A stretch of 64,000 bases of DNA from an uncultured Methanomassiliicoccales archaeon (GCA_963695345.1 OY968769.1:512001-576000); one strand, 5' to 3'; numbered from the stretch's first letter, positions 1 to 64,000 are shown. Numbers and translations are program-made. The notes: generated by a model not told the origin, from the sequence alone.

Positions 1-183
1 GCGGTCAACTGGGCATTGAGGCAGATCGGCAAGAGGAATGTCCTGCTCCATGAGGCGGCGATTGGTGCCGCTGAATCGGTCAGGTCGCGGGGCACGAAGA
101 GCGCCCGTTGGATCGCCGCCGACGCGCTACGGGAGCTTAGATCGGAAAAAACCACCGCCATGGTAGGAAAGCGAAAGGGATGA
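1..183 (+). CDS. DNA alkylation repair protein (AlkD-like HEAT-repeat glycosylase), 3' part only
   Basis: Frame 1 reads AVNWALRQIGKRN...SARWIAADALREL, the typical AlkD-family C-terminus; TGA at 181-183; runs off the window start. Confidence 0.8.
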   Translation, partial: AVNWALRQIGKRNVLLHEAAIGAAESVRSRGTKSARWIAADALRELRSEKTTAMVGKRKG

Positions 184-294
184 ACCTTCAGCATGAACGC
201 ACCAGATCGTCCATGGTGCCTAGCGGAATGATGAACGCCACTCTTTATTAACGATGGTTTCCAATTAACCGACACGAACAGCAACACGATAAGG

Positions 295-1164
295 ATGATC
301 GCGATCGTATTGGCAGTATCCGCCACGCTGCCGGGCGCGTTCACCGTCATAGTGACGGTCCAGGACGGCAGTGAACAGCTCTCAAATATGTTCTCGACCA
401 GCCGCGCGAGCTTTCTCCGTTCTCAGCTGGCGAGAGCGCCGGGAGGACTAGCCTGGGATTACCTTCAAGGGGAGGATTTTCCGGTCCTCAAGGTGGAATG
501 GACGGCTTTCAACCAGAATATTCTGGATTCGAGGAATTCTCCGTTCTCGAGCTTTCAGTCGCTTATATATTCACACTGTGATAAAAGCACCATCTCCTAC
601 ACATTTGTGGGAACTATCGATCCCGCTCTACGGCAGCAGGCCTATTCCGAGACCGACCTGAACACTTTGTTTTCCAGAACGTTCAAGAATTCCAGCTCCA
701 ACGGTGTCGCCATTGTGCATATCGCCTTCCTTGCCGGATCGTTCTCCGACCCGGACGCCGTTGGTGTCTCTTTCGCAGGGGATCGTTTCGCCATCTTCGG
801 TGACACGCTTATCGATTTGTACCTGAGGGTCGCCATCGCCCATGAGATGGGACATCTCCTCGGCCTGGTGGCACCGTTGGGTGTCAATTCGATATACACC
901 CCGCAGAACGCAACGGAACATTATGACTCCGTAAATCCGCCACATTGCACATCGAATCCTTGTCTGATGCGACCAGTGGTAAGTCCGTCCGATGATACGT
1001 GCAGATACTGTGACGCCGACATGCTAGAACTTAGGAACTCGACAGCCCCCTATGCCGTCACTCAGGCGCAACCGGTTGTTAGAATTGGTCTGATAGCCGT
1101 CGGAGCGATCATCACCTTGGTGCTGGCGGTCCCGGCCATCATCCTCTTCAGAAAAAGATACTGA
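295..1164 (+). CDS. Membrane-anchored zinc metalloprotease (zincin)
   Basis: HEMGHLLGL zincin motif, downstream HC...CLM and C..C, N-terminal hydrophobic segment and C-terminal TM helix with basic tail. Confidence 0.7.
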   Translation: MIAIVLAVSATLPGAFTVIVTVQDGSEQLSNMFSTSRASFLRSQLARAPGGLAWDYLQGEDFPVLKVEWTAFNQNILDSRNSPFSSFQSLIYSHCDKSTISYTFVGTIDPALRQQAYSETDLNTLFSRTFKNSSSNGVAIVHIAFLAGSFSDPDAVGVSFAGDRFAIFGDTLIDLYLRVAIAHEMGHLLGLVAPLGVNSIYTPQNATEHYDSVNPPHCTSNPCLMRPVVSPSDDTCRYCDADMLELRNSTAPYAVTQAQPVVRIGLIAVGAIITLVLAVPAIILFRKRY

Positions 1165-1265
1165 TGGAACGAACCATGTTCAAATGAACGCGAGTGGTCA
1201 TCGAATGGCTTATGGGCCGCCGTCTTCTTTCTTTGGTATCGATTGCCATCCTCATTCCAGGATGA

Positions 1266-1739
1266 TCACGCGGAACTGTTGGACCTATCCGATCTTTTTG
1301 GCAGCGCAGATTTCAAGAAATCCTTGGCATCGTTGACCGGTCCTTCGTCCAAGTTGCCTTTCATGAAAGCGTCCAGGATATTCATCGCATTTATGACCAT
1401 GTTGAGCCGGCTCAGGTCGCCTTCAGAGAAAGTGTTGCTTCTTTCAATGACGGTCTGCAGGTAGACCAGGTTCTGTTTCATGACGAATGCGGTCTGCAAC
1501 ACCAGCATGATGCTGTCAATAGGCATGTTGTCGGGATGCTTCAAGGCCGCCTCCATCGTCTCCTCGATCGATTCCAGACCGGTGATGGTCGCCTCAATCG
1601 TGTCCTGGACATTCTTCATCATGTCCGGGTTCGCATCCCCTTCCAGCAACAAGTCTTCTCCCTGCAAATCAGTTACCGAGCCCACGATAGCCATTCTGGA
1701 TATTCTAACTTGCGCTGGAATTTCTCCGAAACGAAACAC
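1266..1739 (-). CDS. Hypothetical helical protein
   Basis: 157-aa ORF with protein-like composition; start uncertain; no motif recognised. Confidence 0.5.
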   Translation of the reverse strand: MFRFGEIPAQVRISRMAIVGSVTDLQGEDLLLEGDANPDMMKNVQDTIEATITGLESIEETMEAALKHPDNMPIDSIMLVLQTAFVMKQNLVYLQTVIERSNTFSEGDLSRLNMVINAMNILDAFMKGNLDEGPVNDAKDFLKSALPKRSDRSNSSA

Positions 1740-1886
1740 TGATGATTCTCAAAATGGTGCTGATAGATCACGGAATGTCGCGATCCCAATTCCCATCATT
1801 CGAGGGCTGCGGCTTGACCAGGATTGCACGCCGATATCCTGAAAGGATCTTACAAATAAATCTGTTAAATAGGATGTTCCAGTATC

Positions 1887-2453
1887 TTGGTGAAGACAAT
1901 CGTGGTGGTTGAGATGACCAAGAGCATGTTCCGTTATTCCACCAATATCGGGGAAATTGGAATGGCCGGAGATCGTGATTCGATAACGAACCTATGGTTT
2001 CACGATGAAAGGGCTCCTGTCGACGCGGTAGAACGGGAGACCGGCCTTATCTCCGATGCATATGGACAGTTATCGGAGTATCTATCTGGCAGAAGAAAAG
2101 CATTCTCGCTTCCCTTGGATCCAGCCGGGACCCCGTTCCAGAAAATGGTTTGGGAATGCCTGCGGGAGATACCATATGGTCGGACGCGGAGCTACGGCGA
2201 TGTAGCCAAGGACATAGGCTCGCCGCGGGCCTCCCGGGCGGTGGGGATGGCGAACGGCCGGAACCCGATATCGATCTTCATACCTTGTCACCGGGTGATC
2301 GGTGCCGATGGATGCCTTGCCGGCTATTCGGGAGGGTTGGACATCAAGGAGAAACTGCTTGACCTGGAGAAGTCATCATTCAAAGGGAATCCATTGTCCA
2401 AAATGAATACCGGAAGGAATTCGAAAGCGATACGGACCAGGGAGATTCAGTAA
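1887..2453 (+). CDS. ogt: Methylated-DNA-protein-cysteine S-methyltransferase
   Basis: GTPFQKMVW, RAVGMANGRNP and the PCHRV active-site motif. Confidence 0.95.
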   Translation: MVKTIVVVEMTKSMFRYSTNIGEIGMAGDRDSITNLWFHDERAPVDAVERETGLISDAYGQLSEYLSGRRKAFSLPLDPAGTPFQKMVWECLREIPYGRTRSYGDVAKDIGSPRASRAVGMANGRNPISIFIPCHRVIGADGCLAGYSGGLDIKEKLLDLEKSSFKGNPLSKMNTGRNSKAIRTREIQ

Positions 2454-3034
2454 TGCGTAGAAATGCCCTAGATCTTTTTGATCAACAGAAATGGGAAGCG
2501 ATTCAAAATGGAGATGCGGCCTTTGATGGCGTGTTCTTCTATGGCGTAAGGACAACTGGGGTCTATTGCCGTCCTTCGTGCAGATCGAAGACCCCTCTAA
2601 GGAAGAATGTGGAGTTCTTTGAAACTGTGGAGGAGGCTGAGAAAAGAGGGTTCCGGCCATGCAAACGATGCAAGCCTGACCTGTCCGAAAAGGACCGGGA
2701 AAACACCAAGGTCGACCAGCTCAAGAACGTGTGCGACAGCTATTTCAACGACCGGGAGCGCCTGTCGGTGGAATTGGAACGACTGGATATCCACCAGAAC
2801 CGAGTGATCCGCGAGTTCCATCGACAATATCACACGACCCCTTCCAAGTACATCAATGGACTGAGGGTGGCGAAGGCGGCAGTTTTGCTCCTAGAAACAG
2901 ACAAGAGCATGCTGCAGATCGCCTCGGAATGCGGTTTCGGGAGCGTGTCGAGCTTTTATTCACTATATAAGGCGCGGTTCGGGCGGACCCCGACCGAATC
3001 AAGGAGTTCCAAGTTAAAGGCAGGCAATGAGTGA
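2453..3034 (+). CDS. adaA: AdaA-like methylphosphotriester methyltransferase / AraC-family regulator
   Basis: Ada Zn domain TTGVYCRPSC...GFRPCKRC, then an AraC HTH (IASECGFGSVSSF...FGRTP); overlaps the ogt stop (TAATG). Confidence 0.88.
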   Translation: MRRNALDLFDQQKWEAIQNGDAAFDGVFFYGVRTTGVYCRPSCRSKTPLRKNVEFFETVEEAEKRGFRPCKRCKPDLSEKDRENTKVDQLKNVCDSYFNDRERLSVELERLDIHQNRVIREFHRQYHTTPSKYINGLRVAKAAVLLLETDKSMLQIASECGFGSVSSFYSLYKARFGRTPTESRSSKLKAGNE

Positions 3035-3237
3035 ACCATCCAACTTAAGGGCTCGATGATTCTTCTGACGACTGACAGAGCAGGTCGAAATGTCTCCAAA
3101 CGTTATGTCATCCATTACTAAAACATTCCGCGGAAAGATCTGGATCAATTTGTCCAATCTCCATAAACTGCGAATCTGTGAAAATAAAGTGGAAGGTGAA
3201 GAGCATTCTGCCCTGCACCCTCAGGGGGGTTTAGGAC

Positions 3238-3534
3238 TTAGGCAACGAGGCAGGATCCGTCCTTGAGGCGATCCTGATCCATCTGCTTGGTGCCAAGCAG
3301 ATCACCGGTCTGAGAATGACTCATGGTCCTAGCGCCAGTTTGTGATCCCGTCCCATCGCAGGTACGGTCCTGCGCATGTAGTTTGTCCATCGTTCTGTCA
3401 CAATCGCCGTTTCCGTTCGCGGATACATCGACTCCCTGTCCAGCCATTGCGGTCGAAACCCCAACGGCAACGAGTGATGCCACAGCCAGCGTTGCGAACG
3501 CCACGATCAGTATTGCACTTAGTTTGTGGGCCAT
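3238..3534 (-). CDS. Small secreted protein with QDR..DG(S)C repeats
   Basis: MAHKL start with AGGTGG SD, signal peptide, polar mature part with QDRTCDG and QDRLKDGSC. Confidence 0.7.
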   Translation of the reverse strand: MAHKLSAILIVAFATLAVASLVAVGVSTAMAGQGVDVSANGNGDCDRTMDKLHAQDRTCDGTGSQTGARTMSHSQTGDLLGTKQMDQDRLKDGSCLVA

Positions 3535-3582
3535 CTGTTTCCACCTAATGACCTCATTAAACAGCACTAACTAAGGCCTTTA

Positions 3583-3621
3583 TGGTGCAAGAGTCGAACC
3601 TATTGGTGCAGTCATCGAACA
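3583..3621 (-). promoter_or_regulatory. Tandem GTTCGA-N3-TYGNAC-CA boxes (21-bp period) upstream of the small secreted protein
   Basis: Minus strand TGTTCGATGACTGCACCA-ata-GGTTCGACTCTTGCACCA; same pair at 4546 and 6100. Confidence 0.7.
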
Positions 3622-3663
3622 GATAATGGAGTGCCTAGAAAGACTAGAATCTGCTATGCGATC

Positions 3664-4194
3664 TCACTTTTCCCCACCTAATTTACTCCAGATATCGGCG
3701 AAACGGTCCACAGCATCACATGATAAGCTCTCTTGGATGCCGATAAGAAGGTCGGCCACCCGATCCCCATCCTCGACCCGGTAGACCATTACCTTCTCCA
3801 TCTTGCTGACGTCTATCACCCTGATCCCCCTCAATCGCTTTAGATGATATGAGAGGGTGGACTTTGCAACGTCCATCTCAGCCTGTAGGTCTTGGAAGCT
3901 TGTGGGGCCATGGACCAAGAGGTGAATCAATATCTTCCGGGGGGAGTCTTGGCGCAACGCCCCCAGGGTGCGTCGGTCTTTCTCGATGAATCGGTCTGAA
4001 ATAAAGTACATTTTACGATGGCCGTCGTCCTCCGCCCGCACCAGTTTTCTCTTTTCAAGATAATCTAGGTGATATGAAAGGAGGCCTGGTTGCATGTTCA
4101 GAGATCTCTCCATCTCTCTCACATGAGTACCTGGATTAGCTGATATCATCTCGTAGATGCGACGACGATTCTCCAGGTTCAGCGCCTCTTCCAT
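3664..4194 (-). CDS. Double winged-helix transcriptional regulator (ArsR/MarR-like)
   Basis: Two wHTH units: RRRIYEMISANPG..LSYHLDYLE and RKILIHLL..KSTLSYHLKRL. Confidence 0.85.
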   Translation of the reverse strand: MEEALNLENRRRIYEMISANPGTHVREMERSLNMQPGLLSYHLDYLEKRKLVRAEDDGHRKMYFISDRFIEKDRRTLGALRQDSPRKILIHLLVHGPTSFQDLQAEMDVAKSTLSYHLKRLRGIRVIDVSKMEKVMVYRVEDGDRVADLLIGIQESLSCDAVDRFADIWSKLGGEK

Positions 4195-4200
4195 CTTCCT

Positions 4201-4464
4201 TCATCTCTTGAGCACTGCAAAGTACAGAGAGAGCAGGATTCCGAGATTCAGGAGCACTAGATATGAGCTCATCTGCAAGTCCTTCCAATCAAAGAATGGC
4301 GCAACTAGGACGAGAAGAGCAAGCAGTGAATAGAGGGCGAAAGCAACAGCGACTATTGCCAACCTTGGTTCCTTATGACGGCGATAAGCCTTTAATGACA
4401 CAGCCATGAGCACGAATGCGAAACCCGCCAAGCAGGAGCTTAAGAAAAGGTCTATTGGCGTCAC
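4201..4464 (-). CDS. Small three-TM membrane protein co-transcribed with the wHTH regulator
   Basis: Three hydrophobic helices with an AYRR loop; probable GTG start near 4464; 6 bp from the regulator. Confidence 0.7.
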   Translation of the reverse strand: MTPIDLFLSSCLAGFAFVLMAVSLKAYRRHKEPRLAIVAVAFALYSLLALLVLVAPFFDWKDLQMSSYLVLLNLGILLSLYFAVLKR

Positions 4465-4545
4465 GACACGTATAAACCAGTGATGGATAAAAATCATTTG
4501 CATCCTAGATCTGGTTTGGCCGAAAGTCGAATCCGACCGATGAGG

Positions 4546-4584
4546 TGTTCGACATATGGACCATTTTGTTCGACGTTCGTACCA
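4546..4584 (+). promoter_or_regulatory. Tandem GTTCGA boxes upstream of exported protein 1
   Basis: TGTTCGACATATGGACCA-ttt-TGTTCGACGTTCGTACCA followed by CAAAACGAATAA. Confidence 0.7.
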
Positions 4585-4622
4585 CAAAACGAATAAGCCT
4601 CATCTACCTCTGAGATTGAAAT

Positions 4623-5910
4623 ATGACACTAAAGAGAGCATGGTTAAGATCATTCGCAATAGTCACAGTATTGTTGATGCTTCTTAGCATGCCAACATCA
4701 TTGGTTTTGGCAGCCGGTGACAATGGCCAGAGCAATGGTGGCCAGATGGGCACTGGAGGCAACGACGGAGGCGACTCGTCCGGACTGGTGTCCCAAGGCG
4801 GTAGGCGGATGAACCAGACAGAAGAGACTGTACACCTCCAGCAAATGAGTGGTGAAGGCGCGCGCCTAGGTCTGTTTGGAGGATTCGATCGGAACAACTC
4901 AGAGTTCAAAGGTCGGTTCCTTTCCGTTCAGCTCAACGAAACATCAGGGTCATTGACGAACTATACCGTCATGACGTCTGGAGGGAACGAGACCTTGTTC
5001 TCGCTGATCAACCTCAAGGGTTTCATTCCCAGTAGCATCAGCACCACGGGCACGCTGCTCGTTGAGCGGGATTCGAATGCCTCGATCGTTGTTCATGACA
5101 ATCCAGTGGCTCTGTTACATATGAGCTCGAATCGTTCGATGCAGAGTGCAAATTTCACGCTGGCATCAGGGATTTCAGCTGTTGTGTTACCCACGAATGG
5201 CAATGAAACCAATATCTCATACGCATGGATCAGCGGAACGGGCATCCAAGGGATTCTGATGGTCAGGAATGGCACTCTGGTGACCGAGAAGGATGGGACC
5301 GGAGCAACGACCATTGTAGCCAACTCGTCCGATATCATGCTCCGGATGAAACCATCGATGATAAAGGGATATAATGCGATGAACGAAGCTGTTCAGACAG
5401 CCATTGCCAACGGAATGGTAGCTGGAGAACTATCGTTGATGGTCAGGAATGGCAGCGCAATGTTCGACCTTCTGCAATACCAGACAGGATTTATGCTGGA
5501 GGTGAAGCAGGCATCCGAGAACCACATTCAGCTGATTGCCTCTTCAAACGAGCATAAGGGCAGGGTGGCCATAATCAACCTGGACCGGGGCACGTTCGAT
5601 ACCCGAACGGACAGACGACATCGTTATCACTCTAGATGGGAAGACCATATTACAGACCAAGAACCCTCTGGATGTCCTGAGCAATTCCGGTTCTAATGAT
5701 AGCGACGCGGTCTACTGTATAGAAACCACCCCCAATGGTTCACAGATAATGATCTACGTTCCGAGTTTCTCGATCCATGAACTGGACATCTCAAGCGTAT
5801 CCCCATTGGCTAGTGTGTTGGGCATCACTGGGTTGATGGCTTTCCTGGGAGCAATTGCGACCGTTGGATTGGCTACCTACCTATTGTTTGGCCGGAAGGG
5901 CAAGAATTAG
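4623..5910 (+). CDS. Exported, C-terminally anchored surface glycoprotein (paralog 1), one frameshift near 5600
   Basis: Signal peptide and many N-x-S/T sequons. A second frame continues DIVITLDG...IYVPSFSIHEL...TM-RKGKN-TAG(5908-5910), matching the end of the 6183 paralog. Confidence 0.75.
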
Positions 5911-6099
5911 GTAGAACCCGGCAATTTGACTTTTTTCTTTCATCTCTGATCAGAATCAATAATCTGTTGCATGTCCGAGTTCCCTAATCCAGGGTGTTTT
6001 ATCAGCCATGATTCTTTTCTAAGACGTCAGGATATGTTGGAGGGAATCGAAGAATATGTGTCATTTAGAAAATGCTCCGTAGTAATTGACCTTCAACCT

Positions 6100-6138
6100 T
6101 GTTCGAGGATCGAACCAATGTGTTCGAAATTTGCACCA
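6100..6138 (+). promoter_or_regulatory. Tandem GTTCGA boxes upstream of exported protein 2
   Basis: TGTTCGAGGATCGAACCA-atg-TGTTCGAAATTTGCACCA followed by AAAAACGCTTAA. Confidence 0.7.
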
Positions 6139-6182
6139 AAAAACGCTTAACGGGCCTTAACGGTCGATGACCCAGTGATAAA

Positions 6183-7454
6183 ATGAGGCTAGCAAGATAC
6201 AATTTGATGATACCTGTGATTGCTATCGCTTTGATTTTCTCAGCGATATTGCCAATGGTATCAGCTGATGCTGGGTCAGGCGGCAAGGACCTGAATGACC
6301 AGAGTAATGACTATAAATGGAATTGGACTGAAGCCAATACATCGGAATATGGTACGGGATATTTGAACCAGGGTGGAAAGCTATCTCAAAATGACCTGGA
6401 ATGGATGCTAAAGGAAGGAGCTAGGTATGGCATGATGGCTCAGCTGAACTACTCCAATGGAGTGATCAAAGGTGATTTCATCTCGTTACAGGTTAACGAG
6501 ACCACTGGGATGATCACGAACTTTAGCCTTATCATGGGTGATGAAGAAATCGTGGTTTTTGACTCGATAAATGTTATCGGTTTCATACCTGAAGGGGTTT
6601 CTATCCAAGGTTCAATAATGTTGATCGAGGGGGGATCCGTTCAGATCATGATCCATGATAATCCCACAGGCATGATTCATATTGTCTCGAACGGCACCGT
6701 GGCTACTGTTACCTTAATCGTATCAGAAAACGTCCAGGTGAGCGACGGCGCAGGGATCGATGATAGAGAATATGTGAACATCGACGGTGCCGGGATCGAT
6801 GCTGTACTCGCCACCGATAACGGAACGATATTGATGGACGAAAATGCAGCCCAGAAATATCTGAATGTTACCTTCGGGGACCATCTGATGTTTAAGGCGA
6901 CCCCCTCGTTTACAAACAGGAACATGGAAAACGAGCGAGCGTTGATGAAGGCGTTCGTACAGTCACAACTGGCAGGAGAGATCTCCGTCCTCGTGAGGAA
7001 CGACACAGCCATTTACAACACCATGCAGTACCAAAACCAGTTCAGGATCAATCTTATGGAAGCGCAGCAGAACCGTATCATGTTGCAGGTTTCCTCCGAT
7101 GACCATGAAGGGAGACTGGTTGTAATGACCATGGACAAGGAGACTTTAGAACTCCAGAACAGAGAGCTTATGGTGAAGATGGATGGAACGGCGATAAGGG
7201 AAGGGTCCCTTTCGGATGTGCTCAATGCAAACGGACAGCAAGGAGTGAATGCGACATTCTGTTTGCTCGCTCAGGGGGACATCTCCCAGGTCCTAGTTTA
7301 CTTCCCTAGCTTCTCGACGCATTCCTTAAGCGTAGAGGCCGTGGTTGCAGACACGAATGCGAATATCTTCGGACAGATGGACCTGATCATTCTGATCGCA
7401 GTCATGGGTGTAATAGGAGTCGTAGCGATTGTTCTGATAAAGCGTCACCGCTGA
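6183..7454 (+). CDS. Exported, C-terminally anchored surface glycoprotein (paralog 2)
   Basis: Signal peptide; motifs shared with the 4623 gene (EGARxG, GxF.S.Q.NETxG, HDNP, AGExS..VRN, YxPSFSxH); C-terminal TM plus KRHR. Confidence 0.8.
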   Translation: MRLARYNLMIPVIAIALIFSAILPMVSADAGSGGKDLNDQSNDYKWNWTEANTSEYGTGYLNQGGKLSQNDLEWMLKEGARYGMMAQLNYSNGVIKGDFISLQVNETTGMITNFSLIMGDEEIVVFDSINVIGFIPEGVSIQGSIMLIEGGSVQIMIHDNPTGMIHIVSNGTVATVTLIVSENVQVSDGAGIDDREYVNIDGAGIDAVLATDNGTILMDENAAQKYLNVTFGDHLMFKATPSFTNRNMENERALMKAFVQSQLAGEISVLVRNDTAIYNTMQYQNQFRINLMEAQQNRIMLQVSSDDHEGRLVVMTMDKETLELQNRELMVKMDGTAIREGSLSDVLNANGQQGVNATFCLLAQGDISQVLVYFPSFSTHSLSVEAVVADTNANIFGQMDLIILIAVMGVIGVVAIVLIKRHR

Positions 7455-7741
7455 ATTGGGTCGAAACCATTTCCCATTTTATTATTGACTATAAAATAAA
7501 TTTTCTCCCTGAAAGCCATCCTCGACATTTGATATAAGAGGATCGTGGACGTGACAAGAACGTGCTCCGGCGGCACCTCGTGCGATGGACACGGCTCGAC
7601 GGCGATGACCGAGAAGGGCAAGAGGTGTATCAGATCTCTAATGCCCAATGGAGGGTTCACCCATCAGTAAGATATGACACATCCAGATGTGAAGAGTGAC
7701 GCTATAGAAAAAAATCTCAGAACACTTTCAATAATTAGAGG

Positions 7742-7816
7742 CGGACGAGAGGGGATTCGAACCCCCGACCTGCAGCTTAGGAGGCTGCTGCCATATCCAG
7801 TCTAGGCCACTCGTCC
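7742..7816 (-). tRNA. tRNA-Arg(CCT)
   Basis: Reverse complement GGACGAGTGGCCTAGACTGGATATGGCAGCAGCCTCCTAAGCTGCAGGTCGGGGGTTCGAATCCCCTCTCGTCCG folds as a cloverleaf; anticodon CCT. Confidence 0.95.
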
Positions 7817-7873
7817 ATACGAAGGAGTTTGGTAAAGCGTTTCAACATGCAAGGGGAGATAGGGAACTGAAAT

Positions 7874-8641
7874 TCAGCTCTTGTCCTCTTCGGAGCCGAG
7901 CTCCTCGGGGGCCTTCTCTTCGGCCTTAGCCTCGTCCTTCTTGACGTACTCCTCGATCAGGTCCACGGTGACCTTGCCGAAGAGCTCGCGGAGGTCGGCT
8001 ACGACCTTGTACTTGGCCATCGTCCACTTGGAGTCGTACTTGCATACGTCCGGCAGGACCAGCTTGACGACGTCGTCGTCCTTGGTGATGATGAAGCCTT
8101 CGGATGTCCCGTAGTCCATCTCGAGCATCGCCTTGACCTTGTTCTCGTCGCCCTCGATCTTCTCCACGATGGTGAAGACATACTTTAGGGATTGCCCGGC
8201 GAAGCGCCTGTTGAAATCGACCTTGACGCGGCCGGCGGAGACCGAGGTGATGATACCGGTCTTGTTGTGCATGTTGACCTCCATGCCCGGGTGCGGCTCG
8301 ACGTCCTGCTTAAGGAACTCGCGTACCGAGTGTACCTCGACCAGCTTCGGGTCCCTTGGCCCAGCCGCCTTCTCCGGCGGGATGATGACCTCGGTCTCCT
8401 TACCGACCTCGGCTCCGATCAGGGCCTCGTCCAGTCCCTCGAAGATGCGGCCACCGCCGACGAGCAAGGGCATCGGGGCGTAGGTGAACTTCTCGTTGAA
8501 GATACCTGCTTCCTTGGCGCTCTCCTCTTTCGTGGTGTCGATCATTTCGTTGGTGTCGACGGTCCATGCGTTGTACTCGATCCTGATGATGTCGCCCTTG
8601 GCAACCTGTGCAGAGTTTTCAGTTGACATGAAATTCACCAT
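7874..8641 (-). CDS. slyD: Long-type FKBP peptidyl-prolyl isomerase (SlyD family)
   Basis: KGDIIRIEY, GLDEALIG, IPPEKAAG, VDFNRRFAG plus the archaeal C-terminal domain. Confidence 0.9.
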   Translation of the reverse strand: MVNFMSTENSAQVAKGDIIRIEYNAWTVDTNEMIDTTKEESAKEAGIFNEKFTYAPMPLLVGGGRIFEGLDEALIGAEVGKETEVIIPPEKAAGPRDPKLVEVHSVREFLKQDVEPHPGMEVNMHNKTGIITSVSAGRVKVDFNRRFAGQSLKYVFTIVEKIEGDENKVKAMLEMDYGTSEGFIITKDDDVVKLVLPDVCKYDSKWTMAKYKVVADLRELFGKVTVDLIEEYVKKDEAKAEEKAPEELGSEEDKS

Positions 8642-8793
8642 GAAATTAGTCGTCTGATTTGACTCCCTTCAATGAATGATTGTTCTTATAAGTTTTGGTA
8701 TCCACGGGTTTGGATAGATCTTTGTCGAGTGAAAACTGGGTGGATTTGGAAACGCCTGGAATAGTACCTTCCCGAAGGACGAGCGGTCAGCGT

Positions 8794-9909
8794 TCATATT
8801 TTTGTGAACGATTCCACCGTACTCCTGCCCAGGACTTTGGCGAGCTCAAGACATAGCTTGGCCAAGTTCTCCTGGTCCTGCAGGTCGAACACACCGACGT
8901 GCGAGTGGATGTGCCTTACCGGAATCCCGACTGCGATCGTGGGAACCCCGGTATTGGCCACATGGATCGCCATTCCGTCGGTGCTTCCCCCTTTCACGTA
9001 CGAGAGCTGGTATGGTATCCTCTTTTTCTTACAGACGGAGATGACCAGCTCCTTGAGGGGCTGATTGGGGATCATGCCGCCATCCCAAACGGTGATGGCC
9101 GGCCCGCTTCCCATGCGCACCGGGGCCTGGATAGGGTCAATGCCGGGAACGTCCCCGGCAATGTCCACGTCGACTATGATGGCGACGTCCGGACGCACGC
9201 TATTAGCGACGGTCTTAGCTCCCCGAGTTCCGACCTCCTCCTGGACGGTGCAGGCCGCCACCACCTTGTTCGGATGTTGGATGTCATTCTCCTTCAGGGA
9301 CCGGACCAGGTCCAGGACAGTGCAGACACCCAGGCGGTCATCGAACGCCTTTCCCATGGCCAAGGTCCTCTTCCCAGCCTTCTTTCCGTCCTTGAACGCG
9401 GTCTTAGTGAACCAATTGAAACGGCTATCCGGTACGATGCAGTCGCCGAGCCTGACCCCTCGTTCCTCGACCTCCTCCTTGTTCGCGCACCCGATGTCGA
9501 TGAACATCTTGTCCTTGGTGACGACCTTCTTGATCTCCTCCGCCTCCATCAGGTGCGGGGGCTTGGATGCAATCACTCCGTTGATGGGTCCCTTGTTGGT
9601 CATGGCGACCACTCTCTGACCCAGAAGTACCTGGTCGAACCATCCGCCCAACTGGTTGAAGGTGAGATAACCGTGGGATCCGATGCCCGTCACTATGAAG
9701 CCGCATTCGTCCATGTGCGCTGCGAAAAGTACAGTGGGGCCTTCACTCCCATTCTTCTCGAACATTAGGTTACCGATATTGTCGTTGTAGACCCTGTCGG
9801 CGTATCCGGAAGCATAATCCTTGCAGACGAGCGCTACGTTCCTTTCGAAACCGGAAGGGCCAGGGACGTTGCTCAGTTCTTCGATCAATTTCAGAGATTT
9901 CTTATCCAT
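8794..9909 (-). CDS. M42 family (TET) aminopeptidase
   Basis: AAHMDE, KAFDDRLG, TVQEEVG, GGSTDG, RHIHS; likely start MDKKS at 9909. Confidence 0.92.
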   Translation of the reverse strand: MDKKSLKLIEELSNVPGPSGFERNVALVCKDYASGYADRVYNDNIGNLMFEKNGSEGPTVLFAAHMDECGFIVTGIGSHGYLTFNQLGGWFDQVLLGQRVVAMTNKGPINGVIASKPPHLMEAEEIKKVVTKDKMFIDIGCANKEEVEERGVRLGDCIVPDSRFNWFTKTAFKDGKKAGKRTLAMGKAFDDRLGVCTVLDLVRSLKENDIQHPNKVVAACTVQEEVGTRGAKTVANSVRPDVAIIVDVDIAGDVPGIDPIQAPVRMGSGPAITVWDGGMIPNQPLKELVISVCKKKRIPYQLSYVKGGSTDGMAIHVANTGVPTIAVGIPVRHIHSHVGVFDLQDQENLAKLCLELAKVLGRSTVESFTKI

Positions 9910-10511
9910 TGGAATCGCCAGATCATGATATGGGTTTCCATATCTTGCTGATATGGCTGAAATCCATTTCATCTGATAAATACATTGGTCCGAGAAGGAC
10001 ATAAAAGACCCAGCATCCAGCCTGATCACAGCCTGGTTCGAGAGATGGAAATCGTATCCCGCTCCTGGATGTTGACGAGGATGTCGGAGTCGGATAGATG
10101 TTTGATGACCTCTGAGATGTGGTCATCTGGATGATGCATGGTTATGATATGGAGGGAGCCTACGAGGTCTTTGGCATCGGACGCTGTCGAGTCGTTCTGG
10201 CATATTGCCGGATAACCATACTGATGGGCATCGCCGTCCTGGTAACAAATGAGAGGAGTTACATTGTCCAAGGATGGGGTAAAATCCACGATCAATGGTC
10301 TCGAAATGCCTGGGCGACTTGTCGTTTCATGCATCGAGATCAAGAGGGCTGGAAGGTATCATTTCCTCTTGCAGAAAAACGATCACGAACAGGATCAAGC
10401 CACTGCCATTCTGACCATGACCATCGAGGTTTTGGAATGGACGAGGACGGAGATGGAAGCAGCGTTCATATGAATAATCATTTTATCCTTGATGCCATTA
10501 CGAGGGACAAG

Positions 10512-10588
10512 GCCACCATAGCTCAGCCCGGTTGAGCGGCTGACTTGTAATCAGCAGGTCGGGAGTTCGAATCTCCCTGGTGGCTCCA
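10512..10588 (+). tRNA. tRNA-Thr(TGT), CCA encoded
   Basis: GCCACCATAGCTCAGCCCGGTTGAGCGGCTGACTTGTAATCAGCAGGTCGGGAGTTCGAATCTCCCTGGTGGCTCCA. Confidence 0.95.
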
Positions 10589-10761
10589 TAGCTTTTCTTA
10601 CTTCCTGTCATTCGCCTCGCGTCAATCAAAACTCGGATGTCAATAGTCGATATTTCCCGAAATGCGTCTCCTTAGATAGTTAAAAAAGAGGAACGTTGAT
10701 GCGAATAGATTAGTAATAGTGCATTCCTAGCCGTCTTAGAGAATATCAGGGACCATTTACA

Positions 10762-10968
10762 ATGAAAACAAATGAGAAGAGACCGCTGGCTGAGGTAGAA
10801 AAGGAATATCTGGGCAGAGTATGGACCGCGAGCATCGACCACGAACCGGGATTGGAAGGATTCCGCTATTGGGTCTCAGAGAGGGACGGCACTATCTGCA
10901 AGATCATGGAAGACAGCGGTGTCGAGGAAATGGCTCTTAGAAAATCGCGGAAGAAGAAGAAAAACTAG
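10762..10968 (+). CDS. Small hypothetical protein
   Basis: 68-aa ORF with plausible composition and a basic C-terminus. Confidence 0.55.
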   Translation: MKTNEKRPLAEVEKEYLGRVWTASIDHEPGLEGFRYWVSERDGTICKIMEDSGVEEMALRKSRKKKKN

Positions 10969-10986
10969 GACCGGAGCGTTGGGACC

Positions 10987-11334
10987 TCAATCCCAATAAA
11001 TATCATTTTCCTGGAACCCGACCTTAAGGACCAGTATCCTGAAATCATGATGGATCACCGGGTTCCCGTGGACGTCCCCCGGCTCGCAGATAACTATGTC
11101 GCCCGGGCTCATTGTGACATTCTTGCCGTTGATGACGAAGGGCGCCTCGTCCAGGGCATAGAATATCTCGGTCTGGAAACGGTGATGGTGCTGACGCACT
11201 ACCTCCCCCTTCCGGAACTCCACTTCCTGGATGAAAGAACCGGGGATGCCCAGGCCTGATTCGTCGATCAGCACCTTTTTGGTATACCCCTCTCCCTGCA
11301 CGACCTTGGCCCGATCATGCTTAATGAGCTTCAT
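10987..11334 (-). CDS. Cupin domain protein
   Basis: HHH..QTEIFY and PGD.VICEPGDVHG cupin motifs. Confidence 0.85.
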   Translation of the reverse strand: MKLIKHDRAKVVQGEGYTKKVLIDESGLGIPGSFIQEVEFRKGEVVRQHHHRFQTEIFYALDEAPFVINGKNVTMSPGDIVICEPGDVHGNPVIHHDFRILVLKVGFQENDIYWD

Positions 11335-11338
11335 CGGA

Positions 11339-12715
11339 CTACTTCCGCGCGTCCCTTATGGCGCCCTCGAGAACGTCCAGGCCGGCATCGATCTGTTCGA
11401 TCGGGGTTATGATGGGCGGTATGACCCGGATGCCGGACCTTCCGCAACCCAGGGTTATCAATCCCCTCTTCATGCACAGTTCATCGACCTTGTCTCGGAG
11501 CCGGCAGGCCGGGGTCTTGGTCTTCCGGTCCTCCACCAGTTCGATCGCCTGCATCATGCCGAACCCGCGTACGTCACCTATCTCCTCGAACTTCTCCTTC
11601 ATCTCGTCGAGCCGCTTCCTCAGGTGGACCCCCTTGACCGCCGCCATCTCCACGATGCCGTCCTCCTCGTAGACATCCAGGGTAGCCATCGCCGAAGCGC
11701 AGGCAACGCAGTTGCCCCCGTAGGTGTTGGAGTGTGCCCCTTTGACCTTCCAATCAAGCTCGCTCCGGAATGTGGTGGCGGCTATGGGAAGTCCCGAGCC
11801 CAGGGATTTGGCCATGCAGGCAATGTCCGGCTCGATGCCGTGGTGCTCGATGCACCACATCTTCCCCGAACGGCCCATTCCCGCCTGGACCTCATCGTCA
11901 ACCAGCAGGATACCTTCCTTGTTGATGATATCGTAGACCTTCTTCGCCCAACCCACCGGCGGGACGATGTAACCGCCCTCGCCCTGGACCGGTTCCATGA
12001 AGAGGGCGGCGACCTCCTCCGGAGGCGTAATGGTCTCGAAATAGATCTCCTTCAGGATGTCGGCGCACCATATGCCGCATGAGGGATACTCCAGATGGTA
12101 GGGGCACCGGTAGCAGTAGGCGTACGGTATGTGGGTAACCCCCGGCATCATGGGAGTGTAGCGCGCCCTCTGGACCTTCTTCGAGGCCGTTAGGGAGAGA
12201 GAACCCATCGTGCGGCCGTGGAATGCCCCGATGAACGCGATGAACTGCTTGCGGTCCGGCCGGTTCCAGCGGGCCAGCTTGATAGCCGCTTCGATCGATT
12301 CGGTGCCAGAGTTGGAGAAGAATATCTTTTTCTTGTAGTGGCCCGGCCCCACCTTGCACAGGCGTTTGGCCAGTTCGGACTGTATGTCGTAGTAGTAATC
12401 GGTCCCGGCGAAATGCATCAGCTTCGCGGCTTGTTCCTGGACCGCCTTGACCACCTTCGGATGGCAATGACCGATGTTAAGGACCGCCACACCGCTGGCG
12501 AAATCGAGGAGCAGGTTCCCGTCAACGTCCCGGATCACCGCACCGGAGGCGCTTTCCACCGCAATCGGCGCAGCTTTCGTCGAGGTGGCGACGAACTCAT
12601 TGTCCATCTCGATTATCTTCTTGGCATTCGGCCCCGGCGGTTCGATCACTATGTTGGGAACTTTTTCCACGATATCGCGCTCCGTGCTCCGGACGGTCTT
12701 AATCGTAGACAACAT
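11339..12715 (-). CDS. Class III PLP aminotransferase (ornithine/4-aminobutyrate aminotransferase family)
   Basis: NSGTESIEAAIK, AFHGRT, EPVQGEGG, DEVQAGMGRSG, AKSLGSG. Confidence 0.9.
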   Translation of the reverse strand: MLSTIKTVRSTERDIVEKVPNIVIEPPGPNAKKIIEMDNEFVATSTKAAPIAVESASGAVIRDVDGNLLLDFASGVAVLNIGHCHPKVVKAVQEQAAKLMHFAGTDYYYDIQSELAKRLCKVGPGHYKKKIFFSNSGTESIEAAIKLARWNRPDRKQFIAFIGAFHGRTMGSLSLTASKKVQRARYTPMMPGVTHIPYAYCYRCPYHLEYPSCGIWCADILKEIYFETITPPEEVAALFMEPVQGEGGYIVPPVGWAKKVYDIINKEGILLVDDEVQAGMGRSGKMWCIEHHGIEPDIACMAKSLGSGLPIAATTFRSELDWKVKGAHSNTYGGNCVACASAMATLDVYEEDGIVEMAAVKGVHLRKRLDEMKEKFEEIGDVRGFGMMQAIELVEDRKTKTPACRLRDKVDELCMKRGLITLGCGRSGIRVIPPIITPIEQIDAGLDVLEGAIRDARK

Positions 12716-12785
12716 TATATGATGATTTGCTGGAAGGCCGTCCAGTTCCTTTTAGGATACGCTCAAGGGCATTTATCCCCCGGGC

Positions 12786-13471
12786 CTAGTCCTCGATCCC
12801 TTCCGCAAGTTCCGCGCTGGCGATCATCTTGGAGAGGATCTCGTAGGCATGGATCATGTCCTTCTCGTCCACGATGAAGATGGTATCGGTATAGCAGGAG
12901 ACGGACTCCGCCACGTTGACGTTGTTCTCGGACAGGTTCGAAGCCAGGTAGGAGAAGACCCCGCTGGTCTCCATGATCTTCTCCGGGGACTTGACGGATA
13001 TCTCCACCAGGCTGGGACGGACCCGCAGGACGTTCTCCTTGCCTACCGCGTTGACGACCTCGTTCTTGAGCTTCTCGTCGGCGATGATGGTGATGGCGTG
13101 AGCGCCTTGGATGACCTGCATTATGGCCTTCTCATTGATCAGCCTCTGGAAGATCGTCTCGAGCTTATGCAGCACGGTCCAATCGTTCTTGGCGGTGACT
13201 GCGCAGACCTTGGTCTTGACCTCCAGGCGGCTGTTGCCCAGGATCTTGAGCACGTCCTTCTCGTGGTCCTTTTTGGAGAGCTTGACCGAATAACGCCGGC
13301 AAGCGATCATGACCGCCTCCTCGTTCTTCACATTGAGGTCCTTCATGATCAATCGGCGAGCGATGAGTAGTTGATGAGATCCTTGGAGATGCAGTCCTTG
13401 ATGCTGGGATGAGCGTCTATGTATGCCCTGGTCTTCTCAGCTATGCTCTCCTTGGGAGCCTGTTCTTTCAT
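12786..13471 (-). CDS. HTH plus ACT-domain amino-acid-responsive regulator (frameshift near 13355)
   Basis: N-terminal part MKEQAPKESIAEKTRAYIDAHPSIKDCISKDLINYSSLAR joins IMKDL...EAVMIACRRY; C-terminal ACT (TSGVFSYLASNLSENNVNVAESVSCYTD). Confidence 0.75.
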
Positions 13472-13506
13472 GTAAATCAAACATATAATAAAAGAGATAT
13501 TTGAGC

Positions 13507-13524
13507 GTGTCTGTTTCTAGACAC
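13507..13524. promoter_or_regulatory. Perfect palindrome GTGTCT-N6-AGACAC upstream of the HTH-ACT gene
   Basis: GTGTCTGTTTCTAGACAC; matches the boxes in the argC-argG spacer. Confidence 0.6.
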
Positions 13525-13529
13525 ATTGC

Positions 13530-14714
13530 TCATTGGATGGCGAGGAAGGACGCCAAGGAATCGTTGAAGGTCTTCACCGAGGCCTCGGAGATGATCAGGG
13601 GAGGTACCGCGCGCACCACCTGGGAGGCGGCCACGTTGATCAGGAGCCTCTTATCCAGACCGAACCTCTGGAACTCCTTGGCCTTATCCCCCATCTCAAT
13701 GCCGGTCATCAGACCTAGACCCCGAACGTCCTTGACGCATCTCGTGACCGGAAACTATCCGGGCAAGGTTGGAACGCCACTTGTCGCCCATCTCGGCGGA
13801 GCGCTCCACCAGCCTGTCCTTTTTCATGGTGTTGATGACAGCGCAGGCGGCCGCACAGGCCAGCGGGTTTCCCCCGAAGGTGGTCCCATGCGATCCGGGA
13901 GTGAACGCCTTCGATATTTCCCTGGTGGAGACCAGCGCGCCGATGGGAACGCCGCCGCCCAGCGCCTTGGCCAAGGTGATCATGTCCGGCACCACATCGA
14001 AATGCTGGAACCCGAACCATTTGCCCGTCCGCCCCATGCCGGTCTGGACCTCGTCGACGATCATCAGCGCACCGGTGTCGTGGCATACGTCCCGAGCGGT
14101 CCTGATGAACTCGGCGGGTGGCCGACTTAACACCTCCCTCCCCCTGGATGGGTTCCAGCATGACCCCGGCCGTCTCCTTGGTGACCGCCACCTTCAGCGC
14201 CTCCGGGTCGTTGAAAGGCACGAATGAGAACGCCTGTGACAGCAACGGTTCGAAACCGGTCTGGTATTTCACCTGGCCAGTGGCCGAGAGCGCTCCCGCC
14301 GTGCGGCCATGGAACGAGTTCTTGGCAGGCCACGAAATGCTTGCGTCCGGTGGCCTTGGAGGCTAATTTGAGCGCCGCCTCATTGGCCTCGGCGCCGCTG
14401 TTGACGAACATGGATACGCCCAACGGACTGGGGACCGTCGAGGCGATCGCCTCGCCCAGGTCGGCCTGCTCCTGCACGTAGTAGAGGTTCGAGACGTGTA
14501 TCATCTTCTGGGCCTGTTCGGAGATGGCCTTCACCAACGCCGGGTGGTTATGGCCCAAAGCGTTGACCGCGATGCCCGCCACGTAATCGATGTATTGGTT
14601 TCCCTGCAGGTCGTACAGGAACTCCCTTTCCCCGCGCGAGAAACAGATGTCCTCACGGCCATAGTTCTGGAACAGATATGCTGAACTGAGCAACTTGACT
14701 TCTTCGAAATCCAT
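13530..14714 (-). CDS. argD: Acetylornithine aminotransferase (several frameshifts)
   Basis: Fragments [62 protein letters not shown]. Confidence 0.9.
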
Positions 14715-14773
14715 CTTGATCCCTCCGGTCATGTGATATTCATGTGATGTTATTGATAATGCTGCTGTTAGTT

Positions 14774-15637
14774 CTAGGGTTTTATCCGGGTGCCCCGGTT
14801 CTCGCCCTTGAGGAGCTGGGATACGATCGCCTCCGGGTCCTTCCCGCAGATGATGTTCGCCGCGCCCCCCATCGATACGGCAAGACAGCAGGCCTCCAGC
14901 TTCGGGATCATACCTTCTTTGACGATCCCGTCGGCGACCAGCTTCGCCACCTCTTCCGTTCTGATGTCCCGGATGACCGAATCGAGGTTCCCGAACTCCC
15001 TCATGAGCCCCGGTACGTCGGTCACCAGGATGAACTCGGCTGCCTGCACCGCCCTGGCCACGTGCGCGGCAGCGGTGTCGGCGTTCACATTGTAGAGATG
15101 TCCCACCCCATCGGCGCATATCGAATAGATGACCGGGACGAAGCCCAGACCGACGAGCCATTCAATGGACCGCGGATCGACCGATACTACCTCGCCCACG
15201 TGCCCCAGGTCCGCAACGATCTCGACACCGTTCTCGACACCTCTGATCGGGCTCCATCCTGCGGCACGCGATGGTCCCGCACTCCGAACCGGCCAGGCCT
15301 ATCGCTTTGACGCCCGCAGTACGGATCGAGGCGACCAAGGAATCGTTGATCCTGCCGAGGACCGTCTTTGCCACCATCAGAGTGTTGTCATCGGTGACCC
15401 TCAGACCCAGCACCTTGCGCACCGGGAGACCGTTCTTCTTCATCTCCTCGGTGATCTCCGGACCGCCTCCATGGACGATGACCGGCTTTACCCCGAGGGA
15501 TACCAGAAGGGCAATGTCACGGCTGAACCGGCCTTGGTCGTTGGCGCCCCCGATGGAACTGCCGCCGAACTTGATGACTACGATCTTACCCTTCAGCTCC
15601 TCGCGCCCGCGGATATTCCGAACCGTTCAATGGCCAT
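14774..15637 (-). CDS. argB: Acetylglutamate kinase (frameshifted)
   Basis: VVIKFGGS, VHGGGPEI, GLRVTD, NVNADTAA, TDVPG, GMIPK. Confidence 0.92.
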
Positions 15638-15648
15638 GATGACCGCCC

Positions 15649-16884
15649 TCAGGTCGTGTACATGGCGTTGATCTTCACGTAGTCATACGTGAGATCGCAT
15701 CCCCACGCCTCGCCGGACGAGAAACCGACCGCCAGGTTCAGGTCGCATTATGATCTTCTTGCCGGAGAGGATCTTTCTCACGTCCACCTCGGACTGGGTC
15801 CCCGGTATCATGGTGGGAGAACCGTGTCTCGAACAGCGTCACGGTTGTCTCCTCGTCGCTGAGCCTGAGGACGACCTCGTCCAGCTTGAAGTCGGCCCCG
15901 GAGTTGCCCAGTGCCGACAGTATGCGGCCGAAGTTGGGGTCCGCCCCGAACACCGCCGTCTTGACCAGGCTCGACGACATTATCCCTTGGCGGCGCAACC
16001 TTGCCTCCTTCGGGTCCTTGGCGCCGGTGATCCTGACCTCGATGAGCTTCGTCGCCCCTTCACCGTCAATGACGACCTTCTTGGCCAGCATCTGGGCCAC
16101 GTAGCGCACGCGCATCCCAGAAGGCGGAATCATTGTCCGCCGCGGCGCCGCCCGCGCATCCGTTCGCCATGAGGATCGAGATATCATTGGTGCTCTGGTC
16201 CCCGTCCACGCTGATCACGTTGAAGGACTGGTCCATCATCTCCTGCCATTGGTTGTTGATGTTCTCATCCAGCCTGGCGTCGGTGGTGATGAAGGATAGT
16301 GTCGTAGCATGCAGCACCTTGACGTTGGGGGAGATCATGCCGCTGCCTTTGGTGATGCCCGCTATGGTGACCAATGTCCCATCCTTCAAGGTGACCTCGC
16401 ATGCCGCCTGCTTCTCCACGGTGTCCGTGGTCATGATGGCCCGGGCGGCCGCCAGATCAGCATCCTTGCCTTGGCCGAGGTGCTTCACCGCCAGCGGTAT
16501 GCCGCCCATCACCTTGTCCATGGGCAGGAACCGGGATATGACCCCGGTGGACGCTATGCCGACCAGATCCTCCTTGATCTTCAGCTCATTGGCCAGACCG
16601 GAGATCATCTGGTTCGCGTCGGAAAGACCGCGGGGCCCGGTGATGGCATTGGCATTGCCGGAGTTGACGATTATCGCCTGCAGCATGCTGGGGTCCTTCT
16701 TCATCATGATCTCGATGGGCGCGGCACGGACGCGGTTCTGGGTGTAGGCCACGGCGCAGCGGGCCGGCCGCTCCGAGTAGATGACGGCCAGGTCCAACTT
16801 CTCTTTCTTGATGCCGCAGTGAATGCCTGCCGCCTTGAATCCCTTCGGCGAGGTTATCCCGCCCTCAGTTGTCTCCATTTTCAA
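15649..16884 (-). CDS. argJ: Ornithine acetyltransferase / N-acetylglutamate synthase (frameshifted)
   Basis: [52 protein letters not shown]. Confidence 0.93.
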
Positions 16885-17900
16885 ACCCCCAGTCCCGGGA
16901 AATCCAGTCCCGTTTTCTCGTCCAGACCGAACATGATGTTGCAGTTCTGGATCGCCTGGCCGGACGCCCCCTTCACCAGGTTGTCCAGCGCGCTCATTAC
17001 CACTACGTTGCGTTCGCCCACGGTCTCGAACCCGATCTCGATGAAGTTCGATCCGGCCACCGATTGCATGGTGGGCATCGGTTCGAATTTGATGAAACGA
17101 GAACCGGAATAGAAATCACGGTACATTGAGGCGATATCTTCCTTGGCCATCGGCTCCTTCAGGCGCGGATAGGATGTGCACAGCATGCCCCTGACGACCG
17201 GAACCAGGTGGGGCGTGAAGATCAGCTCGACCGGCGTTCCGGAGACCCTCTCCAGGACCATCTTGAATCTCGGGCATGTGCCGGTGCGTCCCCGACCTTG
17301 TAGGGGGTCAGGCTCGCTCCGCAGGTCGGGTGATGGGTGGCCTTGGTGGGCTCGGCCCCGGCTCCGGACGTGCCGCTCTTGGCATCGACGATGACCCGTT
17401 CCTCGACGAGGCCTTTGGCGAACAGCGGCGCCAGGGCCAGGGTGGAACAGGTGGGGTAGCAGCCAGGATTGGCCACCAGGTGGGCACCCTTGATCTTGTC
17501 CCGGAACAGTTCGGGAATGCCGTAGACCGCCTTGGAGAGGTTCTCCTTGTCCCGGTGCTCCAGACCATACCACTTCTTGTACAGTTCCGGGTCGAACAGA
17601 CGATAGTCACCGGAAAGGTCGATGACCTTGACGCCCGAAGATGACAGCTCCGGAACCACATCCATGGATGCTCCGTGGGGCGTGGCCGTGAAGACCACAT
17701 CATAGTCGTTGCCCTGCAGCTTCTCGGTGAAGTTGAGGTCGACGAACCCGTTCAGGAACGGATGGACCTTGGCGACCTTGAGCCCGGCATGCTGCCTGGA
17801 GGTCATCGCCTGGAGCCTTGATTTCAGGATGACGGCATAGCAGGCGGGCCAATTCCCCGCCAGTGTACCCCGAACCGCCGATTATCGCTGCACTTATCAT
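16881..17900 (-). CDS. argC: N-acetyl-gamma-glutamyl-phosphate reductase (frameshifted)
   Basis: GGSGYTGGEL, ATPHG, DLSGDYR, ANPGCYPT, SGTSGAG, DNLVKGASGQA. Confidence 0.95.
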
Positions 17901-17962
17901 GAATCTGTCCTCAATCCTTTGTGAAGAGTTGCCGAATTACGAAAGATGTTTATTAAGCATGA

Positions 17963-18080
17963 TGACCCAAATGAGACAATCGGAATCTCCCCTGTCCCTG
18001 TCGGAACTATGGCCAGCCCCTGGGTTTTTCGAGATGTCCGAAAGAAGACGTCCATGGCCGCAAATGTCTCTCTCTTGTCA
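17963..18080. promoter_or_regulatory. Four TGTCY-N6-RGACA-like boxes spaced 30-42-30 bp between divergent argC and argG promoters
   Basis: 17963 TGACCcaaatgAGACA; 17993 TGTCCctgtcgGAACT; 18035 TGTCCgaaagaAGACG; 18065 TGTCTctctctTGTCA. Each outer box is followed 6-7 nt later by TTAATAA on its own strand. Confidence 0.65.
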
Positions 18081-18123
18081 TCATCGCTTAATAAGCTCCG
18101 GCCGCTCACCGAAAAAGATTGAC

Positions 18124-19368
18124 ATGGCACCCAGTAAGAAAGCTAGTAAATCATCGGTCAAGTCATCCGAGCGCAAGAAGGTCGTTCTTGCTTACTCCGG
18201 CGGGTTGGACACCTCGGTCGCCATCCGCTGGCTTCAGGACAAGTACGACGTCGACGTGATCGCCGTCGGAGTCGACGTGGGACAGCCCGGCCAGATGGAC
18301 GAGGCCATCGAACGTGCCTACACCATCGGAGCCGTCAAGGCATACGCGGTGGACGCGAAGAAGGAGTTCGCCGAGAGCTATGTCTTCAAGGCCCTGAAGG
18401 CCAACGCTCTCTACATGGGCTCATACCCGATGGCGACATCGATCGCCAGGCCGCTCATCGCCAAGATCCTGGTGGATGTGGCAAAGAAGGAGAAGGCCCA
18501 ATACATCGCCCACGGATGCACGGCAAAGGGCAACGACCAGGTACGTTTTGATGTCTCCATCGGCGCACTGGCACCGGACCTGGAGATCATCGCCCCGATG
18601 CGTGAGTGGATCATGACCCGTGAGGAAGAGATCGAGTATGCCCGTAAGAACAAGATCCCCATCAAGGTGAAGAAAGCGACACCCTACAGCACCGACGAGA
18701 ACCTCTGGGGCAGGTCCTGCGAATGCGGTTGCCTGGAGGATGCCTGGCAGGAGCCGCCGGAGGATGCTTTCGAGTGGACCAAGAGCCCGGCCGCGGCACC
18801 CGACAAACCAACCTATGTCGAGATCGGATTCGAGAAAGGCCTCCCGGTCTCGCTGGATGGAAAGAAATACAGTGCCGTGGACCTGATCGAGAAGCTCAAT
18901 GTCATCGCCGGCGAGAACGGCGTCGGCCGCATAGACCAGATGGAGGACCGCCTGGTGGGCATCAAGTCCAGGGAGATCTACGAATCACCTGCCGCCGTCG
19001 TACTGATCGAGGCCCATCGTGACCTGGAAAAAATGGTACTGACCAAGGATGTCAACAACTTCAAGCGCCTCACCGAACAGCGGTACGCCGAGCTGTGCTA
19101 CGATGGACTGTGGTTCTCGCCCCTGAAGGACGCCCTGGACGCATTCATGGACTCAACCCAGGAATACGTGACCGGGACCGTCCGGGTGAAGTTGTTCAAG
19201 GGAAGCGCGGTGGTCGTTGGCCGGATGTCGAAGTATTCGCTGTACGACCATGGACTGGCCACCTATGCCAAGGGAGACCAGTTCGACCATACCTGTGCCA
19301 AGGGATTCATCTACGTCTGGGGACTGCCGCTGAAGAACGTGGCGTCGACCCAGAAGCTGAAGAAGTAG
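18124..19368 (+). CDS. argG: Argininosuccinate synthase
   Basis: LAYSGGLDTS, HGCTAKGNDQVRF, YSTDENLWG, GIKSREIYE; K/S-rich N-terminal extension; TAG stop. Confidence 0.97.
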   Translation: MAPSKKASKSSVKSSERKKVVLAYSGGLDTSVAIRWLQDKYDVDVIAVGVDVGQPGQMDEAIERAYTIGAVKAYAVDAKKEFAESYVFKALKANALYMGSYPMATSIARPLIAKILVDVAKKEKAQYIAHGCTAKGNDQVRFDVSIGALAPDLEIIAPMREWIMTREEEIEYARKNKIPIKVKKATPYSTDENLWGRSCECGCLEDAWQEPPEDAFEWTKSPAAAPDKPTYVEIGFEKGLPVSLDGKKYSAVDLIEKLNVIAGENGVGRIDQMEDRLVGIKSREIYESPAAVVLIEAHRDLEKMVLTKDVNNFKRLTEQRYAELCYDGLWFSPLKDALDAFMDSTQEYVTGTVRVKLFKGSAVVVGRMSKYSLYDHGLATYAKGDQFDHTCAKGFIYVWGLPLKNVASTQKLKK

Positions 19369-19377
19369 GTGCCTCAA

Positions 19378-20826
19378 ATGTCCAACAAGGTCCTGTGGTC
19401 GGGGAGGTTCAGCGGGGCGCCGGACGAGGGAACGATGGCGTTCACCTCCTCCCTTTCCGTCGATTCCGTACTGGCGTGGTATGATGCCGTCGGATCGGTG
19501 GCCCACGCCAAGATGCTGGTCAAACAGAAGATCATACCCAAGCCGGACGGCGAAAAGATAATCGCGGGACTCAAGGACATTATCGGCCAGATCGAGGAGG
19601 ACACGTTCGATTTCAATGAGACGCTGGAGGATGTCCATTCCAATATCGAGTTCAGTCTGACAGAGCGCATCGGAGAGGCGGGCGGCCGCCTCCATACCGC
19701 CCGGAGTCGCAATGACCAGGTGGCCACCGACTTCCGCATGTTCATGCGGGACGTGGTCATGGATTCCGCGGAACTCCTGATGGTGCTGCAGGGGGCGCTG
19801 ATCGAGAAAGCTAAGATGAACATAGAAACGGTCATGCCAGGATTTACCCACGTCCAGCACGCGCAACCGGTCAGCTATGGGTTCCACCTGATGGCCTACG
19901 TGTTCAAGATCCAGCGTGATGTAGACCGACTGCTGGATTCGTACAAGCGTCTGAACATCTCGCCCCTCGGTTCTGCCGCCTTGGCCGGATCCACCTATCC
20001 GATCGACAGGCACATGACCGCCGAACTTCTGGGGTTCGACGGACCGTCGCACAACGCCATGGACAGTGTCAGTGACCGGGATTTCGCTTTGGAATACTCC
20101 TTCTGCGCGGCCCTGATAATGGACCACCTGTCCTCGATGTGCGAGGAGCTGGTGCTTTGGTCAAGCCAGGAGTTTGGATTCATAGAGATATCTGACATGT
20201 ATTCGACGGGAAGTTCGATCATGCCCCAAAAGAAGAACCCGGATGTAGCCGAGCTCATCAGGGGGAGGACGGCTTCGACCTCCGGCAACCTGATGACGAT
20301 GCTGATGCTTCTGAAGGGGCTTCCGCTCTCATATAACCGCGACCTGCAGGAAGACAAGCGATCCGTCATCGCCTCCTACGATACGGTGACCTCCTGCCTG
20401 GGAATGATGGCGCCGATGATGGCAACCTTGACGGTGAACAAGGAGAGGATGCTAGCCGCCACCTCCCAGGGTTTCCTTAACGCCACGGACCTGGCCGACT
20501 ACCTGGTCACGAAGGGGGTGGCGTTCCGGCAGGCCCACGAGGTCGTGGGGAAGATCGTCCGCCACTGCATCGATCAGAACAAGAGGATAGATGACCTTGG
20601 AGTGACGGAGCTGAGGAAGTTCTCGTCGAAGATCGGCAAGGACGTGAAAGAATACATTTCGGTAGAGAGCTGCATGAGCCGCCGGACGTCGTATGGAGGA
20701 ACATCACCGACCAGCGTCGACGCCCAGATAGATGTTGCCGAGGAGATAATAAGTGGACAGGTGGAATTCTGCGAGGCGGAGAGGAACCGCATGGTAAAGG
20801 TCTGGAACGACCTGCTCCGATCCTAG
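19378..20826 (+). CDS. argH: Argininosuccinate lyase
   Basis: LWSGRF, HTARSRNDQ, TGSSIMPQKKNPD, YNRDLQEDK. Confidence 0.97.
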   Translation: MSNKVLWSGRFSGAPDEGTMAFTSSLSVDSVLAWYDAVGSVAHAKMLVKQKIIPKPDGEKIIAGLKDIIGQIEEDTFDFNETLEDVHSNIEFSLTERIGEAGGRLHTARSRNDQVATDFRMFMRDVVMDSAELLMVLQGALIEKAKMNIETVMPGFTHVQHAQPVSYGFHLMAYVFKIQRDVDRLLDSYKRLNISPLGSAALAGSTYPIDRHMTAELLGFDGPSHNAMDSVSDRDFALEYSFCAALIMDHLSSMCEELVLWSSQEFGFIEISDMYSTGSSIMPQKKNPDVAELIRGRTASTSGNLMTMLMLLKGLPLSYNRDLQEDKRSVIASYDTVTSCLGMMAPMMATLTVNKERMLAATSQGFLNATDLADYLVTKGVAFRQAHEVVGKIVRHCIDQNKRIDDLGVTELRKFSSKIGKDVKEYISVESCMSRRTSYGGTSPTSVDAQIDVAEEIISGQVEFCEAERNRMVKVWNDLLRS

Positions 20827-20881
20827 ACCGGTTAGGATAGTTACTTAATGGAGCCGTAAAAAAAGGCTCCGGCGTTCCCTT

Positions 20882-21253
20882 TCAATCCTCGGCCGAGCTC
20901 AAGGCGTTCCACTGCATCTCGTGATGCACTCCGCCTTTGGTGAGGATCTTGCTCATCTTTTCCGCCACCCGGACGACCTCGCCGCTCTTCGACGAACCCC
21001 GAATGTAGAACTCTTTGCGGGTCATCGGGAAGACCAGCCTCATGCGGCCTTTCCGGTTGTATCCCTCAGGCTTCTTGTTATGCTCCAGTTCAGCCTGGTT
21101 GAGGTAGATGAACATCTGCATTACGTCCGGATCCTCGGGAACCTGGTCGGTTTCCTGCAGGAATGTTGTGAGCACCTCCGGGAAGACCTTCGCCACGTCC
21201 TTGTAGTCTGTGTCATCCTTCAATACGAAATGCCCGCTTGACGCCTTCATCAA
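20882..21253 (-). CDS. Hypothetical protein
   Basis: 123-aa ORF with native-like codon use. Confidence 0.7.
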   Translation of the reverse strand: MMKASSGHFVLKDDTDYKDVAKVFPEVLTTFLQETDQVPEDPDVMQMFIYLNQAELEHNKKPEGYNRKGRMRLVFPMTRKEFYIRGSSKSGEVVRVAEKMSKILTKGGVHHEMQWNALSSAED

Positions 21254-21638
21254 CTCATTCGATGAATATCAGTCTATTTAACCTTTATTCAGATATCGAA
21301 CATTGTGTCGTTTGCCGAAGGTCCACTTATGTATGGCCAGATATGAGAATTTTGCCCAGTAGGACCGGCAGAATGAAATGGATATGGTCATGATCACGCG
21401 GAACTTCCTAGAATTGCCCACCCTGGTGGTGATTAGAATGGACCATCTTCAGACGTATCATTTGGATTGATAGGGGAAAGTGTGATTAATCCGGTTTGGA
21501 AATGGCGGGCATTTGAGCACTTCCTCTAAGAATGAATGGGCCTAACTGATTCCATCAGGGAAAGGAAGGACGGCCTCAGATTTGACATTATAAGAAGGAA
21601 TGAAGGCTTGAGCCATTAAATGGAAATCACGGCCAACA

Positions 21639-22460
21639 TCAGACCACCTTATCCCCCCTCTTCCTGGGAATAATCTCCTTGTCTACGATATTCCCATAGG
21701 GACAGGCGATGTTGCATATGGTGCATTCCATAAACCCCCTTTCTGTAGTGTGACGTATGTATTTTTCATGCTTGGGCTCGATGTTCCTGTCGAACTCATG
21801 GGATACGACACACTTTGCATAGTCCACTTTCTTCCCTGGTTCCACACCTTGCGATGGTCCAGGAATGATGGCCTGGTAAGGACAGGACTTGACACAGAGG
21901 GATTCATTCTTGCATAGAAGCTGCTCAGCACATAGGTTCCTGGTAAATGGTTTGTCTGGAATTAGGTCAGCGTCGATCAGTATCGTCACCCACCTTACCC
22001 TTGGGCCGTATTCAGGAGTGATCACTTGTGTGTTATGCCCGATGAAGCCGAGACCGGCCAGGTGGGCTGCCACCTTCTCGTGAACGGCGTGGGTCGGAAC
22101 CGCTTTGATTTTTTTGGAGTCGTGCAACCAATCAGCTATCCGCCATGCTCGTGTTTCCAGAACCTCGTAATACATGTTGAGATAATCGGCTACGCCACCG
22201 CTGAAATCGCCATTCCCCACTGCTGCCACAGCAGTGTTCAATGCTTCATCCCATATCACCATTCCAAGGACCACGGCTGACCTAGCGTTCTTCATCACTT
22301 CGGAGGGACGCATGAGGCCTCTGCCTGCTGGAAATTCCACACCCTCCAGCCTGTTAATGTCAGATACTCCAAAAAGCTGGAATCCCATCTCCATGGCCTT
22401 GATCTTCAGCTCTTGCCTCAAGTCGGTCGCACAGTTGTCGCTTTCAGAAATTTGGGTCAT
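21639..22460 (-). CDS. Epoxyqueuosine reductase-like / reductive dehalogenase-like Fe-S protein
   Basis: AAHLAGLGFIGHN, ITPEYGPRVR, C..C...C..CP and C..C..ACP clusters. Confidence 0.75.
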   Translation of the reverse strand: MTQISESDNCATDLRQELKIKAMEMGFQLFGVSDINRLEGVEFPAGRGLMRPSEVMKNARSAVVLGMVIWDEALNTAVAAVGNGDFSGGVADYLNMYYEVLETRAWRIADWLHDSKKIKAVPTHAVHEKVAAHLAGLGFIGHNTQVITPEYGPRVRWVTILIDADLIPDKPFTRNLCAEQLLCKNESLCVKSCPYQAIIPGPSQGVEPGKKVDYAKCVVSHEFDRNIEPKHEKYIRHTTERGFMECTICNIACPYGNIVDKEIIPRKRGDKVV

Positions 22461-22786
22461 TGCTTCGCAACATTCTTTGTGGATTTATAAAATTTATCTC
22501 AAACAAGATTTCGGTTCACCTATTGAGCCCAAAATCATTGTTCGTTCATGTTAAGATCTCCAGACAGCCCATCATCTGGATTGCTTCGAATCGGATCGAA
22601 TAGCTCTTTTCCACACTTTGCTAAGACAAGGGACAAAATGGTCACCTCAACGATGAGCCCCAGCCCGGGCTTCCACCCGCCATTCCAAGGTATGAAAGAT
22701 CCTCTATTATTGATCTTTACCCTTGATATCTTATCTGGATTATTACCTGGCACATTTGTTTAAATCGGAGAAACCAATATCTTGGC

Positions 22787-24100
22787 ATGCCTACGGTCCT
22801 GACCATCGCAGGAACTGATTCCGTCGGAGGGGCGGGCGTGGCCGCCGATCTCAAGGCCTTCTCGTCGATGGACCTGCATGGTTGTTGCGTTATCACGGCC
22901 GTCACATCTCAGAATACCCAGAAGGTATCCGGTATCCACCCGGTTCCGGCGGAGATGGTGGCTTCGCAGCTCGACGCCGTTTTCCAGGACATCAAGATCG
23001 ATGCGGTCAAGACTGGCATGATCTATTCCGCAGAGATAGCCGAGGTCGTTGCTGGTAAGATCGAGGAGGAACAGGTCCCACTGGTGGTGGACCCGGTACT
23101 CTGCGCGGGTGTCGGTACGTCCCTTTTCCGAGAGGACCTCAGGTCCGCCGTTTTCACCCGCCTTTTCCCACTGGCCACGGTCGTGACCCCAAACCGGATG
23201 GAGGCGGAGGAATTCTCTTCCATCAAGATCCGGGATGACCAGGGCTCGGAGGAGGCCTGCAACGCCATCTCCTCCAGCGGAGCCCGGGCGGTACTGCTGA
23301 AAGGTGGACATTTCGAAGGTCCCCTGGTCACCGACCTTCTCCTCCAGGACGGGCAATTCACCGAGTTCACTTCCCCACGGCTCCCGATCAAGGTGCATGG
23401 TTCTGGGTGTACCCTCTCATCGTACATCGCCGGATACCTCGCCCAGGGATGCGACGTCAAGAGGGCGGTCTCTGGCTCGAAAAGACGTGTGCAGGACGCC
23501 ATTGCCATGTCATCCACCCTCGGGAAGGGCATGGCCATCGTCAATCCCATGGCGACAAAGCAGAAGGAGGCGATGCGCTACCCTCGGATAGGATCGATGC
23601 GTAAAGCGGTGGCGTCCCTCGCTCGGCACCTGCCGGATTCTATTGTCCCCGAGGAAGGGATGGAATTCGTGTATGCCCTTCCAAATCCACAGGACTTTCA
23701 GGAGATATGCGGTCTGGAGATCGGCAAGTTCAGATCGGCCGGAGGATGTGAACCCCAACGCGACGTGGCCTTCGGGACAAGGGGCTGGATATCCAGCGCG
23801 ATCATGATGACCTGCATCGAACACCCGGAACTGCTATCGGGGATAGAACTGAGGTACTCCCAACGGACCGAACGGATGCTACTTGAACAGGGGATCTCCA
23901 CATTGGTGACCAGGTACCGCAGGGACGAGGATGTCCTGGTGACAATAATCGAGGGAGCTGACCGTCCATCCAAACAATTAGGTTTATTATCAGGTTCAAT
24001 ATTAAAGCTGGAAGGAATGGGAATAGAACCGAGGATCGGTCTATTGGGCAAGGACCCTGATGAAATACTAAAAATGATCGGCCCTTGCTTGGATGGGTGA
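22787..24100 (+). CDS. thiD: Hydroxymethylpyrimidine/phosphomethylpyrimidine kinase with a divergent ThiN-like C-terminal domain
   Basis: LTIAGTDSVGGAGVAADLK, TSQNT, VKTGM, VTPN, KGGH, HGSGCT; C-terminal VPE.GM...YALP and GMGIEP. Confidence 0.88.
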   Translation: MPTVLTIAGTDSVGGAGVAADLKAFSSMDLHGCCVITAVTSQNTQKVSGIHPVPAEMVASQLDAVFQDIKIDAVKTGMIYSAEIAEVVAGKIEEEQVPLVVDPVLCAGVGTSLFREDLRSAVFTRLFPLATVVTPNRMEAEEFSSIKIRDDQGSEEACNAISSSGARAVLLKGGHFEGPLVTDLLLQDGQFTEFTSPRLPIKVHGSGCTLSSYIAGYLAQGCDVKRAVSGSKRRVQDAIAMSSTLGKGMAIVNPMATKQKEAMRYPRIGSMRKAVASLARHLPDSIVPEEGMEFVYALPNPQDFQEICGLEIGKFRSAGGCEPQRDVAFGTRGWISSAIMMTCIEHPELLSGIELRYSQRTERMLLEQGISTLVTRYRRDEDVLVTIIEGADRPSKQLGLLSGSILKLEGMGIEPRIGLLGKDPDEILKMIGPCLDG

Positions 24101-25265
24101 AGAGATGAGAATAGCCATGTTCACGGACAGTTACCTCCCGTCAAGGGACGGAGTGGTGACTTCCATACTTCTTTCAAGAAAGAGCCTGGAGGCTCTTGGC
24201 CATGAGGTCATCATCTTTGCCCCGGAACCGAAGGACCCCAAACAGCGGGAGGACGGGGTCTATTATTTCCGGTCCAAGAGCTTCAACTCCTACCAAGGGT
24301 ACTCCATACCCATGTTCCCCACCGACAAATGCCATATCCTGAAGAAGCTAGACGTGGACATCATCCATGCGCAGGGACTTCTCTTCATGGGTCTCAGGAG
24401 CATGCTCGCCGGAAGGACCCTGAGGTTGCCGGTGGTCGTTTCCTTTCACACGATGATCACCGATGCGGCCAAGTTCTACAATTTCACACCGTTACCGGAC
24501 TGGGTCGTCACAAGGCTCATGTGGACCTATCTCAAGGACCTGCTGAAACGGGCCGACTCGGTGATCGTCCCGACGAACGCCATCAAGGTCGAGCTCGAGG
24601 AATCGGTGAAGCGGATGAGGCACATCGAGGTCATACCGACCGGGGTGGACACCACCATGTTCAGTCCGCTGAACGACGGTTCCGCCATGCGGAAGAAATA
24701 CGGCCTGGATGGAGGCAAGGTCATCCTGACAGTGGGCAGGATCGCCTGGGAAAAGAACCTGGACCTGATCATGGAAGGGTTCAAGATCCTGCACGAGCGG
24801 GACCCTGAGACCAAGCTCATGGTGGCCGGCGAAGGGCCGGCGAAAGGCCACGCCAAGCAAAAGGCTATCGACCTGGGGATCCAGAACAGCACCTTCTTTC
24901 CCGGGTTCGTACCGGACGAAGACCTTCCTGGATTGTACGCGGCCTGCGATGCGTTCACCATCGCCTCGAAGTTCGAGACCCAAGGACTGGTCGTCCTGGA
25001 GGCCATGGCGACGGGAAAGCCATGCAGCGGCATCAACTACCGGGCGATAGCCGAGATCATAAAGAACAACGTGAACGGCTTCACGTTCTCGGAGAGCCCG
25101 GAAAGTTGGGCGATCGCCACCCAGATGGCCCTGGGATCGAATGGCAGTTTATCGGCCCAGGCAAGGGCGAGGGCCGAGGAGTACTCCCTGACGGAGAGCG
25201 CCAAGAAGCTGGTGGACCTCTATGAGTACGCCATCGAGGCGAAGAAGAAGAGACTGGCCAGGTAA
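24093..25265 (+). CDS. GT4 glycosyltransferase (glycolipid glucosyltransferase-like)
   Basis: MRIAMFTDSYLP..DGVVTSI, VGRIAWEKN, ETQGLVVLEAMA. Confidence 0.9.
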   Translation: MGEEMRIAMFTDSYLPSRDGVVTSILLSRKSLEALGHEVIIFAPEPKDPKQREDGVYYFRSKSFNSYQGYSIPMFPTDKCHILKKLDVDIIHAQGLLFMGLRSMLAGRTLRLPVVVSFHTMITDAAKFYNFTPLPDWVVTRLMWTYLKDLLKRADSVIVPTNAIKVELEESVKRMRHIEVIPTGVDTTMFSPLNDGSAMRKKYGLDGGKVILTVGRIAWEKNLDLIMEGFKILHERDPETKLMVAGEGPAKGHAKQKAIDLGIQNSTFFPGFVPDEDLPGLYAACDAFTIASKFETQGLVVLEAMATGKPCSGINYRAIAEIIKNNVNGFTFSESPESWAIATQMALGSNGSLSAQARARAEEYSLTESAKKLVDLYEYAIEAKKKRLAR

Positions 25266-25267
25266 TG

Positions 25268-26440
25268 TCAGACCATTTGCCGGTAGGACCTGTCCCACTC
25301 ATTGGCGATGACGTCCCAATCGAACCTTTCCACTGCCCGTTCCCTCGAATTCCTTCCCATTTCTACCCTCCTCACCCGGTCGGTGAGCAGCCCAATCATG
25401 CTCCTGGCCAATGCCTCCGGGTCCCTGGGCGGGACTATCTCGCCGCACTCGGGAGACACTATCTCCCGGTTCCCCCCGGCCGATGTGGCGACGACCGGTT
25501 TTGCGCTTGACAATGCCTCATAGAGGACCACCGCGCTTGGTTCGTAGAGAGAAGGCAGGGCGAAGATATCGGCCATGCCGTAGTAGAGGGGCAGTTCTGG
25601 CTCAGGGATCCCGGTGACGAACCTGACCGACCCCCCAAGACCTAGCGAGGACGCCTGCTGTGTCAGCCTCTCCTTCAGAGGACCTCTTCCGATTATTACC
25701 AGTTGAGCATCCTTTATCTCCCTCCGGACGGCGGAGAACGCGTCGATCAGATATCGGAATCCCTTCTGTTCGATGAGCCTGCCGTTGGATAGGATGATCG
25801 GCCCCTCCCCCATGCCAAGATCCTCTCGTAGCCCGGAAAAGTCGAGGCCGGGCTTGAACTTGGAGGTGTCCACGCCGTTGTAGACCACGGAACAGCGCCC
25901 ATGTATCGGGTCAGGTATGGTGTCGACCATGGCGGCTTGGCTGACGCAGTTGATACGGTCGCACATGGAGAATATCCAGTTCCCTATCATGTCATCGTAT
26001 AGCCCGCCCCAGAAATCAACGCTTGGCGAGATCCCCCGGGGTCTGGCATTATGAATGGTCAGCATGAGCTTCTTCCCTATCGCGCGTTTCACCTTGCGGT
26101 AGGTGGAGGGCGAGTACCAGAACCGGTTGTGCACATGGAAAATGTCGCTATCCGCACTCTCCCTGGTCATGTCCCGGTTGATGGAGGGCGTGAAAGTGAA
26201 GGGAGGGGGAAGGAATAGCGGCATCCTTTCAAAGAACACGGAAGGTGAGCGGATGACATTGATCCCTTTGATGTCTTCCCTCCGGACACCTTTGGCCTGA
26301 GGGATCATCGAGGTAATCACGTCCACATGGTATCCGTGGTCCCTGACCAGGCGGCTTCCCACCTCCAGAACTACCTTCTCAGTCCCTCCGTAGTAAGGGA
26401 AGAACAAGGGGTCCAACATGCAGACTCTGAGACCGTTCAC
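25268..26440 (-). CDS. GT4 glycosyltransferase
   Basis: PYYGGTEK, YNGVD, GRLIEQKG, PSLYEPSAVVLYEALS; probable GTG start near 26440. Confidence 0.9.
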   Translation of the reverse strand: MNGLRVCMLDPLFFPYYGGTEKVVLEVGSRLVRDHGYHVDVITSMIPQAKGVRREDIKGINVIRSPSVFFERMPLFLPPPFTFTPSINRDMTRESADSDIFHVHNRFWYSPSTYRKVKRAIGKKLMLTIHNARPRGISPSVDFWGGLYDDMIGNWIFSMCDRINCVSQAAMVDTIPDPIHGRCSVVYNGVDTSKFKPGLDFSGLREDLGMGEGPIILSNGRLIEQKGFRYLIDAFSAVRREIKDAQLVIIGRGPLKERLTQQASSLGLGGSVRFVTGIPEPELPLYYGMADIFALPSLYEPSAVVLYEALSSAKPVVATSAGGNREIVSPECGEIVPPRDPEALARSMIGLLTDRVRRVEMGRNSRERAVERFDWDVIANEWDRSYRQMV

Positions 26441-26708
26441 GGCATCCAGTTTGATATTGTGCAACGGTATAAAAACATTGATAAAAGGCAATCCCAGGAT
26501 AGGGCGGGACGTTCTCTTGATCATTTCGACACGGCCGGACGGCCCAAGATGGGACTTTAGAAAATAGCGTCGTGAAGACAAGCGAAAGCAATATTAACGA
26601 ACATTTGTTCAGCGTCCTTGAGATGTTCGATATTGGCGTCGTTGATCGGCGTCATCGCGATAAGCCTGACCCTTTCAGAGCTGATACGCAAGAAATTGGT
26701 GATGACAT

Positions 26709-27788
26709 ATGAAAGTGGTCGAAGTAAACGCGTTCCATTACCCGTACATGGGCGGCATCGAACACCGCATACACCACCAGTCCCGCCGGTTGGGAAAGAA
26801 GCACAAGGTTACGGTGCTTACGTCCCGCCTTCCCGGCACACCCGAAAGGGAGCGGATGGACAACTATGATGTGGTACGGCTTGACTCGAGATATGTCAAC
26901 CTTTACAATCCCCCCCATGTCACCACTCCAGGCATCCTCGAGGCGCTGGATGAGCTGGACCCGGACATAGTCGACTTTCATTACCGGTGGTCGGGGACCT
27001 ACAACAAGGCGGCCCGCGTCTATGACGGTGCCAAGACCTTCACTTTTCACAACACCTTTGGCGAGGGCGTCGGGTTCCTAAGACCGCTGTCCATCCTCAA
27101 CGACAGTCTCTGGAAACGTCACCTCCTGAAGTTCAGGAAGATGATCTGCGTCAGCGAGTTCGTCAGGAACGACCTGATATCCAGAGGCTTTGACCCCGAT
27201 CGGTTGGAGGTCGTCTCCAGTTGCATAGAGATGCCCCTGCCGAGAGATACGGAGGAACAGGACTACGTCCTGTTCGTGGGAAGACTGGTCGCCACCAAGG
27301 GCATTCCGTACATCCTGCAGGCAATGAAAGATGTCGATACCCGCCTGGTCATATGCGGGGACGGGCCTTCCCGGCATAGCCTGGAACGGATGGCGGTTAA
27401 ACTTGGGGTCAGAGATAAGGTTACTTTCGAAGGCAGGGTGTCTGAGGAAAGAAAGGCTGACCTATTCGCCGGATGCAAGATGCTCGTTATGCCCTCGATC
27501 TTCGAATCGTTGGGACTGGCAGCGGCAGAGGCGATGTCGTATGGGAAACCAGTCATAGGCTCGACCTCGGGAGGTCTCCCGGAGGTGGTGGGGAATGGAG
27601 GCCTGGTCGTTCCGCCCGAGAACTCCCGTGAACTCGCCGAGGCGATGAAGAAACTGCTCATGGACGATGAGCTCAGACATTCCCTGGGGGCGAAGGCAAA
27701 GATAAGGGCAGCCCAATACTCCTGGGACCTGGCAGTGGAGAAGATCGAGAATATCTATTCATCGATCATGTCAGATTCAAAACAATAA
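26709..27788 (+). CDS. GT4 glycosyltransferase
   Basis: YPYMGGIE, FVGRLVATKG, ESLGLAAAEAMSYGKP. Confidence 0.9.
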   Translation: MKVVEVNAFHYPYMGGIEHRIHHQSRRLGKKHKVTVLTSRLPGTPERERMDNYDVVRLDSRYVNLYNPPHVTTPGILEALDELDPDIVDFHYRWSGTYNKAARVYDGAKTFTFHNTFGEGVGFLRPLSILNDSLWKRHLLKFRKMICVSEFVRNDLISRGFDPDRLEVVSSCIEMPLPRDTEEQDYVLFVGRLVATKGIPYILQAMKDVDTRLVICGDGPSRHSLERMAVKLGVRDKVTFEGRVSEERKADLFAGCKMLVMPSIFESLGLAAAEAMSYGKPVIGSTSGGLPEVVGNGGLVVPPENSRELAEAMKKLLMDDELRHSLGAKAKIRAAQYSWDLAVEKIENIYSSIMSDSKQ

Positions 27789-27818
27789 TGGAAAACGGTT
27801 TGAAAAGTGATAGCCCGA

Positions 27819-28724
27819 TCACACGAAGGTGACAAGGGTTATCGTGAACGTCAGCGTTTTTCCGATGAGCTCAGTGTTGGCGTTCCTCGATGCCGTTCCG
27901 GCGGCGGTGCTTACGTTGTCCAGTATGAACAATGTCCCCGCCGAGTCCACACCGCGGACCATTCCAGAGTCGGTGTCAGTTATATCGTGGACCAGGACGA
28001 TCTGCCCCGCTTCGGAGATGGAGGTGTCAACGGTCGTCACCGTGATGTTCCATCCGGCCGCGCTTTGGGTGGAATTACTGAATATGAGGTATTTCTGACC
28101 CTGCACCGGTGCGTTCTGGACCCTGACATTGTCCGCTTCGGAGTTGGCGATCAGCACATTGACCGGCCACTTGTAGACCGGGTCGGTGACCGTCATCCCT
28201 GCCACTGCGGTGACCGAGTAGATCGTCTTGAACTGGGCGAACGACATGTTCTCGTAGACGGTCTTGGTCTCGGTCAGGGTGAAGTTCTTGACCTTGCTCT
28301 GGACCAGGTTTCCATATCCTTCCGAGGGAGGGATATCGACCGTCTTGGTCTCTCCGACCTTCATTCCGATGACCGCGTTATTGAAACCGGTGATCAGAGA
28401 ACCCGATCCAACCGTGAACGACAGCGGTGTGTAGGATGCGTTGGACCTAAGGGTGAATGACAATGATTTTGGAACCGATGCATCATTTGCTACGCTGGCC
28501 AGGGATGTGTCAAAGACCCTTCCGTCCGCCAGCTTGCCGATGTAATCGACCTTGACCGTGTCCCCGGTGGCGACCGCGCGGTTCTTCTTGTTCGTTTCTT
28601 CCTGATTTCCCTGGTAAAGTACTATGACGAGCGTGCTCGCGCTCAGCATGACGAGGACGATGATGATTATCAGCGCCGTCTTAGCCAGACCGCTCGTGTC
28701 ATTCTTCAACTTCTTCGGGAACAT
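27819..28724 (-). CDS. Membrane-anchored FKBP-type peptidyl-prolyl isomerase
   Basis: N-terminal TM; GDTVKVDYIGKLADGRVFDTS, LITGFNNAVIGM.VGE, IPPSEGYG, NTELIGKTLTF. Confidence 0.88.
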   Translation of the reverse strand: MFPKKLKNDTSGLAKTALIIIIVLVMLSASTLVIVLYQGNQEETNKKNRAVATGDTVKVDYIGKLADGRVFDTSLASVANDASVPKSLSFTLRSNASYTPLSFTVGSGSLITGFNNAVIGMKVGETKTVDIPPSEGYGNLVQSKVKNFTLTETKTVYENMSFAQFKTIYSVTAVAGMTVTDPVYKWPVNVLIANSEADNVRVQNAPVQGQKYLIFSNSTQSAAGWNITVTTVDTSISEAGQIVLVHDITDTDSGMVRGVDSAGTLFILDNVSTAAGTASRNANTELIGKTLTFTITLVTFV

Positions 28725-29003
28725 AGTGATTACAGGGCACGCAATCGATTCTCTGCACTTAAACCTTGTCGTTATTGCTGGCTATGGCCTCAAGGCTCCT
28801 CCGGGACCTCGAATAACCGGTGTCCTTTGCGCATAGGAGGCATCGAGCCTCAATTTGGCTCCGTCTAATTTCTAGCGTGCGTTCGTCCTTACTATTCTGA
28901 TCCTTGATGGCCAGTCTCGAAAAAATTCAAGGACGATGTACTCTCCGGACATTCTTTTTATATCACACGGGCGTTTATTGGCTCATTCGATAATGGCGAT
29001 AAG

Positions 29004-30718
29004 ATGAAGACCCTTTACATTCACGCCGATTACATGGAGTACGAGACCAAGAAGCCTACTCCAGTGGCCGAGAAGGATATCCCCGAGGACAGCACAAGGG
29101 CCGAGCCGAGGAAGTGCTCGTCGCATTCACGACGGTCGAGAAGCAGGACCAGGAAAGTCTGGATGAGGTTGCCGACCTGGCAGTGAAGAGCCTGCTGGAA
29201 ATACTGACGAAGGTCAAGGCGGAAAGGGTGATGCTCTACCCCTACGCACACCTTTCATCGGAGCTTTCCGATCCGGAGTCAGGAAAGAAGATGCTGAGGA
29301 CGATGGAGGCCATGCCTCAAGGAAAAGGGGGTGGAGGTATCCCGGGCTCCCTTCGGCTGGTACAAGGCGTTCAAGATAAGCTGCAAAGGGCATCCGCTCT
29401 CCGAGCTGTCCAGAGAGATCAGGATCGCACCGAAGAAAGCAGAACAGACGGAACAGATCGACAACATCGCCCTGCTGAAACAGATCTCCAAGGCCAAACT
29501 GAGCAAGGATAACCTGAAGGACAACGACCATCGGATCCTGGGGCAGAAACTGGACCTGTTCAGCTTCTACGACGTCGCCCCGGGAATGGTGTTCTGGCAC
29601 GCCAAGGGGCTGATCATCAGGAACGCCCTGATCGATTTCTGGAGGGACGAGCACCGCAAGGCCGGATACCAGGAGATCAAGACCCCCCAGATCATGAGCG
29701 ACATCCTTTGGAAGGTGTCCGGTCACTGGGAACACTACAAGGACAACATCTTTCTCACCAGCTATGACCAGACCGGCAATTCTGTGCCAAACCGATGAAC
29801 TGCCCGGGCGGCATACTGGTGTTCAACAGCAGGGAGAGGAGCTACCGGGAGCTGCCACTGCGCATGTCGGAGCTCGGCGAGGTCCACCGGGTGGAACTGT
29901 CCGGTGTGCTTTCCGGCCTGTTCAGAGTCATCCAGTTCACCCAGGATGATGCGCACGTCTATTGCATGGAAGAACAGCTGGAGAGCGAGATCAACGCCAT
30001 CATCAGCCTCATCGACAAGTTCTACAAGCTGTTCGGTTTCCAATACCGCATGGAGCTGTCCACAAAGCCGGAGAACTCGATGGGGGATCCGCTGCTGTGG
30101 GAAAAGGCAGAAAGCACCTTGAAAAAAGTGCTCGATGGCAGGAACGTCACATACGAGATCAACGCCGGGGACGGCGCCTTCTATGGACCGAAGATCGATT
30201 TCAAGATCAGGGACTCGCTGAACCGGGAATGGCAGACGGCGACCATCCAGCTGGATTTCCAGATGCCTGAGAGGTTCCAGATAAAGTACGCAGGGGATGA
30301 CGGGAGGATGCACCAACCGATCATGCTGCACAGGACCATCTACGGTTCGCTGGAACGGTTCATGGGCATCCTGTTGGAGCACGTGAACGGCAATCTGCCG
30401 GTCTGGCTTGCACCGGTCCAGGTCCGGGTCATTTCGTTCAGGGAGAGCAACGCCAAGTCCTCGGAAGCGGTCTATCAGAGGCTCTTCGACCTCGGATACC
30501 GGGTGGAACTGGACCTCAGCCCGGGGACGGTCGAGGGCAAGATCAGGGACGCGGAGATGCAGAAGATCCCCTACATCATCGTGATGGGGGACAAGGAAGA
30601 GCAGTCCAACACCCTGGCGATAAGACGTCACGGAACCAAAGGAGCGAAGTTCGGCGTCAAGCTGGAAGATTTCGAGGGGCAGCTGGCCGAAGAATGCCGG
30701 ATGAAACAACTTAACTAA
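29004..30718 (+). CDS. thrS: Threonyl-tRNA synthetase, archaeal editing domain (about 3 frameshifts)
   Basis: [59 protein letters not shown]. Confidence 0.95.
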
Positions 30719-30966
30719 TCCTTTTCCCAGAATTTTTCTGTAAGAACTTGCAGGATGGCCCAGCTAGTCGGCGTGCGACCGAAAGGCCGTCCCTTCTCGG
30801 AACGAATTGAGTCGATGAACGCCCTAATCGATATGAAAAGCCGAGCGATGTGAAAGAAAGGGACACGAACGATGTGTGGACCTCGACCACTCGCTTTGAA
30901 ATAAATAGGATACGGGAATGTTCGATCATTCCCTGTTCGTTTTCAGCCCTTGTTTCCCAACTGTGC

Positions 30967-31575
30967 CTACCGCAGGTTGATCAATGCCGTGCTATAGAGG
31001 GAGGGGGTTGTGAAGCCGACCGTTGTCGAGGACCCGTATGACGGGATGATCTTGAGAGTGGCCGTGGACGTGTATCCCAGGGTCAGTCCGGTTATGCTGA
31101 CGGTGACCAGGTCTCCCTGTGAGACCACGCGGTTGTTACCGGTCCATAGGGACGCCGATCCGGTGGTGTTCGCCCCATACTTCGAATCGGCCACTGCACC
31201 GCTTGCGGTGGCAGACCCGGCGGCGAAGCCCAACAGGGCGTTGCTGTTGGAAGTGATCACCTGAATTGAGACCAAGTTCATGTTGACGTTAGGACTTCCG
31301 GCCTGGAGCCTTATCTGGATGGTGAGATCGGTGATCTGGGTATAGGCAGCGTTGACCGAACCGGTCACGTCCTGAACCACGAAACCGGAAGCGACGTTGT
31401 TGATCGCCTGGTCACCAGTGTTCTGGGCCTGTTCCCTTACTTTGTTGGCCGTTCCGATCAATACCGATGCCGCAACGGCCGCTATGAGGATCATGGCGAT
31501 GAAAATGATCATTGTTCCAACGCCCATCTCACCACTCCTGTTCCGCTTCAACCAGATCTTCTTCATGATTTTCAC
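30967..31575 (-). CDS. flaB: Archaellin (archaeal flagellin)
   Basis: Class III signal peptide KRNRSG|EMGVGTMIIFIAMILIAAVAASVLI and an archaellin-like body. Confidence 0.88.
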   Translation of the reverse strand: MKIMKKIWLKRNRSGEMGVGTMIIFIAMILIAAVAASVLIGTANKVREQAQNTGDQAINNVASGFVVQDVTGSVNAAYTQITDLTIQIRLQAGSPNVNMNLVSIQVITSNSNALLGFAAGSATASGAVADSKYGANTTGSASLWTGNNRVVSQGDLVTVSITGLTLGYTSTATLKIIPSYGSSTTVGFTTPSLYSTALINLR

Positions 31576-31661
31576 CGTGTATGCGATGACCGCTAGCGTG
31601 CAAGCATCGGCTCGCTAGTACTTTGTCCTCATATCCGTTACCGCGAGGCGGCGTATATGTA

Positions 31662-31736
31662 CCCAATAGTGCAAAATGTCATTATCGATATTGAGAAATT
31701 TGACAAGCGACCGGCGATCTGGCTCTCAATAGTGGG
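31662..31736. promoter_or_regulatory. Three imperfect TCAATATTGA-type palindromes upstream of the archaellin
   Basis: 31662 CCCAATAGTGCA, 31684 ATCGATATTGAG, 31725 CTCAATAGTGGG. Confidence 0.45.
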
Positions 31737-31942
31737 AATAGATTTATTCATTATCCAAAGCGGTAGATGAGGGTCTCACCGGGCGATATCCTTCATTGAC
31801 ATACCATGCAATAGCGGATTCCCCTGGAACCGTTTCCGTTCATGTGGTGCATATCATTCAAGGGAGTGCCCCTTGCGCGGCAGGTCAGAAAAAAAGGGAT
31901 AAAAAGAATGGGTTGAAATGGGTTTCAGGGACCGAGTTGGCC

Positions 31943-33056
31943 TCAATCCTTGCCGATGGCCGCGACCACCGCATCGCCCATCTCTGCCGTCGTCGCCTTG
32001 CCGCCGAGGTCCTGGGTATAGACACCCTGGTCCAGGGCGGTCCTGACGGCCTTGAAGATGACGTCGCCCAGGTCCCTGCGGCCCAGGTTGTCCAGCATCA
32101 GCTTGGCGGCCAGTATGGTGGCTATCGGGTTGATCCGGTTCATGCCCTTGTACTTCGGGGCACTGCCATGCACCGGCTCGAACATGGAGATACCGTTGGG
32201 GTTGATGTTGCCGCCTGGTGCCAGGCCCAATCCGCCGGTGACCTCGGCGAGCAGGTCGGTGATGATGTCGCCGAACATGTTCGGGGCGGCGATGACCCGG
32301 AACTTGTCCGGGTTCTTCACCAGCGCCATGGTCATGGCGTCGACGTACATGTAGCTCAGTTCCACATTGGCCTGCTTGCACTTCTCGGCCCAGACGTCAC
32401 GCCACAGGCCGTAGATGTTGCTGCACACGTTCGCCTTGTCGATGACGGTGATCTTCTTCTCACCGATCATCTTGCAGTAGGTCAGATTGAAATCGGCGAA
32501 ACGCTCGATGTTCTTGCGGGACATCATCCCGATCTCGAAGGCGAACTCGTCCTTGGCGTCCGCATCGGCCTGGAGCTGCACCCTCATGTCATAGAGGTTC
32601 CTCTTGATCTGCAAGTTCAGCTTTCCATGGCCTTCCTGGACCCGGCCGCCGGCTCCGACGTAGTAGTCCTCGGTGTTCTCCCGGAACACGTCGATGTTGA
32701 AGTCCATGTCCCGCTTCAGACGGCCGAATGGCTTCCACAGCGGGGCCGGACGGTGGTTGATGAACTGGTCGAACTGGAATCGGAGCGCCAGGAGTATACC
32801 TTTCTCCAGGACGCCCGGCTTGACCCGATCGTCGCCGACGGCGCCGAGATAGATGGTGTCGAACTTCTTCAACTGCTCGACGTCCTCGGTGGTGAGCAGC
32901 TTGCCCGGTCCGCAGGTATCTCTCGGAGTTGATGTCCATCTCCTGGAAGTCGAACTGCACCGAGTAGTTCTCGGACAGTTTCCGCAGCACCTTCATTCCC
33001 TCGTTCACTACCTCTGGTCCGATGCCATCGCCTGGCAGTACGGCTACTTTGAACAT
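31943..33056 (-). CDS. leuB: 3-isopropylmalate dehydrogenase family protein (frameshift near 32900)
   Basis: [41 protein letters not shown]. Confidence 0.9.
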
Positions 33057-33544
33057 TTCTTTTCCTCCTTTATCTTGGCCATCAGGCCGCCCTTTTCGAT
33101 CAGGTCCTGCACGAACGGCGGGAATGGATCGAACTTCCACTGTCTGCTTCTGGGTCTCGTTGCTGATCGTCCCGATGATCGAAATCGACCGACAGGATGT
33201 CTCCTTCCTCCGCCTCGATCTTGCATTGGTCACCGGGAGCAGACCCACATTGATGGAGTTTCGGTAGAATATCCTGGCGTAGCTCTCGGCCACGACACAG
33301 GAGATGCCCATCTGCAGCAGCGCCCGGGGGGCGTGCTCACGGCTAGAACCGCTGCCGAAGTTGCGTCCGGCCACGATGACGTCGCCCTTCCTCACCATCT
33401 GTCGCCATGCCCGGCCTTACCTTCTCGAAGGCGAACGTCCCCAGACTTGTCGTTGTTGTCGCTGGTCAGGCGCTCCGCCGGTATTATCTGGTCTGTGTCC
33501 ACGTGATCCCCGAACAGCCAGACCTTGCCTTTGACTTTCTGCAT
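33044..33544 (-). CDS. leuD: 3-isopropylmalate dehydratase small subunit (frameshifted)
   Basis: [36 protein letters not shown]. Confidence 0.92.
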
Positions 33545-33549
33545 ATTGA

Positions 33550-34820
33550 TCACTCATCCTTGACATCTGAGGGCAGGGATATCTTCCCGGTCAGCGCGCT
33601 GGCCGCTACCACGGCCGGTCCGGCGAGATATACCTCGGACTCCTTGTGGCCCATGCGGCCGATGAAGTTGCGGTTGGTGGTGCTGACGCACCTCTCACCC
33701 TTTGCCAGTACTCCCATGTGCCCGCCCAGGCAGGCGGCGCAGGTCGGTCCGGAGACGAATGCGCCGGCGTCCACGAATACCTTCAGCAGTCCCTCTTCCA
33801 TCGCCTGCTTGAACACCTTGACGCTGGCGGGTACGACGATCATGCGTACCCCGGCTTTGACCTTCCTGCCCTTCATTATCTCGGCGGCGATCCTCAGGTC
33901 CTCGATCCTCCCGTTGGTGCATGAGCCCAGGAAGGCCTGGTCGATCGTCCACGTCGACATCCTTGACCAGCCTACCGTTGGAGGGCAGGTGGGGCAGGGC
34001 GACCATCGGTTCCAGTTTCGAAAGGTCATATTCCAGCGTCCGCGAGTATTTGGCCCCGTCGTCGGCGTACACCGCCTTGAAACCTTCCCGGCGGGAAGCC
34101 TTCATGAACGCGATGGTGGCGGCGTCGCAGGGGAATATCCCGGCCTTCCCGCCCGCCTCGATGGCCATGTTGCATATCGTCATGCGGTCCGAGACGCTGA
34201 CCGCGGATATCCCGGAACCTCCGAACTCCAACGTCTTGTAGGTCGCCCCGTCCACCCCGATGTCGGATATGATCTTCAGTATCAGGTCCTTGCCGCCAAC
34301 GTACTGGTTGAAACGACCCTTGAGCAGGATGTGCACCGATTCCGGCACCTTGAACCACAGCCTTGCCGGTGGCGAACACCGCCGCCGCCTCGCTCGAACC
34401 CACCCCGGTGGAGAAGGCGTTCAGCGCCCCGTAGGTGCAGGTGTGGGAATCGGCCCCGACGATCAGGCGGCCGGGGGCGGCGAACCCTTCGTCCACCATC
34501 ACCTGGTGGCATACGCCGCCCCGTCCGACCTCGTAGTAGTTGTCTATCCTCCATTTCTGGGCGAACTCGCGCATCTCCTTGGCCTGCTGGGCCGAGGCGA
34601 TGTCCTTGTTCGGGACGAAGTGGTCCGGGATAAGCACGATCTTTTCCCGCATCGGCTCGCAGCCCAGTCCCTCGAACTCCTGGAAGGCCAGGGGACCGGT
34701 CACGTCGTTGACCATGACGTAGTCCACGTCCGCCTCTACGATCTCGCCCGCGTGGGCGTCCGTCCCGGACTTCAAGGACATTATCTTCTCTGAAATGGTC
34801 TTCGGATCCTTGCCGCTCAT
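33550..34820 (-). CDS. leuC: 3-isopropylmalate dehydratase large subunit (frameshifted)
   Basis: [47 protein letters not shown]. Confidence 0.93.
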
Positions 34821-34833
34821 CTTGTTTCCTCCA

Positions 34834-36439
34834 TCATGCGCCCTTGCGGGCATAAAGCCGGTCTATGGCCTCCATGGTGGCCTCGACCGATGTGAGTACG
34901 ATGTCCGTTCCGATGCTCTTGCCGATGGACATGATACTTCCCTCCCCGTTCATCCTCAGCTTCACGGTCACCTCGCACAGCGAGTCGCTCCCTCCGGTGA
35001 TGGCGCTGAGACGGTACTCGACCAGGGTCAGTTTGTCGCTGACGGCGCTCTTTATGGCGTTCAGCGCGGCGTCCACCGGTCCGATGCCGATGTTGGAGCT
35101 CCTGCGAATGTCCCCGTCGATGTCGATCACGACCGTCGATGTGGGGGTGATGTTCATCCCGGTAAGCACGGTGAACTCCTTGAGCTTTATCTTGTGCTCA
35201 TCCCTCGGCCGGTCTGACCGAGGATGTGCGATGCCAGCGCCACCAGTTCGGCGTCATCCACGTTCTTACCGCTCTCGGCCAGCTTCTTTACCTTGTCTAC
35301 CACCTCGGCGACCTTTTCGTCCGAGATGTCGATGCCGTACTCCTTGAGCTTCTGCTTGATCGAGTGGGCCCCGCTGTGCTTCCCCAGCACTATGGTGCGC
35401 TGCATCCCGACCAGCTCCGGGCTGAACGCCTCGTAGGTGGAAGGGTCCTTGAGCACGCCATGCACATGTATCCCGGACTCGTGGGCGAAGGCGTTGTTCC
35501 CGACTATGGGCTTGTTGTCCGGGACTGGGATGCCAGTGATCCGGGAGACCAGCTTGGACGTGTATCCGATGCGCTTGGTGTCGACGTTCGTCGGAACGTT
35601 GTAGAAGGCCATCAGGCCGAGGACGACCTCCTCCAGGGCGGCGTTGCCCGCCCTTTCCCCCAGTCCGTTTACGCATACGTGCACCTGCCTGGCGCCCTGA
35701 CGCACCGCGGCCAGGGAGTTCGCTACTGCCAGGCCGAAGTCGTCATGGCAATGGATGGCCAGGGGCACCTTGGTGAACTTCATCACCTCGCGACACCAGG
35801 TATTCCATGGCCGACGGGGACATCGTGCCGACGGTGTCCGGCAGGTTGATCTTGTCCACGCCGGCCTCCTGCACGGCGATGTGCATCTGCTTGAGGAAAT
35901 CCAGGTCCGTCCTGGTCCCGTCCTCGCATGACATCTCCACGGTCAGACCGTGGGACTTGGCATACTCGACCGTCTCCACCGCCCTGGCCAGCACCTGCTC
36001 CCGGGTCATCTTGAGCTTGTGCTTCAGGTGGATGTCGGATGTGGCGATGAAGGTGTGCACGTAGTCGAGCCCGCAGTCCAGTACCGAATCGATGTCGGCC
36101 TTGGTAGATCGGGCCAGGCCGCATACCCGAGCGTTCGAGCTTGAGGGCCGCGATCTTCTTTATCGCCTCCCGTTCCCCGGCCGAGGTTATCGGGAATCCT
36201 GCCTCTATGACGTCGACCCCGAGGTCGCTCAGCGCCGAAGCTATCTTCACCTTGTCTTCGATCGAGAGCGCGATGCCCGGGGTCTGTTCTCCGTCCCGGA
36301 GGGTGGTGTCGAAGATCAGGACCTTCTTCGGCAACGAACCGGACAGTGCAAAGCTGTTGAACTGGCTGGTGTATATGCTCTTCCGGTATTCCTTGTTGTC
36401 TTCCGAGTTCTGACTATCGTTCGTTCGAAGGTCGTCCAT
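34834..36439 (-). CDS. leuA: 2-isopropylmalate synthase (LeuA/CimA family; frameshifted)
   Basis: [43 protein letters not shown]-terminal regulatory domain GPVDAAL. Confidence 0.9.
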
Positions 36440-36481
36440 TATAACCACCTCTGAAGGATTGGGTCGCAGCAATGGGTCGCA

Positions 36482-36526
36482 CTAGAGACGCAAAAGACAG
36501 TAGATACTGTTGTTGATAGCGCTCAT
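36482..36526 (-). CDS. Putative leu operon leader peptide MSAINNSIYCLLRL
   Basis: ATGAGCGCTATCAACAACAGTATCTACTGTCTTTTGCGTCTCTAG lies between the TATA (TTATATATAA near 36570) and the leuA SD. Confidence 0.55.
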   Translation of the reverse strand: MSAINNSIYCLLRL

Positions 36527-36681
36527 TACTGTTCCTTACCTTTCGGGATAGTCAGTAACCTTCGTATTATATATAATTCTTGTCGGACAAAAAATGGCAC
36601 CGGATCTAGCGCCCGATGGCACGTACTCTGTCCTCGTACCATATTTGGAAGCGGCGAGGTTCCGGCAATAGGAGGTACGGC

Positions 36682-37311
36682 TCAGACTCCCCGCCTGTCG
36701 CCCCAGATCAGCTTGTGCAGCTGCGGCAGGACCCTCACGTTCAGCTTCTTCTTGAGCACGAAATCGGCGACCGGTTCGAGGTCCAATCCCCCCACCGGTG
36801 TGAAGATGACGGTGCATTCGATCTTGTTGTCCTTCAACATCTTGGCCGCGTACATCATGTCTTCCCGGTTGGCCACGACGAACTTCAGCTGGTCGAGGGG
36901 GGATAGGAGTTCCAGATTGGTCAGGTCCATCTGTTCCGCCATTCCCGACGACGGGCATTTGATGTCCATGCTGATCATCATGTTCATCGAGCAGGGCAGG
37001 TCCTCGAGCGAGATCGAACCGTTCGTCTCCACCGAAACATGATGCCCGGCCTTTAGCAGCTCGTCGATGAGTTTCACCGATTCCTTCTGATACAGAGGTT
37101 CCCCGCCGGTCACGCAGACATGGTGGATCTCGAATTCCTTGACCCTGTCCAGTATTTCGGCTACGGACATCTCATCCCCATCCTTCTTGGAATAGGGGGT
37201 GTCGCACCACGCACATTCGAGATTGCAGCCAGCGGTCCGCACGAATACCGTCGGTGTGCCTATCAGCGTGCCTTCGCCCTGAAGCGAACGGAAAATCTCA
37301 CATATTTTCAT
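36682..37311 (-). CDS. queE: 7-carboxy-7-deazaguanine synthase (radical SAM)
   Basis: EIFRSLQGEG, FVRTAGCNLECAWCDT, TGGEP, ETNG, LPQLHK. Confidence 0.93.
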   Translation of the reverse strand: MKICEIFRSLQGEGTLIGTPTVFVRTAGCNLECAWCDTPYSKKDGDEMSVAEILDRVKEFEIHHVCVTGGEPLYQKESVKLIDELLKAGHHVSVETNGSISLEDLPCSMNMMISMDIKCPSSGMAEQMDLTNLELLSPLDQLKFVVANREDMMYAAKMLKDNKIECTVIFTPVGGLDLEPVADFVLKKKLNVRVLPQLHKLIWGDRRGV

Positions 37312-37317
37312 GAATGA

Positions 37318-37994
37318 TCACTCGTAATCGATCTCGTCCTTGAATCCGGCATCCTCGAAGCCCTTGAGCCTGAGGAGGCAGGAATCGCACCTGCCGCATG
37401 CCTTTTCCCCGCCCTGGTAGCAGCTCCAGGTCAAGTGCAGCGGTGCATTCGAGCTTCTTGCCCAGTCGGACGATTTCCGCCTTGGTCGAACGCAATATCG
37501 GATGCTCGATCGATCGTCGGAAAGCCCTCGACGCCCGCCTTGGTCCCGACCTTGAGGACCGTTCTCGAAGGCCCGGAAGAACTCCGGCCGGCAGTCCGGG
37601 TAGCCGGAATAGTCGATGGCGTTAGCGCCGATGAATATCCTGTCCGCGTCCACGCTCTCCGCCAGACCGGCCGCGATGCTCAGGAAGATTATGTTCCTCG
37701 CCGGAACATAGGTTACCGGAATGTCGTAACCGATATCCGCCGGTCGAACCTCTTTCCGGGACCGTGATGTCGCTTCTGGTCAGCGCGCTGCGGAAACTGC
37801 TCAGGTCGAGGTCCAGGACCACGTGGTGCTTCAGACCGTAGTGCTTGACCACCGCCCTGGCCGCATCCAGTTCCCGTACATGCCTCTGGCCATAACTGAT
37901 GGTCAAGGGGACGACGTCATATCCTTCCGAGAGGGCATATGCCAGCGTCACCGTGGAATCCAGCCCGCCGGACAGCAAGTGAGACCGCTTTCAT
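37318..37994 (-). CDS. queC: 7-cyano-7-deazaguanine synthase (frameshifted)
   Basis: LSGGLDS, YGQRH, YVPARN, DYSGYPDCRPEF, TWSCY..CGRCDSC. Confidence 0.93.
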
Positions 37995-38487
37995 TTAGTA
38001 TCACCGAGAAATCGTGTGTGGCCCAGGCGCTCTGCCCCAGTTCCTCGTCTATGCCCACCTCGAGGCGGGAGACGTTCTCCGGGAAATCGACCTGTTCCAG
38101 CAATCGTAACAAGAACAGACGTGACAGCTCTTCCGCGCTGGACTCCTCCGTGTCCAGCAGGACGACGTCCTCGGCCGGGAAAACATATCGTCTTGTGGTC
38201 CGCCTTGACGAAGACCTCGTCGCCCGACGGAGACGGTGATCCGCTTCGAGTTCGCCGGTATCAGTACACGATGGTCCAGATCGTCGGCTATGTTCGCGGA
38301 GGGCCTTCTTCAGCGGAACGAAGTCCATGACCATTCCGTGCTCGCCGATGGAGCCGTGCAGCTTGATGCTGACGACGTATGAGTGCCCGTGGAGCCGACC
38401 GCATTTCTCGTGACCGGCTATGAAATGGCAGGCGGAGAACTTGACGCCCGCGTGCTCACCATCTATCTCGAGACGCATTTTATCCAT
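37990..38487 (-). CDS. queD: 6-carboxytetrahydropterin synthase (frameshifted; 3' end approximate)
   Basis: FSACHF, CGRLHGHSY, MVMDF, SSAEEL, IDEELGQSA. Confidence 0.88.
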
Positions 38488-38543
38488 TCTCTATTCCCTC
38501 CTTGCCTATTAGCCTTTTCTTGTCCGCCGCGCGCCCACCGGGA

Positions 38544-39332
38544 TTACCGCCAGGATGTCCTGCGCTTGGCCGACGGGTCGCCAAGCAATGCCGATGCCAG
38601 CGCGATGGAGTCCACGAAGGACACCTTCGCCCGGGAGGTGTCGACGAACACCTTGTCCAGGTTGACGATAGGCGCCCCCATCGACCTGCCGCCGTCCACC
38701 AGGTGCATGGTCCTGAAGATCAGATTGCCGGAGATGCCGTCCGGCGCGATGAGGAAGTTCTTGTTCTTGACCGCCTCTTCGATCAATGATCTCGCAGTGG
38801 ACTACGTCGAGGCCCTGGGCCCGGCCGATCCTGGCGACCTCCTCCGCGTCATCGATGGAACGGTCCACCATCGGCGACCTTCCCTTGTCCGATATCCTGC
38901 CTCCGGACATCACACCTATTGCCGGAACGATCCCCATCCTGCGGATCATCTTGGAGCCCAACTGCATGATCTCGACCTTCTGCTCGACGGTCCATCCCTC
39001 GTCCACCCCGACCGGGGCCAGGAAGAAGATGGAACCGCCCCGGGGCTGCATCAACGCCACCCGCAGCACATGGTCCAGACCGAAGCTCCTCTTCACCGCG
39101 GACATGGCCTCCTTGGAGTCCAGCGTGCCCCTGACGGCGGCATCGATCTCCCCTTTCTTCAAGGCCGAGCACGAGCTCCTCCGCATCGTCGAACATGCGT
39201 TGAGACGCCATACCCGCTGGCGTTGGCGATGGTAACACTGGATTCGACAGTTCTCTTCGCTGAACCTGCTCCGATGCCGATCTTCCGCTCAGTGCTTTTG
39301 GCGACCTTGAAAATGAGCTCGGGATTGACCAT
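38544..39332 (-). CDS. mtxX: Methanogenesis marker protein 4 (Mmp4/MtxX; frameshifted)
   Basis: IDAAVRGTL, FLAPVGVDEG, VMSGGR..D.GR, IAPDGISGNLIFR, VFVDTSR. Confidence 0.85.
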
Positions 39333-39411
39333 GACAGAAGGTCGATGCCTCTGGCACTATTCGATTATTTTGGTTTGGCAATGGCCTTGATGGTAACAAG
39401 CAGGGAGGACA

Positions 39412-40400
39412 TCATCCCAGGATGGTGTCCATCCGATACTGTTCCCAGGTCCGTTCTCCCAGTACGATCTCCAGTTCCATCGGGTGTGATGATCGGTTTC
39501 GGATAGCGGAGGTAGTCGTCGATGGCCAGACGAGGACAGGCGGTGGAGACGTATACGTCGGCGTGGTATGGCAGCAGATAGTCGGGACGCACCTCGTTCA
39601 TGACCACGATGTTCGAACCGAAGCCTTTGGCCCGAAGCTTGTCGCTGATGTCCAGCGCCATCGACAATCGGTTCTGGCCCATCTTCGATGAGACGATTAT
39701 GAGGTACTCCTTGGCATCATGGCACCGGGCGATCGCCCCATGGCGTTGCCGCAGTATCTTGTCCTTCAATCCTTCCAGCTCCCGGACCTCGTTCATTATC
39801 GGATCGAGGACTATGACCTGCTTGTTGGTCTCGATGGCCACTTCCAGCGGATGAAAGTTCCCGCTGCCGATGTAGAGGTACTGTTCGACCTCGTGGTCTA
39901 TGTTCGTGGCCGCGGTGACGTTGCATCCGAGCACCTGTCCCTCCCGGTTAAGCCGGCTGTCCCCCATACCAACCTTGACCGTCTTGCCGTGTTCGATGAG
40001 CCAGCGTGTCGCCTCCGGCACCTGCCTGCAGATGCTGGATGGTTGTGAATATGCCTATGCGGTCCTTGAGCCTGGGTTCGGCCTTCTCCAGCAGATCGGT
40101 GACGTTGAAGTCGAAGCCGACCTCGATGAACAGCACCCGGTCGCCGATGTTCATGGACGGTATCTCGGCATGGCCGATGTGGACCAGGACGTCGCCCAGG
40201 TTACGGTAGTCGGAGTAGACGTCACAGGCCCCGTAGCATGGGTCCCCGAGGATCAGGCACTTGGCCTTGGTCCTTGACTCGATCTCGGAGGCTATCTGCT
40301 GGGCGTAGACCTTTAGGCCCTCGGGCATCTGAAGAACGACTGACCTTGCGCCCTTTCGGGTCACGAACTTGACGATGTCGTCAAAATGAAAATCGTACAT
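39412..40400 (-). CDS. dph2: Diphthamide biosynthesis enzyme Dph2 (frameshifted)
   Basis: LQMPEGLK, PCYGACD, GQVLGC, GNFHP, STACPRLAIDD. Confidence 0.93.
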
Positions 40401-40442
40401 GGGGCGCTCCTGTTCAGAAAGAGGAGCACCCATTAAAAAGGT

Positions 40443-40961
40443 TTAGTGGATGATCACACCGTTCTGCTCGATGTGCATATAGGTCGGGGTGGGCAGCTTG
40501 ATCGAAGCGCTCCACAACGCATCCTTGGCGGCCGTGAGCGAGGTTATCGGAACCCTCACGATCATCAGGATGTCGCCGGCCTGCACACGGGCAGCGGTAC
40601 CGACCGCCTTTCCGAAAGCCGCCCTCATACCGCTCGAGACACGGTCCGCGCCTGCCCCGGTGGCGAGCTTGTTCTCGCGGAGCACATGGTGCGGGTACGG
40701 CCTTATCTTCAAATGGTATCCGGTGGCACCTGCGTTCTTGGTCAGCATCCTGTTGGCCGAGATACGGGCCGCCTCTAGCGAGGTATGCCTGATCTGGCAG
40801 GGCTCCTTGGCCTTCAGTTCGATAGTTACAGCGAAGTCACCGTTCGGGACTCCCAAGTCATAGGTATTGATACGGTTGGCAGGAACTCCACCCATGTATT
40901 CCCTGCGGCAGTATGCCTGACCTCTTATCTGACGGTACATCCTTCCGGGCTTGCGTGCCAT
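40443..40961 (-). CDS. rpl10e: 50S ribosomal protein L10e/uL16
   Basis: LEAARISANR, YPHHVLRENK, GAGADRVSSGMRAAFGK. Confidence 0.96.
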   Translation of the reverse strand: MARKPGRMYRQIRGQAYCRREYMGGVPANRINTYDLGVPNGDFAVTIELKAKEPCQIRHTSLEAARISANRMLTKNAGATGYHLKIRPYPHHVLRENKLATGAGADRVSSGMRAAFGKAVGTAARVQAGDILMIVRVPITSLTAAKDALWSASIKLPTPTYMHIEQNGVIIH

Positions 40962-41145
40962 GATTAATCACCTAAATACAGTTATAACGACGGGAAGGCT
41001 AGATTAGTGTTTTCCTATATAAGATTGATGTAATGGGAACCTGCCAGTTGACCGGAGCCCTTCGATTCTGGCGCGGGCCCACATATTACCAGAAATCCGA
41101 AAAGCATCGCAACATCAATATCCTTTCGGCGACGAATGTGCACTC

Positions 41146-41610
41146 ATGGAGACCATGCTGATGATCGGAGGGGCCGACCTCCTTCCCCGGATAGAACCGC
41201 TCTGGTGCGAGCTCAGAGACCTGCATTCCTCAAAATCCGCCCATTTCTCAGACAGGGCAATGGACATGGAATTCGAATCCCGAAGACTGGATCTGTTGGA
41301 GAAATCTGTTGGGGGCCATATCCTGGTCCAGATCATGTGCCTCAATGGCGAATCAGAGACTAAGGATGTTGGCTATTGCATTTCCACCGTCGGCCTCAAC
41401 GGAATAGCGGAGATCGATTCGATCTACGTGGCGGAAGGATACCGGAACAACGGCCTGGGAGGAAAATTGATCAAAGGGGCGATGGAATGGATCGATGAAC
41501 ATGACATCAAGGAGGTCCGGTCCTCGGTCGAGTGGGGCAATGAGGATGTTCTGCCGTTCTATAAACGATACGGGTTGTATCCGAAGAGCATAGTGCTTCT
41601 GAGGAGATGA
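41146..41610 (+). CDS. GNAT N-acetyltransferase
   Basis: EIDSIYVAEGYRNNGLGGKL and N.DVLPFYKRYG. Confidence 0.88.
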   Translation: METMLMIGGADLLPRIEPLWCELRDLHSSKSAHFSDRAMDMEFESRRLDLLEKSVGGHILVQIMCLNGESETKDVGYCISTVGLNGIAEIDSIYVAEGYRNNGLGGKLIKGAMEWIDEHDIKEVRSSVEWGNEDVLPFYKRYGLYPKSIVLLRR

Positions 41611-41722
41611 CCGCTTTCTGCGCAGAGTTCCCTATGAACTGCAAGGGACGGCTCTTCTTGAACAGAAGAACATTATCTCACGGTCCATCTTCCGGCCAAT
41701 AGACCACTATCGCCTTTGTCGC

Positions 41723-41866
41723 CTACCTGAACCTCAGTATCCCCATGAGAACCAGGACTATGATTGCCAGTATGACTGCCCCCAGAAGGCCGAATATAAA
41801 CCATCCGATGATGAACGCTATCACCGAACCAAGCCCGATAGCCCCCCAATTCATTGAGATTGCCAT
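41723..41866 (-). CDS. 47-aa membrane microprotein (below the ORF-track cutoff)
   Basis: MAISMNWGAIGLGSVIAFIIGWFIFGLLGAVILAIIVLVLMGILRFR, with a GGAGAT SD and TTTATAAA upstream. Confidence 0.65.
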   Translation of the reverse strand: MAISMNWGAIGLGSVIAFIIGWFIFGLLGAVILAIIVLVLMGILRFR

Positions 41867-42148
41867 TTCTTCATCTCCGGTCATCGGTGGTTGCCCTAAC
41901 TTTATAAATTTGCCCCCACGTTAGTGACGGCCCTAATTAATTTTCATGTCGTATTATAATAATATGATGCACAATTGGAGTAGAGCTAGAATCTTATCCA
42001 TTTCTACTGTCGGAACAAATGATGTATTCATCTTGAGAAGCCCCCGCCATCATGATCGTGGTATGCAAGGCCCTACTCGCCAGCGATTTAGGGCGAGGGA
42101 AAGCTATTTGACCGGCATACACTTTCGAGGCGTTTGAAGTGAATCATA

Positions 42149-42493
42149 GTGGGCAAGAGACGCATTAGTAACAAGGAAGTGAGAGGGATCGCCAAGAAGC
42201 GCATAATGATCCTGATGTCTCTGGCCCGCATCGCCGCCATCAACGGCAACATCCCCCGCGGCAGGCGATATGTCGAGCTTGCCAGGAAGATAGCCATGCG
42301 CTCGAAGGTCCAGATGCCGAGGAACGAGCTTTGGTGCAAAGAGTGCTATCTGCCGCTCATACCTGGCCGCAACTGCCGCGTCCGCCTTCGCGACCAGCGC
42401 ATTGTCGTTCATTGCCTGGGGTGCAATCATATAAGGCGAATGCCATACATCAAAGAGAAGAAGGAGACCAAGCGATGCCCAAGCGCACCATAA
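42149..42493 (+). CDS. rnp4: RNase P protein component 4 (Rpp21)
   Basis: IAKKRI..L, RRYVELARKI, CKEC..LIPG, CLGC zinc ribbon. Confidence 0.9.
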   Translation: MGKRRISNKEVRGIAKKRIMILMSLARIAAINGNIPRGRRYVELARKIAMRSKVQMPRNELWCKECYLPLIPGRNCRVRLRDQRIVVHCLGCNHIRRMPYIKEKKETKRCPSAP

Positions 42494-42765
42494 AGGAGAT
42501 TAAGCGAATAGGCGCGGACCTCAAGCCGACGATCCATGTCGGAAAGGACGGGGTCACCGACAGCCTGATCGAGGAGGTCAAGCTCCAGGTGAAGACCAGG
42601 AAGGTCGTGAAGATCCGGTTACTGCCCGCTTCCGGAGAAGAGAAGGATGTCATCGCTAAGGATATCTCAGAACGTTCGGGGGCCGTCCTGGTGGACGTCC
42701 GGGGCTCGATCGTTCTATTGACCCAGCAGGATTTCCTGAACGGGAAGGGTTACATAGACCTCTAG
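42475..42765 (+). CDS. YhbY/CRM RNA-binding protein
   Basis: LKPTIHVGKDGVTD..IEEV, VVKIR, VDVRG. Confidence 0.9.
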   Translation: MPKRTIKEIKRIGADLKPTIHVGKDGVTDSLIEEVKLQVKTRKVVKIRLLPASGEEKDVIAKDISERSGAVLVDVRGSIVLLTQQDFLNGKGYIDL

Positions 42766-42776
42766 GAAGGATTCAG

Positions 42777-44039
42777 ATGTTGGACGTATCGGTCATCAGG
42801 GAGAATCCCGATAAGATTAGGGAGATGCTGAAGAACAGGAACTACCCGGAAGAGCTGCTCGACAAGTTCCTGGAGATTGACAATGAATGGAGACGGCTGA
42901 TCGACGAGTCGAACCAGCTCAAGAGGAAGCGGAACGAGGCATCGCACCAGATCCCGAAGCTCAAGGGGGACGAGAAGTCGAAACTGGTCTCGGAGATGAA
43001 GGACGTGGCGACCGCGATCAATCGGATCGACGCCAAGGTCACCGAGCTGGAGAATGCCCGGAACGAAGTGGTGCTCCTCATACCCAACATCCCCGATGCC
43101 ACCGTCCCGATCGGGATCTGTTACGACAACAACCAGGCCATTAGAACGTATGGCAAGGAGCGCTCCTTCGACTTCACGCCCAAGGACCATATCCAGATAG
43201 GTGAGGATCTGGACATCATCGACTTCAACCGCGGCACCAAGATCGCCGGTAGCGGGTTCTATGTCCTGAAGGGGGACGGGGCCAGGCTCGAGAGGGCGCT
43301 CATCAACTACATGCTGGACCTGCATCACCAGCAGGGTTACAAGGAGATATTCCCGCCGGTGGTCGTCAACCGCAACGCCGTCATCGGCACCGGTCAGTAC
43401 CCGAAGATGGCGGAGGACATGTACTGGTGCGAGAGGGACGACCTGTGGCTCAATCCGACCGCGGAGGTCCCGGTCACCAACCTGCTGCAGGACGAGATCC
43501 TGGAGAAGGACCAATTGCCGATTTACTATACCGCTTACCTGCCGTCGTTCCGGCGCGAGGCCGGCCGCCACGCGGAGATGAAAGGCATCATCCGAGTCCA
43601 CGAGTTCAACAAGGTGGAACTGGTCAAGTTCGTGCATCCGGAGGGATCCTATGCCGAGCTGGAGACCCTATTGGCCGACGCGGAGGCCGTACTGGCCGGT
43701 CTGGAACTGCCATACCGCGTGCTGCTGCTTTGCACCGGGGATATGGGTTTCGCATCGGCGAAGACCTACGATATCGAGTCGCACGCTCCCGGGACGGGAA
43801 AGTGGCTGGAATGCTCTTCATGCAGCTGCTTCACCGATTTCCAGGCGCGCCGGGCCAGGATCAAGTTCCGCCCCGAACCGCACCTGAAGAGCGAGTTCGT
43901 CCATACCCTGAACGGCTCTGGCGTCGCTCTACCCCGTACCATGGTATCCGTCCTGGAGAACAACCAGCAGAAGGATGGGACGATCGTGATACCGCAAGTT
44001 CTGCGCAGATACATGCAAGGGCAGGAACTCATCGAGTAA
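42777..44039 (+). CDS. serS: Seryl-tRNA synthetase (bacterial-type)
   Basis: PTAEVP, FRREAG, RVHEFNKVE, SSCSCFTDFQARR, HTLNGSG. Confidence 0.97.
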   Translation: MLDVSVIRENPDKIREMLKNRNYPEELLDKFLEIDNEWRRLIDESNQLKRKRNEASHQIPKLKGDEKSKLVSEMKDVATAINRIDAKVTELENARNEVVLLIPNIPDATVPIGICYDNNQAIRTYGKERSFDFTPKDHIQIGEDLDIIDFNRGTKIAGSGFYVLKGDGARLERALINYMLDLHHQQGYKEIFPPVVVNRNAVIGTGQYPKMAEDMYWCERDDLWLNPTAEVPVTNLLQDEILEKDQLPIYYTAYLPSFRREAGRHAEMKGIIRVHEFNKVELVKFVHPEGSYAELETLLADAEAVLAGLELPYRVLLLCTGDMGFASAKTYDIESHAPGTGKWLECSSCSCFTDFQARRARIKFRPEPHLKSEFVHTLNGSGVALPRTMVSVLENNQQKDGTIVIPQVLRRYMQGQELIE

Positions 44040-44399
44040 GCCCAAAAACCCCTTTCCATCCTTTCTTCAAACTTACTAACGGCGTCACCTTGTTGAGGTA
44101 ACTCCCTCACGATCATGCTCCAGCGCACAGACCTGTGGCAGATTCGATCCTCGAAAACCATGTGATTTTCATCATCTGTAAAGGTCCACTTTTGGAACAA
44201 TTGCTACTCGCCGCCTTCGGTAAATTCATCCAGCCCATGATTATCCATGTGAACGATCTGTTCTGTGCCAGTTTTTTTCTGAAATTATCGGCGATCGGTC
44301 AGTCTAAGCAAATCAATGCTCCACCGATTCCCATTGTCAATTAATCAAATCTAATTTCAAAAGAAAGGAAAGAGGAATGAAAATGTTTGGGAAGAAGGA

Positions 44400-44750
44400 T
44401 TACTTCTTGCCCTTTGCCTTCTTTGCGGCTGGCTTCGGTGCCGGCTTGGCTGCTGGCTTCGCCGCGGGTTTCGCTGCCGGCTTGGCTGCCTTCTTCGGCT
44501 TCTCCTCGACCTCAACGGCCTCTTCGACCTCGCATCCGCATCCTTCGGCTTCGCCCTCATCGACGTATCCGAGGAAGTCGAACATGTCTTCCTCGAGTGC
44601 CTTCAGGACCTCCAGTGCGTCCTCGCCCTTTCCCTCTTCCAGCATGTCAATTGCCTGGGAGAGAACATCGAGCATGTCCTCCATCGAGCAGTCCAGAATA
44701 TCGAATATCTCAGGGAACGACAGTTCCATGTTCTCGTCTTCCTTTGCCAT
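44400..44750 (-). CDS. Acidic small protein with a basic (KPAA)n histone-H1-like tail
   Basis: D/E-rich helices, CGC, then KPKKAAKPAAKPAAKPAAKPAPKPAAKKAKGKK; AGGTGA SD. Confidence 0.75.
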   Translation of the reverse strand: MAKEDENMELSFPEIFDILDCSMEDMLDVLSQAIDMLEEGKGEDALEVLKALEEDMFDFLGYVDEGEAEGCGCEVEEAVEVEEKPKKAAKPAAKPAAKPAAKPAPKPAAKKAKGKK

Positions 44751-44872
44751 ATGATTCACCTTGTTTGGAATAGTGACCCACTATAATTAATATCTCTCTT
44801 TGAGGAATCGGGGAACCTTGCCAGTCCGGTGGCGGAGGGACCCGACTGCCAAATTAATAAACCCATCAGCGG

Positions 44873-45442
44873 ATGTCATCATCAATGCCACATCAGTTCG
44901 ATGCCGGAAACAAAGGAATGCTCAAAGGCTTGCGTAGGCGAGAGGTCCAGCCAGCCGAAGAGATAGTAGAAAGGGCATCGCCTGACGCCGGAGATCTATG
45001 TGCGGACCTGGGCGCTGGAACGGGTTACATCACCATCCCCCTCTCAGCCACGGTGAGGGCAGTTGTCGCCCTTGACTCACAGCGGGAGATGCTCGACTCC
45101 CTTGAGGCAAGCCTCGAGGAGGGGCAGGGGAACAATATTTGGCCGGTGGTCGGTGAGCTTCCCGAGCTTCCGTTTGCGGACGCTTCCATGGACCGGATCT
45201 TTGTTATCAACGTCCTGCACGAATTCGAGGACCGGGACCGGCTGGTCGAGGAGATAAGAAGGGCCCTCAGGAAAGGAGGGCGGGTCTCATTGGTCGACTT
45301 CCAAAAAAGACCGACCAGCTTTGGCCCCCCGGTGGACGAGAGGATCGACATCGGCGATATCGAGGCGATATTCACCGGGTTCACGTCCTTGGAGAGCTGG
45401 AGCTTCGAGGAGTTCTACCAGTTCGAGCTCGCAAGGGACTGA
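44873..45442 (+). CDS. Class I SAM-dependent methyltransferase
   Basis: ADLGAGTGY, LPFADASMD, VLHE, FGPP. Confidence 0.88.
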   Translation: MSSSMPHQFDAGNKGMLKGLRRREVQPAEEIVERASPDAGDLCADLGAGTGYITIPLSATVRAVVALDSQREMLDSLEASLEEGQGNNIWPVVGELPELPFADASMDRIFVINVLHEFEDRDRLVEEIRRALRKGGRVSLVDFQKRPTSFGPPVDERIDIGDIEAIFTGFTSLESWSFEEFYQFELARD

Positions 45443-46768
45443 TCACTCAAACAGGGCTTCGTGTCCAGCGGCGTGGAATGCGTCCTGGATGCGGAATATC
45501 AGCTCGGACTTCAGCTGCCTTGCGTTAAGACTGTCGGTTACGTGGGCCCTGACCTCATACTGGATCGTACCTTTCTCGATCCCGGTGGCGATGACCTCCG
45601 CGACAGGTTCTTTCACTATACCAAGGACCTTACCGACCGCGTCACGGATCATCTTCTCGACCTCGCCATGCGAGATGGAGAAGTCCACCTCGAACCTGAC
45701 GGTTATGGCATGGGCCACCGACCTGGAGTAGTTGTAGATCTTGTCGTCTATGATCTTGATGTTGGGGAAGTCCACGAAATCGCCCTCCATGGTCTTCACC
45801 TCGGTGAACATGAGGTTCTTCTGGACCACGTCACACTCCAGGTCGCCGCCGATATTGATGCGGTCACCGACCTCGAACGGGCTGGAATCCATGATCGCCA
45901 ACCCGGCATAGATATTGCGTATCGTGGAATAGGAAAACGAGACACCTACCAGGATGACGGACGTGATGAGGATGACCAGGATCAGCCCGATCTCAGCCAG
46001 GTTGAACAGCGAGAATATCGAGAACACGATGGTGAGGAAGGCGATGGTCCATAGCGAATACCCAATGACCGTACGGAACAGGTCAATGACCTGGGGGTTG
46101 AACTTCTTGGTGCGGTACTTGAAATCCTCCAATACCTCTCCGATGAGGCGCATGACCAGGAAGATGGCGACGATGATGACGATGATGGTCCCGACCACCG
46201 TGCCGTTCTTGTTCAGGAAATCCGTGGTTGCCTGGAGAGGGTTGAGGGTAGGGATAAGGGCGATGATTATGATCAAAGTCAGGATGACGGCTATCAGGTA
46301 AACGACGTAGCTCATGATCAGGCTGGTCATCTCTTTGTTCGATCGGCTGAAGGCTGCGACCTCCCTCTTCGCCATCCGTTCCTGCTTCGCGATCCGTCTC
46401 AGGATGTGGACGATCAGCATCGCCACCAGGACGATCACCGCTATGATGATCACGTCGATGATAACGTTGAGGTACGGCGTCCACAGCCGGTCCTTGAAAT
46501 CCTGCCATACCAGGGATGCGACATACCCCGATAGGAACAGCAGAAAAATGATGATCACCGTCTTGACCATACGACCAAGGAAATAGACCACCTCGGAGTC
46601 CAGGTACTTGCCCTCCCTGGACGCCATCCTGTCGAAGGCCTTCGACACATAGGACCACACGTAGAGCGATACCACGAATATCGCCGTGACGAACAGCAGG
46701 GCCCACCCATACGTATCCATCCAAGCGTCGCCGGTGGCCAGTGGCACGTTCGACAATCCCATCAGCAT
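45443..46768 (-). CDS. MscS-family mechanosensitive channel with an extended TM region
   Basis: NIYAGLAI..PFEVGDRI, FPN, IYNYSR and the C-terminal MscS domain; multiple N-terminal TMs. Confidence 0.85.
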   Translation of the reverse strand: MLMGLSNVPLATGDAWMDTYGWALLFVTAIFVVSLYVWSYVSKAFDRMASREGKYLDSEVVYFLGRMVKTVIIIFLLFLSGYVASLVWQDFKDRLWTPYLNVIIDVIIIAVIVLVAMLIVHILRRIAKQERMAKREVAAFSRSNKEMTSLIMSYVVYLIAVILTLIIIIALIPTLNPLQATTDFLNKNGTVVGTIIVIIVAIFLVMRLIGEVLEDFKYRTKKFNPQVIDLFRTVIGYSLWTIAFLTIVFSIFSLFNLAEIGLILVILITSVILVGVSFSYSTIRNIYAGLAIMDSSPFEVGDRINIGGDLECDVVQKNLMFTEVKTMEGDFVDFPNIKIIDDKIYNYSRSVAHAITVRFEVDFSISHGEVEKMIRDAVGKVLGIVKEPVAEVIATGIEKGTIQYEVRAHVTDSLNARQLKSELIFRIQDAFHAAGHEALFE

Positions 46769-46830
46769 GTTCCTGAGTATCCTACACCGGTGATTTCTAG
46801 TTTGTTGTGGTAGTGGGAGGGAAAACAGTT

Positions 46831-49800
46831 CTATGCCGTGCTGGTCACCGACCCTTTCAGTAGCCACACGTCGACCATCGAGCCGATGCCTCGGAGCTTG
46901 ACATTCTGCAGCAGAGAGGCGGGAATGCCCGAAATCAGAACGCCGTACGTCGCCTGCGGTCTGCCCAGGTCTTTGCCCATGACCGCTCCCACGGATGCCA
47001 GGTTGACCTTGACCACCGCCGACATCTTCACCATCAACGGCGATTTGCCCAGGATGCCTGGAAGTCCGATCCTGCAGAAGGCGCTGAGACCGATCCAGGT
47101 GTTCTCGCATAGCCGTTCCACCGACAGGGACGAAAGCAGCGGGGCCATCGGGTTGAGCAGGTTCCTCATCACCTCCACGATGGCGCTCCCGAACCAGTGC
47201 AACGCCTCACGGACGAAACCGTTGGTCACGGAAAGGGACAGCCGGAAGCCTCCACCGGATGCTCCAGCCTGGTCGGTGATGCTCACCTCGACATAGACGG
47301 CGATCTCGATGATGGAGTCGATCACATAGTCAGCAAGGTTCTCCAGAAGGTTCTCGATGCTTGCCCTTATGGTGAGCGCTATGCCGTCCGCACTGGACCC
47401 TGCGGCCGTCATCAGGTCAAGGCTCTGCACCAACGCGTCGGTGATCATCTCGACGAAGGACTGGGAGGTGCTCGGGTCATACCGCCAGTGGGCATTGGCC
47501 GAGTTCTTGGTGGCGGTGCGGAACTCCCAACGGTCGGAGCCATCGAACGAACGCTGCCATGATCTCGCATCATCTTTGGTGTCCACGGTCCAGGGGGTGG
47601 AATCGATCCGTCCGCCGGAGCTGTCGCGGAGCACCACCGATTCCATGATAGGGAACTTCCCCTCGCCCTGATTGTCCAAGGCCTGTCCGGTGAATGTGTA
47701 CACCAGACGGGCGTGAGGCATGAGCAGGACATCCCCCAGGTCGTCACAGCGCTGCACCCCGTGCATGGTCTCGATTGTCCAGCCGGACAGACTCACCGCA
47801 TCGGCGGTCGGATTGAATATCTCCACCCATTCGTGTCCGGAATCGGTTCCACGAGGGTTCTGCTCATACTCGTTGATCATGACGTGGTCCATGCTGGGCT
47901 CAGCGTACTTGAAGACGAAACCGGCATCGATCGCACCCTTCAGCCCAGGGATCGGCAGGATTATGTTGGAAAGGACCTGCCCGAATCCAGGCAGGTCCGA
48001 GAGGGCCAACGAAACCTGGTCATATCGGACGATCTCGGGCATGACCACCTCGACCACGCAGTCAGCCATGATCCCTTTGATCTCGATCATGTGCTCGAAG
48101 ACGTCCATGAACGGGTCCAGCACCAGGGTCATCGTCCAGTCCTCAGATCTCAGAGTGGCGTTCGAGAGCAGCGTGAACTGGCCGTCAGGAAGCAGGCACA
48201 TCCGCGTGGTAACGGATATGGAGCTGCCCAGTAGCCCTGTCCACATGGTCATCTTCAGCAGGCTCTTGGCGGAACCCAGGGCCAGGTCGGCAACGTTGGT
48301 CTCGAGGCGGAACTTCAGGCCGAATATGTCCATGTCGCGCGAGACCGTGCCGATCTGTTCTGCAATCGCTCCGGAGATCCACTGGAATGGACCTATCAAC
48401 GCGATCCTGACGAAATCCTGAACCGAGGAGATCAACGCCTGCATCACGGAGGAGAGGGCTTTGACCACCTCGGAGCAGAAGGAGATCAGCTTTTCGATCA
48501 GACCCTGCATTGAGTCGAAGAGCCTGGAGACGCCGTCACATATCACCTTGACACCATCAACTATCCACTGCCATACCGACCGAAGCAGGTCCCCTATGTC
48601 GCCCCATAGAGTGGCGGTGGGGAGGTACTCGATCCCGGCAAGCGCCCAGCCGCTCTGCAGGGAGATCGTGAACTGGGATTCGAAAGAGATCTTATCCTTC
48701 GTGCTCGAACCGTTGAGAAGCTCGATCAGCGGATCCGAGATGGCGGACGTCAAGGCCAATGATATCGAACCCTTCAGCGATATGCCCCACTGGCTGGTGA
48801 ACGGGGTCCAGGAGCAGTTGCCGATATCCACCGAATGCTGGTTCGGATAGAGGGATGAGGAATGGTCATACTGGTAGGGCTGAACGATATCCACCGCCAG
48901 GTCGGATATCCCGTTCCGGTCGATGTTCGTGGCTATGGCCAGGCACTCTCTAATTTCCCTCCCTCCCTCTGACTGGATGGTGAAACCGGCTTCGACAGGG
49001 ATGGCGATGGTGACCCGCTCGGACCGGGCGATCTCCGAGTCGGACAGGTCCTTGAGCAGTACCAACGTGAAACGGTCCAGCATGGCCTCCAGTCCGGGTA
49101 TGACCATGAACAGCCCTTGGGAAAGCATTCGGACGTTCTCGATCAACCTGGAGTGCTCGGGGCTGGGTTCACTGAAGGTCAGGTTGAAGATCCCTCTTAC
49201 CTTCGATATCTCCAGGTCGAATCCCGAGCACAGGCGACCGTTGATCCATGAAGTGTCCTGCCGGATGATCGCGGCGGTGCTCCTGATGTTCTCTTCGTAA
49301 TAAAGGCCGTTCATATCGGGGGTGCGCGAGCTGGCATCATCGACCATTTTCCCGGCGATGACCATCACCGAGCCGTTCAGGCTGTCCGAACGGTGGAACA
49401 TCGCTTCCCAGTTGTCATCCAGATAGTTTAGGAGCGCCTCTGACATTCCATCGACGATACCGTCCAGGGTGGAGCGGTTGAAGGCACTGGCGAACCATGA
49501 TCCCTGGCCCGATATTACCCCGTTCAATGCGGAAGAGAACTGGTCAAGGTAGTTCTGCGAATCCCTTGGGTCCAGCGACATGCGCGATACCGGCAGGTCC
49601 GAGGCACTGGAGATGCCCAGGGCCACGCTCTTGACGAAGTACTGGAGCTGGGCGGCCAACTGGTGGGTCCCCTGCGAATACTGGACGTAGAACTGCTTCC
49701 ATTCCTCGAAGGTAAAGATATCCTCGACGGGAAAGTCAACGTTCACGCTTCCCGATACCCGGACCTGGACGGATTGTCCGGTATCGTTGATGAGGGTGAG

Positions 49801-51066
49801 CGAACGGGCCGGTATCACCAAACCCAGGTCAATGGCCGATTTGTGGACGAACCGGTAGCTGTCCTCGCCGTAGCCTGCCTCGGCCATCCTCCGGCCTAGC
49901 CAGGAAATGACCTTCTCCTGAACCAGGTCCTTGCCCAGGCACTTGTCGACGAGATCTGCCAGAAGCATGCTGCCTTTCTCGACCAGCTCCTCGACCCCGT
50001 TGACGATATCGATTATGCCCAGATAGTCCAACCATCGCAGGACGATCACATCCGAAGCGGCATACAGGCTTTGTGCCAGTACCGACCTTAGGTCGTAGCC
50101 GCCGGCGCCGTAGAGGCTGAGGAACAGGTCGGCCGGGTCGAGATCGCCCCCCTCGGCCAGGTCACCGATGAAGGACCTCGCCCCGGGCTGGTCACCGGTC
50201 AGGTTCAGGAGCGCCAACATGGATGGGTCGACGGTGCGGAGGTACTTCCTTTCCAGTAAAAGGGTGGCAACGTTGACGGCGTTTTCCACATCGGTCTCCG
50301 TGACGATGGAGGATGTGCCTTTCAGACCATCTCTGCTCCCCATCCCGTAGCCGTTGATGACCCTGAGCTGTGCCAGGGCGGTCAGTTCATAACGGACGAT
50401 CTTCTCGAACTCGGTGAGGCCCGATCCAAAGGCGGAGGAGAGGGCCTCGGCGCGGTTCAGCAGGAACGGGAGCGGGACCAGAATGCTGCGGCCCACTTCC
50501 ACCACCTTGGCCAGGACGTCGGAGCCGACCGAGACGTTTACGGTCATGTTCCCCGCCAGGGCGAAATAGACGGGAACGGATGAACCGGCCAGGTCGAGAA
50601 CGGTATCTGCTAGGGCGGCCGGATAGAGGTCCTGGGCCGGAAGGCGCAGGAACATCAGGGTCAGATGGCTGGTGTTGACATGGACCAGATAGGGCCCGGA
50701 TACCGAGGGATACCGGGACCCGCTGTCCTTCCGCTCGGCGCTCAGAAAGCGCTCCATCAGCTCGGTCTCGTTCCGCACCCCGGCCTTCACCTGGTCAAGG
50801 GCGATAGCGTATGCGATGTTCTCCGCCTCATCGGCCGCTTTGGCGGAAGCCAGTTCCAACCGTTTGAGGACATCCTGTGACATCGAGGCCCGGCGATCCC
50901 GCTCCCCCATCTGGGAATAGACCGCGACAGAGGCACCGGAAATGACGAGCACCAGGACCGCGGCGATCGCGAATGACATCTGACCCATCCGCGATTCGCT
51001 CAATGAACGACGACCGATCCCACGGGGCCTTCGGTGAAGAATGGTGACCTTGGCTTTCATCGCCAT
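46831..51066 (-). CDS. Giant pilin-like protein with a lamin-tail domain (about 1,411 aa)
   Basis: Basic leader then G|QMSFAIAAVLVLV; LTD motif VMINEYEQNPRGTDSGHEWVEIFNPT...LSGWTI...LDNQGE..VVLRD. Confidence 0.75.
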   Translation of the reverse strand: MAMKAKVTILHRRPRGIGRRSLSESRMGQMSFAIAAVLVLVISGASVAVYSQMGERDRRASMSQDVLKRLELASAKAADEAENIAYAIALDQVKAGVRNETELMERFLSAERKDSGSRYPSVSGPYLVHVNTSHLTLMFLRLPAQDLYPAALADTVLDLAGSSVPVYFALAGNMTVNVSVGSDVLAKVVEVGRSILVPLPFLLNRAEALSSAFGSGLTEFEKIVRYELTALAQLRVINGYGMGSRDGLKGTSSIVTETDVENAVNVATLLLERKYLRTVDPSMLALLNLTGDQPGARSFIGDLAEGGDLDPADLFLSLYGAGGYDLRSVLAQSLYAASDVIVLRWLDYLGIIDIVNGVEELVEKGSMLLADLVDKCLGKDLVQEKVISWLGRRMAEAGYGEDSYRFVHKSAIDLGLVIPARSLTLINDTGQSVQVRVSGSVNVDFPVEDIFTFEEWKQFYVQYSQGTHQLAAQLQYFVKSVALGISSASDLPVSRMSLDPRDSQNYLDQFSSALNGVISGQGSWFASAFNRSTLDGIVDGMSEALLNYLDDNWEAMFHRSDSLNGSVMVIAGKMVDDASSRTPDMNGLYYEENIRSTAAIIRQDTSWINGRLCSGFDLEISKVRGIFNLTFSEPSPEHSRLIENVRMLSQGLFMVIPGLEAMLDRFTLVLLKDLSDSEIARSERVTIAIPVEAGFTIQSEGGREIRECLAIATNIDRNGISDLAVDIVQPYQYDHSSSLYPNQHSVDIGNCSWTPFTSQWGISLKGSISLALTSAISDPLIELLNGSSTKDKISFESQFTISLQSGWALAGIEYLPTATLWGDIGDLLRSVWQWIVDGVKVICDGVSRLFDSMQGLIEKLISFCSEVVKALSSVMQALISSVQDFVRIALIGPFQWISGAIAEQIGTVSRDMDIFGLKFRLETNVADLALGSAKSLLKMTMWTGLLGSSISVTTRMCLLPDGQFTLLSNATLRSEDWTMTLVLDPFMDVFEHMIEIKGIMADCVVEVVMPEIVRYDQVSLALSDLPGFGQVLSNIILPIPGLKGAIDAGFVFKYAEPSMDHVMINEYEQNPRGTDSGHEWVEIFNPTADAVSLSGWTIETMHGVQRCDDLGDVLLMPHARLVYTFTGQALDNQGEGKFPIMESVVLRDSSGGRIDSTPWTVDTKDDARSWQRSFDGSDRWEFRTATKNSANAHWRYDPSTSQSFVEMITDALVQSLDLMTAAGSSADGIALTIRASIENLLENLADYVIDSIIEIAVYVEVSITDQAGASGGGFRLSLSVTNGFVREALHWFGSAIVEVMRNLLNPMAPLLSSLSVERLCENTWIGLSAFCRIGLPGILGKSPLMVKMSAVVKVNLASVGAVMGKDLGRPQATYGVLISGIPASLLQNVKLRGIGSMVDVWLLKGSVTSTA

Positions 51067-51110
51067 AGCCACCGTGGGATTTCGCTTTAAGGGCTAAAGC
51101 TACATGCAGA

Positions 51111-51866
51111 TTACATATCCCGCCGGTTCGCTCCGTCCTTCTCGATCGCCATGCGCATGAACCGCTCCAAATGCTCGGCGATGAACGGGTTGTCCGAGAA
51201 CCCGCACAGCTCCAGATCGGGCGAGGCTATCATGGCCATTTCCCCGTCGGTAATTATATCAGTGGCCAGCAGGTCGGCCTTTCGATGAACCTCCGACGAT
51301 TCGGGGACCTTGGCCCCGGGCAAGGTGATTACCACTATCTTCACCCCCCGGTTCATCGCATCCTTGAACAGCTGACCGTGCACGCCACGTATCTCCGCGA
51401 TCACCGGAGAGGATATCATTATGGTCCGTTTGGCGGACTCGATCATGTCCCCGATCTTGGCCATGACCCTCTTCTTGTCGATTATGGTGAAGACCAGCTG
51501 AGGGGTCCCCTTCTCGCTCAGCATGCCCTTGATCGAGGCGAGCTTGTCGAACATCTCATTGAGTTCCTTGAGCGTGCGTGCCCGGACCTCCTCGACCGGG
51601 ACCGGATGATACGTGGTCGGCCGGCCGACGGTGGCGGTCACGTAATTCTTCTCTTCCAGCGAACGCAACGCCTTATACACCGAGGTTCGGGGCAGCATCG
51701 ATACGTCGGAGAGCTCATCGGCGGTGGCATGATTCTTGACCACTAGGGCTACGTAGGACCGGGCTTCATAGTCGGAGAGACCTAATTTCTCCAGAACCGA
51801 TGCGAGTTTCCTGTATTCTGTTTCAAGTTCTCGAAGGTCCAGTCGTAGAATGTCCATCAGATTCAT
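51111..51866 (-). CDS. TrmB-family transcriptional regulator
   Basis: LGLSDYEARSYVAL, PRTSVYKALRSLEEK, GRPTTY and a PLD-like effector domain. Confidence 0.9.
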   Translation of the reverse strand: MNLMDILRLDLRELETEYRKLASVLEKLGLSDYEARSYVALVVKNHATADELSDVSMLPRTSVYKALRSLEEKNYVTATVGRPTTYHPVPVEEVRARTLKELNEMFDKLASIKGMLSEKGTPQLVFTIIDKKRVMAKIGDMIESAKRTIMISSPVIAEIRGVHGQLFKDAMNRGVKIVVITLPGAKVPESSEVHRKADLLATDIITDGEMAMIASPDLELCGFSDNPFIAEHLERFMRMAIEKDGANRRDM

Positions 51867-51875
51867 AGCATCATT

Positions 51876-51894
51876 TGTAGCTAATCAAGCTACA
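51876..51894. promoter_or_regulatory. Perfect palindrome TGTAGCT-N5-AGCTACA between trmB and tes
   Basis: TGTAGCTAATCAAGCTACA adjacent to the shared AT-rich TAAGTATTAAAT element. Confidence 0.65.
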
Positions 51895-51945
51895 TAAGTA
51901 TTAAATCCTTTTTCACGGTACGCTGACTATAAATCGGGGACCTTC

Positions 51946-53493
51946 ATGATAGCTAAAGAAAGTTCACTGCAAAAGGGATTGCCTAAGAAGACCGATTCCC
52001 TGTGCCCGGAGTGCAAGAAGATCATTCCGGCCACTCTGTTCGAGTCGGACGGGAAGGTTTTGATGGAAAAGACCTGCCCCGAGCACGGAAAGGTCACTGA
52101 TGTGTATTGGTCCGATGCCGAGATGTACCTCAAGGCCGAGAAGTTCGCCTATGACGGTACCGGAGTGGACAACCCGGCCATCCCGAACGCCAAGGTATGT
52201 CCGTTCGAATGCGGATTGTGTCAGCTGCACACCAGCCATACGGCGCTGGCGATCGTCGACCTCACCAACCGGTGCAATCTGAAATGCCCCATATGCTTCG
52301 CCAACGCCAACCAGGCGGGCTATGTCGTGGAACCCAGTTTTGACGTGATCGTTAAGATGATGGAGAACCTCAGGGCTCAGCGTCCGGTCAAGACCCCGGC
52401 CATCCAGTTCTCCGGCGGGGAGCCCACCATCTACCCCAAGTTCCTGGAGGTGCTGGCGAAGGCGAAGGAGCTCGGTTTCGCGCAGATCCAGGCGGCATCC
52501 AACGGCATCAAGTTCGCCGAGGACCCAGAGTTCTTTAGGAAGGCGGCAGCGGCCGGCCTGAACACCATCTACCTGCAGTTCGACGGCCTGAGGGATGATA
52601 TCTACATCGCTGCCCGGGGCCGGAAGCTGCTGGACATCAAGCTCAAGGTCATAGAGAACTGCCGCAAGCTGGAACACCCGCCGTCGATCGTCCTGGTGCC
52701 GACCATCGTGAAAGGCATCAACGACGACCAGGTGGGTGAGATATTCAAGTTCGCCCTGAAGAACTCGGACGTCATCCGGGGAGTGAACTTCCAGCCGGTG
52801 GCGTTCACCGGACGCATCAGCAAGGAAGAGCGGGAGAAGGGCCGGTATACCCTGCCCGACCTGGTCAAGGACCTGGAGAAGCAGACCGGGATGATATCCC
52901 AGAACGACTGGTACCCGGTACCCTCGGTCGTGCCGATCTCCACCCTGGCGTCGGCATTCCTGGGGGAGGAGAAGGTCACCTTCACCACCCACCCGCACTG
53001 CGGTCTGGCCACGTACCTGTTCGTCAGGGACGGCAAGGTGGTTCCGCTGACCAGGTTCGTGGACGTCGAAGGCCTGTTCAAGGAGCTGTATGAAATCTCC
53101 ATCAAGGCGGAGAAGGCCAAGATCAAGTTCCCGCTCAAGATCAAGACGCTCAACGTGCTGAAACGCCACATGGACGAGAGCAAGATGCCGGAAGGACTGA
53201 CCACCACGAGCTTCCTGAAGCTCCTGCAATCGGTGTTGGGGGACGAGTCGAAGGAGTCCCTGGCCAAGTTCTCATGGGGCATGATGTACGTGGGCGGCAT
53301 GCACTTCCAGGACGGCTACAACTATGATATCGAGAGGGTCAAGCGCTGCTCCATCCATTACGCGACCCCGGACAACCGCATCATACCGTTCTGCGCCTAC
53401 AATGGCGGACCTCTCTACCGCGACGAGGTGGAAAAGAAGTTCGCCGTCCCGATCGAGGAATGGAAGAAGACCAAGGGAAACGAATACGTGTGA
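51946..53493 (+). CDS. tes: Tetraether lipid synthase (radical SAM, GDGT/macrocyclic archaeol synthase)
   Basis: N-terminal CPEC..CPEH, CP..CGLC..H, TNRCNLKCPICFA, HPHCG, MHFQD.YNYD.ERVKRC.IHY...IPFC. Confidence 0.88.
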   Translation: MIAKESSLQKGLPKKTDSLCPECKKIIPATLFESDGKVLMEKTCPEHGKVTDVYWSDAEMYLKAEKFAYDGTGVDNPAIPNAKVCPFECGLCQLHTSHTALAIVDLTNRCNLKCPICFANANQAGYVVEPSFDVIVKMMENLRAQRPVKTPAIQFSGGEPTIYPKFLEVLAKAKELGFAQIQAASNGIKFAEDPEFFRKAAAAGLNTIYLQFDGLRDDIYIAARGRKLLDIKLKVIENCRKLEHPPSIVLVPTIVKGINDDQVGEIFKFALKNSDVIRGVNFQPVAFTGRISKEEREKGRYTLPDLVKDLEKQTGMISQNDWYPVPSVVPISTLASAFLGEEKVTFTTHPHCGLATYLFVRDGKVVPLTRFVDVEGLFKELYEISIKAEKAKIKFPLKIKTLNVLKRHMDESKMPEGLTTTSFLKLLQSVLGDESKESLAKFSWGMMYVGGMHFQDGYNYDIERVKRCSIHYATPDNRIIPFCAYNGGPLYRDEVEKKFAVPIEEWKKTKGNEYV

Positions 53494-53520
53494 ACGTCAG
53501 GAAGACGGAGATCTGATAAT

Positions 53521-53694
53521 ATGAAAGTCAATATCGACAAGTGCATGCATTGCGGCGCCTGCGTGGGCACCTGCCCCCAGAACGCCATATACCTCAACGA
53601 CGTCGTCCTAACGTTCAACGACAAGTGCAACCGCTGCGGGCTCTGCGTCAAGACCTGCCCGGTCGGCGCTCTCCAGTTGGAGGTGAAGGCATGA
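53521..53694 (+). CDS. 2[4Fe-4S] ferredoxin (57 aa, missing from the ORF track)
   Basis: MKVNIDKCMHCGACVGTCP...CNRCGLCVKTCPVGAL; ATGA overlap with the next gene. Confidence 0.92.
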   Translation: MKVNIDKCMHCGACVGTCPQNAIYLNDVVLTFNDKCNRCGLCVKTCPVGALQLEVKA

Positions 53695-54878
53695 AGACCG
53701 ACTATGATGTGATAGTGGTTGGTGGCGGACCGGCCGGCTCTATGACCGCGCTCCACGCGGCCAAGGGGGGCGCCCGTGTCCTCATGATCGAGAAACGCCA
53801 GGAAATTGGCGCATCCCTGAGATGCGCCGAGGGCGTATCCAAGAAGGGCCTGGACGCCGTTGAGATCCCGGTGGACCGGAGATGGGTATCCGCAGAGGTC
53901 GTTGGCGCCAAGATCGTGTCGCCGAACGGGTCTGTTTTCCGCATCGACGAGAGCAGCGCCGGGGATGAGGTGGGCATGGTGCTGGAGAGGCACCTCTTCG
54001 ATAAAGCGCTGGCGAGCAAGGCGGCGCACGCTGGCGTGGAGATCAAGCTCAAGTGCAGCGCGACCGATGTCATCATGGACAAGGGAAAGGTCGTTGGCAT
54101 CAAGGGCATCGACAACGGAGAACCGTTCAAGCTTTCCGCCGGTTGCGTGGTCGCGGCGGACGGATACGAATCACAGGTGGCCAGGTGGGCTGGCATGGAG
54201 ACCAAGCTCAAGGCCGGCGACATCACCACCTGCTTCCAGTACCGCATGACCAACCTGAAGACCGAACCGGATTATTGCGAGTTCATCATCGGATCGGCCG
54301 CTCCGGGCGGCTATGTATGGGTTTTCCCGAAAGGTGACGACACGGCCAACGTCGGAATCGGCATCCTGCTCTCCAAGCTCAAGAAGCCGGGAGAGGTAAA
54401 GGCGTACCTGGACAAGTTCATCAAGAAGGACCCCCGCCTCAGCTGCGGACAGCCGCTAGAGTCGATCGCGGGTGCGGTCTCCGTCTCGGCGCCACTGGAA
54501 AAGACCGTCATGGACGGAATGATGATCGTAGGTGACGCTGCCAGGGTCATTGACCCCATCACCGGCGGCGGCATAGCCAACGGTTGCATGACCGGATTCG
54601 TGGGCGGCAAGGTTCTGGCAAAGTGCGTCGAGGCCAACGATTTCAGCGAGAAGATGCTGCTGGAGTATGACGCCGGGTGGCGCGAGGAGATGGAAGAGCG
54701 CCTATACCGGAACTGGATGGCCAAGGAGAAGTTCCTGACCCTATCGGACCAGACACTGGACAGCGTTATCGACACCCTCTCCACAGCAGGCGTGGACAAG
54801 ATGTCGGTGTTCAATATCCTCAAGGCAATCAAGGATAAGCACCCGGAACTGGTCAAGGAATTCGAGGACCTTATCTAA
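53691..54878 (+). CDS. Digeranylgeranylglycerophospholipid (geranylgeranyl) reductase
   Basis: DVIVVGGGPAGS, RCAEG, AADG, GGYVWVFPKG, VGDAA..IDPITGGGI; true start at ATG 53691. Confidence 0.92.
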   Translation: MKTDYDVIVVGGGPAGSMTALHAAKGGARVLMIEKRQEIGASLRCAEGVSKKGLDAVEIPVDRRWVSAEVVGAKIVSPNGSVFRIDESSAGDEVGMVLERHLFDKALASKAAHAGVEIKLKCSATDVIMDKGKVVGIKGIDNGEPFKLSAGCVVAADGYESQVARWAGMETKLKAGDITTCFQYRMTNLKTEPDYCEFIIGSAAPGGYVWVFPKGDDTANVGIGILLSKLKKPGEVKAYLDKFIKKDPRLSCGQPLESIAGAVSVSAPLEKTVMDGMMIVGDAARVIDPITGGGIANGCMTGFVGGKVLAKCVEANDFSEKMLLEYDAGWREEMEERLYRNWMAKEKFLTLSDQTLDSVIDTLSTAGVDKMSVFNILKAIKDKHPELVKEFEDLI

Positions 54879-54910
54879 AAAACGACCTTCCAAACATCTT
54901 CCCTATTCTT

Positions 54911-55873
54911 TTATTGAATGGTTTTTGAGGATTCCAGCATTACGCCGGGAACCCCGGTCCTGACCTTTATCGGATACCCACCCTTCCTTCTGATCACTTC
55001 GGCTACCTGGTCCGGCCGGTCCGTCAGGGCCACCATGCTCCCGCCGCCCCCGGCCCCGGTCAGCTTGGCCCCATAGGAGAGCGGAAGCGAGGCGTCGATC
55101 AGGTCGTCCAGTGCCGGGCAGGACACCCCTAGGATCGCAAGCAGCTTCTGGTCACGGGTCATCAGCGAACCGAGCTTCACCGGATCGTTGCGCCGAAGGG
55201 CGTCCCTCCCCTCGAGGGTCAGCTGACCGATCTCCTCGATCACCTCCCGGGCAAAACGGCTCTTGTCCGCGAACCGCTTGACCTTGGCCACCAGCGGCCC
55301 GGTCGCCGCGGAGATGCCGGTGAACCCGACCACCAGGCTGAGCTCCGGGACCTCGCAGTGGTGGATATCCCAGTGCCTTGAATCCTTGGCCAGTTCCCAT
55401 ATGAAATCGTCGCCTTTCACCGTGTTGACGAAGATCCCGCTGCCATGCGCACTGGTCGAGGTATCGATCGGACTGGCCCTCCCTTGGACCAATGACTCGA
55501 TCTCGAATGCGTCCCGGGCCACGTTCTTGGCGTCCAGCTTTCCCTGCATCGCCTCAATGGCGCCCAGTGCGGCGACGGATACGGCGGCGGACGATCCCAG
55601 CCCGGACCCGGACGGGAACTCCGAAGTGGTCTCGATGGCCAGCGGCCCTCCCCTCCAGAACCGGGTTGCCGCTGCCCCTACGTAGGCATGGGTCCTCTCG
55701 TTCAATGGATGTCCGTTGAGGGTGAACGCGTCCGAGGGGGTGATGGAGCACTGAAGCCTCTGATCGATGGCCACCGCTATCGCCGGCTGGCCAAAGACCA
55801 CCGCATGTTCGCCCAGGAGGATGACCTTGCCCGGCGCGGACGCCACCACGCTTAACCCCTTGCCCGTTGCCAT
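54911..55873 (-). CDS. mvk: Mevalonate kinase
   Basis: APGKVILLGEHAVVFG, PSGSGLGSSAA, ASPID, AKLTGAGGGG. Confidence 0.93.
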   Translation of the reverse strand: MATGKGLSVVASAPGKVILLGEHAVVFGQPAIAVAIDQRLQCSITPSDAFTLNGHPLNERTHAYVGAAATRFWRGGPLAIETTSEFPSGSGLGSSAAVSVAALGAIEAMQGKLDAKNVARDAFEIESLVQGRASPIDTSTSAHGSGIFVNTVKGDDFIWELAKDSRHWDIHHCEVPELSLVVGFTGISAATGPLVAKVKRFADKSRFAREVIEEIGQLTLEGRDALRRNDPVKLGSLMTRDQKLLAILGVSCPALDDLIDASLPLSYGAKLTGAGGGGSMVALTDRPDQVAEVIRRKGGYPIKVRTGVPGVMLESSKTIQ

Positions 55874-55967
55874 GGACACCTCCGCATTGGCGAATCCAGT
55901 AATAAGCATTGTCCGTCGAAGGCCAGAGTGAAAAAGGGAAGGGATTTCTGGAAAGGTGTTTGTCCGA

Positions 55968-56576
55968 TCAGTCTATGCCGTAGCGCTTTGCCGCCTCTTC
56001 CAAGGTCTCGTTCGGGGTCTTGCCCTTGAGGTCCTTGCGCTTGGCGTTCCACCATTTATCCTCGAAATCCTCCAGCGCGGCCTGCAGCTGCTCATCGTCC
56101 TCGAAGGTGTCTCCCTTCTCCTTCACGAAGTCTTCCTTGAACTTGGCCAGCAGGTCGATGTTGTTCTCCTTGTTGACGACCGTGACCGCCAGGAAATCAT
56201 CGATGTTGTCGGCGACCACCTTGGCATAGTCGGATGGTATGATGTCCATTACCAGGTCGAGGATGGCGTTGCTCAGGGTCAGGAACAGCATCTCGCGCTT
56301 GTTCTCCTCGGGCATGTCCTCCTTGGCAATGACCTCGTTAAGGCTCTCGTACCAGACATCCCTCAGAACGTAGGACCGGGGCCCGTTCTTCTCCGAGGAA
56401 TCATCGCCGCCGCAGCACTCGCAATGCTCACCGTGCTCATGGACCTGCTCCATGACCTCTTCCGCCACGGGCTTCTCTTCCACCTTCTTCACCGGTTTCT
56501 TGGCGGTGGTCTTCTTGGCGGCCGGCTTCTTCGCTGCTGGCTTGGTCTCCTTCTTCTTTGATGATGTTGCTGCCAA
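55968..56576 (-). CDS. Hypothetical protein with a basic KPAAKK N-terminal tail and His/Cys motif
   Basis: TTG start after GGAG; KPAAKKPAAKK, HEHGEHCECC, C-terminal WWN...LKGKTP. Confidence 0.75.
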   Translation of the reverse strand: MAATSSKKKETKPAAKKPAAKKTTAKKPVKKVEEKPVAEEVMEQVHEHGEHCECCGGDDSSEKNGPRSYVLRDVWYESLNEVIAKEDMPEENKREMLFLTLSNAILDLVMDIIPSDYAKVVADNIDDFLAVTVVNKENNIDLLAKFKEDFVKEKGDTFEDDEQLQAALEDFEDKWWNAKRKDLKGKTPNETLEEAAKRYGID

Positions 56577-56720
56577 ATCGTTACTCTCCTGAAACTACAC
56601 CGGGCCGTAGAGCACGCCTCCCGAACGAACGGACAGGACGTCTGGTCTCGGTCATTATCCCGTTGTGCCTTGTTCTATCTGTGTGATTCTGAGGAGGGTT
56701 ATTAAGCTTATTGCATCACA

Positions 56721-57365
56721 TTATTCCAGTGGTTTTCTGAAAACAAAGCTGAGCCGTGATCTAAGCGCGTCCTGGCCCATTATCATCTTCTCGATCCGGA
56801 TCTCCTCGAACCCGATCTCATGCATTCCCGTGAAGAGCTCGCGGACCTCCTCGGCCAGGAAGTAATGGGTCAGCACGCCGGCGCCTCTGATGAAGGAACC
56901 AGGCTCCACCTCTTGCCCCTTTCCATAGCGCATGTCGTCCCGGGAGAACCCCTTGAAACGGACCTGGCCGCCGGGGCGGAGCACCCTGAGCATCTCTCGG
57001 GCTGATGCGACCCTTTCTTGCCGATACAGATGTTCCAGGACGTGGAAGCAAAGGACCACGTCGAAGCACCCTTCCCGGAACGGCAGCATGCCGGCATCGG
57101 CGAGCGCATACTCCTGACCGTCCGAGGAATACCTGGCCCGGCACATATCGAGCGCCACCGATGAAATGTCGATGCCGACCGCTCGGACACCGTTCATTCC
57201 AGACAGGGTCTTGCCGCTGCCGCATCCCACCTCCAGCACGGTCGCTCCAGCGGGAAGGTCTATCGAGTGCCTGGGGGCGCCCTTCCACAGGGCACCTTTG
57301 GTGGAGTACTCCCCATCCCATATCTGACACCTACGCCCCATGCTCAATTCCTCAGGCATCGACAT
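56721..57365 (-). CDS. Class I SAM-dependent methyltransferase
   Basis: VLEVGCGSGK, GIDIS, ADAGMLPF, RVLRPGG. Confidence 0.88.
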   Translation of the reverse strand: MSMPEELSMGRRCQIWDGEYSTKGALWKGAPRHSIDLPAGATVLEVGCGSGKTLSGMNGVRAVGIDISSVALDMCRARYSSDGQEYALADAGMLPFREGCFDVVLCFHVLEHLYRQERVASAREMLRVLRPGGQVRFKGFSRDDMRYGKGQEVEPGSFIRGAGVLTHYFLAEEVRELFTGMHEIGFEEIRIEKMIMGQDALRSRLSFVFRKPLE

Positions 57366-57449
57366 TCTCCCTGTTCGGATGCTCGGTCCGATTGAACCGG
57401 ACAAGGCCGCCAGTAAATATAAGTCGTGTCCCGCCCTCCCTTCCCTCAG

Positions 57450-58376
57450 ATGAATTCCAGGGCGGCAGAGGTTTTGCGTTGCCTGAACCAAGCGGGCATG
57501 CAGGCAAGGATCGTGCCTGCAAAGAGGGCCATCGATATCGGACGTGACATATTGTCGCTCAAGGACGAGGGTCAGCTGGACCAGGAATTGTATGACATCT
57601 ACCTATCGAAGTACAACTACGGACTTCCGGATTCCCTGCCGACGGCAAAGTCCCTTCTCGTCGTCGCAGTTCCTACTTCTGGTCTAACCATTACCTTCAA
57701 TCACCATGGCAAAGAGCACCGATGCCGGGTACCGCCCACCTATGCCAACGCGAAAGAGATCGACCGGAAGGTAAAGTCGATACTGGAGGCGGCACTGCCG
57801 GAGTGCAGGTTCGTCAAAGCCATATTGCCATTCAAGACGCTGGCCACCCGGACGGGGCTGGCGCGTTACGGGAAGAACAACATCACCTATGCGGAAGATC
57901 TTGGCAGTTTTTACAGGCTGACCGGATTCTTTTCCGATGGGGATATGGAAACGGATGATTGGCAACCCCGGGAGGTCATGGCCCAGTGCGCCGATTGTGA
58001 CCTGTGCCTCAAGGCATGCCCCACCGGGGCGATCGGCAAGGACCGCTTCCTGATCAGGGCGGACCGATGTTTGACGTTCCTCAACGAATTGCCCTCGGAA
58101 CGGGCCTTTCCATCCAGGATAAAAGCCTCCGTCCATAACGCCATAGTCGGATGCATGAAGTGCCAGGATGTTTGTCCGATGAACCGCGAACTCCTAGGTT
58201 CATACGTGGACGGGGATGTCTATTCGGAGGAGGAGACCGACTATCTGTTGAAAGGAGACTACCAGAACGACGACGCGGAGGAGATAATGGAGAAACTGGA
58301 CTGTTCCGGTCTGGACCTTGAGATCTTCCCCAGGAACCTGGCTGTCCTGCTTAAGGGCAAGGCCGATAGATCCTGA
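57450..58376 (+). CDS. Epoxyqueuosine reductase-like 2x[4Fe-4S] protein
   Basis: KTLATRTGLARYGKNN, CADCDLCLKACPTGAI, RCLTFLNE, GCMKCQDVCPMN. Confidence 0.8.
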   Translation: MNSRAAEVLRCLNQAGMQARIVPAKRAIDIGRDILSLKDEGQLDQELYDIYLSKYNYGLPDSLPTAKSLLVVAVPTSGLTITFNHHGKEHRCRVPPTYANAKEIDRKVKSILEAALPECRFVKAILPFKTLATRTGLARYGKNNITYAEDLGSFYRLTGFFSDGDMETDDWQPREVMAQCADCDLCLKACPTGAIGKDRFLIRADRCLTFLNELPSERAFPSRIKASVHNAIVGCMKCQDVCPMNRELLGSYVDGDVYSEEETDYLLKGDYQNDDAEEIMEKLDCSGLDLEIFPRNLAVLLKGKADRS

Positions 58377-58537
58377 GTCTGGACCCTAATCTTGCCATGA
58401 ATGGTACCACTCATTCTCGACGACGAACCCGGTCCGGCTGCCGGTCCAAAGAATGATTGAACGATGATCGGATGTCCGATGCTCCGGCCGGGATCGACTA
58501 GCTTCTTAAAAGAAAAAATGAAAAAAACGGAGTAGCC

Positions 58538-58942
58538 TCACTCCGTCGGTTTACCGTCGTATTCCTCTGGTTCCGCCAAAGCATCTGCCTTGGTGTGCCG
58601 GACGACCTTGTCTATGTGCTCCGGGGGCGAGTATATGGTGTAGAGCTTGAGTTCGTCCTTCTTCGATGTGTTGACGACATTGTGCCAGGCGCCGGAAGGA
58701 ACGATGACCGCCATTCCATCATGGACCTTGTGCTCCACATCGTCGATCACTACCACACCCTCTCCCGCTTCGAACCGGAAGAACTGGTCAACGGTGTCGT
58801 GAACCTCCATTCCAATCTCCTCTCCTGGTTTCAGGTTCATCAGGACCAGTTGACTGAACTTACCAGTGTATAGCACCCGACGGAAATCGCTGTTCTTCAG
58901 CGTATCTTTCTCTATATTTCCAGCAAAACCTTTTTTCACCAT
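58538..58942 (-). CDS. Cupin domain protein
   Basis: FRRVLYTG, EEIGMEVH..DQFF, VPSGAWHN, YSPPEH. Confidence 0.9.
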   Translation of the reverse strand: MVKKGFAGNIEKDTLKNSDFRRVLYTGKFSQLVLMNLKPGEEIGMEVHDTVDQFFRFEAGEGVVVIDDVEHKVHDGMAVIVPSGAWHNVVNTSKKDELKLYTIYSPPEHIDKVVRHTKADALAEPEEYDGKPTE

Positions 58943-59069
58943 TTCAGATCACCCGTGATACTGTCCAGGGACAGTCTCCCTCAGCATCTATGACGGTCCG
59001 GTCGATATTTGTAGATAATGCATCAACGTAAATGTCGACCATTGCTTGATAATGCCTTTCAGCCTTGTC

Positions 59070-59735
59070 TTACAGCTTCTTCATGCAAGGGCCGGGACCG
59101 TTCAGCAGCGACCGGCCGTACAGGTCGATCGAGATATCGACCAGGTTCTTTTCTTCGAGCCCGACCGCCTTGACGAACTCCTGGTTCGAAAGGACGGTCT
59201 TCAGCAACCCCTGCAACGAAAATGATATTATGAGAGCCGCAGCCACCGGGTCAACGTCCGGCCGGATCGATCCGTCCTTCATCCCCGATTCGATCGCCAT
59301 GACCATTATCCTGCCGATCTCCTCGTTCAGCGATTGGCACCTGCCTTCGCTGGCAAGTGTTTTGCCTGGTTTTGGGGAGTTCGTGTCGTAGATAATGTTC
59401 GAGTATTCCGGATACCTCTTGGTGAATTCGTAGAACGAATAGCCGATGGCCCGGAACTTTTCCAGCCCGACCTCCTCCCGGTCGGCCGCCTGGCGGAACA
59501 TGTCCCGCATAGTCCCCAGCGCCTTTTCGACGATGTTGAAGTAGATGTCATCCTTGGTCTGGTAATGAAGGTAGACGGCCCCCTTGGACACGTCCGCCTT
59601 GGCGGCGATCTCATCGATGGTGGTGTTGGCGAAGCCTTTCGCAAGGAAGAGCTGTTCTGCGACCTTCAGTATCCGGTCCTCCCGTTCAGCCCTTTTCCTG
59701 ACCTTTCTATCGCTCGCCGGCTTCGCCTTCGCCAT
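59070..59735 (-). CDS. TetR/AcrR family regulator
   Basis: ILKVAEQLF..KGF..TTIDEIA..ADVSKGAVYLHYQTK. Confidence 0.92.
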   Translation of the reverse strand: MAKAKPASDRKVRKRAEREDRILKVAEQLFLAKGFANTTIDEIAAKADVSKGAVYLHYQTKDDIYFNIVEKALGTMRDMFRQAADREEVGLEKFRAIGYSFYEFTKRYPEYSNIIYDTNSPKPGKTLASEGRCQSLNEEIGRIMVMAIESGMKDGSIRPDVDPVAAALIISFSLQGLLKTVLSNQEFVKAVGLEEKNLVDISIDLYGRSLLNGPGPCMKKL

Positions 59736-59762
59736 TTCTTCAACCCACCGCTGGAACAACCT

Positions 59763-60422
59763 TTAGTAATCCGGCTTGGCCAACGGATCTGTCCCGTTCC
59801 GCCTTGCCTCCTTTTTCCATCTCCGGTTGACCATCCAGTTATACAGCCATGGAGGGGCGGTTCCCTTATTTGTCAATTCCCTTGCCTCGGGGGGGACATC
59901 CTTCCCTTGGTCTAGGGCTCCAGCCGTCATGTCCAACGCCAAGCGGAGGTTGCGTAGTATTCCTCCCCCTTCGTTAAGGTCCTGGCCTCCGATAGCGCCG
60001 CCTCCGCCCACCGCCAATCCGCCTGCCCACTGGCAGCCAATATCGCGGGCAAAGATCGAACAGATCCTGAGTGCGTATTCGTTGTGCCTGGATTCGGGAA
60101 AACCTGATTGGCATATCGCCATTAGCCTCCGTCCTTTTCCCCCGCCGATCCCGCGCCCGTTCGCCAGTTCCATGAATCGGATGGTCTGGGAGGGCAGTGA
60201 ATCGATATATAATGGGAAGGAGAGGACAATCAGGTCGGCATTCTCCATCTTGCCGAACGCCTCATTCATCAGGTTTTCGCCTTTCATGACCTGGTAGATG
60301 CATTCCTTGTCGGTCGTCCACCCTGCCCCGGAGAGCCGGTCGAGCAGATACTGGCCTACCTTGTCCGAGTTGGACCTCGAGTTCCCCGGACTGCCAACAA
60401 GAAGCAGCGCCCTTCCGCTCAT
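59763..60422 (-). CDS. Flavodoxin-like NAD(P)H-dependent oxidoreductase
   Basis: LVGSP..SNS, FPLYIDSLP, QSGFPE. Confidence 0.8.
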   Translation of the reverse strand: MSGRALLLVGSPGNSRSNSDKVGQYLLDRLSGAGWTTDKECIYQVMKGENLMNEAFGKMENADLIVLSFPLYIDSLPSQTIRFMELANGRGIGGGKGRRLMAICQSGFPESRHNEYALRICSIFARDIGCQWAGGLAVGGGGAIGGQDLNEGGGILRNLRLALDMTAGALDQGKDVPPEARELTNKGTAPPWLYNWMVNRRWKKEARRNGTDPLAKPDY

Positions 60423-61021
60423 GCCATCACCTGCTTTAACGCGGCGGTCATCTGGACCTTGATCTCCGTTTCGTTCGACCCTTTATGCAGTACCACGCTT
60501 GACGTGTTTTCTGAATGCATGTTCAAGGAGTTCCTTATCACCAGGTCTCGGAATAGGCCCTCCTTTTCCTCATCCCTCAACGGCAGGGTGCCTATGCCGA
60601 GGAGGTTCCATCCGTTCCCGCTGCGTTGTGGGTGATGCGTCTCCCCATTGTATTTGCGGAAAAAGGGCAACAACACCGGGATGAACCGGTCCAGGCCCTT
60701 CTTGAGCTCTGAAGAGTAACCGCCGAAGGATATCGGGGTGATGAGAACGATCAGATCGGACCTGGCTATATCCGCGCATATCTTACGTTGTTCGTCGTCG
60801 TACACGCATTCCCCCGGAGTTTTGGTCCAGCAGGTGAAGCATCCGATACAGGGGGCGATCTCGATGTCCCTGAGCGTCCAATGGGTGAAATTGACACCCT
60901 TCCGCTTGAGTTCCGAATGCAACGTTTCACCTGCGATACCAGCCTCGAGGTCATCGTTCCTCGAGCCATCGAGGATTATGACCTTGGAAGTTTTTCCGTT
61001 GTAACCTTCCGTGTTCTTCAT
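60419..61021 (-). CDS. Iron-sulfur flavodoxin family protein
   Basis: ILDGS, PCIGCFTCWTKTPGECVYDD, TPISFGGYSSELK; start MKNT with a GGTGAT SD. Confidence 0.82.
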   Translation of the reverse strand: MKNTEGYNGKTSKVIILDGSRNDDLEAGIAGETLHSELKRKGVNFTHWTLRDIEIAPCIGCFTCWTKTPGECVYDDEQRKICADIARSDLIVLITPISFGGYSSELKKGLDRFIPVLLPFFRKYNGETHHPQRSGNGWNLLGIGTLPLRDEEKEGLFRDLVIRNSLNMHSENTSSVVLHKGSNETEIKVQMTAALKQVMA

Positions 61022-61031
61022 TCTATCACCA

Positions 61032-61078
61032 TGACCTTTAGTCAATTATGACTTATGGTCATTAATGACTATAAGTCA
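61032..61078. promoter_or_regulatory. Triple TGAC-N5-GTCA operator, 17-bp period
   Basis: TGACCTTTAGTCA (61032), TGACTTATGGTCA (61049) and TGACTATAAGTCA (61066) upstream of the flavodoxin-TetR operon. Confidence 0.8.
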
Positions 61079-61297
61079 TATTTAGTATTTCGGATGGCGG
61101 GGCTTTGCTGCGATGATCCCCTCTTCGCAACAATCCCCCATTATGGAGGTTATTCGTCGTTGGGGCCATGGATAGTGTAGTGCTGCCAGTAATCCTGTGA
61201 AGTTCGAAAAACCACAATCCTGACTTTTATCTGGCATGTGGTACGTTAAATCATCAACCAGGTATCCTTGAGGATTGCCGCGATCGAACAAATCGGA

Positions 61298-61738
61298 TCA
61301 TAGTCCGGGATAGCAGATGAGATGGTCCATCACGTAAGAGATCTCCATCTTCTCGAACCCGAGCGGCTGTATCTTCTTGTCCAGCACGGCAAGCAGCTCT
61401 TTGTCATCGGATGCTTTGATGCGGAACATGATGCGCCTGTCACCGGTGACATGAAGGATCTCCGATACGTTCTGGAGTTCCAGCAGGCCGGTCAGCGCCG
61501 ATGATTCTTTCCTTGGATCGATCTCGGCGGAAACGTAGGCGTCCGCTAGTATTCCCACCCGTCTCTCATCCACGATCGCCGAGTATCCAAGGATCGTCCG
61601 GTCCTCCTCCATCCCCTTGATACGGTCGCGGATAGTTGAAGGGGAACGCTGGAGCATCCGACCGATCTCCTCATTGGTCAGCTTTCCGTTCTTCTGCAAA
61701 AGCTGTAGGATGAGCCGGTCCAACTCGTCCTGCTTCAT
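61298..61738 (-). CDS. Lrp/AsnC family regulator
   Basis: DELDRLILQLLQKNGK..EIG...SPSTIRDRIK.ME..ILGYSAIVD, HVTGD. Confidence 0.9.
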   Translation of the reverse strand: MKQDELDRLILQLLQKNGKLTNEEIGRMLQRSPSTIRDRIKGMEEDRTILGYSAIVDERRVGILADAYVSAEIDPRKESSALTGLLELQNVSEILHVTGDRRIMFRIKASDDKELLAVLDKKIQPLGFEKMEISYVMDHLICYPGL

Positions 61739-61817
61739 CGGGGGATGATTGTGGTCCCGCTTTAGAAATACTTTTCCGTGGTCGTTCGATAACTGGCTTG
61801 CCATTCAGCACAAATAG

Positions 61818-62426
61818 TTATGGAATGTCGCACTTACTGCGCTGACCTATCATCTTCTTCTTTCGGAAATATGAGGCTATGAAAGAAAGCACGATCACGC
61901 CGATGACCATGACTAGGACCACGGTGGTGGCGGTTGCGCTGTCCCAATAGGCTATGAACAGCCCGCTGGCCAAAAGGATGAGCCCGTATTTCGCCGTCCC
62001 TCCGATGAGGACGTATAGCAGCGATTTCTTTAGGCTCCAGCGGCACATCGAGGCGAAGGCTCCCATGAACGGAAGCACTGGAGCGACCCGATTCACCAGG
62101 ATCATTCGTTCATCTGGATAAATGAGAAACGCTCGGAACTTGTCGACGCCTTTTTGGATCAGCTTCGGGACCTTGACCCTTTTTACGATGAAGTACAGGG
62201 TGTAGAATCCCAGGACCTCGGATACTGCGATCGTGATCAGAATGAGCACACCGAACCCGAAGGTCGATATCTGCGTCTGGTAGGCGAATATCCCCACCGT
62301 GAAGAGCTCCGGCACAGTAGGGAAAATGATGGCGTCGATGTAGAACAATAGGAATATGCAGATCAGACCGCCCAAGACATTGGCCGGGTCAAAGATGCTT
62401 ATGACTATGTCGGTGATACTTGCCAT
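61818..62426 (-). CDS. Membrane protein (DedA/VTT-like)
   Basis: IDAIIFPTVPEL, NRVAPVLP and several TMs. Confidence 0.65.
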   Translation of the reverse strand: MASITDIVISIFDPANVLGGLICIFLLFYIDAIIFPTVPELFTVGIFAYQTQISTFGFGVLILITIAVSEVLGFYTLYFIVKRVKVPKLIQKGVDKFRAFLIYPDERMILVNRVAPVLPFMGAFASMCRWSLKKSLLYVLIGGTAKYGLILLASGLFIAYWDSATATTVVLVMVIGVIVLSFIASYFRKKKMIGQRSKCDIP

Positions 62427-62530
62427 TCCGATAAGGGGATATCACTAATTGCTACATGAGCCTAGCTACGTCCCGAACGCTCAGTTGCCTGTTTTCCGAT
62501 GACTCATTAGCTAAGGTCGACCTGTCAGGT

Positions 62531-63245
62531 TCATTTGGAACCGTATCTGCCCCTTTTCAACAGAGCCTCGGAGAGTATCATGAGATGGTCCGCGGCCATT
62601 ACCGGCAGGTCCTTCAATGGGAATAGGGCCGCCTCGGCGGCGTCATCACCGCCCTTCAATTTTCCGCCGATGGGCCTCAGATTGTACGCCAGGGTGATGA
62701 AGTGCCCCCGGGGGTCCCGGTCCGCGGCCGAGTAGACACCGACCAGGTCCAAGACTTCGGTCTTCAGCCCGGTCTCCTCCTCCATCTCCCGGACGACGCA
62801 CTCCTCCACCGTCTCACCATATTCCACGATGCCTCCAGGGAGGGCGAACATGCCTTGGAAAGGCTCCCTGCCCCTTTTGATGAGCACGACCTGATCCTCG
62901 ATCACGATGATCCCGTCGGTGGTCACCCAGGGCTTTTTCCAAAGGTTCTGCACCTGGGAAATGGCCATGCGTGACCGGGTCTCGAAACTCCTCAAGCAAG
63001 AGGTTGCCGGCCTCGGTCAGACGGACCTTCCCGTCAGGGGTGTGCTGGATAATGATGGTTCCAACGGCGTTCTCCATCGTCTGCAGCCAGACCTTCGCCT
63101 CACCCAGTGAGATGCCGACCAGCTCGATAGAAGCGTCCAGCGACCCGCTCTTCCCTATCTTCTCCAGGAGCGAGGCGCGCCGGGCGTCGATGACAACAAC
63201 CCCGTCCTTCTTCAGATTTATTTCACAATCGGTCTCTAACGCCAT
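62531..63245 (-). CDS. ModE-like wHTH fused to a Nudix hydrolase (one frameshift near 62985)
   Basis: LLEKIGKSGSL...G.VRLTEAG..LLEEF joins ETRSR...P.VTTDGII..LIKRG..ALPGGIVEYGETVEECVVREMEEETG..RDPRGH. Confidence 0.75.
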
Positions 63246-63310
63246 ATGGATGCACCTCCCGGACTGTATTGAGAGATAGATTAATACCACCCTTTGCTTT
63301 AGGAATCTTT

Positions 63311-64000
63311 GTGTTGAACTTACGAAAGAGGATACCCACCATAATGGACGCCGATGAGATCCTCGACAAGGCGTTCCGCAGGGCGGTCAAGATCGACGCG
63401 GAGGGAGATTCCAAGTTCGACATGATCCGTCGCAAGTCCGGGGCCCGTATCATGGCCACCGCGGATATAATTTCTACCCTTCTGATAAAGTACAACCGAG
63501 CCTTCCCGTCGCTCAACGACCGGAACGAGTTCGTTGCCGAACTGGTCAACGTCCTGATCGGGGTCGACGAGCTGAAGAAGGCCTTGTCAAAACTGGAATG
63601 GGCCGCCCAAAAGATCAGCGAACTGCAGAGAGAGTACAGCGGAAGGGTCTACCGGGCAGGCGACCTCAACGAGATGGACAACGAGCGGAAGCAGTATTAC
63701 GGCCGCATCTCATCCGTCATGCAGAGGATCGACAAGGACCTGAAATTCCTGCAGATGGCCCGCGAGGAGCTGCGGAAGGTCCCTGACTTCGACAACTCCA
63801 TGCCCGCGGTCGTCATCGCCGGTTTCCCGAACGTCGGCAAGAGCCAGCTGGTGGATAAGATCAGCACGGCCAAGCCGCAGATCGCCGCCTACCCGTTCAC
63901 CACCCAGGGCATCGGCGTGGGTCATTTCGAAAAGGGATGGAGGAAGTTCCAGATCATCGATACACCGGGATTGCTGGACCGCCCCCTGGAGGACCGCAAC
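63311..64000 (+). CDS. NOG1-family GTPase (5' part; runs off the window)
   Basis: IPTIMDADEILDKAFRRA, IAGFPNVGKS, AAYPFTT, IIDTPGLLDRP. Confidence 0.9.
   Translation, partial: MLNLRKRIPTIMDADEILDKAFRRAVKIDAEGDSKFDMIRRKSGARIMATADIISTLLIKYNRAFPSLNDRNEFVAELVNVLIGVDELKKALSKLEWAAQKISELQREYSGRVYRAGDLNEMDNERKQYYGRISSVMQRIDKDLKFLQMAREELRKVPDFDNSMPAVVIAGFPNVGKSQLVDKISTAKPQIAAYPFTTQGIGVGHFEKGWRKFQIIDTPGLLDRPLEDRN

Follow-up and report, generated by a model that had tools for sequence, protein, structure and literature searches.

The 64,000-nucleotide stretch of DNA analysed here (the window) carries two divergent groups of arginine genes, namely an argCJBD cluster on the minus strand, which ends in a gene encoding a DUF7523 and tandem-ACT protein (the DUF7523-ACT protein), and argG with argH on the plus strand. 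Putative operators and TATA-like elements lie in the 224-bp spacer between argC and argG, and upstream of the DUF7523-ACT gene.

12786-13471, minus strand: gene for the DUF7523-ACT protein, a candidate regulator of the arginine genes; based on its translation and on Pfam assignments to ACT_7 and DUF7523
13496-13505, minus strand: TATA-like CTCAAATATC, 2-3 nt downstream of the next feature; putative promoter element
13508-13523, no strand assigned: perfect palindromic operator (putative) TGTCTGTTTCTAGACA, flanked by the stop codon of argD (13530-13532) and by the promoter of the DUF7523-ACT gene
13530-14715, minus strand: argD, acetylornithine aminotransferase; several 1-nt frameshifts in the assembly (indels at 13738, 14114 and 14322)
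14774-15640, minus strand: argB, acetylglutamate kinase; start approximate; frameshifted (indel at 15249)
15650-16884, minus strand: argJ; coordinates approximate; frameshifted
16881-17900, minus strand: argC, first gene of the cluster; frameshifted (indels at 17263, 17294 and 17815/17816)
17950-17958, minus strand: TATA-like GCTTAATAA, argC promoter; conserved beside box 1 in relatives within the order
17963-17978, minus strand: box 1, TGACCCAAATGAGACA, putative proximal operator of argC; one mismatch to TGTCY-N6-RGACA
17993-18008, minus strand: box 2, TGTCCCTGTCGGAACT, putative distal operator of argC; two mismatches; 30 bp from box 1
18035-18050, plus strand: box 3, TGTCCGAAAGAAGACG, putative distal operator of argG; one mismatch
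18065-18080, plus strand: box 4, TGTCTCTCTCTTGTCA, putative proximal operator of argG; two mismatches; followed by TCATC and the TATA element
18086-18094, plus strand: TATA-like GCTTAATAA, argG promoter
18124-19368, plus strand: argG, found in 41 of 41 genomes of the order
19369-20826, plus strand: argH (Lyase_1 and ASL_C2)

In this assembly, a 1-nt frameshift near 13352-13354 disrupts the DUF7523-ACT gene. At 13354 a related contig carries an additional base, orthologues are intact at approximately 228 aa, and the frameshift is probably an assembly error; the argD orthologue is likewise intact in genome G007.

Paired boxes and promoter elements

An earlier note on this DNA described four 16-bp boxes in a mirror-symmetric array, and all four are present, with start-to-start distances of 30, 42 and 30 bp. 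The symmetry holds for these distances but not for the idea of a single array, which, on comparison with orthologous spacers, is better described as two promoter modules independent of each other: relatives keep the 30-bp spacings but not the central gap, which is 42 bp only in the source genus, approximately 34-42 bp where boxes 2 and 3 were both scored, and much longer in some spacers. Read toward argC, box 1 appears as TGTCTCATTTGGGTCA; TCAT and then the TATA element come next. The two TATA-like elements are identical, one per strand, and share the TCAT flank, as had been reported, but the nearest box is separated from them by 4 nt (TCAT) and 5 nt (TCATC) rather than by 6-7 nt. The supposed only perfect copy of the motif, GTGTCT-N6-AGACAC at 13507-13524, does contain the sole exact TGTCY-N6-RGACA of the window.

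Counts within the window, taken by themselves, show no significant excess of the consensus over chance. The single exact match compares with 0.35 expected, and at least one arose in 30 of 100 shuffles; with up to one mismatch, a threshold reached among the spacer boxes by boxes 1 and 3 only, ten matches were counted where 6.9 are expected, and 13 of 100 shuffles gave ten or more. The significance of the boxes rests not on window counts but on the genome-wide rarity of paired sites and on conservation in orthologous spacers. Only four pairs of sites 29-31 bp apart (at most two mismatches per site and three summed) occur in the whole 2.56-Mb genome, two of which lie in the argC/argG spacer. Genome-wide, matches with up to one mismatch show only slight enrichment in crudely defined non-coding sequence (38 of 190, versus 13.7% of the genome), a point against the regulon proposed below. 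A composite search for distal site, proximal site and TATA box returned ten matches in genome G000 versus two in a Markov-simulated genome. Four of those ten are argC, argG, carA and homocitrate synthase.

Site conservation and extent of the regulon

Boxes occur at the same places before argC, argG, carA, argF and the homocitrate-synthase gene in seven Methanomassiliicoccales families, and site position and sequence are conserved over these families and in other classes, with flanks that are not alignable. The typical module comprises two sites 30±1 bp apart (about three helical turns): a distal one, the 16-bp palindrome TGTCY-N6-RGACA, and a proximal one, more degenerate, which abuts the TATA box and ends 4-5 bp upstream of it, where the BRE lies. 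With up to two mismatches, box 1 is found in all 27 argC/argG spacers, 17 of which hold another such site 29-31 bp from it. The argG module of distal site, proximal site and TATA box is present at 24 of 30 argG loci; boxes 3 and 4 are absent in family f6. All 30 carA loci of the order carry a site at -85 to -87 (22 perfect, seven with one mismatch and one with two). Apart from these 22, the carA and argF loci examined, 212 kb in total, contain no perfect match. Upstream of homocitrate synthase, 26 of 30 loci hold a site with up to two mismatches and 17 of 30 a site with up to one.

The DUF7523-ACT protein is encoded in 41 of 41 genomes of the order, and its gene lies within 10 kb of argG in 35 of the 41, as read from tables. 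Among 201 genomes sampled across the phylum, 67 have both argG and the protein, one has argG alone, 11 have a homologue of the protein alone and 122 have neither, such that 67 of 68 argG-bearing genomes encode it. The two genes are at most 10 kb apart in 52 of these 68, and at most 300 bp apart in 26, of which 25 are divergent. At 15 of 19 distant loci, arg genes occur within approximately 6 kb, in varied gene orders. In 25 testable spacers between the DUF7523-ACT gene and argG, a perfect site was found in six and a site with up to one mismatch in 14, where rates in genome G000 predict about 0.015 and 0.4, respectively. Seven of the 25 have no site; five of these belong to low-GC class-level relatives in which the argG-adjacent copy is only 23-30% identical. 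A motif variant, TGTTY-N6-RAACA, occurs in the lineage whose arg-linked copies diverge most.

Judged from these comparisons, the spacer boxes are real control sites conserved phylum-wide, and an arginine-biosynthesis regulon is well supported, because the sites are conserved and the DUF7523-ACT gene is linked to argG, with a palindrome in their common spacers. The earlier note had let its proposal of such a regulon depend on conservation in orthologous spacers and on linkage of the ACT gene to arg genes in relatives; the former extends across the order and beyond, the latter is seen throughout the counts above, and conserved sites show that the regulon also takes in carAB, argF and the homocitrate-synthase gene, which lie outside the window. 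The note knew of no described regulon of this kind, and no description of such a system was found in the literature searched.

Autoregulation had also been proposed. The perfect operator does precede the DUF7523-ACT gene, where CTCAAATATC, which aligns with TTCAAATA and TTATATAT in other genera, is placed in a way that fits a leaderless or near-leaderless mRNA (ATG at 13469-13471). This upstream box is kept as TGTCY-N6-RRACA in genera g1, g2, g3, g4 and g8, but was not seen in genera g5-g7 or at the f3 and f5 family loci examined, and autoregulation is therefore not general. A box before the gene itself tells us that the gene belongs to the regulon, not that its product exerts the control.

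The DUF7523-ACT protein

The 228-aa protein combines a basic five-helix DUF7523 domain with a tandem ACT module like the regulatory domain of aspartokinase. In an intact orthologue, DUF7523 (PF24367) scores 35.3 bits and ACT_7 30.5 bits against a Pfam cut-off of 27 for each, the former match covering residues 9-88 but only profile positions 1-77 of 158; ACT_9 and DUF6865 are the only further Pfam families at E <= 1, and an NCBIfam scan gave only weak aspartokinase matches. The frameshifted window copy retains ACT_7 (31.3 bits versus 27), with DUF7523 under the cut-off at 17.6 bits. DUF7523-ACT proteins number 2605 clusters at 50% identity, and among 14 control genomes DUF7523 was matched only in Haloferax volcanii.

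A structural model (pLDDT 87.5) places two beta-alpha-beta-beta-alpha-beta units at residues 82-225. This C-terminal part resembles the tandem ACT of aspartokinase regulatory domains (Foldseek 3c1n_D, E 4.6e-8; 100 matches at E <= 0.001), and G171, N186, S192 and D196 are conserved within it. The N-terminal domain is modelled as five helices (pLDDT 83), on which the polar or basic residues N34, R40 and R60 are invariant, and across 25 homologues its median pI is 9.2, against 5.0 for the ACT part. The ACT half of the earlier HTH-ACT label is thus borne out, but the HTH half found no family or fold match: Foldseek against PDB returned nothing at E <= 0.001 for this domain, and a profile search of PDB sequences nothing relevant. 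A VIA wide comparison gave an FF domain at Z 5.9, and homeodomain, Myb-like and GntR DNA-binding domains at Z 4.5-4.8, all of them scores within the range that the tool gives as noise where the models are helical.

Genomic neighbourhood, co-occurrence and the upstream box would fit equally well a member of the regulon without DNA-binding activity.

Mode of control and related systems

Our preferred explanation, held with reasonable confidence, is an arginine regulon built of two-site modules, with the DUF7523-ACT protein as ligand-dependent regulator. The protein is likely, rather than proven, to be what binds the boxes, since its N-terminal domain matched no HTH family or fold. It would bind one dimer per palindrome and contact DNA through the basic N-terminal DUF7523 domain, with the tandem ACT module sensing an amino acid; on balance, the effector would be L-arginine, where the earlier note had named arginine or ornithine. 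Dimers at the distal site may associate with those at the proximal site in a ligand-dependent manner, an oligomeric bridging that would fill the weak proximal site, block TFB/TBP and so impose end-product repression.

We lean only slightly toward repression over activation. Sites upstream of the TATA box are more typical of activators in archaea, and since every site found lies there and none downstream, this layout counts against repression. If the same protein and sites instead recruited TFB/TBP upstream of a weak BRE/TATA at low arginine, with arginine weakening binding, then the TCATC or TCATG just upstream of the arg TATA boxes, versus A-rich sequence in box-less promoters of the DUF7523-ACT gene in other genera, may reflect a poor BRE in need of help. 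LysM of Sulfolobus, described as an activator that binds less well in the presence of lysine (PMC3597687), would offer a precedent. We nevertheless consider activation rather unlikely, given that the TATA-like elements of arg promoters resemble those of box-less promoters, and that occlusion is favoured by the overlap of the expected BRE with a proximal site ending 4-5 bp short of the TATA box. Further, co-repressor-mediated end-product repression is the common logic of arginine genes in bacteria.

It is less probable still that another transcription factor, for example of Lrp/AsnC type, binds the boxes, and that the DUF7523-ACT protein is a co-regulated non-binder such as an arginine-sensing allosteric enzyme subunit. 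This would accommodate an N-terminal domain of no recognisable DNA-binding family or fold, an ACT part resembling an aspartokinase regulatory subunit (a regulator of enzyme rather than DNA), and an upstream box which shows only that the gene is itself regulated; genome G000 also has eight Lrp/AsnC-type matches (PF01037). However, none of those eight genes lies at the arg cluster, whereas divergent pairing of the DUF7523-ACT gene with argG in 25 genomes, with a palindrome in the common spacer, is a classic regulator-target layout. The consistently basic N-terminal domain with its invariant helical residues, the occurrence of the TGTTY-N6-RAACA variant where the arg-linked copies diverge most, and the divergent placement of some paralogues beside amino-acid transporters (two of about nine examined) likewise argue against a non-binder.

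It is scarcely credible, and already contradicted by the comparative data, that the boxes arose by chance or are RNA hairpins without an operator role, as the lack of enrichment in the window and the folding of minus-strand RNA at 13495-13535 (-13 kcal/mol, z = -5.0; a possible argD 3' terminator) might suggest. Against it stand the conservation of site position and sequence amid unalignable flanks, the folding of boxes 1, 3 and 4 no better than shuffles (z = 0.07, -1.28 and -0.54), an AAACA second half-site upstream of the DUF7523-ACT gene in other genera that weakens the stem and keeps the DNA motif, and the lack of any Rfam match. The segment 13507-13524 may still form a hairpin besides serving as an operator.

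More tentatively, DUF7523-ACT proteins may constitute an unrecognised archaeal family of transcription factors that sense amino acids and have their own DNA-binding fold, and the arg-linked orthologue may functionally replace ArgR across Thermoplasmatota. If so, arginine-dependent, ACT-driven bridging of operators three helical turns apart would close the BRE/TATA, paralogues would control other genes of amino-acid transport or metabolism, and the regulon would tie homocitrate synthase to arginine status.

Among known systems, the aspartokinase regulatory domain shares the fold of residues ~80-225 (TM ~0.65 normalised to stand-alone regulatory subunits), and the invariant G171 lies in a strand-helix loop, the ligand-binding place of ACT domains. 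Identity is, however, only 11-20%, and the module here is fused to a basic helical domain rather than to a kinase, and its gene keeps company with arg genes, not with those of the aspartate family. Lrp/AsnC proteins such as LysM are likewise archaeal amino-acid-responsive factors that join a DNA-binding domain to an ACT-like (RAM) sensor and act at sites upstream of biosynthetic promoters; the same account describes LysM binding as modulated by amino acids, arginine included (PMC3597687). The DUF7523-ACT protein differs in its DUF7523 N-terminal domain, in two full aspartokinase-type ACT units versus one RAM domain, and in an apparently narrow, arginine-specific regulon, and the eight PF01037 matches of genome G000 are other genes. 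Neither HTH_AsnC nor AsnC_trans_reg was matched in Pfam at E <= 1.

As the earlier note maintained, the protein is not bacterial ArgR. The two are unrelated in sequence: the ArgR models of Pfam (the N-terminal winged helix Arg_repressor, and Arg_repressor_C) and of NCBIfam gave no match to the protein, and a TIGR01529 search found no bacterial-type ArgR in genome G000 (85% complete). The sensor here is a tandem ACT module rather than the ArgR C-terminal domain, the operators are 16-bp palindromes 30 bp apart whereas ARG boxes are 18 bp long and 2-3 bp apart, and the promoter context is an archaeal BRE/TATA. By functional analogy only, ArgR/AhrC control nevertheless resembles the system described here in regulon content (argCJBD, argGH, argF and carAB), in paired palindromic operators at promoters, in the union of a small N-terminal DNA-binding domain with a C-terminal amino-acid-binding oligomerisation module (both activities putative here), and in the presumed logic of end-product control. 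The arginine repressor of bacteria thus probably has its missing archaeal counterpart in the DUF7523-ACT protein.

Arginine genes and operator boxes in the window

The window corresponds to G000:C1:512001-576000 of the source genome, G000, which consists of a single 2.56-Mb contig and is 85% complete. Its arginine genes are arranged as follows:

start 18124, plus strand: argG, with argH next
17900 down to 16881, minus strand: argC
between argC and argD, minus strand: argJ and argB
14715 down to 13530, minus strand: argD
13471 down to 12786, minus strand: candidate regulator gene, beyond argD

Single-base frameshifts interrupt the regulator gene (split by a 1-nt frameshift), argD, argB, argJ and argC in the window, and argG and argH are intact. 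The equivalent set in G007, a complete genome of the same genus, is intact throughout (argH and argG on one side; argC, argJ, argB, argD and the regulator on the other), and all seven same-genus genomes match the regulator, with an uninterrupted 228-aa protein in the six that returned a locus. Comparison with contigs of related strains (run X1) located 1-nt indels at 13354, 13738, 14114, 14322, 15249, 17263, 17294 and 17815/17816, near which the arg reading frames of the window shift. Given intact same-genus genes and these 1-nt differences, the frameshifts are most likely assembly errors of homopolymer or indel type. The gene directly 3' of the regulator gene (11339-12715, minus strand) encodes a second aminotransferase of class III (Aminotran_3, E 6e-109), which G007 has as well. 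At one relative's locus, L011 (G022:C2, about 358-2067), the argD and regulator frames merge into one 569-aa open frame, which might reflect misassembly, loss of the stop codon or a gene fusion.

The four boxes (TGTCY-N6-RGACA) that the earlier note placed in the argC/argG spacer are present at its spacing of 30-42-30 bp, as are both of the TATA-like elements (GCTTAATAA) beside the outer boxes, and the perfect 18-mer at 13507-13524. The gap between outer box and TATA-like element is shorter than the 6-7 nt reported there, at 4 and 5 nt. Boxes 2 and 4 each carry two mismatches to the pattern. A terminator hairpin was considered for 13507-13524, and is retained just as a possible secondary role. 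Taken by itself, the window lends no statistical support to the box pattern, with one exact match against 0.35 expected, and ten matches at up to one mismatch against 6.9. These counts and a crude genome-wide enrichment in non-coding sequence are both weak, and the consensus by itself lacks predictive specificity.

A promoter module shared across the order

Conservation in orthologous spacers, proposed in the earlier note as a test of the boxes, was found across seven families of the order, in a comparison of G000 with 40 relatives from 17 genera. The divergent argC/argG layout was recovered in 27 of 30 argG loci. Box 1, upstream of argC, is present in all 27 spacers at up to two mismatches and in 26 at up to one, and is accompanied in 17 of the 27 by a partner 29-31 bp away (box 2, up to two mismatches). 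On the argG side, automatic search recovered the full module of distal site, proximal site and TATA-like element at 24/30 loci; boxes 3 and 4 are visible at 30-bp spacing in two more (L044 and L059), and the module is absent from three loci of family f6. The distances from box 1 to box 2 and from box 3 to box 4 are constant at 30±1 bp, and the central gap can be as short as about 34 bp or as long as several hundred; the spacer therefore holds two back-to-back promoter modules. The 30-bp arms of the mirror-symmetric array described previously are conserved, and its central gap is not.

The module extends to other genes of the pathway. Upstream of carA, a site lies at -85 to -87 relative to the start codon in all 30 loci (22 exact, seven with one mismatch, one with two), and these 22 are the only exact matches within 212 kb of carA and argF loci. 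The argF module is weaker: a proximal site at up to two mismatches directly 5' of a TATA-like element occurs in 12/30 loci, including six of the seven from the same genus, the seventh having three mismatches. Outside the window, the same distal, proximal and TATA arrangement occurs at G000:C1:2010408-2010470, upstream of a gene (2010568-2011746) which passes the NCBIfam homocitrate-synthase equivalog TIGR02660 (476.4 bits; cut-off 462.9). This upstream site is found in 26 of 30 loci of the order at up to two mismatches and in 17 at up to one, in many with a second site about 30 bp downstream, beside a TATA-like element. By coordinates, the homocitrate-synthase gene lies near carAB in relatives; it is an unexpected regulon member, and hints at an unrecognised metabolic link.

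The genome-wide motif scan suggested earlier found seven exact sites in G000, one upstream of the ACT gene and another about 75 nt ahead of the start codon of carA. Only four pairs of sites 29-31 bp apart (up to two mismatches each, three summed) occur in the genome, two of them in the 224-bp argC/argG spacer. A composite search that required distal and proximal sites together with a TATA element returned ten matches, against two in a second-order Markov genome, and these include argC, argG, carA and homocitrate synthase. The five other perfect sites (88273, 234264, 686203, 2043236 and 2078427) and the other composite matches (606851, 1558771/1558816, 2039218, 2073360 and 2446146) have neighbours unrelated to arginine where inspected. 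On comparative grounds we regard the boxes as real regulatory sites, and an arginine regulon is strongly supported.

The candidate regulator and its linkage to arginine genes

The regulator is present in all 41 genomes of the order, at 59-98% identity. The linkage to arg genes in relatives that the earlier note had looked to is evident: by the match tables, the regulator gene and argG share a contig, at most 10 kb apart, in 35 genomes, and in the remaining six, which are fragmented assemblies, the two genes are on separate contigs. Among 201 genomes drawn evenly from the phylum, 67 have both a regulator homologue and argG, one has argG only, 11 have the homologue only (mostly weak, paralogue-like matches), and 122 have neither. 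No more than 10 kb separates the homologue from argG in 52 of 68 genomes, and no more than 300 bp in 26; in 25 of these 26 the pair is divergently transcribed. These counts overstate independence, as the sampled genomes are related to one another. Gene orders vary: the regulator may be divergent from either argC or argG, or may follow argD, and arg genes occur no more than about 6 kb away in 15 of 19 distant loci.

The regulator/argG spacers also carry the site. Among 25 testable spacers (one more was masked), six have an exact site and 14 a site at up to one mismatch, where rates in G000 predict about 0.015 and 0.4, respectively; counting exact copies of the variant TGTYY-N6-RRACA brings the total to 18. 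Several distant loci have exact sites upstream of argC or the regulator gene as well. In the low-GC family f24 (L109, L110 and L193-L195, from G147, G161, G216, G121 and G195, each with three to four regulator paralogues), the operator takes the form TGTTY-N6-RAACA (one instance is TGTTCTATTTAGAACA), and the regulator/argG spacer often has three of them. Seven of the 25 spacers have no site, and five of these come from relatives at class level (L182, L184, L187, L189 and L190, from G128, G221, G233, G110 and G122), in which the homologue next to argG is highly diverged, at 23-30% identity; their AT-rich shared spacers show no palindrome of the TGTC type, and G122, G128 and G233 have a better-scoring paralogue elsewhere. 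Two arg-unlinked paralogues, L204 (G121:C2) and L107 (G233:C1), are divergent to amino-acid transporters (SNF-family symporter and AA_permease_2). Other paralogues neighbour ThiI-like, PKD, carboxyltransferase and GTPase genes, transporters being restricted to two cases; these mixed neighbourhoods neither establish nor refute a transcription-factor family.

The protein falls within the ACT superfamily and Pfam DUF7523, and is, we presume, a member of COG2150. An intact orthologue matches DUF7523 (residues 9-88, 35.3 bits) and ACT_7 (30.5 bits; cut-off 27 for each), and its AlphaFold model (pLDDT 87.5) has five helices across residues 10-79, followed by two beta-alpha-beta-beta-alpha-beta units resembling the regulatory tandem ACT domains of aspartokinase (3c1n_D, E 4.6e-8). 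The ACT half of the HTH+ACT label is thereby upheld. As for the other half, the N-terminal domain modelled alone (pLDDT 83) found no significant structural relative, PDB sequence searches with the whole protein and with an N-terminal profile returned chance-level rows only, and the ESM Atlas placed the first 80 residues among unnamed archaeal clusters, some with DUF7523, without a functional lead; an HTH fold is consequently just plausible. This domain is basic (median pI 9.2, versus 5.0 for the ACT part), and P22, N34, R40, A53, A57 and R60 are invariant across 25 homologues, as is G171 in a loop of the ACT part. Homodimer prediction scored 0.24 against a mark of 0.42, which speaks neither for nor against a dimer.

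The family comprises 2605 clusters at 50% identity (E <= 0.001), or 366 at E <= 1e-30, publicly named 'ACT domain-containing protein' or 'hypothetical protein'. Five representatives of 424-510 aa (P0134, P0135, P0159, P0196 and P0247) have two matched stretches, and are tandem duplications or fused neighbouring genes. DUF7523 was matched in Haloferax volcanii and in none of the other 13 control genomes, and all 80 loci kept from a search with a seven-row alignment are Methanomassiliicoccales-type records.

Mode of regulation and relation to known systems

We consider it likely that this protein controls the arg regulon, and predict arginine-dependent repression as the likeliest mode. Promoter and transcription-start assignments here are inferred from the usual geometry of archaeal promoters. 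Half-sites 11 bp apart, centre to centre, would suit a dimer bound to a single DNA face. A strong distal palindrome, separated by about three helical turns from a weak proximal site that ends 4-5 bp from the TATA box, suggests cooperative occupation, in which a second dimer would fill the proximal site and interfere with, or contact, TFB/TBP at the BRE. Domain interfaces are where ACT modules commonly sense amino acids, and the invariant G171 occupies a loop of that kind. Activation is nearly as likely as repression, because every site lies upstream of the TATA box; it would follow the logic of LysM (PMC3597687). It is also conceivable that another factor binds the boxes, and that the candidate is a non-DNA-binding member of the regulon.

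If the candidate does act as proposed, what is now a DUF would be recognised as a new family of transcription factors, thousands of 'ACT domain-containing' or hypothetical proteins would be better annotated, and methanogen-related archaea would gain a promoter part that responds to a ligand. No mechanism of arginine-biosynthesis control is known for most archaea, in which ArgR is generally absent, and full-text literature search found nothing on the motif, on this protein family as a regulator, or on an arginine regulon in the phylum; two papers do no more than list COG2150. The present analysis defines the operator concretely, describes the layout of the promoters that carry it and the regulon they form, and points to one strong candidate protein. 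One of eight Lrp/AsnC-type matches (PF01037) in G000 also falls in the window, at about 61325-61525 (G000:C1:573325-573525, minus strand), a long way from the arg genes. We rate the amino-acid-responsive regulon as a known type, and the regulator family as new and uncharacterised. The system works much as bacterial ArgR does with its ARG boxes, but the candidate lies outside the ArgR family; similarly, its likeness to Lrp and LysM is conceptual, the protein itself being outside the Lrp family.
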